A stretch of DNA of 63,998 nt, filler included, from Porpidia crustulata (taxonomy: Eukaryota): the NCBI GenBank assembly GCA_964255105.1. It is 6 parts of 6 records of this genome, joined end to end, with 100 filler letters (N's around TTAATTAATTAA, not from the genome) between each part and the next. Parts side by side here need not be neighbours in the genome. Positions count along the whole stretch, not along the records: positions 53,829 to 63,998 come from CAXUWE010000820.1; 5 more parts are not named here. One strand, given 5' to 3'. Below the pieces are notes generated by a model. That model was not told the origin of the DNA. It did not search any database and saw only the letters and a list, made by a program, of their open reading frames with translations. Positions within the stretch are counted from its first letter, which is position 1, and the number at the start of each line of letters is the position of its first letter. Below are positions 1 to 63,998 of the stretch, in pieces. Position numbers and translations under genes: made by a program.

Positions 1-395
1 ATTTTGAGGTTGTGGTGGTAGAGGAGGGAGAAGCTGTTGCGCTGCTGGCGATGCTGCTGGCTGACGCGGTTGCGCTGCTGGCGACACTGGTTGCAGAGGC
101 TGTGGCGCTGTTGACGACGCTGGTTGCAAAGGCAGTGGCGCTATTGACGATGCTGGTTGCCGAGGCTGTAGCGCTCGCGACAACACTGCTTGCTGATGCG
201 GTGTCGGCTGAGGCTATCGCTGGTATAGAATATGGAGCTATCTAAACGGAAAGAAAAATGTAAGCGATTGGGGTGGAGGTAGCATCGACGAGGCGGAAGA
301 ATGACGTAGCAAGGATGAAATGTTGGAAAAGCTTTAATCTCACTCACGGTCGCAACAGGCACCCCACCGGCCAGTACAGTACTCCCTTGACTCAT
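1..395 (-). CDS. 5' part of a Ser/Thr/Ala-rich repeat protein (truncated at window edge)
   Basis: Exon1 395-348 (MSQGSTVLAGGVPVAT), GTGAGT..TTTAG intron 347-242, exon2 241-1 open: IAPYSIPAIASADTASASSVVASATASATSIVNSATAFATSVVNSATASATSVASSATASASSIASSATASPSSTTTTSK. Confidence 0.65.
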
Positions 396-1299
396 GGTTC
401 AAGTCACGAATGGCAATGTGTACTGCAACGTTCTCCAAATGCACGGAAATTTATGATTGATCAAAGAAGCGACGTCCACAGCAGGACAATTGCTCGGCCC
501 CATCCATTTTCGAAGCTGAGCAGCCCTTCCCTGCATACGTACTCGAGCGTAAAGAGAGTTTCATGGACCCGACATGATCTTCATGTGAAGCCGAGATCTG
601 CAGCTATCAGATCGGCAGCACCAATCAGATTCAAAGTTGAGAAACTCAGTCTTAACCTGTGTTTTGCGTTGACGAATGGGGTTCGGTTCGTTCTGAATTC
701 CGATGGAACATTCGAAAAACACCACTCGAGCAGGTGTCGGTGGCTTGCATCGTGGGGGGGGCCTGTCGCGTGCGACAGTAAACCTACTGTAGATGCCCAC
801 ACGTCCTAAGAGTTGGGTCGATTAGGTAGGTGGGCAAGGTATGTAGGTAGGTAGGCAACTCTATTGCGCTTTCGCAAGATAAGAAACTGGAAGGGGAGGG
901 AGGCGAAGTAGAATGATGGGATGATTGGATTAAGGATAATGACGGGAATGGATTTGGCGGGCCGACCCAAAAAGGGTGAGAAGGTTACTTAGCTAAAGCT
1001 TCAAAGTATGTAAGCGACCTACATGACTATCATGCTTAGTCTTCAACCATTGAAACCAGCAAGGCTCCTACACACCCTCCTCAGTCTTCAAAATACTAGC
1101 AGATACGTCTTGTGCATCAACATGCTCGTCTACCTACCTCAGCTATCTTAACATCGCCGCCATGTATCAGTTAGCTATGTTACATGGACTCGGATCAACA
1201 TCTGAGGATCTGGCGCATTCTGGTCCCTCACTGAGCAATGCCTTGACAATGGCAGATGGCATCTAACGACTACCTATGCACGTAGACACGAGGCTTGAG

Positions 1300-4200
1300 G
1301 TTATTAAATTTCTTTCATTACGGCGGCGACGCTCCCTACAGTGCGTTGTTCTGACTCGTATATTCTCCGACTGCATTGCAAGGGGATTCAAAATCATATC
1401 TCAGACTTCGCTAAGCTTGTCCTTGAGAACGCTATTTGCTTACCGATCCGGTGCATCGCTAAGAATCCGGGCAAGACACTCTGAAAGATGCAAACTTTTC
1501 TGCCTGAACATCAGAGTGCGTGAGAAAAGCTACCGAGCATACATCTGCTCGGGTAATTTCGCCTCAGGAAATTTCCAGGGACGGGAAGACAGAGAGATGA
1601 CCATGAGATAATGCCTGCCAATTTTGTGGTCTTTTCAAATCTCCAATCAGTCCCAACCCAATCTGCAGGATATGTTGGGGTTTGCATCGGAAGACCGCGT
1701 GATCTATGCGGCCACGTTGAACCTTTGAATGAACCTTTTCGTCCTGTGGCTAGAGCTAATTCTTGAGGTAGCAGCCGGAAGTAACACTATCAAGCTTGTG
1801 ATGAATGTAATTTCCTCCACCAGCGTCTCTGTCGCTGTCACTGTTCTGGGACTAAGCGTCAAGTACGAAAGCCAAATGAGAAGCAATTAACCTCAACCGA
1901 TGAGTTCGATATTGACTTCTCGTGGGCAGTACAAAAAACATAGCTGCCTCAGATCAGCTTGCTCCACGTTTTGTATTTCTCATACATGTAGATCTTCGGT
2001 TTTGCAGGTGCTTTTCAGTTAATCATGCGAGGCATCGTTTGGCTCAGTCATCGGCTCGAAGATCCTGAAACAATAAACCTGCCAAAAACATCAAAATTAC
2101 CTCATAAATCCACTTCCACATGCTGACACCGTTCATTACCTACTCCACAGCGTTTTCAGAGTCTGATTGGCTTGTTCTAGACGTCAGCAATAATCCCTTG
2201 AAGTTAGAGATCGAATTACTTCTTCAAGATCCGAGTATGTATCTAATCCAAGATACCACACAGCTCCCACACACAGGCAGAAATGAACGTGGAAAGTGCA
2301 GCAAAGCATCAAAGGCAGCGAATATCTAGATAATCAATTGATCAAACATAAAACAGAAGCTTTTCATTGCTCTTCAACGGTGACGTGTTCCACTCCAAAG
2401 TCAATTCGAAGTCCTCAAGGAGGCTTTGCGGTTGTATCTAGGATGTCGGAGAAGTCTATTGACTATCATCAATCATCTTGTCACAACATATGAGTATCCC
2501 TTGACCGTCGCTACGCCAATTCGTAGGGTGAAAGGTCACAGACGGGCAACTATAGCTGCAAAATTGAAGACCTGGCTTCCGTGCATATGTAGGAAGAGAG
2601 AAGTTTCAAATGTGTTGTTTCGCTCTTTTGCCCCCGACTTGTACTGATGGTATGAAGAAGTGTACCGATTTCAACTTTGACTGGGTCGACAGGTCAGAAT
2701 CACATAGCCCAAGATCACGAGAGCTTTTGACTGCTCAATTAATTGTGGAGCTGGTTCATTCCTAGTGTAGCGCCTCGAGTCAAGAAAATCCGAGTTGGTT
2801 CCTGGTGCTTCAACAGCACGACCAGCTAAGAAACGGCACGGTTTCCACTTCGTTGTTGCGAATATGACGTAGGAACGAGCATTATGATTCTGGCATGATC
2901 ACTTGTAAGGGAATTTCATCTCCTACGACTCAAAGTGCAGAGCCATGTAAAAAGTACACTTATCAAAGCCAACTCTATCTTCAATGAGCCAGGACCAGGG
3001 TCAGTGCTTGTGCGTCTCCACATGCAGGGACAAAGTTTTACTACTGAGAATTACCCAGAGTATTGGAACGAGACCACGCATAGCTAGTCGGAGGATTCCA
3101 ATTCACAAACGAACGTGGTCGCAAAACACAGGTCTACCTCATTCAAATCGTTCTCGTGCACATGAGGACCATTGGCGTGCGACTGGTCGAGGATTACAGG
3201 GGCACACGTCTTTGGGAGTACGGCATGGCCCTGACGTAGATCCGAAAGGAATGCAATGCGCAATTGGTGGGAGGTGGACTGTGGACGGTGGGCGCCGGAC
3301 GGCAACATGCATGATAAGACCTTCATCCGGGACGAACTCCTGGCCTGGGCTACTCCTCTTCAAGACTCAAGTTGCGGCGTTTGGATCCCGCCTTTGGCAG
3401 CTGCATACCTCCGGCTTTTTGATAGGAGAACAACATAGGGTGTGGTTGGTCAACAGCTATGATAGCCCGGCACTTGCGACAAATACGCTGAGGTTACTGC
3501 ACTTCTGCCGTTCTTGGTGTGTTGACATTGGTGTCTTCATATGACGTTCGTCTTCGATCAACCAGGCACGTGGAATCGGATCGACGACAAGCAAGGTAGA
3601 TATCCTCTTCTCAAACGACGGAGGGAAACTAGACATGCGGGGGTGTGCCCGAGCCCTTTCTCAGAGTCCGGTCGTACACAACGATCTAATCGCGATTGGT
3701 TCGTTCAATCTTTATTCAATTACACTTTATTCTTCAATCGTAGATTTATTGGTCCGAAACATTTGCGCGAATCTGTCATTTCCAACACCAAGTCTGACGA
3801 CCTGGGAATTCAGCGGGGATTTCTTTTTGGCTACACCAAGTAAAAGAAGGTTGCGAATATCTCATCGCAAGAAGGAGTAGCGCGTGGCATTTGCGTGGCG
3901 CAATTGTCAAATTTCGCTATCTAGATGATGACGACTGGCTAGCTCGTCCTCCAATTCCCAGCACTTACAGCTAGCCGTTGTTTTTGGCTTGAAGGAATGT
4001 TTGTATCTCAATCGTCGGATTGGCTGACTTTGTCTCGAGAATTCGTGGAGGGAGTGGGATCTTGAGGCTGACTCCACCACTACGTTATGTCTGGGTCATG
4101 TGGCACATGAGATGACACGGTTGATACGCAGCTGAATCAGATTAAGCATTGGAGAATAGGTAGGTAGGAGTGATAGGTAAATCGATAGGATATCTTCGGC

Positions 4201-5149
4201 AAAGGGCGAAAAGAAACAGTTCCCCCCAGGTTCTGCTATCGCCCAAAGAGGAGTATCGCCTCGAGTCTCCGAGGCATGAGATGCCTGATAAAAACATCGA
4301 AACAAGTCAATACATAGCGGAAGCGGTTTCGGTCACCATCCACTTGAATACGATATATTCCTCGGACCTGCGATCGACAGAGAACAGTCCTCGGGCAATA
4401 TAGGATGCACTCAGGTTTTCAACGTTCGATGTACAATCGAGGTCTGGTACGATGGTTGCAAATGGCGTGATAGGCATGACAGCGATCACCAATAATGTAT
4501 AAATTCACACAGCAGTTATTTGACGGCCGACAATGCGCCACATGGCGAGGTGTCAGAACTAATTGTTCCCTTGCGTTGAAGGAGCATCTTTCCACCTGTC
4601 CCTGGATCTCAATGTCGGGGAGAGGTAAACCAGTTATTCACCTAGACTTTAAGATGATAGTCGCGACTTGAGGAGATCAATGTTTGTATTCAATCCGTCA
4701 GATCACGCTGCGATCCGTACCGCAATGCGGATGCTTCTCTGAGGAAACCTGGCCAAGGTGCCTATCATAAGTCTTTTTGAAGCCATCTTAGTAGCCTCTC
4801 GGGCAAGCTGCCGCTCATACCACAATAGTCTAGTGTGCAAGGGAGGGCCTGCAGTTTTGGTCGGCACGGAAGAGAGAGGTGCATACCGTGCCATGCGGCC
4901 ACAGAAGTTGAACGATGATGCAGCGCCGCGAGGATGGAATAATTCCAACAATCTCGCAAGTTTCATGTAGTGTCTCAGACCCTTTTGACCTGCTATAATC
5001 GCGAATGCAGGACCTGCAAGGTGATCTTCTTCAGCATCAACACCTGGAGTGCGCACATGGTTGGGAAATGACTGTAATATCGACTCGCTAGCAGAGCTGT
5101 ACCTGGAGTACAACTTACAGACAACTTGTTGCTGCAGGGCATCTATCAT
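1300..5149 (-). pseudogene. Possible large degraded gene relic
   Basis: Long minus-strand frames with sparse in-frame stops (e.g. RPWKFPEAKLPEQMYAR*LFSRTLMFRQKSLHLSECLARIL near 1580-1470; a long stop-punctuated frame ~3200-2500). No family recognised. Confidence 0.25.
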
Positions 5150-6262
5150 TTCACCGCAGTCAGTCTGCAGATAACTATACGGTACTGCTCAGTGCCTATC
5201 ATTACCGATCAAGATGTACTGAAGAGTCGTTAGCTCTCATTTGCGCATGCTCTCTTGCTGATGCCTCGTCCTCAGGGCTTTGAATGTCGCGATGCTAAAA
5301 GCGAACAAGCCAATCACCGTGAGGCAAAAGCCACTCTTGCTGGGTGCCACAAGATTCTAGCCGTCTTAGTGGTGGGCCCCTCTTGGGATACGTCCATCCC
5401 CTGGCTTCCCAGCCCTCTCCTTAATAGAGTTTTCCACATGCCCCGGCATCGCATGGCTTGACTAGGAATTCAAAAGGCACTAAAACAGCCGACCAAAGCG
5501 GATTCTTGTCCAGATCAGAGCTACTGTAGTTCGAGCAGGTCGAATGGCTGGATGCTTGCAAGTAGTTGCAATTTCTAGAAGTCCAAGGCTCCCAGCGCAA
5601 GTGGTGCGGTAGCGTCATCCTACCTGCATCGCGCTACCATTTGGCGTTGCATAAGGGAGGATTCAGGGAGGATTCAGTAAGAGGGCTGCCGAGAGTACAA
5701 GCCCTAGAGAGGGTGAGAGGGTGTATGAGTGCGTAGCAGGGTACTAGTCGTGTACGGTGCAATCGGTACGGGTGACTTTCTAGTTTGAACAAGCCTATGG
5801 GGCTAGGGTGCGACGCCGACAAGACGAGATGCAGTCCCGCACAATTTTGGGTGATAGCAGTCGTAGTACGGGACCGGATGAAATAATAAATAATGTAGAG
5901 TAGTAGCAATAGTAGAAGTACTGCCCCCAATACTAAACGCATCTACTGTTTGATCATTATTACCTCGAAATTGGCACGAGCAAATTACCTTCTCGCAATT
6001 TCTCCATCTTGTTGCCCAGTGCTCTTCTCGTATTGCTTACTCCTGCACTACTCGACTGACTTGCAGCCCCAGAGTCCAGATACAGCCAGCAGAGACACAG
6101 TGCGCACATCCTCCACACTGGCTGGCTAGCTGGCTAGGTGTACATATTATTTATTGTACAAATTTCATTAATCGTTACGGATTACTACGACTTACTACCA
6201 CTAGACATCTGACCTAATAATACACCATCTTGCCTTACCGTGGCTCTCCTTTCTCACCTTCT

Positions 6263-9200
6263 ATGTCGTCGAACAACCTCTTGTCTACTCAGCGCCCCGG
6301 TATTCAGTCACGACAAGGAAGCAGCTACCAAGGTCAAAAGCAAAAGGTGGTCAATCTGACAGAATTGGGACTACTGCCAAGGAAAGCAGCTGACAGACCG
6401 TCGATCAAACGAAGTAAGTAACAATAATCAACCTCTCAGTCATGTTCTCTTCACCATCCATGTATGATTTGTATGTTAGACATATCCAAGACAATATTGT
6501 TTGTGACCAGACCCTTGGACTACGGTATTGTCTTTGAAGGAACATTGCACTGACTGACCGGTGTGTCACTAGACCTTTCGTCCCAAGTAGCAATCCGCCC
6601 CGCATATACCACTTCTAAGTCAAATCAATCCGCTGCGAGACCCACGTATAATCGTCAGATTTCGAATATCTCCACCCATTCGCCTTCTGGACGGGAACAC
6701 CCGCCCGTATATCCTGCACCCACCGAGGAAGCGAAATCGAAAGGCAAGTCGTTGTTGAATCGCATTGCGATTCAGCAGCGAGCACGCACTCCAAATCCGA
6801 TATACAGCAACGGCGTCCAGACATCATTCAATTGGCGATCCGGACGTCCGATGGCGGGTATGTTGGAAATCGAGCGGTCGCGAACACGACGGGAGAGAAC
6901 ATTCATCGGAAGCGAGTGCGCTGTGTGCGAAGAACCCTTGGAGCATACGCTCCGGGGTGAACGGATTCTACAATTTTCCTGTGGCCATGTCTCGCACGAG
7001 GCATGTTTCTACGAATACATCAAAGAATTCGAATCGCAGTACTGTCCAACATGCAACGCACCTCTCGGACTGGATACCAGCAGAGGCGGGAACGTCTTAG
7101 ATTTAGGTAAAAGAAGCCTGTGAGTTGTAATGTTCTAGAGAACTAACGTTCGCTCAGAGAAATTGAGCAGCATTGTGCGCTCTGTCTCTTTGAACAACGA
7201 AGCCCGGGAGCAAAACCAACGCAGTACTCAAAATACACCTGTTCCATGGGATGGCCAGCCAAACCAAGCGCGTCCTAAGAGTCGGGAGTCGATGCACCGT
7301 AATACGCAGCGCGATAGTAGGGACTCGCAACCACAGCAACGAGAGAGGGATGTGAGGGAAGCACAACGGGAGCGAGTGGAAAGATACGGAAACTCGCCGC
7401 GGCAGCCACATGCAAGGAATGGAAGTGGAAATACTGCCAACACTGGTGTCACATCTACTGGAGATTACGCTGAGGCCCCGAACACCAACGGCGGAAGAAG
7501 GCATGATTACGATGTGCAATCGATGGAAACCAGCATCAGCAGCCCAAGAGCGAGCATCATAAAGAACCCTATACCAGCGCCAACGGTCACGGTTCGAAGC
7601 GAGTATCCTACCCTGAGTCGGTCACGGCAACAGCAAAGTTTGACGTGCTTAGTGACCATTGAAGTCCCAGATGGCAAATGGAGTCCTGACCCGGCAGATT
7701 TACGTGGCGCGCCTGTCCTACCGTCCATGCAACAAAACAATACCTATCCTCGAGCTCGATCGCCTCCGCCAGAACGGCAGGCTGATTGGCCTTTTGAGAC
7801 TTCTGAAGTATTGGAGGAAATCACCGAAGATCTTCGCGTGCGCGTAGATAACTGGCATGGCTTGGATTTTCAACGGCATGTATACTAGGATCTGTTAAGT
7901 GTTATTACGATAGCTAACCCGTGACAGATTTGGCAAATTACGTTTGTACGGTACTGTACGGGTTGGCAAAGATCGGCAGTCGTGGCAGGAACTAGAATGT
8001 TTCCTTTTCGCAGAAATGCTTATATGTGTAAAAGAAAAGAAGGGCGCCGCTCCACAGTACGCGGATGGTAATTCCAAACGCAAACTTACTAGATGCACGC
8101 TTAAGGGTTCGATACTGATAAAGAGGCACTTGAAGCATGTCGAATCCAACCCAGGTGCGTAGGACGCGGTTTGGACAATGGCATTGGGCTAATTATATTT
8201 TGTGCACAGATGAACCAGTCCTGACTCTCAGCCTCTCGGTACAAGACTTACAACAATTTCACTTACAGTTCCAAAGTCAAAATCAAGTGGACCAATGGAA
8301 ACGTTCGCTCCTCGACCTAAATGCCACGGAACAACCCAAACAAAGTAATGATTATGACCCAGACAACTCTGGCACCGATGAGGAAGACCGAACCACAAGC
8401 AAAACCAAGAGGGTGTCTTCGGTGAACTCATCTTATGGAGCTGGTAAATCGGTCAATACCGCGCCCACCGAGTACACGACTTCCGGAAAAGGCATGGCTG
8501 TGCAAGACGCGCATGTGCCGACTTCTATGCATGTACCGCTAGACATTGTCGTCGTTATTCCAGTTTCTTCGTCGATGCAAGGTCTTAAGATTACGCTTCT
8601 GCGAGACGCTCTCAAATTCCTCGTGCAGAATCTAGGGGAAAGAGATAGAATGGGTCTTGTGACTTTTGGGTCCAGCGGAGGCGGTGTGCCACTGGTGGGC
8701 ATGACAACCAAAGCATGGACCGGCTGGACAAAGATCTTGAACTCAATTCGCCCTGTCGGACCAAAGAGCCTTAGAGCCGATGTCGTCGAGGGTGCAAACG
8801 TGGCCATGGACTTGTTGATGCAACGCAAGGCGAACAACCCGATCGCAACCATCATGCTCATCAGCGATTCGTCAACATCGGACGCAGAAAGCGTTGACTT
8901 CGTGGTGTCTCGGGCGGAAGCTGCAAAGTTCGTATTTTCCTTTCCTTATTATTCGCTCGGATTTCTGGTTCTTAGATCTAGAAGCCTTGCCCTGCATGAC
9001 TGGAGTACTGACCGTTTTCCTTCGCCAGGGTTGCAATCCACTCGTTCGGCCTAGGACTAACGCACAAACCCGATACGATGATTGAATTATCGACGCGTAC
9101 AAAAGCCTCATACACTTACGTGAAAGATTGGATGATGCTGCGGGAATGCGTTGCCGGCTGCCTGGGATCAATGCAAACGACGTCTCATCAAAACGTCAAA

Positions 9201-10250
9201 TTAAAGCTGAGATTGCCTGAAGGTTCTCCGGCCAAATTCGTCAAGATTTCAGGTGCTTTACAGATCACGAAGCGCGCCACTGGAAAAGACGCGGAAGCCG
9301 CGCTAGGAGATTTACGCTTCGGGGATAAGAGAGGTATGTCTCGCGATTAGCGGCTTAATCTTACTGGTATATTGTGGCTTTCTAACCAAACACTTTTCAC
9401 TATAGACATTCTTGTTCAATTGGTCATCGCCCCCGACAATTCATCTCAGGACCACCTGCCCCAAGATCCATGGGAGACCATCGTCTCAGGTCTGGAGGCT
9501 CTTGGCGGGCCATTCGATTCCGATGAGCAACGAACGCTAAGCGTGGAGGAAGTACCTCTGATCCAGGCAGACCTGACCTATGGTGACATTCTCCGTGAGG
9601 GGACTCTGACACACCTGCCAAGACCTTCATTATTAGCCATCACCATGCTCCCAGCCAACTCACGGGCCAAATCAACGGCAAGGCCCATTACCCCCCCAAT
9701 TCCACCTCACCCTAGCATCGTTCAGCGGCGAATGGAGCTACTAACTTCAGACATGCTCACCCGAGCTCTGACTCTTGTATCGCGAGGACAACACGACCGC
9801 GCACACCACTTGCTCAAGGAGACAAGAAGTATATTGAAAGGCCTAGGAAAAGGCGGCCTCCCCCCAATCCCACATACAACACCGAGACCCCCTAGCGCTT
9901 CAGCTAGCGTTCACGGCGGCGAAGGCTCCGGAAGTCCTGAACGGCAACCATCTCCAGCATCCGACAGCAGCATGGCCCAAGCCTCTGGTATCGAGGCCAT
10001 CACCTTAAATTCACTGGACACGGAGCTCGAGGCATCTCTGGAATGGATCAACCACCCCGCTGTCTTTGGCCGTGACTCGAGGAAAGCCGTACTACAAGCT
10101 ATTGGGGTTATCGCGTCACAGAGGGGATATACCTTCCGCACGCCGGCGGAGAGCCTGTGGGCGGGCAGGATTACCGGGGTGAAGAAGTTGACGAAGCGTT
10201 CGAGGGAGTGGAGGGATGCTGGGGATGAGGCATTGATGGAAGAGTCGTGA
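6263..10250 (+). CDS. RING-H2 + PH-like + von Willebrand A domain protein (Far1/Ste5-type architecture)
   Basis: RING motif CAVCEE...CGHVSHEAC...CPTC; vWA core LDIVVVIPVSSSM...DRMGLVTF...IMLISD. Introns 6414-6572, 7107-7157, 7876-7927 (GC-AG), 8155-8209, 8928-9028 and 9334-9405 all keep frame. Confidence 0.85.
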
Positions 10251-10671
10251 TGCATGGGATAAGTGGGCTTGTATCATGTCGTTATGCATGATCTGGCATT
10301 ACGCCTTCCTCTCTTCACGTACGTGGAATAGTTCTGAAAAGGAAAACTTGGGGACCAGGCGAAGACCGGCAGCACCAGTGGAATCGCCTTATGATGTGCT
10401 CTTGATGAGACTAGGCGGTGCCTAAGGTCGCCTGCGCGAATAGAGACGAGCCGCAGCAGTGAGATGGCCGACGACCGCCCGCGCCACCAAGTAAACGACC
10501 AGCATTTATTTTACATATTCGATATCAAACATATTCTTTTCTCGGCGAGGAGCAGCGGCGGGGGCGGCGACATGGCTATTTGATACCCCGGTGCGGCTTG
10601 GCAGAATTTGGATACGGAAAACCACACGGCCGCGAATACGAGGACCACGGGATCCCGCACCATGAGACGGT

Positions 10672-10771
10672 NNNNNNNNNNNNNNNNNNNNNNNNNNNNN
10701 NNNNNNNNNNNNNNNTTAATTAATTAANNNNNNNNNNNNNNNNNNNNNNNNNNNNNNNNNNNNNNNNNNNN
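10672..10771. other. Artificial contig linker N44-TTAATTAATTAA-N44
   Basis: Six-frame stop spacer flanked by Ns. Confidence 0.99.
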
Positions 10772-10896
10772 TGCATGTTGAGAGTATCGAGCGAGGGATC
10801 GAGAGGTTGGAGGAGGGCAAGGAGAAGGCGAAGATGTTTGAGAGAGGCGATTTGGTGGGGAGAGACCGGGAGACGGGACGGGAGATTGAGGCGTGA
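10772..10896 (+). CDS. 3' end of an unknown gene truncated by contig start
   Basis: Open frame HVESIERGIERLEEGKEKAKMFERGDLVGRDRETGREIEA* running from the contig edge. Confidence 0.35.
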
Positions 10897-11310
10897 GGGT
10901 GGATTATCGATGGCAGTGAGATTCCTGGGCATTTAGTGGAGGGTGTTTATGGATCTGGCGTGTTTAGGGGTAGATTTGGAAATGTGATGGGGACGAAGAG
11001 CATATATCAAGCCATCTAAACGGTACGTATGGTGGTATGAGGGCAGGTAACAACAGGGGCGTTGGTAAATTGAGATTGATCGCAATTGGAACGTGATGAT
11101 GAGCAACTCATTCATTGACCACGACAATTCAATAAAACCTAGAAATCGCACCAAGTTCCGGAACACCGAGCCGGGGGAATCGTCGGATTTGTCTACTTGG
11201 AAGATCCTGTTGGGAGTGATGAGATAGCTATTGTCTCTTCTTTAAAGTAAGTAACAAGCGGAAAGGGAGTCAATTTCTAACCCCATCCTGACATCTCTCT
11301 AATTACTGAT

Positions 11311-13095
<1,785 letters not shown>

Positions 13096-14246
13096 TTACG
13101 GATTACATGGCTGTTTTAGGAACAGACTTTCCATTCGACGTCGCGCCTTCGAGCACGACCCTGAATAAGCGGGATGACAATTCAAGCCTAGGCGCGGAGT
13201 GTCTAAAGAGCGGCCCGTACTGTTAGCCTCTCATCCTCTCACCCTCTGTGCCTCTGTAGGCGTGCATTGCGTGTACGAGGAAGGTGAGGACGTGAGTAGG
13301 AGCGAGTCTCTGGGAGTTTCCTCCGCGAACCGTTGCCAATAATGCTAATTATTAACTAATACCGTATTTAACGGATGATTAGATATTATACAGCCTTTAG
13401 TCATGATAAATTTCGGCTTGCATGATTCCTATTGTCCTGCGCAAGAGGGACTACTGTTACTCATAGAGCCCTTCACGACGAGCCTCCGTACAATGATGAG
13501 TAGATGCCAACGACAGCGAGGGACTCGAGCTGTCATAGAACGATTATAAGTATGAACGCTTCTTGTGCGCCCAATTACAATGTGGTCTCTTTGCGCGTTC
13601 TTTTGTTTCCTGTCAAAACGATTTCGTCGCAAGCGACAGGGCATCAATGGGCATGTACCTCTAGGGCATCGAATCTACCCAAGCTAGTCTCATCTGGGAT
13701 TAGAGGGTTTTTGATGAGGAATCAAGCTGAACAAGCCGCACTTCTATCTGCACCCTTAATGTTGCAAGACATATCTGTCTAGGTCTACTAAGTCCTTAGA
13801 CACGTCTCCATGCCCCCAATGAGGTCCTAATATGAGTAATCTGGGAGCAAGCTTGCGCCGCAGCGCAACCTCTCTTGACCGCGTGCGTTTCACATTAGTG
13901 GCAGCAGTCATTTCACAATCCATGCTATCATGTTTCCAAATCGTCAAAGATTATGGGACGCTATGCATGCTTCAACATATTGGCACTACACATCAGGCTT
14001 CCAGAGCAGTGCTGATCAGCTCTGCTAATTGGAATATCGGCAGGATATTCGAAGCAGCTATGTCCAATTCCTTCATGCTATCCCCTCTCTGCTCGTCTTC
14101 CAGTCTATATATTACGCTCTCCATTCTCGCATTTCCTTTCGTTTTCAATCTCAACTACTCGACCGTACGCACTCAAAGGAGAATTAGGTATAATTCAATA
14201 AGAACCAAACTCTTTCACTTTAGCAATAGATAATATATCACCTTCT

Positions 14247-15956
14247 ATGGAGGAACGCAAGCCCATGGCATCCATGCCTGTCCATATGATGGAGCACCAT
14301 GATCCTGAGAACCCACAGAATTGGCCTGTAATCAGGAAGATTTACGCTTCAGCGGTTGCCATAGCCTTTACCTTTGTAGTGTAAGTTGCCTTGGTTCAGT
14401 CGTGTTCCTACGATGACGCTCATTTCACCATCAGTACTTTTGGTCTCACTGCATACACTGCCGGCATCTCTGGGGTGATGGCAAAATTCAATATATCTAT
14501 GACCGTTGCGATTTTGCCAATGTCGCTGTATGTTGTCGGCATCGCATTCGCGCCAATCATCACACCACATCTGAGTGAACGGTTAGGCCGGTCTCTAGTG
14601 TACTTCATCAGCTTTCCCATCTTCAGTCTCTTTATTCTTGGCTCAGGCCTATCAAATAGCTTTGCCTCATTGGTTATTTGCCGATTCTTTGCCGGATTCT
14701 TTGGCGGCCCTTGTCTCGTGCTCATTGAAGGTACTTTTGCCGACGTTTGGAGTGCCAACTCAACAGTCACCTACTACTCCTTCTTGAGTCTTGCTTCGTA
14801 TATTGGGGCTGCATGTGGTAATGATACTCTTTGAAGGATCCCATAGATATTCTCTAATACGAACCTACAGGACCGCTAATTGGTGGCTTTGTCTCCGCTG
14901 CAACAAGCTGGCGATGGACCCAGTGGATCACCTTGATGATTGCGCTTGCGGTATACCTGTTTGGTGTTGGATTTCCCGAGACTTACCCAAGAGAAATCCT
15001 TAGGAAGAGGGCCAGAAGAGCCGGTCTCCACCACAATCTTGCTCCTGCACTAAGTGGCGTATCTATCGGAGACATGGTACGAGTCACTGTTATCGATCCC
15101 CTCAAACAACTAGTCGCCGAACCAATTGTTATGCTTCTCAGCTTCTACCTGTGCTTCAACTTCGGTATCCTCTTCTCGTGGTTCATCGCTGTTCCGGCGG
15201 TTCTGCATTTGGTCTACAACTTCACGGTCCAGCAAGCCGGGCTAGCCTTCATTTCAGCAATCGTCGGATCGCTAACAGCCGCTTTGACTTCAATCATGGC
15301 CGATAGACTCGCAACCGCCAAGCTCGGTAAAAAGAGTCACGACGGCGGAGTCGTGGGTATGATCGATATCGAGTATAGGCTGATACCTGCCATGATTGGC
15401 GGTATTGGAATGACTGCCTCGTTGTTCTGGATTGGATGGACAGCAGACCCAACAATCAACTGGGCAAGTCCTGTCATAGGCACTGGGGTCTATGTATGGG
15501 GCAGCATGTGTATGCTTGTAAGTCTAGACCTTCGCATTCCCTTTCACACAGGGAAACGTGTTGAAGCAGCTCACTAATTTCTTCAAAGATCTCCTCTATC
15601 TCTTACCTCTTTGATGCATACCCACCACGAGGAACTCTATCTGCTCTCACTGCTGCTGCTTGTCTGCGATTGCTGCTTGCCGCAGCGATTCCCCTCGTTA
15701 TAATTCAAAGTATGTCATTCATCACTCGGAAACTCTATCGGCCACACATACTAATAATGCCACAGTGATCATGGGTCTCGGCGGTGGTTGGGCTTACAGC
15801 ACATTCGGCTTCATCTCCGCTGTAATGATTCCACTACCATTTGTGCTTTTCAAATTTGGCCCGAGACTACGCGCGACAAGCAAGTACAACAAGATTGGCC
15901 ATCCTGGCCATAAGACCAACGAATTCGGAGACCAGGATATGAGCTCACCAGCTTAA
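14247..15956 (+). CDS. MFS multidrug transporter, DHA1 family
   Basis: DPENPQNW, LSERLGR, CRFFAGFFG, PETY, EYRL, SYLFDAY motifs; four GT-AG introns keep frame. Confidence 0.9.
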
Positions 15957-16632
15957 TCTTTCGAGCACAATCTTGACTCTTGAGCTAGGAACCAAGATCT
16001 CTCGCCACGAATTCTACTGCTACGGTTTGTCTTGTGGTGGTACCTGGGTTAGAGGCGTAAGTAGGAGTATTTGTGTGCGTATTGGAAGTTTTCAGAGGCG
16101 CTTTCTTCTGTTTCGCGATGTGTCATCCTCCAACGTTGGCTTCTCATAAGAGAGGCCGTGGATAGCCTAATCATATCAAAAAGCGTGAAAAGTACTGTTG
16201 CAATTCTCTGGGATTGACCTACATCTAAGAAATTAAGATGGGCATGGCACGTCACCCTCGAGGAAAGACACAAACACAATAATGTATAACGATGATGCCG
16301 ACAATACATGACTGGAACTAGAACATACATTGGATACACTGCTCACACTTGGAGAATTAGTATGACAATGGGTTGCTTGGAAGTTGCACGTCAGTTTTTC
16401 GTACAATATCTCAGCTACTACGTCATACTTCAGGTGCGTAACTGTCATATGTAATATGACTAATCTAATTGGCATTAAGGTAAGTAGAAATGAAATCTAC
16501 TGTGAAGAGCACATCGATAATGATATAGTCACTAAATGATGTGTCTGGATGACTGGGTCTACCCTCATGTATTTCTATCTCCACTCTCCCAGTTGATGTG
16601 ACTCGAACGCTCTTCGGAGATCCACTGCAAAC

Positions 16633-18576
16633 ATGGCAGCAGTTTTGTCATATGAGGAACCCGGAATTATCACGATCCTTGTCCTGTCATCTTTCCTCTT
16701 GCTTCTGAATATTGTCAATTATGTGTTAGATAATCTCATCTACTGTGGACTTCTTGGTCAGATTGCAATCGGTACTGCGTGGGCCCAGGCTAATTTGCTC
16801 GGCGTGAGTTCCGAGACTTTCATTGTCCAACTTGGTTATCTCGGCTTGATTCTATTAATATATGAAGGTAAGTGGTATTGTTTCGTCCATGGTATATGTT
16901 AAAGTTCTGTCATAGGAGGGCTCTCAACGTCGTACTCTTCCGTGAAGGCAACCTTGGGTCTTTCGATTGCAGTAGCTATCACAGGAATAGGGCTTCCAAT
17001 CGCGTTGTCATATGTATTACGCGTGCTGGCGGGGGCGAGCGCTCTACAGGCATTTTCGGCCGGTGCAGCTCTCTGCTCGACAAGTCTAGGCACAACGTTT
17101 ACCGTTGTCGGGACTTCTGGCCTAAGGACTACGCGATTAGGAACTGTCCTGACAACCGCGGCCATGCTAGATGATCTTGTTGGCTTGATCATGGTTCAGG
17201 TCATATCCAACCTAGGGACTGCAACCACATCCTTCAATGTTCTAACAATCTTGAGGCCTATACTTGCATCTATTGGACTCGTAATTGTGATGCTATTCAT
17301 TTGCCGTTTTCTCCTTTTGCCGGTAACTACCTGGCTGAACAAGAAACGTGGGGAAAATCCATCAGGCTCCTTACAACTCCTGTTTACACGTAGTAGTACG
17401 GCACTCTCGATCCACACCGCCATTCTCTTTGGACTAGTGACCATCGCCGCTTATGCTGGGACCTCAAACCTTTTCGCCGCTTATCTTGCAGGTGCGTCAA
17501 TCAGCTGGTGGGACTCGGAGGTACCCCATACGTCTGTCGGAACAACTGAGCGGACGCCTACCATGAAGGCGACGGCCGGTTTGCCTCCACGACAAGTCCC
17601 GGCTGTAAGTGTTTCAGATGACTTGAGCATGCAGTGTGCAGACACCCCTCATTGTGGTCCAAAGGAAGAGCCTACGGCAGGGACATCCGATAAGAGACAC
17701 CAAGCTCCGAACCCGCAAGAGTTTTCGACGGACAGTGCTGCCCTAGCTGGGAGGACCATTTACTTAAGTTACTTTGGAGCAGTAGAGAATAGGGTTTTGA
17801 AGCCTTTCTTCTTCGTGAGTTGAGAGAGGACTTTTTGCCACTAATCAGATTTATGTATGGACACTGATTGAGATTTCCAGGCCTCAATTGGCTTCTCAAT
17901 CCCTATTACACAAATGTTTACAGGGCCAATCGTGTGGCGGGGCATAGTCTACACCGTTCTGATGGCCCTTGCAAAGGTGATGACAGGCGTCTGGCTCGTA
18001 CGCTTCATTTTTCCATTACCAAAGGCATTAAACCTTCTCAGCCTATCTTGGATGCCGAAGTGGTGCTATTGCAAAACGAACAAGCCTAAATCAAACATGA
18101 GAGAGCCTAGACATAAAGCTGGATCGACTCGATCACATGCCGAAGTCGGCGATAAGACTAACACGATATGTGCAACTGGCCATCAGCAGCAAGACGTTCG
18201 TCATGAATCACGGATAGATCGGGCTCAGGAAGCGACCATTGATATGGTACAGCCTCGAGTCAAAAGGTCCAAACCCCTTTCACTGTATCCTGCATCGCTC
18301 ATTGGGACTGCGATGGTTTCCCGCGGGGAAATTGGATTTCTCATTGCTTCTGTCGCAGAGAGCAAAGGTATCTTCGCACACACTTCTCCTCCAATGACTG
18401 CAGCGCGGGCAGGCGGCTCGGAGATTTTTTTAGTAGTCATCTGGGCGGTCATCGTATGCACGATTATCGGCCCCGTAGCTGTAGGTACTCTGACAAAAAG
18501 GCTACAGAAGCTCCAGACCGCAGAACGCGAGAAGCCGTCAGGCATCGATCCCTTGGGTGTTTGGGGTGTGATCTAA
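16633..18576 (+). CDS. Cation/H+ antiporter (Na+/H+ exchanger, CPA2-like)
   Basis: STSLGTT, AAMLDDLVGL, KPFFF|ASIGFSIP, SRGEIGFLIA motifs; two introns. Confidence 0.9.
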
Positions 18577-19881
18577 AGCAAGCAGACTACGTCAAGCTCG
18601 TAATTACTTACGAATGTGAACGGACACCTCCGGGCTCTAGGGCCGTCTATTTCGATCGGTTTTACATTGACATCTGGCTCCTGGTGTATGTACTGTAGGG
18701 GTTCTGCTTTGGCCTGAATGGATTGCAGGCCAGATCAGGCTGAGAGGAATCGTCACGTGATAATGATTGAGCCACAGTCGCCACGCACTTCTGACTTGCT
18801 CTATTCAGAGTCCAACATCAGAAATCTACCACATCATTGCAATGATTCGATCAGAACATTCCTCCGGAAGACAGAAATTCCTCTTCTGGCCTGCGGAACG
18901 TCAGCCTTGCAGCCGGCTGATGGGGGCTTTGGCTGCGCCACCCCCCCGCGGCTTGCGCATGCTCCCTGCACTAAACCACGGCGATAATCTCGACAACTTT
19001 TCGGCCATTGTAAGATCCATCTGCATGGCCGGCGCGAGTTGGATAGAATGTGCTTAGGGCGGTGTTTGAAGATCGGCTTACACGGTTCTTATCCATGGGC
19101 TTGTAAGGCCCGGTGCCTTGATCGGGCTAAACGCTCACTGCCTTGGCGCTCTGGATTTTCCTGAGGAGGGTACCATCAAAGCTGATGGTTTGAGAGCCTC
19201 ACGCAAGGCTATGGCTTCCTTATCGCCTTTATGCTTAAGCACCAAGTGGTACATCTCCAACTTCTGTTGAGAATCTGTTGATAGCCTCGTTGTAGCCTTG
19301 CGCCCGATTTGAACCGTATGTATAGCATAGCCATGAAGGAGCCGTTCATCCTCACGCTGCAGTATGGCTAATTTATTCCACTGCTTTCACCTTTCATTTC
19401 TTCATCAATTCTAAATTCATTTGCGCAGGCTCTATTGTTACTTGTATCACATCTCAACGAAGCTTTTTGCTCATTCATCAAGGACGTTTCCCATCCACCG
19501 TCTATTCATGCGAGCCTCGTCAACATAAGCACTTTCGATTCCTTATCGACTTGAAGAAATTCTCGAGAGCATTAAAAAAGGCAGTCTTCAAAGTGTTCAA
19601 GAAAGCAGTCCGTCTTCGGTTGCAAAGCTCTCCGAAAGAGACTTGACCCTTTCGACTCGCAGGTCACGAGGATTTTCCAGGCATCAGCGTCTGCCTGATC
19701 GCTGGACATCGCACCTTGTGCTAAGTAACTTCCTACCTCCATCTAGCGCGGAGTGCGTTCCCCTCTTGTGAATCATCATATCCAAGTACAGAGGATTGAC
19801 GTCGCCGCCGTTGGTTACAACGTCTTGTGGTCTCGTTATCTTGTCGAAATTCCCCCGTTTGGCCGCCTTAATTCCTCAGCT

Positions 19882-20667
19882 ATGTGCTGGCCCTTTGTCT
19901 CAGGCCCGAACCTTGTAGGCGGCGTGGAGGTCCTCGAGCGCCGTGCCAAATACCCTGGCGAACCTCGACGAAAACGCCTCAATTTTGTTACGTCTCACTC
20001 GCGCAACAGCTCAGACGAGTGGGACCTTGTGCGGCCAGGATCCGGTTTGGGGTCATCCCGAGGATCCTACAGGGGCGATGTACATCAGCGGCAATGGCCG
20101 CAGCCGCAGTATTTTCACCCACCACATGAGCAGCATCGAATCCAGCAGCAGCAACAGCCGCAAATCCATTACCCCGGCCATCCACAGCAACAGTTTATGC
20201 AGCCCCAGCAAGGACTGGGCTTCCACGGGCCCGGTCACCACCAGCAATTTCTTGAACCCCAACATCAACATTTCCACGAAGTGGTCCCTGGCATCCAAGC
20301 CATCGACTACCACAACGACAATGGCCACCCTGAGGAATTCAACCGTCCCCGTGGCGGCGGTGGCGGCGGTCTCTCCCCCCGCATCATCGAGCGTGAACCC
20401 CGAGCGCGCATGCCTCACAATTACCAAGCCCATCACCACCGCCTCCGGAGCCGGTCACACGGCCGCGAGCCCCGGCGATCGGGATCCGTGACGACGTATT
20501 CGGGGGATACGTATACCGATTACAGTCGGTCTCACTACGGCGGTGGCGGCAGCAGGAGGGCGCGGAGTCTGTACTCGGACTCGGAGACCACGGCGTTGGA
20601 CTACGAGCGGCCGCTGCGGCAGTATCGGCGGGACAGGTCGGGGAGCCGGAAGAGGTATTATCATTAA
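19882..20667 (+). CDS. Hypothetical Gln/His/Arg-rich low-complexity protein
   Basis: GC-rich open frame from ATG 19882 (MCWPFVSG...RKRYYH*). Confidence 0.6.
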   Translation: MCWPFVSGPNLVGGVEVLERRAKYPGEPRRKRLNFVTSHSRNSSDEWDLVRPGSGLGSSRGSYRGDVHQRQWPQPQYFHPPHEQHRIQQQQQPQIHYPGHPQQQFMQPQQGLGFHGPGHHQQFLEPQHQHFHEVVPGIQAIDYHNDNGHPEEFNRPRGGGGGGLSPRIIEREPRARMPHNYQAHHHRLRSRSHGREPRRSGSVTTYSGDTYTDYSRSHYGGGGSRRARSLYSDSETTALDYERPLRQYRRDRSGSRKRYYH

Positions 20668-20760
20668 TCTGGTACTACGGGGGCTTTAGTGTGGTGTTTT
20701 TATTAATGTGGTGGTTTCGATATTTTTTATTGATGGGTTTCTACTTTTCTTTTAATCACA

Positions 20761-21190
20761 TGGTACTATTATCATGTCGCGTCGACGCTTGGGTGTCACA
20801 GTACCTTCGTCCTTCTTTTATGTACAACAGCACTACTTTCTTACACTTTAATGCCAATGATACCCCCCTGTATTGCCTATCATTTACCCTTCAGCTTAGA
20901 ATTCCTTGAGGACTATCTTCCATAGACACAACAGCATTGATCTCGTGTTCTCAGTGTCACCTTCCCCCTTTATGCTACCCTTGGTATCATCAGGTCGCGT
21001 CGACGCTTGGGTGTCACAGTACCTTCGTCCTTTTGTGTACAACAGCACCATTTTCTTATAATTTAATGCCATCGATATCCCCCTGTATTATCTCTTATGT
21101 ACCATCCACCTTAGATTTCCCTGAAAAGGATCATCCATAGATATAATAGCATCGATCCCATATTCTCCGTATCATCTCACCCCTTTGTGC
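20761..21190. repeat. Diverged tandem duplication, ~218-bp period
   Basis: Identical 39-mer GTCGCGTCGACGCTTGGGTGTCACAGTACCTTCGTCCTT at 20776 and 20994; similarity continues ~190 bp. Confidence 0.9.
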
Positions 21191-21438
21191 ACCACGAGAA
21201 GAAGATTTCAGGAGTTCCCCAACCCCAGCCATTTCGCCGGCTCGCAAGCCGTATCGCCAAATCTTTCATGCCACGCCCTGAAACCAACCCAACCTATACA
21301 CATTTACACAACGCAATCTCCCGGTCTCACAGATATACCTGCTCCACTCCGTCCAACCACCCTTTCGGCCAGAGCCCGCTTAAAGCGATCCTCACAGTTT
21401 GACAAGTGCTCAACTCTCCATTTCGATCTCCCTCATCC

Positions 21439-21538
21439 NNNNNNNNNNNNNNNNNNNNNNNNNNNNNNNNNNNNNNNNNNNNTTAATTAATTAANNNNNN
21501 NNNNNNNNNNNNNNNNNNNNNNNNNNNNNNNNNNNNNN
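21439..21538. other. Artificial contig linker
   Basis: N44-TTAATTAATTAA-N44. Confidence 0.99.
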
Positions 21539-21854
21539 TGTTATTCTACCAAAATAGTTATCGTCGTAAATTAGGGCGGCGGCGACGATGCGAGTGTAAT
21601 TTTCCAGTAGCTGGTCTCAAGAGTGTTCAGGATGGGTTGTAATATAAGGTTGGTCAAGAAATACGAAAGATCTCTATGCGTTCACAAATTAGAGTCGCTC
21701 GAAATGAAAGTACCTATAGTTTGTCTCGTCACAGGGTGCGTCTCTCGACGCAGGGACGGACGTTAGCGGAGTTAAAAGGTTCAGCCCTACATAAAGCAGA
21801 TCTATCCCTGTGCCAGTTCAGTAAGTAGCCATAACCAAAAGCGGACATTATGTA

Positions 21855-23048
21855 ATGTCCATAGACATTGACTGGGACTCTCTCACAACAGGGCCAGAGG
21901 GCCAGGAGCTCGCAGAGTCCATCAGAGACTTTGTTCACGATAAGTTCCAGCAGGTCGAACTTCCACGGTTTATTCGCTCCGTTCAGGTGCATTCCTTCGA
22001 TTTTGGAAAAGAATGTCCGGTGGTTGAGCTGAAGGATATCTGTGATCCCTTGTCAGAGTTCTACGACAATGACGACGAAGAGGAACAGCAAGAAGATGTA
22101 GATGGACTCGTTGAAGAACCAGTCGTAACTGCGAGGACTTCTCCTGGCAACCAACGGCCCAAGAATGGGTTCTCTCAAGATTCCACTCTGTCATCAAGTA
22201 TAAAGCGCCCCCCTTTCATTGACACCCGACTACCTGGCCTACGTCTTAGCAATCTCACTCATACCGAGCATATCACAACGCCTTTCCTCTCCCGATCCAA
22301 TACCCCAGGCATCCCCGGTGGCACCTCAAACCTCAGCTACTTCCACCTTCCTTTGAGCGCAGGCCTGTCAGGCTCCCAAACACCACTGGCTGCCGTTGCA
22401 GGAGGTCATCCGAACCCCATCAGCTGGCCAGACCACCGGTCTTACTCTCGACACCATTCGCCCGAGCAACGAGATCAGCATCTCCTCTACGCCGACCCTT
22501 CGTCGCGGCCGTCTACCGTCAAGTCCTACGTTTCCCACAGCCAAGAGCGCTCAGAGGAAGAAGCAGTCCATGAAGAGCCTCCGTCCAAGCGGCACTCCCC
22601 TGATCCTTCCGACCTCCAAACCGTGCTACACATATCCTACAGCGGCTCGATCCGCCTTTCTATCACGGCGGAAATCCTTCTCGATTACCCTATGCCTAGT
22701 TTCGTGGGCATCCCGCTGAAGCTTAGCATCACCGGTCTCAGCTTTGACGGTGTCGCACTGATCGCATATTTACGTAAGCGCGCACATTTCTGCTTCTTGG
22801 GCACCGAAGACGCGCAGACGTTAGTTGGAGTCAACGGAGAACATGGAGCAGACGCGAGGGAGCAGGGAAACGACAAATTGGGCGGATTATTAAGGGAGAT
22901 AAGGGTGGAAAGCGAAATTGGGAGGAAGGAAGGAGGCAAACAGGTATTGAAGAATGTGGGGAAGGTGGAGAAGTTTGTCCTGGAGCAAGTGAGGAGGATC
23001 TTCGAAGATGAATTTGTGTGGCCGAGCTTCTGGACGTTTTTGGTATAA
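21855..23048 (+). CDS. MDM12: ERMES complex subunit Mdm12
   Basis: MSIDIDW...LPRFIRSV...ILLDYPMPSFVGIPLKL...VLKNVGKVEKFVLEQVRRIFEDEFVWPSFWTFLV*. Confidence 0.97.
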   Translation: MSIDIDWDSLTTGPEGQELAESIRDFVHDKFQQVELPRFIRSVQVHSFDFGKECPVVELKDICDPLSEFYDNDDEEEQQEDVDGLVEEPVVTARTSPGNQRPKNGFSQDSTLSSSIKRPPFIDTRLPGLRLSNLTHTEHITTPFLSRSNTPGIPGGTSNLSYFHLPLSAGLSGSQTPLAAVAGGHPNPISWPDHRSYSRHHSPEQRDQHLLYADPSSRPSTVKSYVSHSQERSEEEAVHEEPPSKRHSPDPSDLQTVLHISYSGSIRLSITAEILLDYPMPSFVGIPLKLSITGLSFDGVALIAYLRKRAHFCFLGTEDAQTLVGVNGEHGADAREQGNDKLGGLLREIRVESEIGRKEGGKQVLKNVGKVEKFVLEQVRRIFEDEFVWPSFWTFLV

Positions 23049-23937
23049 TCCAAGATGAGCATCTCACTCTCCTAGTGCCATCTGTGATACTTAGAGCTCT
23101 TGAGCGAGACGAAATTCTTCACGATTCACAGTTCGACCGAGAAAATATTTCATCATCGGAGTCGTCACCACGAATCCAATACAATCAAATCAATTTCACA
23201 AAGAGTCCTATGGGTTCTGCGTCTGCTGTAACGTGCAGACTGCAAGTTTGGGGAGTACAGCACCAAGTGACGGCAAGCTTCATGAGAGGACCGGTGGAAA
23301 TATTTGGTGGACGGAGCAAAGTTCTCTGACCGTCTTCGACATGCGGACGAATTTGATATTGTGACTTGTGACCATCTGGTACCTGTCGCCGCCTACTTTT
23401 TGTGTTTGGGGCATAGGGATGGTAAGTTATTGACCTTCAAGGCTGGATTTCAGATCTATGTGGAACGTCTCATGATGGCACCGTGCAAAATCTGTCATTG
23501 GAAGGCAAGCCGGTATTCAGGTCCCTATTGTGCTGTACATCGCCTGAACTGGGTCTTACTCGACAGTGTGAAGCATAGGAAAGAGCCCCATACGCGTCAG
23601 GGAAACCTAGATATTTTCCGTCAAACTAGCCCAAGCACCTTCACTGAAAATAGACAACGTTTGATGTTCCTCAGTAATTGAACGTATGGGCCATCATAGC
23701 ACAAGGTAAGAATTAAATTGATTTCGTTCCCTTGCGCAGATTGTTGAATCAAATGTGTGGAGAGTATGCGGGACTTCGCTCCAGAGCCCAGAAGCCCTCC
23801 ACTCACCTTGTGTCTTTCAGACGTCACTTATTTTGTCACCCAATACTTGTCACGTCAACAAGAGCCCAGAATCTAAAAATTCAATTGATGGAATACAGCT
23901 CCTATAATCATAGCCTATCGCGACAGAGAGGCTGAAC

Positions 23938-24654
23938 ATGGCTCAGGAGTCCTCGCTAGAAGGAGGTTGCTCTTGTGGGCGGAATGAGTACCTCATTTTC
24001 ACACCGTTACTGGCAAATGAGTCCTTGCAACTCGTCCTTCACAGCGAAGCTGCATCTGGTGAATAACCGAGCCCTTACATAATTCATACGATATTAATAA
24101 AGATTGCAGGTCGAGCACCTTCCCTCCGCATCCCTCTCACACAAATACACAGTACTACACAGGCCTACTATCCAGGTGAAACGCACAATGCCATTCGCCG
24201 CGTCTTCAGTCCCAATCATGCTCCCCATTCTAAGCGGCACTTTTGTGGTTTCTGCGGGACGCCGTTGACGTACTGGAGTGAAAGTCCTCAAGAGGAGGCT
24301 GAATGGGTTTATGTTAACTTGGGTAGTTTAAGGAACAAAAGTGTAGAGGCGCTGGAGACTGCTGGCTTTTTCGCTGGAAACGAAGAGGCAAAGATAGACA
24401 CTCAAGTGGCCAAGACAGGACATGGAAGGGAGTTAAAGGGTACAGCGTGGTTTGAGGAGATGATTGAAGGAAGTGAGCTAGGCAGGATGAAACGAAGGCG
24501 AGAGGGACAAACCAGTCTAGATGGCAGAACCAAGGTGGAGTGGGAGGTCGTGGAATTTGATGGCAATGATGGAGAGGAAATTGCAAGTGGTGAAAAGAGA
24601 AAATTGGACCGAGTTGGGGAAGGGGATGATATTGCGATGAGCAGTGGCCGGTAA
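23938..24654 (+). CDS. GFA/CENP-V (Mss4-like) zinc-binding domain protein
   Basis: LEGGCSCGRNEY in exon1, intron 24059-24109, then KRHFCGFCGTPLTYWSE. Confidence 0.75.
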
Positions 24655-25398
24655 GAGCACTCGACCCAAGTCATGTTACCAGATTCGGTGGCGGCTTTAG
24701 TCCTCAGGGCCGCACATGCGCGTTGGAAGGGCGAGTAAGCTAAGTCGCAGCACCTCTCTGCAACTATTGTTACTCTTCGCGACTATATGAAGCGCTTTTT
24801 TGATCCCAGAAATGGAAGACAGATCTGTACATCTCCTAGGACCATGAACGTTGAACAATGGCTGCCTTGCTAACATTTCAAGGTGATTGGGAAGACTCAT
24901 TCTTTATGCAATGCCGTTCACCAATTTAAACTCGGCCTTAGCATACGTTGGAATACTGACAGCTTGACTGCCGTATCGGCGTACTGGAAGCAGATTTGGT
25001 CTAGATTGTACAAGGTGGGCTTGAAGTGTAACGAATGTGGACAGTGTGAGCTTCCCAGGACAATATTGACCACGACTCGATACTATTTCTAGCCCTAAAC
25101 TCCTTCACCGTTGAACGATTGTAGGTGTTGACGCGTTTATTTTGATATGCCCCCGTTCTGTTTATCCTTCAACTTCGTCCTTCTTACCAACGTTACCACA
25201 CCAAACGCAGCTCATCAATCCTCTGTTTAAAGATGGTAAAGCTTGAGAGGTAGATCTAGCCTTCATGGAGTAGTCGTGAGGCTCAATAAATCATTCGATT
25301 CTGCTTCAGCAAGTTTGGTCACTTTCAATCACGACTTTGACAGCAAGACTTTACTCTCCCCACATTTCCACCTGAAAGCACTCGTCTTGTTCATCAAC

Positions 25399-28300
25399 AT
25401 GGGGACCTTGACCGATATCACGGCCAAGACAAACAATGCAATCGTACAACAGTCGAGTAACTCTGCGGTCTCGCAAGCCGCGAAATTTCCAGCAACTGGC
25501 GAAACCCTCGGTAAATCTAAATCACCTCACTTCATGTCACCAACAGTTTCCTCTACCAAACAGAGCATTACGACATGGAACAAAAGCAAAGATGACACCC
25601 CAACCCCGCCATCTCTGGCCTCTGGGAAGGGCAATAGCTGGATGGTAACAGCTGCGAAACGCGTTGGTATCAAACGGTCTGGAGATGGCACGCCTCGATC
25701 TAGAAAGGAGGGCCTCAAGAAGCAACCGAAGACTCCATCAGCGCTCACTTTTCCGGATAAGGTAGGCTTCAATTTATGTCATTCATGCGTCCCGAGTATC
25801 GATACTGATATCTTTACCAGTTGGCTACACCTTCGCATGGCCAGCTGCTAGACTCCGCACCCGCGGTATTAGCCGAAGTCTCAAAGAAGAATTCAGGGGA
25901 AAAGCCTCTTCCAAGCCCTCCAATTGCTCAAGTGGTAAAGGTTAGTCCAACGAAAGAGGCTCGAAGCCTGATTGACGCAAGTGAGAAACCACTACGTCGT
26001 TCGCCGCCCGGCATGCCTCATCATGAGGAGGAGTGGCCTGTCTTGTTTCCAGAGAAACCTAAAAATCCCGGTACACTCCCTCAGATGACCCACAGGGACA
26101 GCGCAGGAGGATCACCTAAGTCTATCAAGCCCCAACAAGAGCGATACCCAGTATTATCAAGCGCAGCCTATCATCCTATGACGGACTTAGAAAAGTCTAC
26201 GAATATGCTACCGCCAATGTGGAAGATTCAACGCAAGGAAGTTTCTTCCATTGATTCGCGCATTCCACTGAGTACTAGCCTCGATAGGCAGAACACAGGA
26301 GTCCTCGTAGCGACTAAGATGAAAGAAACAGAAGAGGAACTTAACACAAAACCTAACCTTCTTGCAGTTGAGGGTGTAACAATGACCTGGCCTTCGGATC
26401 GTTCATCCGGAACTGCAGCTGTTGGAAAATTTACGGACTCGAAGCCGATCAGCCAACCACGTCAGACTCGAACTTCATCTCTCCGTGCTCGCCTTTCAGC
26501 TGGCCAGTTGATCAACGGCCCTGCCGGAGAGAGTAAACCCATCGGCTTGACTAACTTCAATGGCGAAATCAAACTGATAGCTCCACCAAATAAAGGCAGC
26601 GCACGTGTTAGGGGCCCTCATAATCGCTCAGTCAGCCCTCTCGGCGCTCATTCACACGCAAAAACTTCTAGAGACTCTGTTCATGGACACCGCGCTCCTG
26701 CGCAATTTGTTGCTGGTAGCCGGCGACCAATACATCGCCGTCCGAGCAGTCGTGGTAATCTTCGGAGCGACTCCAGAGCTTCAAGCCCGCCGCTTGTTCC
26801 TCGACCACCCTCCCGGTCTGCGCCAGAGACCCCCAATCTTATTCAGGGATTGCATGAAGAGGCCATGAATGATACCGTTATGCCTAAGAACGATGGACAG
26901 AGACGCAGTTCAATTCCAGTCCTCCGTCCCATAGCCTCCAACACGATTGACAGCGTCAAAGACGGGCATGTCGTTCTACTTAACGAGAAAGCGTACGCTC
27001 ATTCTCAAGACATATCACGGAATGAATTCAGCATCTATGAAGATAAGCTTATGCACTATCCAACAGCTTTGCAGGCGATTAAAGAATCTCCGAGGCTAAA
27101 CTACAAGACCAAGCGGCTTTCTATGACCTCGCCAGAGCATGGCCCGATTCTAAGAATTTCACCATCCGCGGAAAGGCTGATCATGGGCAGTGGTTCTGAC
27201 AAAGAGAATCAACCAGATGCCAGCAAAAATCAAAGTAACGATATCCAGCATGATCCTGTGGCTAGCAGCATAAAGAATGTCAAGGATCGATATGCGAGTA
27301 CGGTACTTAAAAAGCCAGTACCACGCCCATCCTCAAGCCAGGGCCTCCCGCAATTTACCTTCCGCCGTGGCCTAGTAGATGCTGAATCAAGGCAGAAGAA
27401 AGTAAAGAGTGCCGATATGAGCTATTCACCGCCAGTCATCAATGTAGCCCAACACTCTATGCCATTGACAAAACATACAAGTCGTAAGCCTACTAGGTCT
27501 TCCACTCCCGATGACCCATTCTATGACATGGCTACGGGGTCAGGAAGTGCTCTTAATCGCGTGGGCCCTATCTACGAAGCTCAGACTGAAGCGCGTGACG
27601 AGGATCTCATCAAATCTAGCGGAGAGGACTCTTGGATCTCACCTCTAGTCAACCATCATAGTATATCGTGGAGTAACGCAACACCTGTTCACTCCGAATA
27701 CCTTCCCGCTACCCTCCAAGAACATCTCAGCAAAGAGATTCAAGGTGACCATGAAGGTTCAGCAGTCCAAACCGATTTCTGTGAAGCTACGAATGATTCT
27801 GGTAATCCAATTGCAGATGTCGGTAAAGTAAACAAAATCCTAGGCTTTCCAGTCACACCCACGCAAATAGAACGCGCTGCTGGAACCTTTCATTCTGATA
27901 GCTTTCCGCCAAGAAGCTCTTCTCACGCTACTCATCCCGATCACACTGTGAATGGCTCTGCTATATCCTCTCCATTGTCGTCTGTGGCAAAGACAAATAA
28001 CGTCTGGCAGAAGTCGCCACCAAGACCTGAGGTAGATTCTGCTACGGCTTCGACATTGTCTGAGGTTCGTCGGCACGAGCTTGCAGTCATGCGAATTCTT
28101 AGCTCGTCCCAAGGCGACAATGGTGCTTCAACTTCGAAGCGTGATTCAACGGCTCGTGATTCTAGCAAATCTCAGGGCTCCATGTCAAAGGGCATGATAT
28201 CTAACTTCCGTGGTCTATTCAACAAGCGCTCCTCTAATAATACCGAACCAGCTTTTGGGAAGCCGAACAAAAAGGATAAGCAAGCTCGCGTCACTTCAGC

Positions 28301-28718
28301 TGGAAGCCCTTTTCCCAAGAAATCCGAGCCTACATCTAAGACCCAGCCCCTACATCGTCCAACCTTAGCATCCACAAACCGATCCAAATCAGTAGCGGCC
28401 GATACTGGGAATCACGGACCAGCGACCCCATCTCTTGCTTCACCTATACCTTCGGGGGTTTACAAGACTACGGCACTAGCAATGGAGATTCTTGACTTGG
28501 CTCGTTCTGAGCGGTCGCCTCGGAAGCAGCAGCGATTCTTGGAACTCGGTCGAATCATGGTGGACGCAGCCACGCAAGCCCGCGACGTTGAGAAGGCAAT
28601 GGAAGAGGCAAAGCAGGCGGCTCGAAAGGCTGAGATGGCGTGCACGATGTGTATGAAAAGCTTGGATGATGTAGCGAGAAGTGTAGAGCAGTGGAGGGAT
28701 GAAGTGGCTATGATGTAG
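25399..28718 (+). CDS. Large Ser/Pro-rich hypothetical protein with C-terminal coiled coil
   Basis: Exon 25399-25761, GT-AG intron 25762-25820, 965-codon open exon; C-terminal ARDVEKAMEEAKQAARKAE. Confidence 0.8.
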
Positions 28719-29667
28719 TGATGAAAAAGTAAGAGTGTACAAAACGAAAATGTTGGAAATTTCGAGGCAGGAGGAAAGAAGGCTTCGAGTCGCACCTGGT
28801 AAGGATGTCGCAGGATAATTTCGAGAAGTATCGTTTGGCGGTGTCACAGAAACGTGTGGAAAAGGTCATTTTCACATTTGCCAGGTGTTTTGAATTTCTT
28901 CTCTTTTCTTTTTCTTTTCACCCTATGCGCTGTTATGATAGATCGTAGCCCCAGTTGCAGAAAATAACAGGATGATCTTACGAGCGTACTTCATGTGTCT
29001 CGATATGGTGTACGATAATTCTAATCGTACGTATCAAGGATGTGTCCGTCTCAACAAGATACCATCTACGCGGCGATTGAAAAAGGAGCAAACCCCCTCC
29101 TGGACAGAAGGGGACCAAGGGTACAGCATTATGCCACGATCTGGCTTCTGACTTCCCCTGTGTCCCACTAGCTGTAAATTCCCATTAAATTGATTTCCCA
29201 GAATTTCCGCGAAAAAGATTCTCCGCGCTCGTACCAGTACCTCTTTGAACAGTGTGAAGCTGAATAAATTTTATGGTGGAGTTTTGAACGTATGATCATT
29301 ACCATTCTTGGGTATGTCGAGCTGAAGACAAGGGTTCTAGCCCTATAATGCCATCGAGTACAAAGTAAGTGGATAGGAAAACGCTACACATTGTGGGGAG
29401 CGCATAGAACATCATTTGTGCGCCTTGACAAGGATGAGATAATCATGCATCTCAAATTCATATGTATGATAATGTCAGGTCGTACAGAAAGACGTGGTAA
29501 GATCTTGCGAGCGCTAGAATTGTTCTGAGGCGCACTTTTGTTTAGTGACGAGTCAATTCCACTCTATGTCTCTCTGTGTCTCTACTGGAATCTTGTTATC
29601 CTCAAATCTATCAACTTCACGAATTTGCATTCTATTCTGAGAGGTCCCAAATCGCGCATTCTTCAAA

Positions 29668-31035
29668 ATGAATCACCCGCCCACATTGGAACAGCTTGGG
29701 CCTTTTGATCCGAATCCCTTTTTGAGATGCTATACAATCATGATGCTTTGCTTCCCGCTCAAGGACCATCACGAAAGGGACGAGTTAATCCAAACCCTCG
29801 AGGCGGGATGTAATAGCCTCACACAAAGCATCCCGTACCTTACAGGCCAAGTCGTACATGATCCAGATCAGCCGGGAGAGCACTATAAAACGGGATTACC
29901 TCGTGTTGTACCTTATGAACACCCAAATGGCTCCATATTAAGGATTAAAGATGTCCCAGATGACTTCCCATCTTATGTTCAAATCAGTGAAGCAAAAGCC
30001 CCCTCGGCCATGCTTGACGGAGCTGTTGTTTCCCCCAAAAAGGGACTTCCGGACCGGCCTCCTGACTCCGAGGATTGCCCTGTGTTGATCGTTCAGGCAA
30101 ACTTCTGCCGTGGCGGTCTCTTGCTCACTTTCGCCGGGATGCACGTTGTCATGGATGGGAACGGCTTAGGACAGCTGATCCGCATGTTTGCATCAGGCTG
30201 CAGGGGAGAACCTCTCCTAGAAGCAGATATCCTTGCAGCTCACCTTGACCGTGGCACATATGTTCCTCCTTTGAAACCGAATGAGACACCAATGAAGCAT
30301 CTGGATCTTCGCAGAGACCCGAATGAGAAGGAGCCTGAGAAACCTAAGGAGATACCTCCTATGCTTTGGACCTACTTCCGCCTTTCAGCACCATCCCTCA
30401 CCAAACTCAAAGCAGAGGCTTCAAAGGACTGTCCACCGAGCTCATGGATAACAACCAACGATGCCATCTCAGCTCTTGTCTGGAAAGCAATCACCAAAGC
30501 CCGCTCCTTGCACCTCGATACTTCCGAAAATTCCACCTTCCTACGTGCAATCGACGTGCGTCGTACCCTCAAACCTCCCGTCCCAGATTCTTTCCTAGGC
30601 AATAACGTCTGGTGTTCCTTCACCCACCTACCAATCAGAGACCTCATCCACAACACCTCTGTGTCCGTCATTACACGCCTGATCCGCAAGGACACGCTCG
30701 CAATTGACGATTTCTTTATTCGCAGCCTGGTAACTTTGCTTCGCAACGAGCCCGATAAGCGGACAATCGGATTCGCAACGAAGCGTCCCGAGAAAGATTT
30801 CATCGTCTCTTCTTGGGCCGATCTGCCTGTTTACCCCGAGGGAGGATTCGGGCCCCAACTCGGGATGCCGGAATTCATGAGGAGGCCGGCTTTGACGCCG
30901 TTGGAAGGTTTGGCGTACTTTATGCCGAAAGATCTGAAGGGGAATATCGATCTGGCGATTGCGCTGAGGGAGAGCGATCTGGAAAAGTTGAGGGATGATG
31001 CGGAATGGATGGGCTACGCAGAGTTCATAGGCTGA
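29668..31035 (+). CDS. Trichothecene 3-O-acetyltransferase-like (TRI101/AYT1-type) CoA-dependent acyltransferase
   Basis: Catalytic HxxxD (HVVMDGNG), PVLIVQANF, SSWAD and GFGPQLGMPEFMRRP motifs; intronless 455 aa. Confidence 0.88.
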   Translation: MNHPPTLEQLGPFDPNPFLRCYTIMMLCFPLKDHHERDELIQTLEAGCNSLTQSIPYLTGQVVHDPDQPGEHYKTGLPRVVPYEHPNGSILRIKDVPDDFPSYVQISEAKAPSAMLDGAVVSPKKGLPDRPPDSEDCPVLIVQANFCRGGLLLTFAGMHVVMDGNGLGQLIRMFASGCRGEPLLEADILAAHLDRGTYVPPLKPNETPMKHLDLRRDPNEKEPEKPKEIPPMLWTYFRLSAPSLTKLKAEASKDCPPSSWITTNDAISALVWKAITKARSLHLDTSENSTFLRAIDVRRTLKPPVPDSFLGNNVWCSFTHLPIRDLIHNTSVSVITRLIRKDTLAIDDFFIRSLVTLLRNEPDKRTIGFATKRPEKDFIVSSWADLPVYPEGGFGPQLGMPEFMRRPALTPLEGLAYFMPKDLKGNIDLAIALRESDLEKLRDDAEWMGYAEFIG

Positions 31036-31279
31036 AATTGCTAGAGGTCTGTTGTTGTGGACTACACCTCTCAGCTTTATCTGGATTTGCAGCTTGATTA
31101 CAATTGCCCGACATGTCTTTTTATGTCCTCTTTCTGCCCTTTCGCCGTTTAATCCCCCCCCTTCTTGTTTCTAGCCTCAATCCTTGAGACTGTCCCTTCC
31201 AATTCTTCAAAACATATTTCTCCCGCCTTCATCCTCTTATTCCATCATCCCTCCACGCCTTAAAGACTCATATAACAAA

Positions 31280-32204
31280 TTTCAACGGCCTACAATATAT
31301 TCCGACTGCTTACCGTCGTAAGCATGCGATGCGAGCGCTCCTAGCGAGAAAAGGATCGAGGAGAGTGGGCAACCAGGTTTTCTATCTCGCACGGTCCGTT
31401 GTAAACCGGCGGCGGTCCTTCTGTCGTGTTCTTGCCTTTCAGATCTCCTCCCCCCAAAGTCAGTAGAATCGAATCTAGACCCACAACCGCCAACGAAGCC
31501 AAAACCTACCCTGTGTGAAAGACCGTCGACCGCTTCTCCAAGCCACCACCTGACTCGAAAGCGCGGCAGACCGTCAACTCCAAGCAGAAATGGAATACTG
31601 CTTGTTCAAAGGCGTTGCGACTGCACTCATGCAACGTAAAGCATGGAATGCCCCCGTCAAGTCCGAGGCGTATCGTCCTACATTTCATTCCTGACGACCA
31701 TTTCGATTGTGGAGGCGCCGTCTTAGCGTTCAAAAAGTAAGAAGCGGAAGGTACTCACCAACACAACCACTTCTAGATCCACGCGGCCGAGGACGTTACC
31801 CCTGCGGGGTACAATGCATGGTGGAGAGGCCACATGAGCGAATTGAAGGTCAGAGTCAGCACAAGCGAGGAGATATCAGGGATGCTGGAGGATATGGATG
31901 GGGGTAGTAAGTGCGATTGGATTTGGGCTGCTGATTCTCGGAACGCCTGGAGTTGGTCGTCAGAATATAGCGAAGGCTGGAAAGCCGGTGACCATGAGTT
32001 AGAGGTATAAGAAGGGGATATGTGGCCGCGGTATCGCGTTGAGATTTCCGGGATTGAAGCAAGAACCTTAGACGTATCCATGCACTCCAGTAATTCCTCT
32101 GAATTCCACAATATATGTCCCATAACGCCTGGTATCATGACTCCTTCACTTCTACCCCTTTCCCTTTCCCGTTCCCCTCAAGAACCCTATAGTCGTGCCT
32201 AATA
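31280..32204 (-). pseudogene. Possible gene remnant at contig end
   Basis: ORF 32138-31773 and ORF 31733-31506 both continue in protein-like frames past single TAG stops; no family recognised. Confidence 0.25.
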
Positions 32205-32304
32205 NNNNNNNNNNNNNNNNNNNNNNNNNNNNNNNNNNNNNNNNNNNNTTAATTAATTAANNNNNNNNNNNNNNNNNNNNNNNNNNNNNNNNNNNNNNNN
32301 NNNN
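32205..32304. other. Artificial contig linker
   Basis: N44-TTAATTAATTAA-N44. Confidence 0.99.
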
Positions 32305-32964
32305 GGAGGGATGATGATCGTGCGATTTTGAATGTGTAAGATATCTAAATAATTCTTTAATCGTCATGCTGGAGCTGTGCGGTAACTGTACGCTTTCAAA
32401 TGACTTTACCCCAAAAATCACTTCCGCTAAGACTCGAATGTCTGCTGAATTTTTGATCCGATTGTGTTGGGGTTGTAGATAGATGTGTTTCTGAAGCATG
32501 TGATGATGAGTTTGAATGCGCGATGATATGGTATTTGGCGAAGGGACGAGAGATGTAGGGAAGGTTAAAGTGTATGTGGAGATGAGGCATTGAATGCTGA
32601 GAGGGTTTGGGGGGACTTGATGTGGTTTCGTGGCTGGTATCCTCGTCCAGTTCCTGTTGATTAGTTTTGTCTACTCTATTTTAAATGATTCGCGAAGTCC
32701 GGAGACAGTCGCTCTCACCATCTCGTCACATGGCCTGGAGACTTTGAATCCCCATGTTCAATATAGGCTCATAAATCCAATTGTTACTCGAGACACAAAT
32801 GTCGGTTAGAAAAGGCTTCCGTTGGGCGCTGAGTTGCTCGATTGTTGATTTAGAAGATTATGCGGATCTCTGCTTGGAAGTCTTGATATTTCTTCAAGCT
32901 ATACTAAGTAAGGACTTAGCTCTTTCTTGTAAGACTACGAGATGGCAAGAGCCTACCAGCCTTT

Positions 32965-35680
32965 TCACCTCAACCCATCCCCTCTCTTGATTTGATCATC
33001 CGAGAAACCCTCCCTCGGCGCTTTCAAATACTTCTCAAACTTCCCACTGACCTCAATGACGTGCTTCAAATGGTCATAGCAAAACCTCTTTCCCTTGTAC
33101 TGCGCAAGCTGGCGTGCTGTGGTCATTGCATTGCGAATCTGACGTCCGTTCATGTTCTCATTAGTCAACTCGTCCATATGGTCGATGATGTCCTCAAAGT
33201 CGATATTGTTCTCGTCAAGAGCTTTGAGCCTGCTGAGGAAATTGCGCCATATTTTACGTTGCTGAGAGGCGGTGAAATTCTTGTAGTGAAGGGCAAATTG
33301 GATCCGAGATTTGAAAGCTTCGTCAAACGTGCCGACGCGATTAAAGGTCAGAATGAGGATTCCAACATTATATTCGAGAACGCGCAGGAAAACGGATACA
33401 AGGGCGTTCCGCTCAAGGTCAGCTAAACCGCGCTCCTCCAGGAACACGTTGGCTTCATCAAGAAGTACAACTTCGGAAGTAAGATGATAGGAATTCGTAA
33501 AGCCCATTGAAAACTCACCACAATCCCAGATCCTACCTAGATTGGGGGCAGACTCAAGATACTTCTCGACATCCTCGGCTTTTGTGCCAACATCGCCGCA
33601 AGTTACTCGATAAAGAGGCTTTTCGGCAATCTCTGCCACACCCTCAGCAGTAAATGTTTTGCCGGTCCCAGGGCCTCCATGCAATAGAATAGTCAGACCG
33701 TTACCTTTACCGGCTATCAGATCCGTAGAGTTATCGGCTTTGAGTTGATTCGTTACGAGAGCTTGAACAAGCTCTTTAGTCTTCTCGTCGACAACCAAAC
33801 TTTCGAAGGCATCCTTATTCCAGGTGACATCCAAGATCCTATCTACGTTCAAGTCAACTGTATCAAACAATCAGCGATTGAGACATGGCCTCTGCTTTCA
33901 CCCGACTTACCCCATTTCTTCAGGCGAAGATTGTATCCAATTATCGTAGGTGGGACCAGAAGTACGAAGTCACCTTCCGGTGGCTCATTTCTTGCCATGG
34001 TCTCTTTGTTCAAATCAGCACGAAGGTTACGATTTGCCAAGGTAGAACTAGCGTGAAGGGTCTTGTAAGTATAAATGTCAATCATGTATCGTTCGCCAAT
34101 CTGATCCTGTCAGCTAAGACGAACAACATTCCAGATGGGGACTTGCACTACTAGAGATCCCATGGTCTTCTTCTGGATAAGAGACGAACTTCTTTGCTCT
34201 GCATTTCCAAAACATTCGCCCCCGTTTCTCAAGCGTGGCTCGTAACCCATCGACATCATACTGAAGAGGGAAATAGTCCAAGCTGTTGAGCTTAACCTCT
34301 TCGTCATCTCTTTCGACATTCAATGTAATATCAATAGATTCATCTATTTTCTGAAACGAACCATCAAATGCCCACGACCACACTTCGACCCTCCAAGTAT
34401 GAGAAACTCTTGCGTCCTCAGATACTAGCTTCTCGTCCAATCTGTCAGTGTAATCTCGCTCGGGTTTATGGCGAGTTTTCAGGGCCCAAGAAGTGGCTAT
34501 CCACGCGCGAGGCGGTGTTATTTAAGTCCTTACTAAAACATGGCCAGGTTTTATGAGATATTTCATTAATTTGTTCGAGACCGTACCTCGGTTGGTACAA
34601 ATTTTTGCATCGGGATATTCTTCACAGCGGCTTGCTTGAATACTATTCGTCAATTGGCTTAGCAGGCTCTTTTCGACCGGGGTTAGACCCAGTTGCACAT
34701 TCTCAAGCAATGGCAAGCTGTAATAAAAAAACAAGTACGGAGCTGGTATTTCATCTCCTGGGTCAAACTGTGGAAATACGTTGGGAATCCCTGGAAGCTG
34801 CCTCTGTACCTGTTTTATGGCGGAGATAATGTGCTCAGAAAGCAAAGCTAAAGTTTCTTTGAAAGGTTCAGGATTCCGATAGACGCCATCTTTTGTCATG
34901 ATCAGGCTCATATCAGCCGGCGGCCGGTCATTGTACTCCCTGAAGAAGACAAAAGCCAATTCGGGATGTTGATCCAGATAGAAATCGACGTTCTGAAGCG
35001 GCCGCGCAGAGTGGAGGACGGGTCTTCGTTCGCCTTTCGTCCATTGAGGCGGGTCCAGGAACGTGTCGCCTGCAACGCAATGAAGTGTCCTCCACATATA
35101 CTGTAAGATTGGGGGTGAAGTCAACGTCAAGCTCTGCTCTGCACTAGCAAGACGCAATTGATGATTCTCGCGCTCGAGAGTCTCTAGACATTCCAACAAA
35201 TGATCTAGATCGTTTGGCTTGTGAGATCTGGACGGTTGATGAGGGCTCACAGAGGCGATCTGATGTGCTGGGATGATGCGATAAGGGCTGTCTAGATCAA
35301 CGTCCAAGGCTGGGTGGCCTTGATTGGGAGGGAAAGAACGAGAAGGAGGAGGAGAAGGAGGAATGCGGTTGGGACGAGAGATAGGATCTACTCGGAGATC
35401 TGTATTCTTGCGATAATAACGGCGGTGTCCGCCATTAGGGGAATCTTGTTCGTCGTCGAGACCCTACCACATAGGCTCACGTTCCATTATTGTGACTATT
35501 TCAAGTCTTTTATCTATCCCTCCCTCGCTGGATGAGCCATCTGAACCGCGATGCTGTAATTTCCTTCTCGGCATCTCGACAGCAGATTCTACAAGGCCTT
35601 TCTACGGTACTTTAGCGAGGTATGGAGGAATCCGAAGGCTTGGCATACCAAGCCGCCCTCCGCAATGCGTCCTTGGACAT
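32965..35680 (-). pseudogene. Fungal AAA+ ATPase (long N-terminal extension family), disrupted
   Basis: Walker A HGGPGTGKT, altered Walker B LLDEANVF, DEAFKSRI, MNGRQIRN; in-frame stops at 34522-34524, 35464-35466 and 35602-35604, all in one reading frame. Confidence 0.85.
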
Positions 35681-36383
35681 GAGTCGGATCTCTTAAGATG
35701 GCCAGTCTGTCCTTGACGAAATGGCTATCCGAAGTCCGATCTTTGGAAATTGTCAAATTCTTCAAGTAATCCTGCAGTAGAGCTTTGGCTAGGGTATGGA
35801 CACTAGTCTCAGCAGTTCCGGGAGCTTTGTCGGTGGATCCTATATTCAGTAAGGCTAACCTAGTTGTTTGTAATTCGTAATCAGTGTCTGCGTCAGCCTC
35901 GGAACGCTCAATTCCCTTGATAGCCCTTACCCTCCTCCCAGGCTCACCATCAGCATAGGCGGTGAGGCTCTCGCCAGAGGACTGAGAATGGTGCGATGCC
36001 CTACCAGGGCTCTGAGACTTAGCCGTACTGAATTTCTGGGTCCAATATGGACTTTCCTTGATCGAGAATTGTCATCACTGCCAAGAATTAGTGAAAACCA
36101 TAATACTCCCAGACTGGGGATCATATGTGGTTTGAGAAGTGTAAGATTGATGAGAACGAGGCTGATAACAGCACCTTCGGTTAACGCGACGAATCAGGGA
36201 AAGTTGATGTTACACAGAGGAGCCGGCTACCTTAGCCGCCTCACCGAGGTCCTGCTGCCTACTTGGGCCACTTGATCATTCCAGGCGACCTCGAAGCCTC
36301 GTGGGACGATTGCTTCGTCCGACTGCATCCGCCTACTCATAGTAAATCTCTTGCCTCGGTCAGTATGAGAGATCAAGGATGAG

Positions 36384-38156
36384 ATGGAGACCCGGCCGGA
36401 GTGGTACCAACAAGATGGCGATGACGGGTATGTCTTCCAGGGAGAGTTCCATGATTGTCGATTGTTGACAGATTCTGGTCACCAGACACCTCGCTCCAGC
36501 GCGCAAAGCCTTCATCAAGGCCGTCGAGATATTCAAAACTAGCATAACCGAAGATACGCGCAAAGTCGCGGTCATTGGGCAGTCAGCATGCATAGAAGAT
36601 GTTCAGGCGATGGTTCTAGAAGCAAAGTCCCATTATAACATTACCCGCCATAATAAGAGCTTAAGCAAATGGCTCTCCAAACTCTCGAGTCGCGTCCAAT
36701 TCTATGGGAATATTATGGATGTTCTAGTGCAGCATCACCCAGAATATGTGGCCCTGGCATGGGGGGCGATGAAATTTCTGTTCGTGGTAAGCGGGATGGA
36801 TGCATATAGTGCGAGCATTGGTAACAAGTCTTAGTTGGTAAACAACCATGAGGCAATGACCAAGTCTCTTGCCAAAGGAATGTGCCAGAGAGCCGATTCA
36901 TTGCCACGAATAGAGCTGGTGACGGTTTTGTATCCGACCCTGAAAATGAAGCAAGCTGTAGCTGAACTCTATGCGCGAATTATAAGGTTCTTTATACGAG
37001 CGGATCAATGGTACAAAGAAAGCAAGCTGCTACATGTCCTTCATTCATTCACCCGGCCTATAGAACTCCGATATACAGATCTGATTGACGAAGTCGAGTC
37101 GTATTCGCGTGTGATTGATAATTTAGCTTCTGCAGGTGCTCAAGCTGAACAGCGAGATATCCATTTAAAGATACAAGATATAGCTAGGAAGCAGAAGGAA
37201 TCAAATGCTGTCATCTGGGAGATGCAACAGTTGATAATCTGTAAGCGATGTACTGAAATGCTAAGATTTGGTATCTGCTAATCTTTCCAGCGTATCAGTC
37301 GATCAATTCCGCTGCTACAATTGACACCAATCAGCGACTCTCTGACATACAAGTATCACAGGTCATGGCCTTCACCTCAGGTACCTGCACGTTGGACCCG
37401 GCGAAAGCTCTGCAATATTGCGCCATGAGGTGCAATCAGCGTCTGGTAAGATCAAAGTCTAAAGCGCAGCCGTTTTGGTTATCATCAAAATTTCAGACGT
37501 GGAAAGATTCCCAGATTTCCGCGTTAGTGGTCTTTAAAGGAAACTATACTAGTCGTTTTGAGGTCAAAGACTTTGGAGTCAATATTATCAAGCTCATGCG
37601 AGACTCCAAGCTGCCAGTCATCTGGATATTGAAGGCCACAGATCAGAATGCTCTAGAAGCGCCTTCTGTGATTGATGTATTAAAGAACCTGACATCTCAA
37701 GCCTTGTGTCTTAACCCAACCTTGCGCAACGAGCGATCCTTCTCCTTGAGCTGTGCGAAATTTCAAACAGCTGAGACTGAGACAGAATGGCTCGATCTTT
37801 TGTTCTCAGTACTTGAAGGAATACCGCTGATATATATCGTCGTTGATGTAGAAGCGGTCGGTCCTTATTACTCGGGTCTGGATTGTAGTTTCGCGTGGCC
37901 ATCTGCCTTCCTCGAAGTGTTCCAGCGGTCAGCTGAACGCCAACTCAAAACGGTCGTTAAAGTTATCTTGATGAGTTATGGCTCAAATGATTCTACGGCC
38001 ATGTCTCAGAAAGGCGTGGAGGATCTTGTCATCCCAGTCACTCGAACCCAGATGAACTCCGCATCAGCAAAACTTCGGATACCCTTCCGATCAAGAGGCG
38101 GCAGGAATGGGAAGTTGACCTATAATCAAGCTCGGCGGCAGAACTTGGCACTTTAA
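36384..38156 (+). CDS. NACHT-associated N-terminal helical domain protein with degenerate NTPase-like fold (fungal NLR-related)
   Basis: YGNIMDVLVQHHPEYVALAWGAMKFLFV, MKQAVAELYARIIRFF, SSKFQTW, PLIYIVVD, VVKVIL motifs; three GT-AG introns; no GxxxxGK. Confidence 0.75.
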
Positions 38157-38251
38157 CCATCTTCAAAGGAAATTTCGTTGGTCTATGACACCAGCTTCCC
38201 CACCAACTCCCTACCAAGGCTTCCAACTTGTCAACGCTCGGAGTGTCCTCT

Positions 38252-39091
38252 TCACTCGCTGCTCCGAGATGCAGGCTCCTTATCCAGAATACACCTCGAT
38301 CTATCGAGCCGAGGCACTCTTGATATGGCAGATCTCACATTCTCTGTCATCGAGGTTGCCGTTCCGCAACAGCATATTTGACAGTGCAGATCACGCACAG
38401 AATTAAGTATGCGCATGCAGTGGCATTTAACCACAACCCAGATATGGTATGTACTCCTCCTTACTCCATAAAACACTGCCCAGATGCGAGCACCAATCTT
38501 GAATGCCTCATCAAAATTCACCGCTAGTCATCAATGCAGAAGCCATCTTCGTAAGCCATCCCGGCTATGACAAGCAGACGGCCAATGACAAAGACCTGAC
38601 ACATGTTTGAACACCTAAGTAAGTGCACATTTCGCGCTGCCATATAAAGAAGGTCAAACTCTCCAAAACTCGAAGTAACTTGATAATGATACGTTCGTTC
38701 AGATTCAGCCCGCTCGTTGCTTAACAGCAACTTCGGGATGTGTGCGCAAAGTAGCCACGTATCTATATAGAAATCCGACATGCTCAGCTCCAAGTGACGA
38801 ATTGTCTATTGAAAGATACTGATGCATTGCGCTCGAAGTGTCGATAGCAGTGTAAACCGAGCTGTTTTGAAAGTAATGACTCATTTGTTCGAACGAATAC
38901 TCGAAACCGCTTTTACTGTGCTCGGAGCCATGTCTGAAATTCCGAATATCTTCAATCAATTTCCCTGGCTGCCAAGAACGGGATGACAAACGGAGATGGA
39001 TTTCGCATTGGTGGCCAGTGGTGGCTTCTGATGGGGCAGTTGCGAGTGGTACTTGAATGGACCTTGCCTTCCCTACTAGTCCCCTCATCAT
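38252..39091 (-). pseudogene. Possible degraded gene fragment
   Basis: Three abutting minus-strand ORFs (39091-38705, 38793-38524, 38521-38252) of protein-like composition. Confidence 0.25.
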
Positions 39092-39211
39092 ATCTCCTCC
39101 AGGTGCTCCGACGGCAAATACGAAAACAGAAAAAGATCTGGAATCTTAGTAAAATTAATTTTACACCATTGCGGGGGCGTTTTTTTGGCTACACGTAACG
39201 TATTGGTTCAC

Positions 39212-41406
39212 TCAACCGAATTCCTCTCTCAGGTCGTCCTCATCCCTTGATCCAACAAACGCACGGCGGACAAATGCCATCCAGACTTTGTTTCCTTTCT
39301 TGCCGTGGTGTTTCTTATGGCTTTTGTTCTTCTTGGACTTTTTCTTCATCACCTCCAGCCCGCCGTTGTCACGCTCTCCAGTGTTGTCTAACCCTACTTC
39401 CCCCTTCTCTGTTATATCCACTCTAAGATTTCTCGTGCCCGTACCCTCGGCCTTGTGAGCACCAATTCTGTCCGCCAAGTGAAACCAACTTCGGACTGTC
39501 AAATCTTTGAGTTTATACAATGTATCGGTCCTCGTATCATACTCAATTACATACTCAAACTTCTGGTGTTGGCGTGGTGATTTATCCTTGTGGGGTTTCT
39601 TACCGCTGTGTTTGCCTTCGTGCCAGCGTTCTTCACTTAAGCCATCATCGTCTCCTAAGCTGGACTTGGTGTCTTGTGGGGTCATGGAAGCGGCAGGGTT
39701 GAATTTTGGAGAGTTCGAATGAGAAACGAAATCGTTGTTGATGAAAGTCAGGTTGGCGTAGTATTGGGTGTACGACAGCCAGGTAAGGGATTGAGGGGAA
39801 TAAGCGGGGCCGGGCGGAGAGGCCTCGGACGGAGGAAGAGGAGCGGGGTGTTTGGGTCCCTTGGTCTTTTTCCTGGTATTCATCCTCGATTCCGAATCAA
39901 CATCAAAGACACCAGGACGTGTATGGACGGGCGTGAGATCTAGGGCCGAGGATGTAGATGGTTCTAAGCCGGTGATATTGTATTCGAAGACACGCAGAGT
40001 AGGGAAATAGTTTGGGACAACGCTGGGACCAACGAGAGTGGCACTATAACGTTCGGCCCAGGGACCACCGATTTTGTCGAGAAATTTTTCCTGTTTGGAT
40101 TTCTTATGCTTTTTGCCTTTCTTACCCTTTTTCTTACTCTTCTTGCTATGTTTCTTGTATTGCTCTATGATATCGTCGATACTCTGAACACCCTTTCCTA
40201 TGTTCTCCTCTTTTGGAGGATCAGGCAAATCGGCCCATTCTTCGCGTAGTTCGGTCAGGTATTCGGCGGACGATTGTGTGGTAAACTCCTCATTAAAGGC
40301 TGTCCGCGACAAGGCCCCCGATTCCCCTTCCATCACTTTGATATTAATATCCTTGAAGTCTTGAAGCATGAAGTGATCGATATTCATGTGCCCATACAAC
40401 CCTCCAACAATCACATCCCGATACTGCCTCATCCACAATGAATACTTCTGCCAACATGTCTCGTCCCAGCTAGACTTGCTGCCAGTTCTGGCAGGAGGCA
40501 CATGCCCTGTCATGATGGCTTTCATTCTCCGATCCCGGAGGAATTGCAGCTGTATCCTGAGCCATTCCATCTGCTCATATCCCGGTTCCAAAGGCTTGGC
40601 ACATCCATCCACTGCAGTGTTCGAATCAAAAAAGTACAGTGTGTTTAAACTAAAGACTGCCAGCTTTTTTGGTATCACTTCGACGAAGAACCATCCTCCC
40701 CTGCTAAAGCCATGTCGTTGCTCCTCAGGTATAAATTTCCTCCATATTCTCAGATATTGCTTCGTCCATCTGTTTGGACCAGGACCGAGGATGTTGTGAG
40801 GCAGGATATCATTATTACCAAAAGTCGGAATGATGGGTATTGTAAGATCGTTCGTAGGATCTGTATCGTTGATGTTGTCCTCTTTGCCAAAGACCTCTAC
40901 GAACTTGGATACCAACAGCTCATTCAATTGTACGACTTGCTGATCCGTTCGTGGTATTTCCTCATCATTGTCGTGACGTGCCGAGTCGCCTGTCCAAATT
41001 ATAAAGTCTATTTCATCTTTAAGGTTCTCGTCGATCCACTTGAAAGTAGCATTGATGAGAGAGATTGGAGAGTCGCAGTCAGTAGTTTCGGCACCCAACG
41101 CCCCAGCCGGTCCTTGACCCCTGTGGCATGCCGAATCCGCCTCTGTTGACGAGTGATATTCGTAGAAAGGGTCCGGGTGTAGATCTGAAGCTTTTAGCAA
41201 CGCACTAGCTTGTCTCCGATGTTATCAGTACCTGTTATGTGTAGGAATTTGCCCCGTAATCCCCTGTGAGTTGGAGAGCTGTCCAGCAGCTCTGAGTAAC
41301 CGGTAGCAATAGGCGTTGCAATTAGCGGCTGTTGAGTAGGCAATGTTGTGCAAGGACTAAGGAAAAGACAGACAAAGAGCGAGGCTGCTGACAGATGCCG
41401 GAGCAT
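39212..41406 (-). CDS. PPN1: Vacuolar endopolyphosphatase
   Basis: Signal/anchor peptide; KFLHIT|DLHPD (intron 41231-41185), WTGDSARHD, GNND, GHVPP, GHMNIDHF metallophosphoesterase motifs. Confidence 0.93.
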
Positions 41407-42766
41407 CTTGTCGAGCGTGGTCAACACAAAGCGAGAGTGCTGAAAGCATCCAGTGCTATCTCGTGGTTAAGGTATAACGAAAGAACAGGACAAAGTAAAT
41501 AAAACTTGAATATTATCTATCATTCGGCAAGGATTGAGCGGATGACGCAGTCTGCAGGAACAGAGCCCTAGCAGGGATATGCCTGTCGCCAAAATCCCTG
41601 CGCTACTGGTCAAAGCTTTCACCTTCAAGGCAGTGTAAGACTATCACACAAAGCGTAGTTTATTCTCTGAAAGGGAGAAGGAAGAGCAGATGTTTAAAGA
41701 GCGAAGGAATAGCAATCAAGGCATGTGAATATCTTGTATATCTAAAGTAGGACACGCGACTATTCCACCAGATGATGACTCGTGAAGACTTGATCAGCCA
41801 GCCCTACGCCCGAACCAATCCCTGAGCTTATGATGTCCCACGTGCAAAAAGCAGCGCACAAATTCCCGGCCTTGTTGACCACCTGAAATTATCGAGTCTC
41901 GAGTCAATCATCATGTGTCTAGAGAAAGGCAGAACATTTATCTCCCATCACCGTTTTCCTGATCACGGGCGCGTTTTTGGCAGATCTTTCGTTAGGTTTG
42001 ATGTCGAAAAGACAGTGCGGATCTGTCACCACTACGCCCAGTCCAAACCTTGTAGTTGCATTTCTGGATGTTGATCGGATAGATACTTAAACGTCGTATC
42101 ATATTCAACTCACGTAGAATTTCTGCCAGAGCTTCTCGGTGAGCGGAGCATCTCAACGTATTAGTTCCTTAAAAATGGCAAGGAATGTTTGTTTCTCGTC
42201 GACTGTTTTCGTGCGATCCTCTTCCCATCGATCCCGTATATCAACTACCTACTCCTGCTGCAATTCTTCTTCTCGGAACAGGAACCACAAGGTGACTGTA
42301 GCAGCGTAAAACAATCTTGCCGTTCAGATTCGCTTCAATGATCTATCTGAATGTGCGGCATTCGTAGGAGGGATTCATATGAGCGTGCATAAGTTTGATC
42401 GAAATGAGGTCCGTCTCTTCGTCTTCCCATCCCGTGACATCCTCTGCATCGTCATGAAACTTGAATTGCAGTCAAGACCTCAGGTATTTCAAGCCTGAGC
42501 TATCGATGAACCCAGCATGAATAAGCGAGGTGTGACGTATCTACACGAAAACTTCGAGAGATATGAAGTCGGGAGCCACAAGCGATGAGGAAGAGGATGG
42601 ATACTGAATACGATTTTCAGGAAGAATAACAATATTGCGATAGAGGGGCCAATCTCGCGCGTATTTTACATTTCAAGACCCATAACCCAAGCACCACGCT
42701 TCCTATGCTCAAATTTCAATATCTCACCACCTACCTGGAGGCGGCCTAGGTAGTACCCCACCATAA

Positions 42767-42968
42767 TCACCACTGCCCTTGCGACGATGATACTATGTTG
42801 TTCTTCTTCACCCTTGTGCTGTTGGCCGAGCTTAACTCCCAAGTTTTCTGGCCGGCCGAAGGATCTGGCGAGGGCATCTCGTACGCGGGTTGGGGACTGT
42901 TTCTGGGCAAAGGTATGATGTGATTGTTGTCGAGTTCACTGATGGGGGGGTAACTGGGAGGATTCTTC
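42767..42968 (-). CDS. 3' end of an unknown gene truncated by contig edge
   Basis: Open frame RILPVTPPISELDNNH...AYEMPSP...SSSQGQW* from the contig edge. Confidence 0.4.
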
Positions 42969-43068
42969 NNNNNNNNNNNNNNNNNNNNNNNNNNNNNNNN
43001 NNNNNNNNNNNNTTAATTAATTAANNNNNNNNNNNNNNNNNNNNNNNNNNNNNNNNNNNNNNNNNNNN
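42969..43068. other. Artificial contig linker
   Basis: N44-TTAATTAATTAA-N44. Confidence 0.99.
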
Positions 43069-43080
43069 CCGCCTTCCATT

Positions 43081-43963
43081 TTACCTCCTCCCTGACACAA
43101 CCACCTCCCCATCAATCCCACACATCTCCTCTCACTTATCCGGCTCCCCCCTCATGCTCCCCTCCCTCAACGTCTTCTCCCGCTTCGCCTCCGTTAGCGC
43201 CGCCGTCGCCTCCGCTCTCCGATCCTGCGCCCGTTTCTTCCGCCACTCCGCGCTGGAAGTAATGCAATTCTTTCCGTGCCGGCTGCATGGTACGTGTTAT
43301 TCGCTGCGGACAGGGCGGGCTTTAGAAGGGAAAAAGCAAGAAATCGACCTTGTTCCGATGCAAATGTATGAGAGTGATGTGGAAAGTTGGCTGGCCCGGA
43401 CTCACCTGATTTTGGGTTTAACGCCGGCGTTGCGTGAGTATTCTTTCCTCAAGGCGTCCTGTTCGACTTCTCTCAGGCACGTGTCGAGTTTCCTCCAGCA
43501 CTTCCACCTGTTTTCCGATACCGATCTTCTTTCCTGCGAGGTGATGTGGAGGGAGTGCGAACCCTTGACGTAATTGCGATGGGTTTCGAAACGCTCGTGC
43601 AGCAGTCGAGGGGTATGGAGTTTTAATTCGTCAATGGACAAGCGCAGGCGGACTTTGGAATTGACTCTAAGGAGCTTGTTAAAACCAGTTATCGTGGATT
43701 GTCCGATGCTCGGGCTCTACACACTTGTTCACATGCTGCCCACCGGGACCGGACGATTTGCTAAGTGTGAAGGAAGCGATGTTTACCGGGATTGTCTTTG
43801 AGAGGTCGGCGAGCCACTTCTGTGCCGTACTGATTTCATCTTCCTCGGCATTGCCGTCCGTAGGTTTGGGATGAGATGAGAATGATCTTGATAGTTGACC
43901 GGATGGTAGGGAATTATCAGTGAGAGAAAGAGCTCCTAGAGATCGGATGGTTTGGCGGAACAT
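43081..43963 (-). CDS. Mitochondrial GGQ peptidyl-tRNA hydrolase (ICT1/Pth4-like ribosome rescue factor)
   Basis: Mitochondrial-type presequence; SKSSGPGGQHVNK|VNSKV across intron; basic C-terminal exon. Last exon boundary uncertain. Confidence 0.85.
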
Positions 43964-44651
43964 TGCGAAGAGAAAGAGACTTTGATCGCCTAGAAAAAAG
44001 CGAAATAGAAGCCATCACAGAGAAGATATAAGGAAAGATACAAACACCACTCAGAGTCACGAGTGTCTCTATTCCCGTCCATGAAGCAGTAAAGAAAGTT
44101 GCATCCCTTTGACCAGGCACCAACCCCCGGCAGACATATGTGCATGCAGTACAACTGCAAGATATAATATGATATTATTATGTCGGGGATCAAAAACCAG
44201 ATACGACTTCATACCTGGCTGCCTATTAGGCTGCCGTGCTCCCGGTGGTCTGGCTGCATTCCGACCCCCCCACCCTGCCATCAATGAACAACCACCGGCA
44301 CAGTTATCATGTGCCCTGCCATTTCGAGACAATGACCTGCAGTCAAACGTCCACTACAAATTCTGGGATTCGCTTTACTCACACAATAAAAGCGGGAACT
44401 CCGCAAAAAGTCAAGGGTTTCTGCAGGTGCTGTAGCTGCCGCATTAGTGCACGAAGCACGCTCTATAATGCTCCAAAAGCTAGACAAATGCCCGATATCC
44501 AATTACCAAGCTGCTCGCAAAGATTGGCAGATTCAAGAACGCAAAGTGACCGTTTGGGTGATTGTCTAGATAATTGCAAAACAATGAAGAAGCGAAAAGT
44601 GATATATATGATGTACAAGCAATACAAAGTAATGCAGATAATAAGAAACAT

Positions 44652-45839
44652 TCACCAAAAGAAACGTCCTCCCCCTCTTCTCATTGCGACTTGATCACCC
44701 CTTCGACGGCCGCCCGCCCCATTGATCGGTCGCAACCAAACGGCATCGGCCTCGGCCTGCCGCCTATCTTCTGCGCGAATGGCATTCTCGATGACACGAG
44801 CGCCTCTCTCTTCAAAACTGACTCGGCCATGTTGGTGAATCTGAGCTGGATGGCGAGGTTCACGTGGGATTCCTTGCTGACGCCGCCGTTCAAGTCGCGC
44901 TCGCTCCTCGCGGAACCTTGCTGCTTCTTCTTCTTCGTCTCTCCGAATTGTCTCCAGCCAGGCTCTCTCCTCTTCTTCTTCCCGGTGCCTTACTGCTTCT
45001 GATAACCGGAACCTCGCCCGTTCTCGGGATTCAGCACGTGCTCTTTCCGCGTGCGCTCTATCTGCCGCCTTCCGGCGCCGCTCTCGCTCTGCTGACGCTT
45101 CACGATCTCTTCGATCCTGCTCCAGATGCCGGTTTTCCCGCTCGAGGTCGTTGTTACGCATCTTCTCGCGATTTCTCTGTTTACGCATTTTCTTGGCGTC
45201 CTTTTCGACTTTGTGGGCGTCATGTTGAGCACGTACTCGAGCCTCACGTTCTGCCTGTGCAACTCGTTCTGCCCTTCTACGAAGCTCTTGTTCCTGAAGG
45301 AGCTCGATCTCCAACGGGGCTGGGCGCGGAATTGGTCTGAATCCTCCATGACCTGGTGGGGGAGGTCCCCTCATGGGTAGTGGTCCCATCAGCGGTGGCC
45401 CCATTGGTGGTGGCGGCTGATGAATCACTGGTGGTATGGGTTCTCGGCGAGAATGTCGTGCTCTTCTTACAACAGTAAGTCCTGTTTCTTGGGGAGTCGA
45501 CTTCCTCTTTCCGGAGGTAAATGGTATGCGAATACCCCAAATAAGCTTCAGCCCGTCCGATGTTGTGCTGCGGTGTTTCACAGTATCTTGCTGTGGCTGT
45601 CTTCTGACTGCCCTCGGCTCAATGACCTGATATTGTGGTCGAGGAGCAGGGGGTGCTTCAGGTAGTGGGGCGTATATGTCTTCGGGAAGATCAATGACTT
45701 CAGTGTGATTGCACGGATAGTTGGGTGTCCCACGGGGACAGAAACGCAATTGTTCTTTTGGTTCACGGTGGCCGTTGGGATAGACGATAAAGTATCTTTC
45801 GACAACACACATCGAAGTTTTAAACCTTCGAGTTGGCAT
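44652..45839 (-). CDS. Hypothetical Pro-rich / Arg-Glu coiled-coil protein
   Basis: 395-codon ORF with strong compositional structure. Confidence 0.75.
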   Translation of the reverse strand: MPTRRFKTSMCVVERYFIVYPNGHREPKEQLRFCPRGTPNYPCNHTEVIDLPEDIYAPLPEAPPAPRPQYQVIEPRAVRRQPQQDTVKHRSTTSDGLKLIWGIRIPFTSGKRKSTPQETGLTVVRRARHSRREPIPPVIHQPPPPMGPPLMGPLPMRGPPPPGHGGFRPIPRPAPLEIELLQEQELRRRAERVAQAEREARVRAQHDAHKVEKDAKKMRKQRNREKMRNNDLERENRHLEQDRRDREASAERERRRKAADRAHAERARAESRERARFRLSEAVRHREEEEERAWLETIRRDEEEEAARFREERARLERRRQQGIPREPRHPAQIHQHGRVSFEERGARVIENAIRAEDRRQAEADAVWLRPINGAGGRRRGDQVAMRRGGGRFFW

Positions 45840-47842
45840 TCGAGAGATGATCTCGGTGCTTGATGGTAGCTCGCTTTGCTCGATGCTGCTGCTACAAGCT
45901 GCTGGATAGCCGCGACACTAACCTGGGTCTTCGATGATATTAAATCGGCGAGACAACAGCAGGAGTATTTTGGCGGAAGACATGTAGCTAGGCAAACATA
46001 GCAGTTATTTTTAATGATATAGGCCTGGCTCTCTTAAACAAGAGTGAGTCAATGTTGGTGGGAGCTGATGGCTTCTGACGGCTAGGTAGCCAAGTGAAAG
46101 GCCTCGAGAAAAAAAGATCAGATGATAGAAGTGTGAGACTCGAACAGTCCGAAGGGAAGAGTAATAGACACGGAATATCAGTAAACCACTGTTGAGGATT
46201 TGTTTGATGGATGAAATCGTGGGATCAAGCGACTGTATATAAAGGAAAAGGTCACTGGAGCCTAGTATTGAAGGAAACCATTAGGCTTGTCAGGGTAGTG
46301 TGACTGTGGGAGGGTGGAGGAAGGATGGGAGTGGAGGACAGAGTGAGTACGGGTGAACCGCAGACTGGGTTAGTGGCTGCATCGCCCACTGAGTGTGTGG
46401 CTGAACAAGCCTCACAGAACGCCAAATGACCAAGCCTGAAGTATTTCGCTTTTGGTGATGATAATGAAACGCGTGTGCAATAGTAGTAGCAAGAAAGTGA
46501 TATAGATGAAATGATTGAGCTGATAAACCTTGGTGGGGTGTTTCCAGTTGTCAAGGTTGCAATTGCAAGGAGGGGATAACGCTGCCCGCTCAGCTGAGGA
46601 ACGGCGGCGTAGGCCAACAGTTGAATTGGACGACGTATGAACAGTCAGGCAATTGTAGGCAGGATCATTGCTACCGGAAGATTTCGGACCATTGCATATC
46701 CTCTCTTTCGGGTAATGAGCTTGACGGACGTACAAGCAAGAGTCGTCCCAGCCATTGACGTGGCTCGTTGTTCTCGTCGAGAATCCCAGTCCGTCCTGGG
46801 AGTAGAACTCACCGCTTCGCAATCGGAATCAGATTGCCTGATTGCCTTGCCAGTCCTCCGACCATGCCTGGAATTCATCTGAGTATTTGGTGGATCTGCT
46901 CTGGCCGGTACTGTGTGTAGATAGTATCAGCAGGCCCACCAGTACGCGTTCAAACACCGGTGACTCCTTCAACCTGCAACCCGGACGCATCTCCTCCACC
47001 CGAAGGAAAGCCACATGCAATGGATGATTGCACTGCAGGTGGTAGCAACGTAAGCGTTCCATCAAGCCTTGCCGACTCTTGTTGTGAAACAATCGCCACT
47101 GCAATGGCACAATGGCATTGACATGATGGACGAACTTGTTCGGCCACGGGCTGAAAACCTTCGTAGGGCATCCTCCCGGCTTGTTGCGGTTTAGCGCCCA
47201 ATAATGAGGCTCTCCCCAAGACAGCCTCGAGGGCAGTGCAAAATCCTCCCCCCACCCCAAAGCGACTGTGGGCGTCACCTGGCTAATTGAATAATCATCT
47301 CATTACTTCAATGCAAAGGAATCATCCCGCAGCACTCATGGCCTGTCCTCGCGCTCTAGCTCGACGCCGACCAAGCTTGTACACTGCACTGATGACGGCG
47401 GGCCGTGGTGTGATGCGAGTGATATTCGAAACCGACGATGATTCGATAAATGTCAAGCTATGACGTTGCGCAATACTACTCGTCCTACTCTAGTACATGA
47501 CCGACGAGTTTCGACATCCGAATCCGGACCTCGAGGCTGACGACTGCCAGAATTTCAACATGAATTTTGGGTCGAGTGATGAGAGATTTGAGAAAATCGT
47601 GAGGCGTTTTGATCTCCACTGAGACACCTTGAATTTAGGAACTCGAATCTAACCGAACGTTGAATGTGGTAGATAGTAGTGGAATTCTATAGACAATGGT
47701 TCATGCCTCAATTTACGAGTAATCTACCTTCTCGACACTCCCAACCCTACCACTCTTACCGCCACGCTCTCCTGGGAGCTCCTTGACCGTATCTTGTTAC
47801 CGGTACCGTTCAAGTAACCAAGCACCCGCTAATCGCCGTTGT

Positions 47843-49736
47843 TCAGATCTTTTGTCCCTTTTCCGTCTCCCCAACGAGTCCCCCAACCACCCTCGCAATG
47901 ATTGGTACACTAGTCAAGCCCACCATTGCCGTCCCAAAGAGACTCATGCTCAAACTACTCAACGCCGCCGCCCTCGGGTCGCTCCCCAACAGCAGCGCAG
48001 TTGCGATCGCTGATGAGTTGCCCCCAAGTGTCACACCCCGGGTAACATAATCATCCTCGGGTATCTTGAGTTTCTTCAGCAGCCATGGCCCAATCAGGAC
48101 ACCGAGGATCCCGCTCATGATGCATAGTACAGCGACAAGGTTCAAATCCCCATCAAGGTTCGCGGTTGCGGGCGTGGCGAGTGCGAGCGTCAAGCTGCGC
48201 GCTGCGAATGAAAGGGAGCGCTGCGACGAGATCCCGATGGCGTAACATAGAGACGGGTAGCCGAATAAGGAAGCAGTAGCGATGAGGAGGTTGGGTAGGA
48301 CAATCGCGGGGAAATGTCGGCGAAGTTCGCTGCGGTACTGGAACATGGGAAGGGCAAGGGCGACGATGCTGACGTCGAGGATGGTGCTAAAAATGTCCCC
48401 TGCGCCTGGAAGGCGGAGATTGTTGGGAGGTGGATGGTTGAACAGTTGGAGATAGCGAGTCTTGGTGCTGTAGGCGTGGAGCGCCTGCGTTAGGGTTTGA
48501 GTATGGGCGAGAGAGAGAAGCCAAATGGAGAGAAAGGTCAAGAGGGAGGAAGTAAGGACGGGATGGAGAAACCGTCGGTAGGAGGGGGAGATAGCGATGG
48601 CAGCGAAGTAACATAAAACGTTGAGTGAAAGGTGAAGGGGCATAGCGTAATTGTGGATGTAATAGGTGGGGAGGCCGGCGAATAGGAAGATGAGGGTGTA
48701 AATCAACATGTCGAGGTTGAGGTTGATGAAAGCCGCCCACTTCTGGGCGCGGCTTAGGGGTAAAGGGGATTGGCGGGCAATCCGTGGGGACATGACTTCT
48801 GTAGTTGCAGATTCTGGAGGAGGTGGTCCGCCGGTGCCTCTAATCTGAGATGGGTCTTGGCTTGGCGACGGAATGGTAATGTTCTGCCCACGACTCTCGT
48901 CACGAAGATCGGTAGCAAGGCTAAAGGTAGAATCAGTCTGCGAAGTCGTGACTGGCCCTCTTGCAACGATAGTCAAAGGAATTCCGTCGGCTTCTGTGCC
49001 CATCTCCTCTGCCCGTTCAATCATAGCTCGCTTGGAAATGCCAAGGAGAACTTGGAGTCCGCGAGTGAAATAAGCAGTTATGGCCATCATCAGTAGGAAT
49101 CCAATCACTTGTACCGAGCTTAGCATCCATTCCTAAGATGAGATGGATAATTGAAGCCCTTGCGAAAAACGGAGATGATCTTGCAAATTTCTACACCACT
49201 TATTGAAGGGCTAAGGGGTAAGAGGACTGTATGAATTAGTAGCGAAGTCTACATTTCGGGGAATCTCGATGCAGGTAATAAATCGACTGACCGAATGAAG
49301 GCGTGAAGAACACATTGATCCATTTCAGAGCGAATCCAGCCTGATTCAACATCAACAACCTGCCTGGAGTAAAGAGAAAAAGATATCATACAGGAATATC
49401 AATCACTTGTGTAATGCTCTTGGTTCTCTTTTCACCCATGGCAATCTCGGAGAGTATCAAGCCAAAGAAAAGTACAACCAACAATGCAACAGATGCAGGG
49501 AAAGAAATAGGACTTTTATGTAACAGGCTATCGACGCCCCAACAGGCAAGCAACACACATACAATGCCTAGTGGAACGTATATCCATGAATGTATGGAGC
49601 GACGCCACGCTTGCTTTCCTACCTACATGTCGTAGGTGAGTAATGTTCAATGGGACGTGTTGGTCCTGCACACCAGTTGAAGAGCTTATGCGAGATCACA
49701 TAATACCCGTCTGATGACATCCGCAGCTGTAGTCAT
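47843..49736 (-). CDS. LrgA/LrgB (CidAB)-like fused membrane protein
   Basis: FPASVALL, WINVFFTPSF|VLLPLSP, LHPVL, LALPMFQYR, RSLTLALATP, RGVTLGGNSSAIATA motifs; multi-exon; first exon ambiguous. Confidence 0.88.
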
Positions 49737-49977
49737 CGCACTCTCTGAGCTTCCCTCACTTCCGATAAGAAGTCACGGAAAACAGGATTGGTAACAGCCT
49801 GATGGACAGCACGTGCTTTCCACGCTGAGGCTGAGTTCTATCCCATATAAAAGCGCTGCATACGTGGGTTTGAAACTCACAAATCTAGCAGTAATTATAG
49901 ATCATGATCACAAGCCCAGGACTTTCCTTTGAAGCTATGATGCAGGACCATCAAAGAGAAAAGCGGTACACTACCCA

Positions 49978-50062
49978 TACACACCCCTAGTTCGGCCATC
50001 GTACCAAGGGTTAGGGTTATACGATCGAGATCGAGCAAATGTGGCCGAACTAGGGGTGTGTA
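49978..50062. mobile_element. MITE-like foldback element: 21-bp perfect inverted repeats, TA ends, telomeric repeat in loop
   Basis: TACACACCCCTAGTTCGGCCA (49978-49998) is the exact reverse complement of 50042-50062; loop has AGGGTTAGGGTTA. Confidence 0.6.
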
Positions 50063-50125
50063 ATGGTAGAATGCTGTTGGAATATTACATTGAGTGTGGG
50101 ATTATCGACACCACCACATATTTAC

Positions 50126-51716
50126 GATACTACATTCGTAGACACCCAAACAATTCTATCTCACGAGGATGCGGAGTTATGAGCTTCGCAAACTTTGAAG
50201 TAACAATTGTGGCCATTTTAAAGTCGTAGCAGAAGCTTGAGAAGAATGGTGCTGCCCACCAGATTGCGGCGAACAATGATCTCGCCGTGGTTCGGCCCTT
50301 CTCTGACGACCATATCCGAACCGCTTTGAAACGCCTGAGGAATTCTAGATCAGCAGTTGAGAAACATAATCACATGCTGAGGCAGTAAGCGGAAGCTTTG
50401 TTATTATTTCAGGAGAGCAACGGCCAAATTCGTGAGCGTTGGAAGCGGGTTGCTGTGCGACGCGACACGAAAAGGACGCAAGAGAAAGAAAGCATCGCTC
50501 TGACGGTAAACTGTCTACGTTCCTCTTTGAAATTGGTGTTCTGAGATCTGGTATAGGTCGAGGATCTCATTCAAACCATATCTTCGAACACCAATGCTGC
50601 CCAACACCAGCTCCAAGAAGCCAAAAATGTGTTTCCGGATACTTTGGTAGCATCGCTTCAGAACAACGATAGGGCTCTAAGAAGCATTCAAAGACTCACC
50701 GAAGAGCTCGAGGTCCTGCTATCCACGATGAACAACAGATCACGCGCCCGCGTATGCTGAGCAACAGGTTGAGCGCATATCTTGCAGACGAGATCCGGTT
50801 TCGCCTTGACCGAATATTCCTAGAGATTTGTCAATGTCCTGAAAATTCCAGCAGTGCCTGTTCAGAAGATGGAGCACAGCTTGAACAATCACTAAAAGCC
50901 GAGCTTGACACCCTCTACACTGAAATCACAGCGGTAGCTCAGATGTCTACGAGCTTGGAATTTGAGAACCTCTCGATCGAGGCTCTCAAGCAAAATTCTG
51001 TTCAAAACAACATTTATATCTCAACAGCGCTCAAACATGTATGTTGTATGTAATCTATGCCATAGGCCTAGCTAGAATACGCAGAGCAGCAACTCCGTTG
51101 TTTATTTAGTTGAGAAGATGGGGATTCTAATAACGCACGCCCAGAAACATTCATCACAACATGCAGCAATCAGTGCTATGATGAAAGAATTGCATGAAAT
51201 TCAAGACTCGACAATCCAGACAAAAAACTTGCCTAATAACAGGGTCGGCAGTTATACAGCCACACCTGATGTTGGATCGCAGCTCAACTCAAATATCTCG
51301 GAAACTTCTGGAAACAACCATGCGCAGCTTCTACTTAAGTTGCTAAGCATCCCACCACTTGATAGCTTGACAGCTCAGGATACAGAAACATGTTCAATTT
51401 AGCGGTTCGTGGTAAGGAAACCAAGGCACGAGATGCTTCTGTGAGTGTAGAACATTCAGTTGACCGGACTCTCTCCTCGCGACTCAACGCCTCGCTTGGT
51501 ACGTAATAGATAGTCGTCGATGCTCTGCTCGCCGACACCTCACATTGTACCATTGAAGTGTTTGATCCAAATTTGAAGTCCGAGATCACTTCCTTGGAGA
51601 CAGCTATTGGGGACACTGGTTCTGATATGGCAAAGCTGGACGTGGAAAAGCTCAAATCCCACGTAAAGAGTGTGATCATTTTGTACAACAATGGGCTCAC
51701 AAATAGCTGCATATGA
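50126..51716 (+). pseudogene. Disrupted conserved-looking fungal coiled-coil gene (tentatively augmin/HAUS3-like)
   Basis: Segments VRPFSDDHIRTALKRL, DEIRFRLDRIFLE, LKAELDTLYTEITAVAQMS; stops at 50227, 50386, 51504 and 51507; frameshift near 50730-50754. Confidence 0.6.
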
Positions 51717-52025
51717 GTGTTGGTGGTCATCGCAGATTCAAGTAATTCAGTATTCGCTTCATTCATCATTATTCAATGACCCACGGCTTAATCCTTTATC
51801 TCATGTAGTCGTTTCAAAGATTTTGTGTATGAAGCAATTCAACTTGTGGCAAGCACGATTCTACATTCACTTCACGCCTGGCAACGAGCACTCCAACCAT
51901 TGAGTATCACACATAGTCTTGTTACCTCAAATAACGTCGAATTTCCCCTAGCATTGGCATTTCCTCTATCATTGCCTTGGCCCAGATTTCCTTTGACATT
52001 GCCAGCGGCTTTCTTCCTCGCAATT

Positions 52026-53703
52026 ATGTGCTCGCATCGCGGCCGTCACACTCCTTGGCGACTCATGGTCTTCAGTGTCCTTTGTAGCTTGTTGGATACT
52101 GTACTGCCATGGACACCAATAATTGTCAAAAACGTTACCACAATCGGACCACAGCTCACCCCGGATGTCACTTATGTATCTCGCGATGGTGGCTACTCAG
52201 TCCTGGTCAAAGGCAATATAGTGTGGCTCTATGACGATACAGAGTGCATGGATCTAGGGGGCAAGCAGCTCTCATTCGTATCCAATACTGCTGCGTACGC
52301 CGATCAACCAAATAAGAATTTGTCCACAGTTGCCGACTTTGGCGTGATGCAGGTTGGGAGCAACAACGAGGGGAGCAAAAATTATGCTATCCTAGCGGAC
52401 GCTTCAGTTGGTACAGGAGGCTGGATCCCCTTCCAACCTGATGAGCTGGACTTCAACCAACAGAAGAAGGGCGTAGAGAGAGTCGCCATCTGTGAGCTTC
52501 CTCTGGCGAAATGGATTCTTGAGGAACTTGGACTGACAAATCTTACTAGGGCCTGGTACGTCTCCAACACCGATCAGTACCACTCAAGCCTTTCTGTTCG
52601 CTCCATTGGTCTACGTGGACACCAAGCCACAAGATCCGTCCAAGGAGTATCAAGCTCGAGGGATGACTCTAATCTCAATAGACGCCCCCATCTCCGGACC
52701 CATTGCCACACGCCAAGGCGATCTGATAATTCCAGGAGCGCAAGTCGCTTTTGGAGGATTTTCAACGTTACTTGGATCAATCAGTACCAATACCACTTCA
52801 GGTCCTGATTCAGGTGACCGCGATGTGTATATGTTCGGCATGACCAGCGGTGGCCTTCAACTCGCGCGCGTGGGAATAAACGACGTGACCACCTATGACA
52901 AATATACCTACTGGGACCCGGCCAGTCTCAGCTTCTCCTCTGTGGCGCCGAGTCCGGATATCAAGGACTATCAGCACATCTACCTGCCTGGAACTTTCTC
53001 GTCAGGAAGCATCTTCTACAACCCCTACTTCACGACCTTCATCATGGTATACTTCAACAAGATGGTCGACTCGACCTTCTACATCCGTCACCTGGAGCTC
53101 AAAGCGCCCTTGAAGGACGACCCGGTCTGGACCGCCGGGGGCAAAAACGGAAAGGGCATCCGCGCCGAAGACGTCGAAGCTCTGGTCAAATACCCCTGGT
53201 CCGCGGAGCAGAACCTCTACCCTTCACCCACCGCCAAAGGCGGTTTCAACTACGCCGGCATCGCTCACCCGGAGTACTTCAACCGCCAATACTTTGCCAA
53301 ATCCCTCTACCCGCCCAGCACCCCGCAGGAGCAACGCGTCAACGACTGGTACGGCAACGCTTTGGTCGCGGAACAGGACGCCGGCGGCGACGGAAGGCAT
53401 TTGCTGCTGAGCTGGACGTCGCAGCTGGTCGGCGGCATCGACACCGGCGTGTACCAGGTCAACCTCGCCGCGGTCGAGTTCGACGATATCCCCCCCGCGC
53501 CTCCCAATGGCCCCTCGAGCCAAGGCGCTCCGACGGCGTCTGCGTCGTCGACCCGCGGCGCCGGACCTCATCATCCAGCCAGCACGGACGGGAACATGAT
53601 GCCGAAGAGCGGCGCTCCGGGTTCCGAACGCTCGTGGGGACTCACCTGCTTATCGCGGACTTTGGCGCTTGCTCTCCTCTTCGGCTTTGTAATTTTCGTG
53701 TGA
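52026..53703 (+). CDS. Secreted, probably GPI-anchored protein (DUF4185-like beta-propeller)
   Basis: Hydrophobic N-terminus, SRDGGYS...WLYDDT, YTYWD, YAGIAHP, LLLSWT; S/T/G linker and hydrophobic C-tail; intron 52492-52549. Confidence 0.75.
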
Positions 53704-53728
53704 AAGAGTCTCGGGATTCCAGGAAGGG

Positions 53729-53828
53729 NNNNNNNNNNNNNNNNNNNNNNNNNNNNNNNNNNNNNNNNNNNNTTAATTAATTAANNNNNNNNNNNNNNNN
53801 NNNNNNNNNNNNNNNNNNNNNNNNNNNN
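53729..53828. other. Artificial contig linker
   Basis: N44-TTAATTAATTAA-N44. Confidence 0.99.
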
Positions 53829-54430
53829 ACCTTCTCCACCCTCACCACAAACTCAGCCGCGAAATACCTTTTCTCCACGTACAGAATTTGCCACAGCCCA
53901 TACAGCGTATCCCTGAGAGCCTCATACGTCAGCCCGTGTCCGCCGCTCACCACAAAAAGCTTGCAGGCGACCGAGAGCCTGATGTAGGGATCCAAAGTGG
54001 TCGGCAAGGGCCCATGAGCATCGTGCTCTATTATGAGAGTTTCGATCTCGGAGAGGGCGTTCCACAGGACGGATGCGAGCGCTGTGTTGAGGAGCGGCAG
54101 GTTGGAGTGGAGGGAAAGGGTGATGGTGGTGGAGGTGTTGGGGATGTGGTAGGTCACGCGCTCGTTGCGGAACGGGAGGCTACTGTTTATGTGGAGGCTG
54201 GGGACGTGGTTTAGAAATGTGGGATTGTTCGTGAGAAGGGGGGTCGGGTGGTTGGAGGCTTGAGGGTACGGCTTACACGGAAACGTTTGCGTGGAAAACA
54301 TGAATAGGAGGATTGACGATGGGAGACGCGGAAGATGCTGTTGCTGGTGGTCCCGCATTCGTAGGACGGAGGTGATGAAGGAGCAGCAAGAACGATGGTA
54401 AGAGCTGCATGATGGGGTTCGGGCCAACAT
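53829..54430 (-). CDS. Hypothetical protein, 3'-truncated by contig edge
   Basis: ~200 open codons (YHIPNTSTTI...LTYEALRDTLYGLWQILY) running into the gap. Confidence 0.6.
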
Positions 54431-55069
54431 TTCAAGATGCTATGGACCTCGGATGGTGCTCTGCCATGGGGTTTGGACTACCACAAGTCGGTGGCTTCTG
54501 GTAAAGGAACATCCCTGCGTGTGGAAATGTGGTTGAGACACGGGTATTTGACGGGAGAATATCAGAGGCGACATGCGCAATGCAACCTTTATAATCTTCC
54601 TCGCTCCTTATCTCAACCCCGCACATATTGACGTGTAGACCTTGGGTCCGAATTGTTTCCGACGGATATTGTATAAAAGCGGGTGAGGTGATGGAGGAAA
54701 TGGCAGAAAATGGGATAGTTAAAGACATGTAGGTATCGCTAACAAAAGATGTAAAAGGCGGGAAATGAAATAGAGAGAGGTCGGGTTGAGCCTCCGTTTC
54801 ATGCACTACCTGTTCAATGACTCGAATCTGTGGGAATATATGAAGCTGGGTTGTATCGTATGAAACTACGGGTAAATCCTGACGTCAATCTTCGCTCAAT
54901 AACATAGCATGTCGCTAAAAGTGACGAGTAAATCTCCTCTCCGCTTATGATCGTTATGTCGCCATGCTAGAAGAATGACATCTTTTTACGCATGTAGAAG
55001 CGTCTATGTGGCTTTTACGATAGCTACTTTTTATGATTTTGTATACACTAATCTGACCGCTGTACTCGC

Positions 55070-56031
55070 CTACTCAATCACGTCCTGAAATGTGCCCGTC
55101 ATGGAATTGCAGAAAGACCCAGGAGGTGCTGATATTTCAGATACTTTCTTGACCTTATCCTCATACACATTTCCATCGGTTGTGGAACAGCACGCCTGCG
55201 AGACATAGGTGCAGTTGCAGGCGCACGGGAACGGGCCCGAAGCATCCGTTAAGGGTGGAGGAGTTGGAGGAGCCGAGCTTGATCCATTGGGTGTGATGGT
55301 ACCATTGGCTTCGGATAAGCACCGTCCGCGCTGGCATTGGGTGTCTAGAGCAGATGAGACCGCGCTTGAAACCGCATTTGCAAACCATGCACAGGTACCA
55401 GGCTGTGATTTGGTTTGGCCCACCGGGGGCTTCGATACTTTGCATACATAATTGTCTCCAGCGCAGTCATTCCAGGATGCGCAAGGAGCACCTGGTGGTT
55501 GCTGCTTGATGGAGTGGCGATGATGGGCAGGTGGAGCAACCACACCATTATTAGGCGTTTGGTAATTAATCGCGACATTTGGATGCAATGCGGTATCCTC
55601 GATGGGAATCATGTTCTCCTGATTGTTGAAGCAATAACACCATTCGGTTTTGCATTGCTGAGCATAGAAGTAGAGAGGTGAGCCAAATGGCCAACAAGTC
55701 ACATGGTCAGACATTCCACAAGCACACCCTGCAGCCTCACATAGTTTTGTGAGCTGTTGCGCTGGCGGATAAGAGGTGATTCTTGATCTGATTGTTGCAG
55801 GGTTGACCCCTAAGTCTGAAAGACCGGGCGGTAAATTGCCATGACAAGTCAGTATCTGATACTATTAGTACGTATACGTAGAGATATTTGAGACCACAGG
55901 CCTACAAAATCGCGCTTAACTAACGATAGCTCTGGCATAGGTGATACATTGACTGGGGAGCCCAAAGTTAACTTCACAAGGTAAATGACGGATAAAAGCC
56001 AGGTAGGAGATAGAGATGGTAGAAATAGCAT
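55070..56031 (-). CDS. Secreted cysteine-rich protein (20 Cys)
   Basis: Signal peptide plus Kex2-like LVKR; intron 55905-55856 joins KRDF|ILTCHG in frame with ORF 55714-55070; CACNCTYVSQACC motif. Confidence 0.8.
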
Positions 56032-57036
56032 GCTTCATAGATCAGTATCGAAAGTAAATGCTTTGCTGAATAGGCGGATGCGGAGAAATATGTGTGGGAA
56101 GGGGAAATATAAGTATTGCAGCGCCGACGAGCAAAACGCACGATGTGCCCTTGTATTCCGCCTCGATGTGGAGTCTCCCATGTTTGCCGCGATAGGGAAG
56201 TTTGGCGTTAAGCGTAGTAGAAGACCTAGATGTTGATCAACCAATCATAGTAAGGATTTATATGTCAAAGCGCTAGAACATAGCAGGAAACAGGCATAAG
56301 GCGATGTAAGGCACCAGGAAGGGAGAGATAGGAGTTGCAAACCACCAAGACTCGTTTATCAATGAAACGATGGATTCACGACGGAGGTTGAGCAAGCCCT
56401 CGGACAATATGCGACAAGCGATCACCGATGCATTCAGAAATAGCCCGCGAATCAGCCTCAAGTGGGCATTGATGATCGATCTTAGTGCCACCAAGAGCAA
56501 ATATGCCGTGACGAGTCGAATTGCTTGAATCGCAAGCTCTGGCAGAAGGCAACCTTCAGTCAGGCTGCTTGGTACACGCCGACCGCTACGACCAACCAAA
56601 GGTCATCGTATGATGGTCAACGGTATGACTTGCAGTGAGGCAGCAGCGTACTTATCGAGTCTGTTTTGTGTCACATGTTTGGGCGCATTTTGACAGCGAT
56701 TCAATCTTGGTCAACTGAAAACGACAGGATAAATGGGGCCAAGGGTCGCTCAAGTCAAAGATTTTCTGGGAGCACAAAAATCCCGACTAAGTTCTCTTGC
56801 GACTATCGCGAAAGATTGAGATCGTCAAAACCAAGGAAAGGTATTCTGCTCCGTGAGTAGTGGGCAAGAATCAGCGCACATGGACGTCGTTATGTGCCCT
56901 ATCTGGGCACTTGGGGTCTGTGATGATAGGGCGAGAGGGAATTTTCTGATCTGCACGAAAGTGTTTATTACAACATTAAATACAATAGTGGTCTCAATAG
57001 CGTAACGGAGGTTGGATCATCCCGGTATCATACTCT

Positions 57037-57442
57037 TTTTTTTGTTATGTCAGGTTTATTGTCCTTATGCAAGCTAGGCTTATGAAAGACACACGACTAG
57101 TTACATTAAACACGCTTAATTGTGGGACGATTTTCTCGTAGGCCGAATTCTCGCTTAGCAAGTTCTCGAGACATAGCATCACTGCCGATACTGAGTTTCA
57201 CAGTTCCCTCCACCCTTACTAATTCTTAAGGAAAATGTATAAAACCCTAAGAACCCCGATATTTCCACAGCAGCTTAGTATAGCTAGCAGAAGCCTCCTT
57301 CTTGGCAGCACCGTGTGACAGAGGTGGGATTCGAACCCACGAGCTTCGCGTTTCTCTAGCGGGGGCCGCCCTCCCCTAGCGCCTAGAGTATTAACTAGCC
57401 CTTCCAGAATGATGCACTACCAACTGCACCACTCCCCCGTCT
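57037..57442 (-). mobile_element. tRNA-derived SINE-like retroposon with 13-bp TSD
   Basis: GGTATCATACTCT at 57024-57036 and 57443-57455; tRNA head at 5' end; AATAAA plus A8 tail at 3' end. Confidence 0.85.
57316..57441 (-). ncRNA. tRNA-like head (pseudo-tRNA) with A box, B box and 50-nt intron-like insert
   Basis: A box TGGTGCAGTTGG 57431-57420; T arm GTGGG-TTCGAAT-CCCAC; nominal anticodon GGA; mismatched anticodon stem. Confidence 0.8.
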
Positions 57443-57711
57443 GGTATCATACTCTAAAGTGCAGGAGCGTGAGGAGTTCGTCATACTCTACAGCCTGCCC
57501 TATTCGTACGGAACAAGCTAGGCAGGTGTCTGCTTCCGTCATCCTCCAACTTGGTCAGGTATTCTATTTTCATTCTTTAGATTCCTATTCCCTATTCGGA
57601 CAGTCGTTATCTTTACTTCCAGCCCATTGCTAGGTACCTCTTGCCTCCCTCACATCAATTGTACCTTTACTGGGCGTTAAGGTAGCGGGGCACCCGCGGT
57701 GAAGTCTTAAA

Positions 57712-59355
57712 ATGGTGCTCGACAATGATACTAGAGGATGGATCATGTCCTGCGTAAGCGGCATAGGTAAGCTTTGAATCGATGTATTGGTAGGGTCTAG
57801 ATCCTAATTGCCTTCTAGCTTGTGTGGTGGGCTCGAGTATCATCTGCGTGGACCTCATCATACGGCGTATCCCCGGGAAACGCAACTTCAGAATCCAAGA
57901 TAGCAATGTGTTTCTGTCGTCTTCGCTCAGTCTAAGTTTTGGTGTCATGGTAAGGCCAGATGCCACAAGGTATGAAGCCTACTAATTGGTTCTGGTGGGT
58001 AGCTGTTCTCGTCACTATACAGCATTCTACCCTCGGCGAAAGACTATCTCACCAAGAGCGGCTTCTCTTCCCAAACAGCTGCTTACATTACCACTGGATG
58101 TTTCATTGGTGGTGTAATAGGCATCCAAGCTATTTCACGCCTATTACATCACTATATACCTTCCCACGTGGTTGACTGCGATCACACTCATGACGAGCAA
58201 GACGGAGACAACAGCGATGAGCATTCGCACGAGCATTATAATGGTCACTCGCATCAGCGACACGAATCATTCTCAGAAGATACGCCTTTGCTCTCTAGAG
58301 AATATCCTGATTTGAAGCCAAGCCTTGGACAACGGTCGAGATCCGAAACAGTTGAGACTGCTCCTTCCTTGATTCGAAGACCAACCCTGAAAACCCGTCT
58401 GACAGCTCAGGTATCGACTCTTGTGTCGGGCGCCAAATCAGCTTGTGATGAGGGTGGGCCTTGTTATGGTTACAGTGATCCATGCGGGCAGGAATGCCTG
58501 AAAGCGATTAGTCGGAGCCCGACAAGGATATCAGGCAGGCAGGCATTCCCTGCACCACCACGGCAAAAGTCGCTTCTCCGTACTTCGACCGTGCCATATC
58601 CTCGCGCTGCTCAGCGTCCTCTTGAAGGCCTAGGCGAGGAACCCTCCCCGCTTGATCAAGATACCATCGATTCTAGAAGGCCTAGTAATCGAATACCAGG
58701 GGCTTCAAAGGCTATGCCTCGTGGCAGAGAAGCTGCCCCCATACATTCCCATTTCCAGCCTAGATCTGAATATTCTCACGATAACCTTGAGAGTGGCCGG
58801 AAACGCGGATTCTCTTCTGAATCAGATGGCGGTCCCCCAAATGAACCCGCGCAAGCCCACCACCATCATGTCCCTACTAACGCCTTTCTGTCGATTGGAC
58901 TCCAAACATCCATTGCGATTGCTTTGCATAAATTACCAGAGGGCTTCATAACCTATGCCACAAATCATGCCAACCCATCATTGGGCTTCACTGTGTTCGT
59001 AGCACTCTTTATCCACAACATCACCGAAGGTTTCGCCATGGCCCTTCCGCTCTACCTTGCAATAGGCAGCAGGTGGAAAGCGATGTTCTGGAGTTCGCTA
59101 CTAGGGGGCGTCAGCCAACCGCTAGGCGCTGGTGCCGCGGCCTTGTGGTTCAGGCTCGCTGGAAAGGGCGACATGACTCCTGGGGAAACCGTCTATGGTT
59201 GCATGTTTGCGATCACGGCAGGTATCATGGCTAGCGTTGCGTTGCAGTTATTCTCCGAGAGCTTGGGCCTGACGCACAACCGCAATATATGTATTACTTT
59301 TGCCTTTATTGGGATGGGGGTTCTGAGCTTGAGTTTTGCGTTGACTGCGGGCTGA
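57712..59355 (+). CDS. ZIP-family zinc transporter (Zrt3-like)
   Basis: SLSFGVM|LFSSLY, His-rich loops, IALHKLPEG and FIHNITEG signatures; two introns. Confidence 0.93.
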
Positions 59356-59850
59356 GCGAGTGGTGTCGGGATTCACGTTGCATCGACTATAGATACCCTT
59401 TAGACCCTTACGAATCTCGTTTCTCGACTCTACGGCGCGCCATGGGTTGGTTCGGCTCTCCAACCGGACCATTCGTCAAATCCGGGCGTTTTGGGGCCTG
59501 TATTTTGTAAAATATACCATAAGCGCACTATAGAAGATTGATAGATTGATAATGAGAACTCAATCAGACCCCGTCGACGCTACTGACGACGTACCCAAAC
59601 TTCCTAGATAGTATCAAAAGCAGATTATATCTGGTGCATGAAACCCCGTTTATATAGCTTTCATCCTCACTCATCATGACCATGCAAGGCCGACAACACG
59701 TAAAGCGACTTATCGACCCAGTCAACACGATTTTCTGGCGATGTTGTACGTACTTTAATCCATCGACCTGTCGCCACACCGTTATCGACACCTCCGGACA
59801 CCTCCGGCCACCACCGCCACAACAACCACCCACACATCCATAGCCTGCCC

Positions 59851-60042
59851 ATGGAAGAGTACTTGATCAACTCGTGCGTGGCCATCTTCTACTGCTGCCA
59901 GTGCGGTTACCCGACCGCCGTCTTCCTCGGGGACGATCTCGCCCTGGGTTGTGGGTTTTGCCCTCACACCCATAATTCGAGCTGCCCCGGGTGCAGCTGG
60001 TACGTCTTCGTGGAGCTGCCGCCGGCCCCAGCACCAATGTGA
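59851..60042 (+). CDS. Small Cys-rich putative zinc-ribbon protein (63 aa)
   Basis: YCCQCG...CGFCPH...CPGC; strongly GC3-biased codons. Confidence 0.55.
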   Translation: MEEYLINSCVAIFYCCQCGYPTAVFLGDDLALGCGFCPHTHNSSCPGCSWYVFVELPPAPAPM

Positions 60043-61594
60043 GCCGGTCTGCTGGAGTCGCGCAGTCGATGGGCTGATGGTGGATACAGTGGGGAGGCCA
60101 GTGGCGGTTCAGGAGCAGCTGCTGGAGGGTCGGGAGATCGTTGACCTCAGAGAGGTGAGGTATGGTTTTTCTTTTGTGTTTTTTTGAGATTATGGTAGAG
60201 TGATGTGGGTGTTCTGTTTGTGAGTATGTGTGGATATAAGCACACAGTTCGAAGTGATGAAGACGTGAACTCATGGATCGAATAGAGATCTCATGAAATT
60301 CTGCGATGGGATTCTCCTTCTCGTCATCTCGTCATCATGAACCTAGCTTTCTTTGATATGGACGTTTTGCTCGTTATCGTCTCATTCCGTGATCATTGTG
60401 GGTAAGATCAATCGCTGAGTCTTCTCATTTCCCCTCGTTGTCCTGTTAGCTCAGGGGTTCATTCTTCCTGATGCCTGTTCCAATATTACTGGTTGAGGGT
60501 CATGGTACTTATTATCATTCAGACCAGCCTTCAAGCTTGTCGTAGCTGGCAGTCGTGCAACCCGTCGTTCTTCTTGATGATCCAATCAATGTTTGTGTCA
60601 ACCTTGTTAGTCACTTTTCATTCAGTCCCACTACATAATAACGATAGGATCCATAGCTTTTGATCGTCTCTATCAGCTAATGGATCTGGCTTTCCTATTT
60701 TCTACATTGTTCCACAAAGTTTTAGTCTACACTTCTGCAGAAGTTTGTTTTAAATACATTTTCTTGAGTTCTTTGAGTAGCCTGCGATATCTTTCAGTCA
60801 AGTCTCGCCCCGATTCTTTTGTAGATTTCCATGGTTTGGCGCGACCGCAGACGTGGTCGGCTTGTGTCTCATGGTGAGACGTCTTCTTGTGGAGAAATAT
60901 TCTCAGACATGCACCAACACTACTTGTGCATGTCAGGTTTCATAAGTGTCACGGCTGTTGCTAGCTCTACAGGCTCAATGTTTTCATGGGATAATGTACG
61001 AGTAGACGTTGGAATGTTGATATCGGATTAATAGTCGGGCCGGCCAGCACAAGCCCCGAAAGCAGTCCCTAGCGTTGGACTATTTGGACTACTGCGACTA
61101 ACGATTCTTTACATGCGCAGTGCGATCGTTGGCGTCCTCCTTCCCCACCAGGAGGAGCTCTCGAAGCTTCACCAAAGCTGACCTGCGTCTGTCCTTCATC
61201 CACCAACTCGTATCTCTTTTTCTCCGTGCCATTGTCTGTACTGTCTTTCTTATTTCTCTGATTTTGGCTGTTCTCAGACTGACGTGCTTTGACCAAAGTA
61301 GGTAGACCACACGGTTGTTCGCAAGGGTTTCCGCTCCCGCACAAGCTTTCCAATCAGCGCTTTAGACTGACTGAGGACAGTCTTGCCAAGTGCATCTGGG
61401 ACGAGTACAAGCATAATTGAAGATACTCAACCACGATATCCTACTGCCGAGAAGTAACAGACCGCTTGACATCCGCATAACCTCATATCGTCGCTATTGC
61501 CGTTCAGCAGATCACCCCTACCATTCTGTACTCAAAGTCGCCATCCCTGTTCCCCCGTTAAATCCGCCGTCACAAAAGCCTCCCCAAAGTTCTC

Positions 61595-63160
61595 ATGCCG
61601 ACATTAGGGCTTTGGAAGAAGAAGAGGACCAAGGACTCGGGCCACAAGGACCCAAACTCCCCGTCTTCGCCAATTGGCAATTCTCCAATTACACCTACGA
61701 CGACTGGCGGGTTCCAAGAATCGCTTGCGTCCACATCTTCCCACACTTTGTCATCGCAATCCCAAAATAGTTCCTCAAAGGGCGCACAACGACCACCGTC
61801 GTCAGGGGTACCTCACCAGCAACCCGCGTCATCCACACTTCGCAGCCCTGGCCATGATCCGCTAGTAAATACTTCACAGCAAGACGCGCCAAAGACAACC
61901 AACGCGATCAGCTCACCCCAAAACGAAGAGCCTTCGAATATGGAGAATTCAGGCATTGGATTGGGAGTGGCAGCAAACCCGGACGCAAGGATCACAAACA
62001 CTCAACCGCGCACCACGAAAGGCAAGTATTCGCTGACAGACTTTGCATTGCAGCGGACACTGGGCACTGGGAGCTTCGGGAGAGTCCATCTGGTTCAATC
62101 TAAGCATAACCAACGCTTCTATGCGATAAAGGTATTGAAAAAGGCGCAAGTGGTCAGAATGAAGCAGGTGGAGCATACGAATGACGAGCGGCGAATGCTG
62201 CAGAAGGTCAAGCACGCTTTTCTAGTCACATTGTGGGGAACTTTTCAAGATTCTAAAAACTTATATATGGTCATGGATTTCATCGAGGGTGGAGAGCTAT
62301 TCAGTCTTTTACGAAAGTCGCAGGTCAGTGGCATTGGATTTCATGATTGTTACTATCAATTTTACACCATCTTTGAGTACAAGGACTCACTAGAGACATA
62401 GCGTTTCCCGAACCCAGTTGCCAAATTCTATGCGGCAGAGGTCACACTGGCGCTTGACTACTTGCACTCGATGCACATTATTTACCGAGATCTTAAGCCC
62501 GAGAACCTTTTACTGGACAGACACGGTCATTTGAAGATCACGGATTTCGGGTTTGCCAAAGAGGTACCGGACATTACATGGACGCTCTGTGGCACGCCAG
62601 ATTATCTAGCACCTGAAGTGGTGAATTCCAAAGGCTACAACAAGTCAGTAGACTGGTAAGTGCATCAAACGTGCCATTTCCTCGAAATCAGGTTCATTGT
62701 GGACTAGGTGGTCACTTGGCATCCTGATCTTTGAGATGCTCTGCGGCTTCACCCCGTTCTGGGACGGCGGCTCTCCCATGAAGATCTACGAGAATATCCT
62801 CAAGGGGCGTGTAAGGTACCCACCTTATATTCACCCCGACGCTCAAGATCTACTTCAACGGCTCATAACGCCGGATCTAACAAAGCGATTGGGAAATCTT
62901 CACGGAGGATCCAAAGATGTCATGCAACATGCGTGGTTCACAGAAGTTACATGGGAAAGATTGGCGAGAAAAGACATTGACGCGCCCTACGTACCTCCAG
63001 TACAAGGAGGTATTGGGGATGCCAGTCAGTTCGACAATTACCCAGAAGAAACAGAAGCGTATGGTGAACGAGGACCAGATCCGTAAGTAATTTTACGACA
63101 TTTTGCGCAATCGTCTACTCATTATGCAACAGACATGGACACCATTTCCGCGACTTCTGA
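61595..63160 (+). CDS. pkaA: cAMP-dependent protein kinase catalytic subunit
   Basis: [37 protein letters not shown]-terminal FRDF*; three introns. Confidence 0.96.
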
Positions 63161-63747
63161 GCAGTATTTTGGCAGCTCTTTCCGCCAAAGCTTTAATGTT
63201 CACTGACAATGAATGATGATGAAGATGAAAGGATTGGACAAAAAAGCCGGCTAAGGAGTGAGCTGTGGGTGGTGGACAACAGCACCGATGCAATTTCTCC
63301 CTCCAGCGTATTACCCAAGATGTAATTACCTTGATGGCGCGCGTCTTTTTCTCAATCGATGCCGTCGCATCCGCAAGACCCTAAACGCTCTTCGTCTCAC
63401 TTTTCGAATTGATACTCTCGAATATGCGCATGCTTTATCTAAGGTATCAATTACACTCCAGCAATGTACTTGAAGCAACTCGTGAAAATCGAATGATGCA
63501 GCAATCCAACCGTGGACCAAAGTTTACATGTTTTGCATCAAGGTGCTATCAGTGAATCTGCTGTGGGAAGAAACGCCAGCGCCTACTTATTGAAGTGATC
63601 TTATGCATTTCCCCGGCGATTTTTCGTCGCGACAATTTGTAGCCGTTCTAATCATGTTCTAGTTATTCAACGCTTCAAAACGCTGGAGCGATTCGCTATA
63701 CAATTCCGTGCTCAGGGTATCATTGAAATTCATCCGCTTCATCGCAC

Positions 63748-63998
63748 TCATCTTGAATGGCTCCCCTTGCTTTCAGACCACATCCTATCGACGACTTGGA
63801 ACACAGCGGTAATCGCCTTCATCGTCCCCTCATCAATCTCCACCCCTCCTGCCCGCTGTAACATCTTGTCTGGATGCCACCTCACTCGATCCTTTTTCAG
63901 CGTATCGCCCAAATTCTCAGGTGCGTTTCGAAAGAATCTCTCAACCTCCTCCTTTGCGACATCCTCCCACCTCCCACTTTCTACCGGCCATGGAATCC
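63748..63998 (-). CDS. 3' end of an NFKBIL1-like / J-domain-like HPD protein
   Basis: IPWPVESG...LKKDRVRWHPDKMLQR...ITAVFQVVDRMW...* open from the window edge. Confidence 0.7.
   Translation of the reverse strand, partial: IPWPVESGRWEDVAKEEVERFFRNAPENLGDTLKKDRVRWHPDKMLQRAGGVEIDEGTMKAITAVFQVVDRMWSESKGSHSR

Follow-up and report, generated by a model that had tools for sequence, protein, structure and literature searches.

Structure of the insert and its target site

The locus lies in a stretch of 63,998 nucleotides (64 kb, hereafter the window) from a lichen-forming ascomycete of Lecanoromycetes affinity, and its gene encodes a ZIP zinc/iron transporter on the plus strand. Exon 1 of this gene (57712..57765), which lies outside the element, translates to MVLDNDTRGWIMSCVSGI, for comparison with MPLGNDTRGWVMTCISGI at the start of the Lasallia homolog P0011, and the main exon (58003-59355) matches the Pfam family Zip at 6e-20. 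A preliminary description of this DNA had placed an insert of about 406 bp, with a body of about 260 bp, upstream of the ZIP gene. Both the position and the dimensions hold: the whole copy occupies 57037..57442 on the minus strand, with the ZIP start codon 256 bp downstream of it, and measures 406 bp between bounds given by a 13-bp duplication and by the ends of contigs from run X1, with a non-coding body of about 254 bp.

Read along the minus strand, on which all parts of the element are given, the insert begins with AGAC followed by GGGGGAGTGGTGCAGTTGGTAGTGC and ends with AATAAACCTGACATAAC followed by a run of A, and comprises in order a 4-nt leader, a tRNA-like cloverleaf, the body, an AATAAA hexamer and a tail of seven to eight A. 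The leader AGAC (57439..57442) precedes tRNA-like position 1, as placed by the ARAGORN coordinates c[57315,57438], and would correspond to the Pol III start region. The tRNA-like head (57315..57438; Rfam RF00005 and ARAGORN -i) is an 81-nt cloverleaf called as tRNA-Ser(GGA) plus a 43-nt insertion; it is followed by the body (57061..57314), with a GC content of 0.44, by AATAAA (57055..57060, sense position 383), a putative poly(A) signal 11 nt ahead of the A-run, and by the A-tail (57036..57043). Stops interrupt all six reading frames, the longest open stretch being 65 aa, as befits a non-autonomous element, and a search of that stretch against 5.8 billion proteins returned two candidates and no scoring match, so that no translated copy from elsewhere came to light in this way. 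The longest T-runs on the sense strand, at sense positions 199 and 208, are of four residues, as had been described. RIP-type dinucleotide indices across the 406 bp were too noisy for reading.

The perfect 13-mer GGTATCATACTCT bounds the insert at 57443..57455, on the 5' side of the element in sense orientation, and at 57024..57036, on its 3' side, neither copy being assigned a strand. We found exactly these two matches in the window, even with one mismatch allowed, compared with a mean of 0.06 matches in shuffled sequence, where two or more matches occurred in 1 of 100 shuffles. Between 56000 and 58500 this pair was the only perfect direct repeat of at least 11 nt; the other three direct-repeat families were 92% alike. 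The A-run from 57043 to 57036 is 8 long, and its final A doubles as the opening base of GGTATCATACTCT, so that base 57036 is equally assignable to the tail and to the duplication, and the junction reads either as A7 with a 13-bp duplication or as A8 with a 12-bp duplication. The perfect duplication at both ends noted earlier is therefore confirmed, and so is a tail abutting it, but the tail reads as A7-8 rather than as a clean A8. A tail of this length is short for a young insertion, which counts against a SINE reading.

The tRNA-like head

The Rfam tRNA model (RF00005) aligned to the head over its full length (1-71), the anticodon region taking up an extra 63 nt, at 27.5 bits (E = 0.0036), below the gathering cut-off of 29; at gathering thresholds Rfam gave no match across the whole window. 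ARAGORN called no tRNA at default settings; with introns allowed, it called tRNA-Ser(GGA) with the 43-nt insertion at 37/38, the sole call on both strands of the 64 kb, and none of 300 dinucleotide shuffles gave a call. Two stems of the drawn cloverleaf are imperfect, the acceptor stem with one G.G mismatch plus two G.T pairs and the anticodon stem with one A.A mismatch. With these G.G and A.A mismatches, the Rfam score below cut-off and the negative default ARAGORN search, the head does not qualify as a functional tRNA-Ser gene.

The putative A box, TGGTGCAGTTGG (57420..57431), was found by pattern match in the D-arm of both the Rfam and the ARAGORN alignments, and was assigned by what we take to be the consensus form. 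The putative B box, GGTTCGAATCC (57327..57337), likewise a pattern match, lies in the T-arm of the Rfam alignment and agrees at 10 of 10 fixed positions with GGTTCGANTCC, presumably the B-box consensus. The spacing between the two boxes, 82 nt, is wider than in an ordinary tRNA. The insertion (57359..57401; ARAGORN i(38,43)) is GC-rich and occupies the canonical tRNA intron site (37/38). The head with A and B boxes of the preliminary description stands as far as the boxes and the cloverleaf are concerned, but because of this insertion it is not a plain copy of a tRNA. Minimum free energy folding against shuffles gave z = -1.64 for the head and z = -1.26 for the whole element, neither being convincingly more stable.

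Other copies of the element

BLASTN revealed no further copies inside the 64-kb window, only chance matches of 12-19 nt. In run X1, which may be the window's own source sample, contigs wholly within the element had depths of 161 (57042-57095), 181.5 (57066-57377) and 122.9 (57348-57441), against 7.77, 12.3 and 9.18 for flank contigs. The resulting ratio of about 10-23-fold (122.9-181.5 inside versus 7.8-12.3 in the flanks) points to about 10-20 copies, a rough figure, as the k-mer contig depth of one run is a poor measure of copy number. At each border, the unique X1 flank contigs reach 29 nt into the element before ending, at 57065 and 57414. Among the matches listed, five of the six loose ends of X1 contigs lie at the borders and lead into different flanks (57036, 57038, 57041, 57441 and 57443), and the sixth (57377) is off-border; it counts against the SINE reading and may represent a truncated or rearranged copy. 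Since X1 copies begin matching at 57036, 57038 or 57041, tail length differs among them. A second X1 copy has its own 11-bp duplication, with GTTGCAGCCTG on both sides. The window copy differs from the collapsed high-depth X1 contig, which represents the family majority, at one base only (57399); together with the perfect duplication, this bears out the earlier view that the insertion is fairly recent.

The element also occurs in related fungi, giving three in all. Organisms B and C both have pieces 87-93% alike, and these lie on different contigs from the ZIP ortholog. The copy on X2 contig 13 is bounded by TCAG[AG]CTACTTGTAG, a duplication that is about 14 bp long and includes a single 2-nt indel, that on X2 contig 10 by G[G/A]ATGATTTGA, a duplication of 9-11 bp, and a copy from organism B has (CTA)3 in place of poly-A at its end. 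Four insertions have differing duplications of 9-14 bp and tails of A7-8, shorter A-runs or (CTA)3, variability of the kind expected of a SINE. Multiple copies, shared ends with different flanks and unlike duplications had been predicted, and all three were seen, the last in the 11-bp duplication of the X1 copy and in the two duplications (about 14 bp and 9-11 bp) from the related fungus. In that related fungus, the contig of the ZIP ortholog runs across the locus and no element aligns to it, as also predicted, which is weak evidence for an empty site.

Contigs of organisms B and C jump over part of the body (from about 57073/57092 as far as 57293), the joints being 57072>57294 in X2 and 57091>57294 in X3. 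X3 contig 15 keeps the 43-nt insertion at unchanged length, and the only gap listed for X2 contig 13, at 57313, lies outside it; all three listed head differences between species (57393, 57399 and 57401) fall inside it. The head is the best conserved part between species, at 89-93%, compared with 80-85% for the ZIP coding sequence in the same fungi; as a side reading of these sequences, the masters of the family may be under selection. X4 (organism D) matched the ZIP gene in only two short pieces, and the element not at all. Metagenomes gave no match to a strict head pattern and 90 stretches matching a relaxed A-box/B-box pattern, both patterns having been verified on the window; BLASTN of the whole element against these stretches gave only six matches, each 22-30 nt long and within the T-arm, so that none of the stretches is related.

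Nature of the element

The insert is a genuine, young SINE copy, an element of a well-known kind, and very probably represents one copy of a low-copy, tRNA-derived family of these non-autonomous non-LTR retroposons in a lichen-forming ascomycete. Three other explanations were weighed. The element could be a Pol II-transcribed retroposon, arising from polyadenylated ncRNA retrocopies or 5'-truncated LINE ends, in which the tRNA-like head is incidental and AATAAA, suitably spaced from the A-run, is a true poly(A) signal; indeed, LINE machinery in Magnaporthe is described as copying unrelated cellular RNAs (WEIRD chimeras, PMC2104539). However, tRNA-like position 1 follows the start of the element by 4 nt, two X1 loose ends (57441 and 57443) mark that start within 1-2 nt, and variable truncation would not produce the same 5' end across copies. 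In addition, the A and B boxes are intact despite the disrupted anticodon region, conservation between species is highest in the head, and the sense strand is free of T-runs of five or more, making a Pol II origin improbable.

The call of an intron-bearing tRNA-Ser(GGA) by ARAGORN, and the fact that tRNA genes are naturally multi-copy, would also fit a dispersed family of intron-bearing tRNA-Ser genes or pseudogenes with a conserved flank, the 13-bp repeat being chance or local. This reading is largely refuted and very unlikely: high X1 depth spans all 406 bp, body and tail included (161-181.5), the A-run end of the unit abuts a perfect duplication, other copies have duplications of their own, the acceptor and anticodon stems bear the mismatches and G.T pairs given above, and the Rfam score is under the gathering cut-off. 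To our knowledge, GGA is not a usual Ser anticodon in eukaryotes, which counts further against a tRNA-Ser gene family.

LTR integrases leave fixed duplications of 4-6 bp, and DNA transposons leave fixed short ones. Although non-autonomous LTR elements derived from small-RNA genes are described (PMC10886601), a non-autonomous LTR-type element or solo LTR with a tRNA-like sequence (of the Helenus/Ajax kind), or a MITE, is the least credible alternative, given termini of AGAC and A7-8 instead of TG...CA, no terminal inverted repeats in the insert (perfect TIR length 0), variable duplications of 9-14 bp and copies that differ in tail length.

For a SINE, the following path is proposed. The internal A and B boxes would direct Pol III to a start just a few bases ahead of the tRNA-like head, from which it would read through the body, where no T-run exceeds four. 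An autonomous LINE, most likely a Tad1-clade element, would then provide the reverse transcriptase and endonuclease that accept the 3' region of the RNA, AATAAACCTGACATAAC with the A-run, and this enzyme would nick the target, prime cDNA on the tail and leave a target-site duplication of 9-14 bp. In the window, none of the 64 ORFs of at least 130 aa had a Pfam match to a LINE, reverse transcriptase or endonuclease, which counts against the SINE reading, as do the low copy number and its rough basis, the Rfam score under the cut-off, the negative default ARAGORN search and the unconvincing folding stability.

The head may conceivably derive from an intron-containing tRNA-Ser gene and have kept the intron, a doubtful but possible origin suggested by the 43-nt insertion exactly at 37/38 and by its persistence in copies of three species. 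If so, the SINE RNA would resemble an unspliced pre-tRNA that escapes or exploits the tRNA splicing machinery. The literature searched held no described precedent for a SINE with a retained tRNA intron.

Comparison with known SINEs

The working criteria given for SINEBase are a length below 1 kb, by definition below 700 bp, an interspersed and non-tandem arrangement, and head-body-tail modules (PMC3531059). The present element, 406 bp long, with one copy in the 64-kb window and several flanks in X1, is likewise short and interspersed, and resembles SINEBase SINEs in its modules and in a tRNA-derived head with a putative internal Pol III promoter. The same source asks that at least 60 nt of the head match a tRNA species at 60% identity or more, takes A and B boxes to indicate Pol III transcription without proving it, and puts the copy threshold at 100, with exceptions allowed for repeat-poor genomes (PMC3531059). 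The X1 depth ratio of about 10-23, itself rough, falls short of that threshold; the fungal SINEs Nrs1 (11 copies) and AfuSINE are likewise reported as low-copy (PMC5063351).

By description, the element can be compared with Mg-SINE of Magnaporthe, another ascomycete SINE of similar length (472 bp versus 406 bp), tRNA-derived, whose head is reported to fold as a tRNA-like cloverleaf (PMC5063351). Mg-SINE has about 100 copies and the partner LINE MGL, compared with about 10-20 copies here; it differs further in its host, a member of the Sordariomycetes rather than a Lecanoromycetes-like lichen fungus, and the head of the present element has the 43-nt insertion at the intron site. Mg-SINE is proposed to be mobilised via mimicry of the LINE 3' end, and MGL-driven inserts are described with duplications of 10-20 bp (PMC2104539). 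AfuSINE2 of Aspergillus fumigatus is described as tRNA-related, 140-493 bp long and low in copy number, with 4-14-bp duplications and insertions among gene-rich stretches; ACT repeats form the end of AfuSINE2-1a, whose 3' region also occurs in Tad1-clade LINEs, and the account of the AfuSINE2 heads reports degenerate A and B boxes and no cloverleaf fold achieved (PMC5063351). The duplications of 9-14 bp found here thus fit LINE-mediated insertion as seen with MGL and AfuSINE2 in other ascomycetes. The (CTA)3 end of the organism B copy is an ACT repeat in another register. Compared by description only, the present element differs from AfuSINE2 in a head that folds, a B box fitting the presumed consensus at 10 of 10 positions, and a poly-A end in the window copy. 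Foxy, Nrs1, EGH24/Eg-R1 and SINE2-1_BG, listed as SINE-like non-autonomous retroposons of filamentous ascomycetes (PMC5063351), resemble it, again by description, as short non-autonomous retroposons.

Fungal SINEs are thinly documented: one survey, in its account of them, lists some ten cases, one of them an oomycete set (PMC5063351), and the SINEBase curated set, as its authors present it, has no fungal entries (Vassetzky and Kramerov 2013). In the lichen-fungus genome literature searched, SINE was mentioned solely as 'absent' or among RepeatMasker categories, and a text search of the literature for four strings from the head and tail gave no relevant match, only one 13-mer in an Arabidopsis paper. 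On these literature searches, the family appears to be undescribed in lichen fungi.

Significance

At 256 bp upstream of the ZIP start codon, the insert may affect that gene, and this position makes it a natural choice for tests of a cis-effect on a metal-handling gene. The insertion at the intron site of the head could inform how SINE RNAs evade tRNA processing. The family, well delimited and apparently still young, could supply a consensus with which to annotate repeats now probably left 'unclassified' by existing pipelines, as well as presence/absence markers for species and population studies of lichen fungi, and it could help to show which LINE is active in the genomes of these fungi.

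Borders, duplication and tail of the insert

The 13-mer GGTATCATACTCT lies at 57024-57036 and 57443-57455 and, with one mismatch permitted, at no other place in the 63,998-bp window (shuffled controls gave a mean of 0.06 matches). It is the sole perfect direct repeat of at least 11 nt within 56000-58500, where the remaining direct-repeat families (n = 3) are 92% alike. The perfect 13-bp duplication around the insert, claimed in the preliminary description from the sequence alone, is thus borne out, as is the statement that internal T-runs are only 4 long: the longest on the sense strand is 4. Read on the minus strand, the 406-bp stretch that the copies enclose starts with AGAC followed by GGGGGAGTGGTGCAGTTGGTAGTGC...GTGGGTTCGAATCCCACCTCTGTCA, continues through a middle of ~254 bp with stops in all six frames, and ends in ...AATAAACCTGACATAAC and eight A residues; the element has no terminal inverted repeats. 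The A-run does abut the repeat, as described, but the last A is also base 1 of the 13-mer, so that the ends can be read either as A7 with a 13-bp duplication or as A8 with one of 12 bp. The target site falls in a local near-repeat (57447-57459, TCATACTCTAAAG, and 57481-57493, TCATACTCTACAG, 34 bp apart), which is probably due to chance.

The tRNA-like head

Default ARAGORN found no tRNA in the window. The Rfam tRNA model aligned end to end (1-71) with 57316-57438 (minus strand) at 27.5 bits (E 0.0036), slightly below the gathering score of 29, with 63 nt in place of the anticodon region. With introns allowed, ARAGORN drew an 81-nt tRNA-Ser(GGA)-like cloverleaf, c[57315,57438], interrupted by 43 nt inserted where eukaryotic tRNA introns canonically lie, after position 37 and before 38. 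This was the sole such call on either strand of the whole window, and none of the 300 shuffled versions of the 160-nt head region, made with dinucleotide content preserved, gave one. As drawn, the acceptor stem has one G.G mismatch and two G.T pairs, and the anticodon stem an A.A mismatch; the head is tRNA-like, and no credible working tRNA. An A box (57431-57420, minus strand, TGGTGCAGTTGG) and a B box (57337-57327, minus strand, GGTTCGAATCC), both assigned by consensus, are 82 nt apart. In its minimum-free-energy fold the head forms a four-way junction whose middle arm is long, with no convincing gain over shuffles for the head (z = -1.64) or the whole element (z = -1.26).

The oddest feature of the element is this 43-nt insertion where a tRNA intron would lie. 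It is retained in three species, and the three between-species head differences listed all fall within it; none of the papers listed linked 'intron-containing tRNA' with SINEs. A 104-aa stop-to-stop frame at 57319-57633 (plus strand) runs antisense from the head into the flank and is likely to be mis-annotated automatically as a gene.

Copies and their duplications

No second copy of the element was found inside the window. Further copies were sought in contigs of four public sequencing runs (X1 to X4) aligned to 55000-59500. Run X1 contained 0.90 of the element's sampled words. Its contigs on the unique flanks had depths of 7.77, 12.3 and 9.18, against 161 for the internal contig at 57042-57095, 181.5 for that at 57066-57377 (312 nt, zero differences) and 122.9 for that at 57348-57441, an excess of 10-23-fold across the entire element, beyond the tRNA part alone. 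One flank contig stops at 57065 and the other begins at 57414, each 29 nt within its border, as expected of k-mer graph branching at repeat ends. The listing covered six X1 loose ends, with 26 more loose ends and 35 more contig pieces beyond it. Five of the six lie at the borders (before 57036, 57038 and 57041; behind 57441 and 57443), and no two of these have the same flank; the remaining one lies behind 57377, inside the element. Multiple copies with common borders, the check set out in the preliminary description, are present in X1, and their flanks differ; ~10-20 copies is a rough figure because contig depth is not copy number and X1 is possibly the same sample as the window.

A second X1 copy has a flank ending in ...GATTTGTTGCAGCCTG before 57038 and one starting with TTGCAGCCTGTCG... 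behind 57443, giving an 11-bp duplication, GTTGCAGCCTG (G57443 included), and a six-A tail. The 32-nt X1 contig 57412-57443 has a depth of 18.5, twice that of the flanks, consistent with two copies having G57443 in common. In run X2 (organism B), contig 13 joins the head (57294-57432) to the tail from 57072 down, between flanks TCAGAGCTACTTGTAG and TCAGCTACTTGTAG, a duplication of ~14 bp with one 2-nt indel; the left flank was assigned to this contig because both flanks carry the same sequence. Its tail reads ...CCTGA TATTA (CTA)3 on the sense strand, without poly-A (aligned part 57050-57072). Contig 10 of X2 (12.7 kb) is single-copy in B, since its depth of 19.7 resembles the 20.3 of the contig bearing B's ortholog of the neighbouring ZIP (zinc/iron transporter) gene. 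It joins 57036-57203 to CTTTCTCCCCGTCT, similar to the 5' terminus of the element, between flanks G[G/A]ATGATTTGA; we take it to be a copy that has lost internal sequence, with a duplication of 9-11 bp. Altogether, four insertions in two species have four distinct duplications of 9-14 bp; the three beyond the window's differ from it and from one another, as the preliminary description had foreseen for a dispersed family.

Genomic neighbourhood

Gene-dense fungal DNA of an ordinary kind makes up the window, and none of its 64 ORFs of at least 130 aa matched a family of reverse transcriptases or endonucleases. Relative to the ZIP gene the element is antisense, and the duplication ends at 57455, upstream of the ZIP start codon and 256 bp from it. 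Exon 1 (57712-57765) translates as MVLDNDTRGWIMSCVSGI, the Lasallia homolog starts with MPLGNDTRGWVMTCISGI, and the main exon matches Pfam Zip (6e-20). Upstream of the element, a 263-aa cysteine-rich open frame without a Pfam family (55070-55861, minus strand) has the composition of a possible small secreted protein. Elsewhere, a TRI-like/BAHD acyltransferase (29641-31032, plus strand), a fungal AAA+ ATPase with lid domain (32968-33870, minus strand) and a DUF7708 protein (36835-37278, plus strand) are near one another and may form a secondary-metabolite or NLR-like neighbourhood. Ten 44-N runs in five pairs (10672-10771, 21439-21538, 32205-32304, 42969-43068 and 53729-53828) appear to have arisen from masking or scaffolding and not to be biological, given their regular ~10.77-kb spacing.

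Distribution and age

Named homologs of the ZIP protein (57-64% identity) all belong to lichen-forming Lecanoromycetes, with genera including Lasallia, Umbilicaria, Schaereria, Mycoblastus and Xylographa; its closest relatives have 73-80% identity. This places the host among the lichen-forming ascomycetes. The ZIP coding sequences (57816-59357) of B and of C, the organism of run X3, were 80-85% identical to the window (150/769, 79/525 and 63/403 nt differing), whereas the heads (57294-57441) were closer, at 89-93% (11 differences in each of 139, 102 and 148 nt); the tails of B were ~87-89% identical. The greater likeness of the heads could come from master-copy selection or from an element that spread once the species had diverged. 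Contigs of B and C pass straight to 57294 from 57072 or 57091 in the tail, which tentatively suggests a short head-plus-tail form lacking the central 200-220 bp (57073-57293) beside the 406-bp form.

An empty site in a relative had been proposed as a sign of insertion. B's ZIP-ortholog contig (9.2 kb) has short upstream matches (55160-55227 and two 21-nt blocks) and a joint at which its alignment passes from 56425 directly to 57816, no element being aligned, and its 55227-57816 span is 769 bp less than the window's; this weakly suggests an element-free site in B, the anchors being short. One base (57399) separates the window copy from the collapsed contig of X1; this near-identity and the perfect duplication point to a recent insertion, as proposed earlier. 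The family is common to at least three related lichen fungi.

Proposed mechanism and comparison with known SINEs

A tRNA-derived SINE is the best-supported reading. Pol III initiation would be steered by the internal A and B boxes, the 3' region of the RNA would be LINE-like, with AATAAA and an A-run, and a LINE enzyme would carry out target-primed reverse transcription, yielding the variable duplications and tails observed. Our best guess for the partner, on no more than hints, is a LINE of the Tad1 clade, because LINE/Tad1 is among the dominant repeat families of Xanthoria genomes (PMC13486527), Magnaporthe inserts driven by MGL have 10-20-bp duplications (PMC2104539), and AfuSINE2-1a has an ACT-repeat tail and a 3' end paired with a Tad1 LINE (PMC5063351). 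Both AfuSINE2-1a and its Tad1-type LINE terminate in ACT repeats, and the (CTA)3 tail of the contig 13 copy is this trinucleotide in another register. In contrast to the well-kept head of our element, AfuSINE2 heads are described as unfoldable, with degenerate boxes.

The element largely conforms to the structural definition of SINEBase, save for the 100-copy working threshold, which is eased for repeat-poor genomes (PMC3531059). Its novelty was judged from the literature, in which a text search found no paper with the sequence in print. No SINE characterisation was found in the literature searched on lichen-forming fungi: SINE is a figure-legend category in the Xanthoria study (PMC13486527), 'SINEs were absent' in Solorina crocea, and the word had 0 occurrences in the other lichen transposable-element papers listed. 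The family could stand under an 'unknown' label in the supplementary repeat libraries of these papers.

The duplication, tRNA-like head, A-tail, multiple copies in X1 and separate duplications of the other copies uphold the original identification of a full-length tRNA-derived SINE, whose family is real, young and low-copy. This type of SINE is already known, and the family appears to be a new addition to it.

Follow-up and report, generated by a model that had tools for sequence, protein, structure and literature searches.

Many tRNA genes of the Pezizomycotina carry introns, and the heads of SINEs are usually compared with mature tRNAs. In the literature searched, no description was found of a SINE whose head has retained an intron of a tRNA. 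In canonical pre-tRNAs, according to the available part of PMC4090602, the intron sits at position 37/38, and the D arm, the T arm, and the acceptor stem stay folded (PMC4090602). A described fungal SINE is AfuSINE2 of Aspergillus fumigatus, which has a tRNA-related 5′ region with A and B boxes, followed by a tRNA-unrelated extension; the accessible sections of the publication report lengths of 140–493 bp, target-site duplications of 4–14 bp, and a low copy number, and they also cite Mg-SINE of Magnaporthe as a tRNA-related SINE of filamentous ascomycetes (PMC5063351).

Here, we describe an element from Porpidia crustulata that is a new fungal tRNA-derived SINE family. As far as AfuSINE2 is characterized in the available text, the Porpidia SINE resembles it in being short (406 bp), in having a target-site duplication (13 bp), and in its depth of about 15–20 fold in sequencing reads (PMC5063351). 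The heads of AfuSINE2 do not fold as cloverleaves, and an intron goes unmentioned in the accessible part of that paper, whereas the Porpidia head keeps the acceptor, D, and T arms and, in addition, contains an insert of the size of an intron (PMC5063351). The comparison with the canonical pre-tRNA, as outlined in the portion of PMC4090602 at hand, also reveals shared as well as divergent features. The SINE likewise has a D arm, a T arm, and an acceptor stem, and its extra bases are located one base past the apparent anticodon, but its anticodon stem is broken, there is no pairing between the anticodon and the putative intron, and a 3′ extension of 280 bases follows (PMC4090602). With a length under 1 kb, an interspersed occurrence, and a head-body-tail plan, the element agrees, apart from the copy threshold, with the definition of a SINE in the available text of SINEBase (PMC3531059).

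The SINE was found in a stretch of 63,998 nucleotides of the P. crustulata assembly GCA_964255105.1, which is called the window throughout. It does not represent a single chromosomal stretch but comprises six pieces, each about 10.66 kb long, and the spacers between the pieces consist of 44 N, TTAATTAATTAA, and 44 N. No feature can extend over two pieces, and long-range repeats across pieces are spacer artefacts. The SINE is located in the last piece (53829–63998), and the coordinates of all features are compiled in Table 1.

Table 1. Features of the Porpidia SINE and of its surroundings; positions refer to the whole window
Feature	Positions	Strand	Remarks
Whole SINE (head, body, A tail), 406 bases	57037..57442	-	bounded by the target-site duplication
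5′ target-site duplication AGAGTATGATACC	57443..57455	-	13-mer, identical at both ends of the element
3′ target-site duplication AGAGTATGATACC	57024..57036	-	13-mer, identical at both ends of the element
tRNA-like head, acceptor to discriminator A	57316..57438	-	Rfam RF00005 model positions 1-71; ARAGORN span 57315-57438
A-box-like motif TGGTGCAGTTGG, tRNA positions 8-19	57420..57431	-	T8 = 57431
Insert in the anticodon loop, 50 bases	57352..57401	-	ARAGORN alternative: 43-base intron, 57401-57359
Hairpin in the insert (CTCTAG...CTAGAG, GGGG/CCCC, 7-base loop)	57354..57388	-	also in the whole-head fold
T arm GTGGG-TTCGAAT-CCCAC	57324..57340	-	contains a perfect B box, GGTTCGAATCC (57337-57327)
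tRNA-unrelated body	57044..57315	-	
Two T4 runs in the body	57244-57241, 57235-57232	-	
AATAAA in the body	57060-57055	-	11 bases before the A7 tail
A7 tail	57037..57043	-	
ZIP transporter frame	58168-59355		Pfam Zip, E 9.5e-16; same piece as the SINE
Protein kinase domain, split over two frames	61562-63083		Pkinase profile positions 2-93 and 181-263
Spacers	10672-10771, 21439-21538, 32205-32304, 42969-43068, 53729-53828		

The first 127 bases of the element are tRNA-like. The element as a whole has the features of a tRNA-derived SINE, that is, a tRNA-related head with A and B boxes, a short and non-coding sequence, an A tail, and a target-site duplication. An ORF of at least 90 aa is absent from the SINE, and the body had no Rfam match with E ≤ 1. 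The AATAAA motif near the tail recalls mammalian SINEs with polyadenylated Pol III transcripts; in the window's copy, no terminator T-run follows. A second copy of the SINE was not present in the window, in which blastn yielded one full match and three matches of 12–19 bases (E ≥ 0.26). Likewise, no sequence likeness of the SINE to other DNA was detected in the window or in the metagenome, prokaryote, and viral collections.

The SINE has an intergenic setting, at a distance of about 560 bases from the ZIP transporter frame, which is open from position 58003 and has its ORF start at 58168. The named relatives of the ZIP protein are all from lichen-forming fungi, with identities of 58–63% (Umbilicaria, Lasallia, Schaereria, Mycoblastus, Xylographa, and others), and further relatives reach up to 80% identity. 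The distribution of the kinase domain over two frames fits a gene with introns, and the remaining pieces of the window encode fungal-type domains, too. These relatives and domains mark the host as a Lecanoromycetes-like ascomycete. A match to a reverse transcriptase was not observed for any of 42 ORFs of the window, picked from 64 listed ORFs of at least 130 aa. At positions 20767–21190, a sequence is repeated in tandem; the two copies are 77–96% alike, and the period is about 215–218 bases. Two copies of the 10-mer TAGAGTATGA, 34 bases apart, are located on the minus strand immediately upstream of the SINE, at 57481–57490 and at 57447–57456. The second of these copies overlaps the target-site duplication, and thus the target of the SINE lay within a small local repeat.

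Further copies of the SINE were searched for in a public sequencing run (X1), in which a share of 0.96 of the words sampled from the locus is present; its contigs were compared with the SINE plus 100 bases on each side. In two other runs (X2 and X3), contigs matching the SINE region were absent. The word depth in X1 was 12.3 and 9.18 for the two flanks and 181.5 for the SINE body. Altogether, 27 contigs were located on the SINE region, 21 of which were at least 99% alike, five 95–99%, and one 90–95%. One contig of 312 bases (57066–57377, depth 181.5) runs from the body to 26 bases into the insert (57352–57377), and the remainder of the insert, together with the head, is covered by another contig of 94 bases (57348–57441, depth 122.9). 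Five contigs exit the SINE into mutually unlike DNA. Three of them do so at one end (57036, 57038, 57041) and two at the opposite end (57441, 57443), and these exit points are the ends set by the target-site duplication. The difference in depth between the body (181.5) and the flanks (9–12), together with the five contigs with unlike flanks, indicates that the SINE is dispersed and multi-copy. That the tRNA-like sequence is the head of a SINE, as the initial annotation had assumed, is supported by the 13-base duplication, the A7 tail, the strongly raised depth, and the flanks, which are unlike at either end. Such a combination of sharp ends, differing flanks, a target-site duplication, and an A tail is characteristic of a LINE-dependent retroposon with recent activity.

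The available text of SINEBase sets a minimum of 100 copies per genome (PMC3531059), whereas the depth of the Porpidia SINE suggests about 15–20 near-identical copies, a rough figure, as summed contig depth does not equal copy number; the depth ratio in X1 of about 17 is below the 100 copies of SINEBase, but is likewise no true copy count. Over roughly the final 60 bases of the SINE (57042–57104), the summed depth was 283–671, compared with 181.5 for the body, with the sums inflated by overlapping short contigs. The raised depth would fit either a tail in common with a partner LINE or the presence of many 5′-truncated copies.

The contigs also bear on the question of whether the insert is a general feature of the family. 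Copies without the insert were not found among the X1 contigs, in which neither joints nor left-out letters were observed, although contigs drop rare variants. A sizeable insert-less subfamily would break the contig with the depth of 181.5 at 57351/57352, and this contig crosses the 3′ edge of the insert unbroken. Thus, the expectation that the SINE copies keep the insert was borne out for all X1 head contigs seen, with the same reservation about rare variants. Only one variant position was seen among the X1 contigs, and it lies outside of the insert hairpin. At position 57399, the window has a C on the plus strand, whereas the sole X1 contig at this position (depth 122.9) has a G. This is either a private change of the window's copy in the third base of the insert or a discrepancy between the assembly and the run.

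The tRNA likeness of the SINE head is above chance. The head matched the Rfam tRNA model RF00005 with 27.5 bits (gathering score 29), corresponding to an E-value of 0.0017 on 701 bases and of 0.15 on the whole window, and it was the sole match of the window with E ≤ 1 when 4,227 Rfam families were compared at permissive settings. When introns were allowed, ARAGORN made a single call in the 64-kb window, at the SINE head, and none in any of 30 dinucleotide shuffles of the window. At the default threshold of this intron mode, the head was called as a tRNA-Ser(GGA) with an intron. Default ARAGORN and Rfam at the gathering score retrieved nothing in the window, as is expected for a decayed tRNA head.

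Base for base, the numbering of the head on the minus strand proposed in the initial annotation was correct, for the 5′ half (TCATT, the loop CT-GGA-A ending at 57402, and the extra bases 57401–57352) as well as for the 3′ half (A-CGCGA, AGCTC, the T arm, CTCTGTC, and the A at 57316). The motif TGGTGCAGTTGG has one departure from the A-box consensus. The D arm has a stem of four pairs and the loop AGTTGGTA, which is the type I style, unlike the three-pair style of Ser and Leu tRNAs. The 5′ strand of the acceptor stem had been described as containing three extra G. This holds true for one of two readings, GACGGGG/CTCTGTC, in which three extra bases precede the D arm and which is found in the minimum-energy fold, but not for the other, GGGGGAG/CTCTGTC, which has one mismatch and a leader of 3–4 bases and is preferred by ARAGORN and Rfam. 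In the parse with a 50-base insert, the anticodon stem is reduced to two Watson-Crick pairs and one G-U pair out of five. The score below the Rfam gathering score, the broken anticodon stem, and the lack of a high-scoring call by Rfam or ARAGORN also confirmed that the head is not a working tRNA.

The stability of the head was also compared with that of shuffled sequences. The fold of 57438–57316 was equaled by 54 of 200 shuffles, and the fold of the head plus leader was modestly better than chance (z −2.30, five of 200 shuffles as good). In the predicted structure of the head plus leader, the 5′ strand of the anticodon stem would be taken into an extended D helix of 10 pairs, and the insert would combine with the variable region into a long, irregular arm that replaces the anticodon arm. 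The outer helix of this arm, GGGCU/AGCUC, uses position 57399, at which the sole X1 contig has a different base, and a change on the partner side was not reported. Because the base at 57399 is changed without its partner, the outer helix of the long arm is not a feature of the family.

Both programs place the extra bases of the head within the anticodon arm, and in the 50-base as well as in the 43-base parse they are located one base 3′ of the apparent anticodon. In the Rfam alignment, the anticodon stem retains only its two outer pairs, and 63 bases stand in for 13 model positions; this fits the 50-base parse (stem TCATT/CGCGA, variable loop AGCTC), although the alignment localizes the extra bases no more closely than to the inner part of the anticodon arm. 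ARAGORN proposes a 43-base intron, an anticodon stem TCATT/AGAGA with four of five pairs, and a 12-base variable region. The two parses differ by 7 bases, and thus the 3′ boundary of the insert is ambiguous. Furthermore, ARAGORN seeks introns solely in the anticodon loop, so that its placement of the intron at 37/38 is weak independent evidence. From the initial proposal of a 50-nt insert at 37/38, the presence of extra bases in the anticodon arm could therefore be retained, while the 3′ edge is compatible with a length of 43 or of 50 bases.

The insert had also been described as folding on itself. The 35-base hairpin is indeed the minimum-energy fold, with −14 kcal/mol, but its stability is not above chance for a G+C-rich stretch, being matched or surpassed by 139 of 200 shuffles. 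The same is true of 81 of 200 shuffles of the 50-base insert. On the basis of these two comparisons with shuffled sequences, the hairpin was rejected as a selected structure for want of support. The 3′ stem strand in the ARAGORN parse is the TAGAG that closes the insert hairpin, and thus the two structures are mutually exclusive. A spliceosomal-type intron was also considered and rejected, because the sole GT of the insert starts the sequence GTTAAT, which is not GTRNGT-like, and CTRAY does not occur anywhere in the head.

The location of the insert in the anticodon arm, compatible with position 37/38, favors an origin as an intron. The size of the insert is within the range of fungal tRNA introns. 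The insert is probably a relic of an intron of the founding tRNA gene. On balance, we favor the view that the element is one copy of a young, low-copy family of tRNA-derived SINEs in a Lecanoromycetes-like ascomycete, with the insert representing the intron of the founder tRNA. There is about an even chance that an unspliced pre-tRNA with its intron gave rise to the family and that the intron is passed on as the family spreads.

Such a spread could proceed in the following way. Transcription by Pol III would start at 57441/57442, 1–4 bases before the head, under the control of the internal A and B boxes, which are about 82 bases apart because of the insert. The polymerase would read through the body, including its two T4 runs; T4 is a weak terminator in fungi. 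The reverse transcriptase of a partner LINE would then copy the A-tailed RNA into a staggered nick and leave the 13-base duplication. Both the transcription by Pol III and the dependence on a LINE are inferred. Since a SINE RNA is a primary transcript that has not been processed, the intron of the founder gene would be carried into every copy. The head has decayed since the founding of the family and can no longer be a tRNA.

A specific explanation for the survival of the intron had been suggested at the outset, namely that the mismatched anticodon stem blocks the SEN endonuclease, so that the intron survives retrotransposition. The anticodon stem is weak, as described above, its 5′ strand is predicted to pair into the D helix, and copies of a spliced form were not among the X1 contigs. 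The endonuclease measures from the tRNA body, according to the accessible part of PMC4090602 (PMC4090602). A distorted body or stem should therefore spoil cutting. In view of this ruler mechanism, the idea is reasonable, yet it is not needed. A simpler cause would suffice: the 3′ extension of about 280 bases and the unprocessed ends may keep the RNA outside of tRNA maturation and export altogether, a view that is based on yeast biology. In addition, the stem may have decayed only after the family arose. We consider it doubtful that the protection from SEN accounts for the retained intron.

An alternative to the origin of the insert as an intron is a secondary insertion or expansion in the master copy of the SINE after the founding of the family, which would have been tolerated because sequence between the A and B boxes is neutral for Pol III. 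The insert contains four CTAG palindromes, three of them as GCTAG, and its G+C content is 62%, compared with 42% for the body; both features would fit slippage or duplication. It is also devoid of any stretch of at least four bases that is complementary to the anticodon loop (CTGGAA). Pairing of the intron with the anticodon loop is common in yeast pre-tRNAs, but not universal. Moreover, an intron-bearing parent tRNA is not known, and the divergence of one X1 contig at 57377 implies that the two halves of the insert are not necessarily found together. However, an intron origin predicts that the 43–50 additional bases fall precisely within the anticodon arm, whereas this is only one of several possible outcomes of a random insertion. 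The insert is present in all X1 head contigs seen, and large insertions in SINE heads are uncommon. Taken together, a secondary insertion appears unlikely.

Up to position 57377, the diverging contig agrees with the SINE, and from there, inside the insert, it continues with unrelated sequence. It may represent a 5′-truncated copy or a second subfamily, or it may be a clue to the source of a part of the insert. The sequence collections were also scanned for related arrangements. A metagenome scan for a D arm, a gap of 50–80 bases, and a B box yielded 11 loci, none of which was related to the SINE or SINE-like; they comprised bacterial-type tRNAs beside a second T-arm-like motif and a few calls of intron-bearing tRNAs. 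When prokaryote and viral contigs were scanned with 40 bases taken from the insert and the 3′ exon, zero matches were obtained in either collection. Two of the metagenome contigs are mentioned here in their own right: L009 contains, at 589–698, a call of a eukaryote-style tRNA-Tyr(GTA) with a 26-base intron, and the 188-kb contig L003 contains, at 545–708, a call of a tRNA-Pro(TGG) with an 88-base insert.

As to the parent, the initial annotation had suggested that the 3′ half of the head may resemble the intron-containing tRNA-Ile(UAU). A further alternative is that the parent was an intron-bearing type II tRNA (Leu or Ser), in which case the surplus bases would represent a shorter intron and a long variable arm instead of a single 50-base intron. 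The ARAGORN parse points in this direction, with its tRNA-Ser call, the 12-base variable region, and the 43-base intron. A text search of the literature with the 18-mer of the T arm retrieved only a primer and mammalian Leu and Ser tRNAs, which is a lead to the isotype. According to the available part of PMC10359600, the 18-base stretch of T arm and next base is identical in tRNA-Leu-AAG and tRNA-Ser-GCT, and the 3′ acceptor strand of tRNA-Leu-CAA differs at two of seven bases (PMC10359600). However, the tRNAs in the accessible text of that paper are mammalian (PMC10359600), and T arms are common to several isotypes. The proposed variable region forms no convincing stem, and the D arm of the SINE, with its four-pair stem and the loop AGTTGGTA, is of the type I style. 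A type II parent is therefore rather improbable. Lastly, a working intron-containing tRNA gene with a coincidental downstream repeat is hardly credible despite the call by ARAGORN in the intron mode at the default threshold and the perfect T arm and B box, because the head is under the Rfam gathering score and default ARAGORN is silent, there is a mismatch in the acceptor stem along with a broken anticodon stem, a type I body bears a GGA anticodon, and the high-depth contigs over the head are continuous with the body contig, with the high depth ending 3–5 bases upstream of the head.

Apart from the questions of annotation and of the intron, the element is an ordinary small intergenic retroposon. 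With regard to annotation, a SINE head with an intron can be mistaken for an intron-containing tRNA gene or a pseudogene in assemblies of fungal and lichen metagenomes. If the head has indeed kept an intron, this would be a direct sign that the RNA that founded and propagates the family is an unprocessed primary transcript. If the family was founded from an unspliced pre-tRNA, the SINE RNA would bypass the tRNA-splicing endonuclease, and an intron-keeping head would offer a natural test of what keeps such RNAs from the tRNA-splicing machinery.
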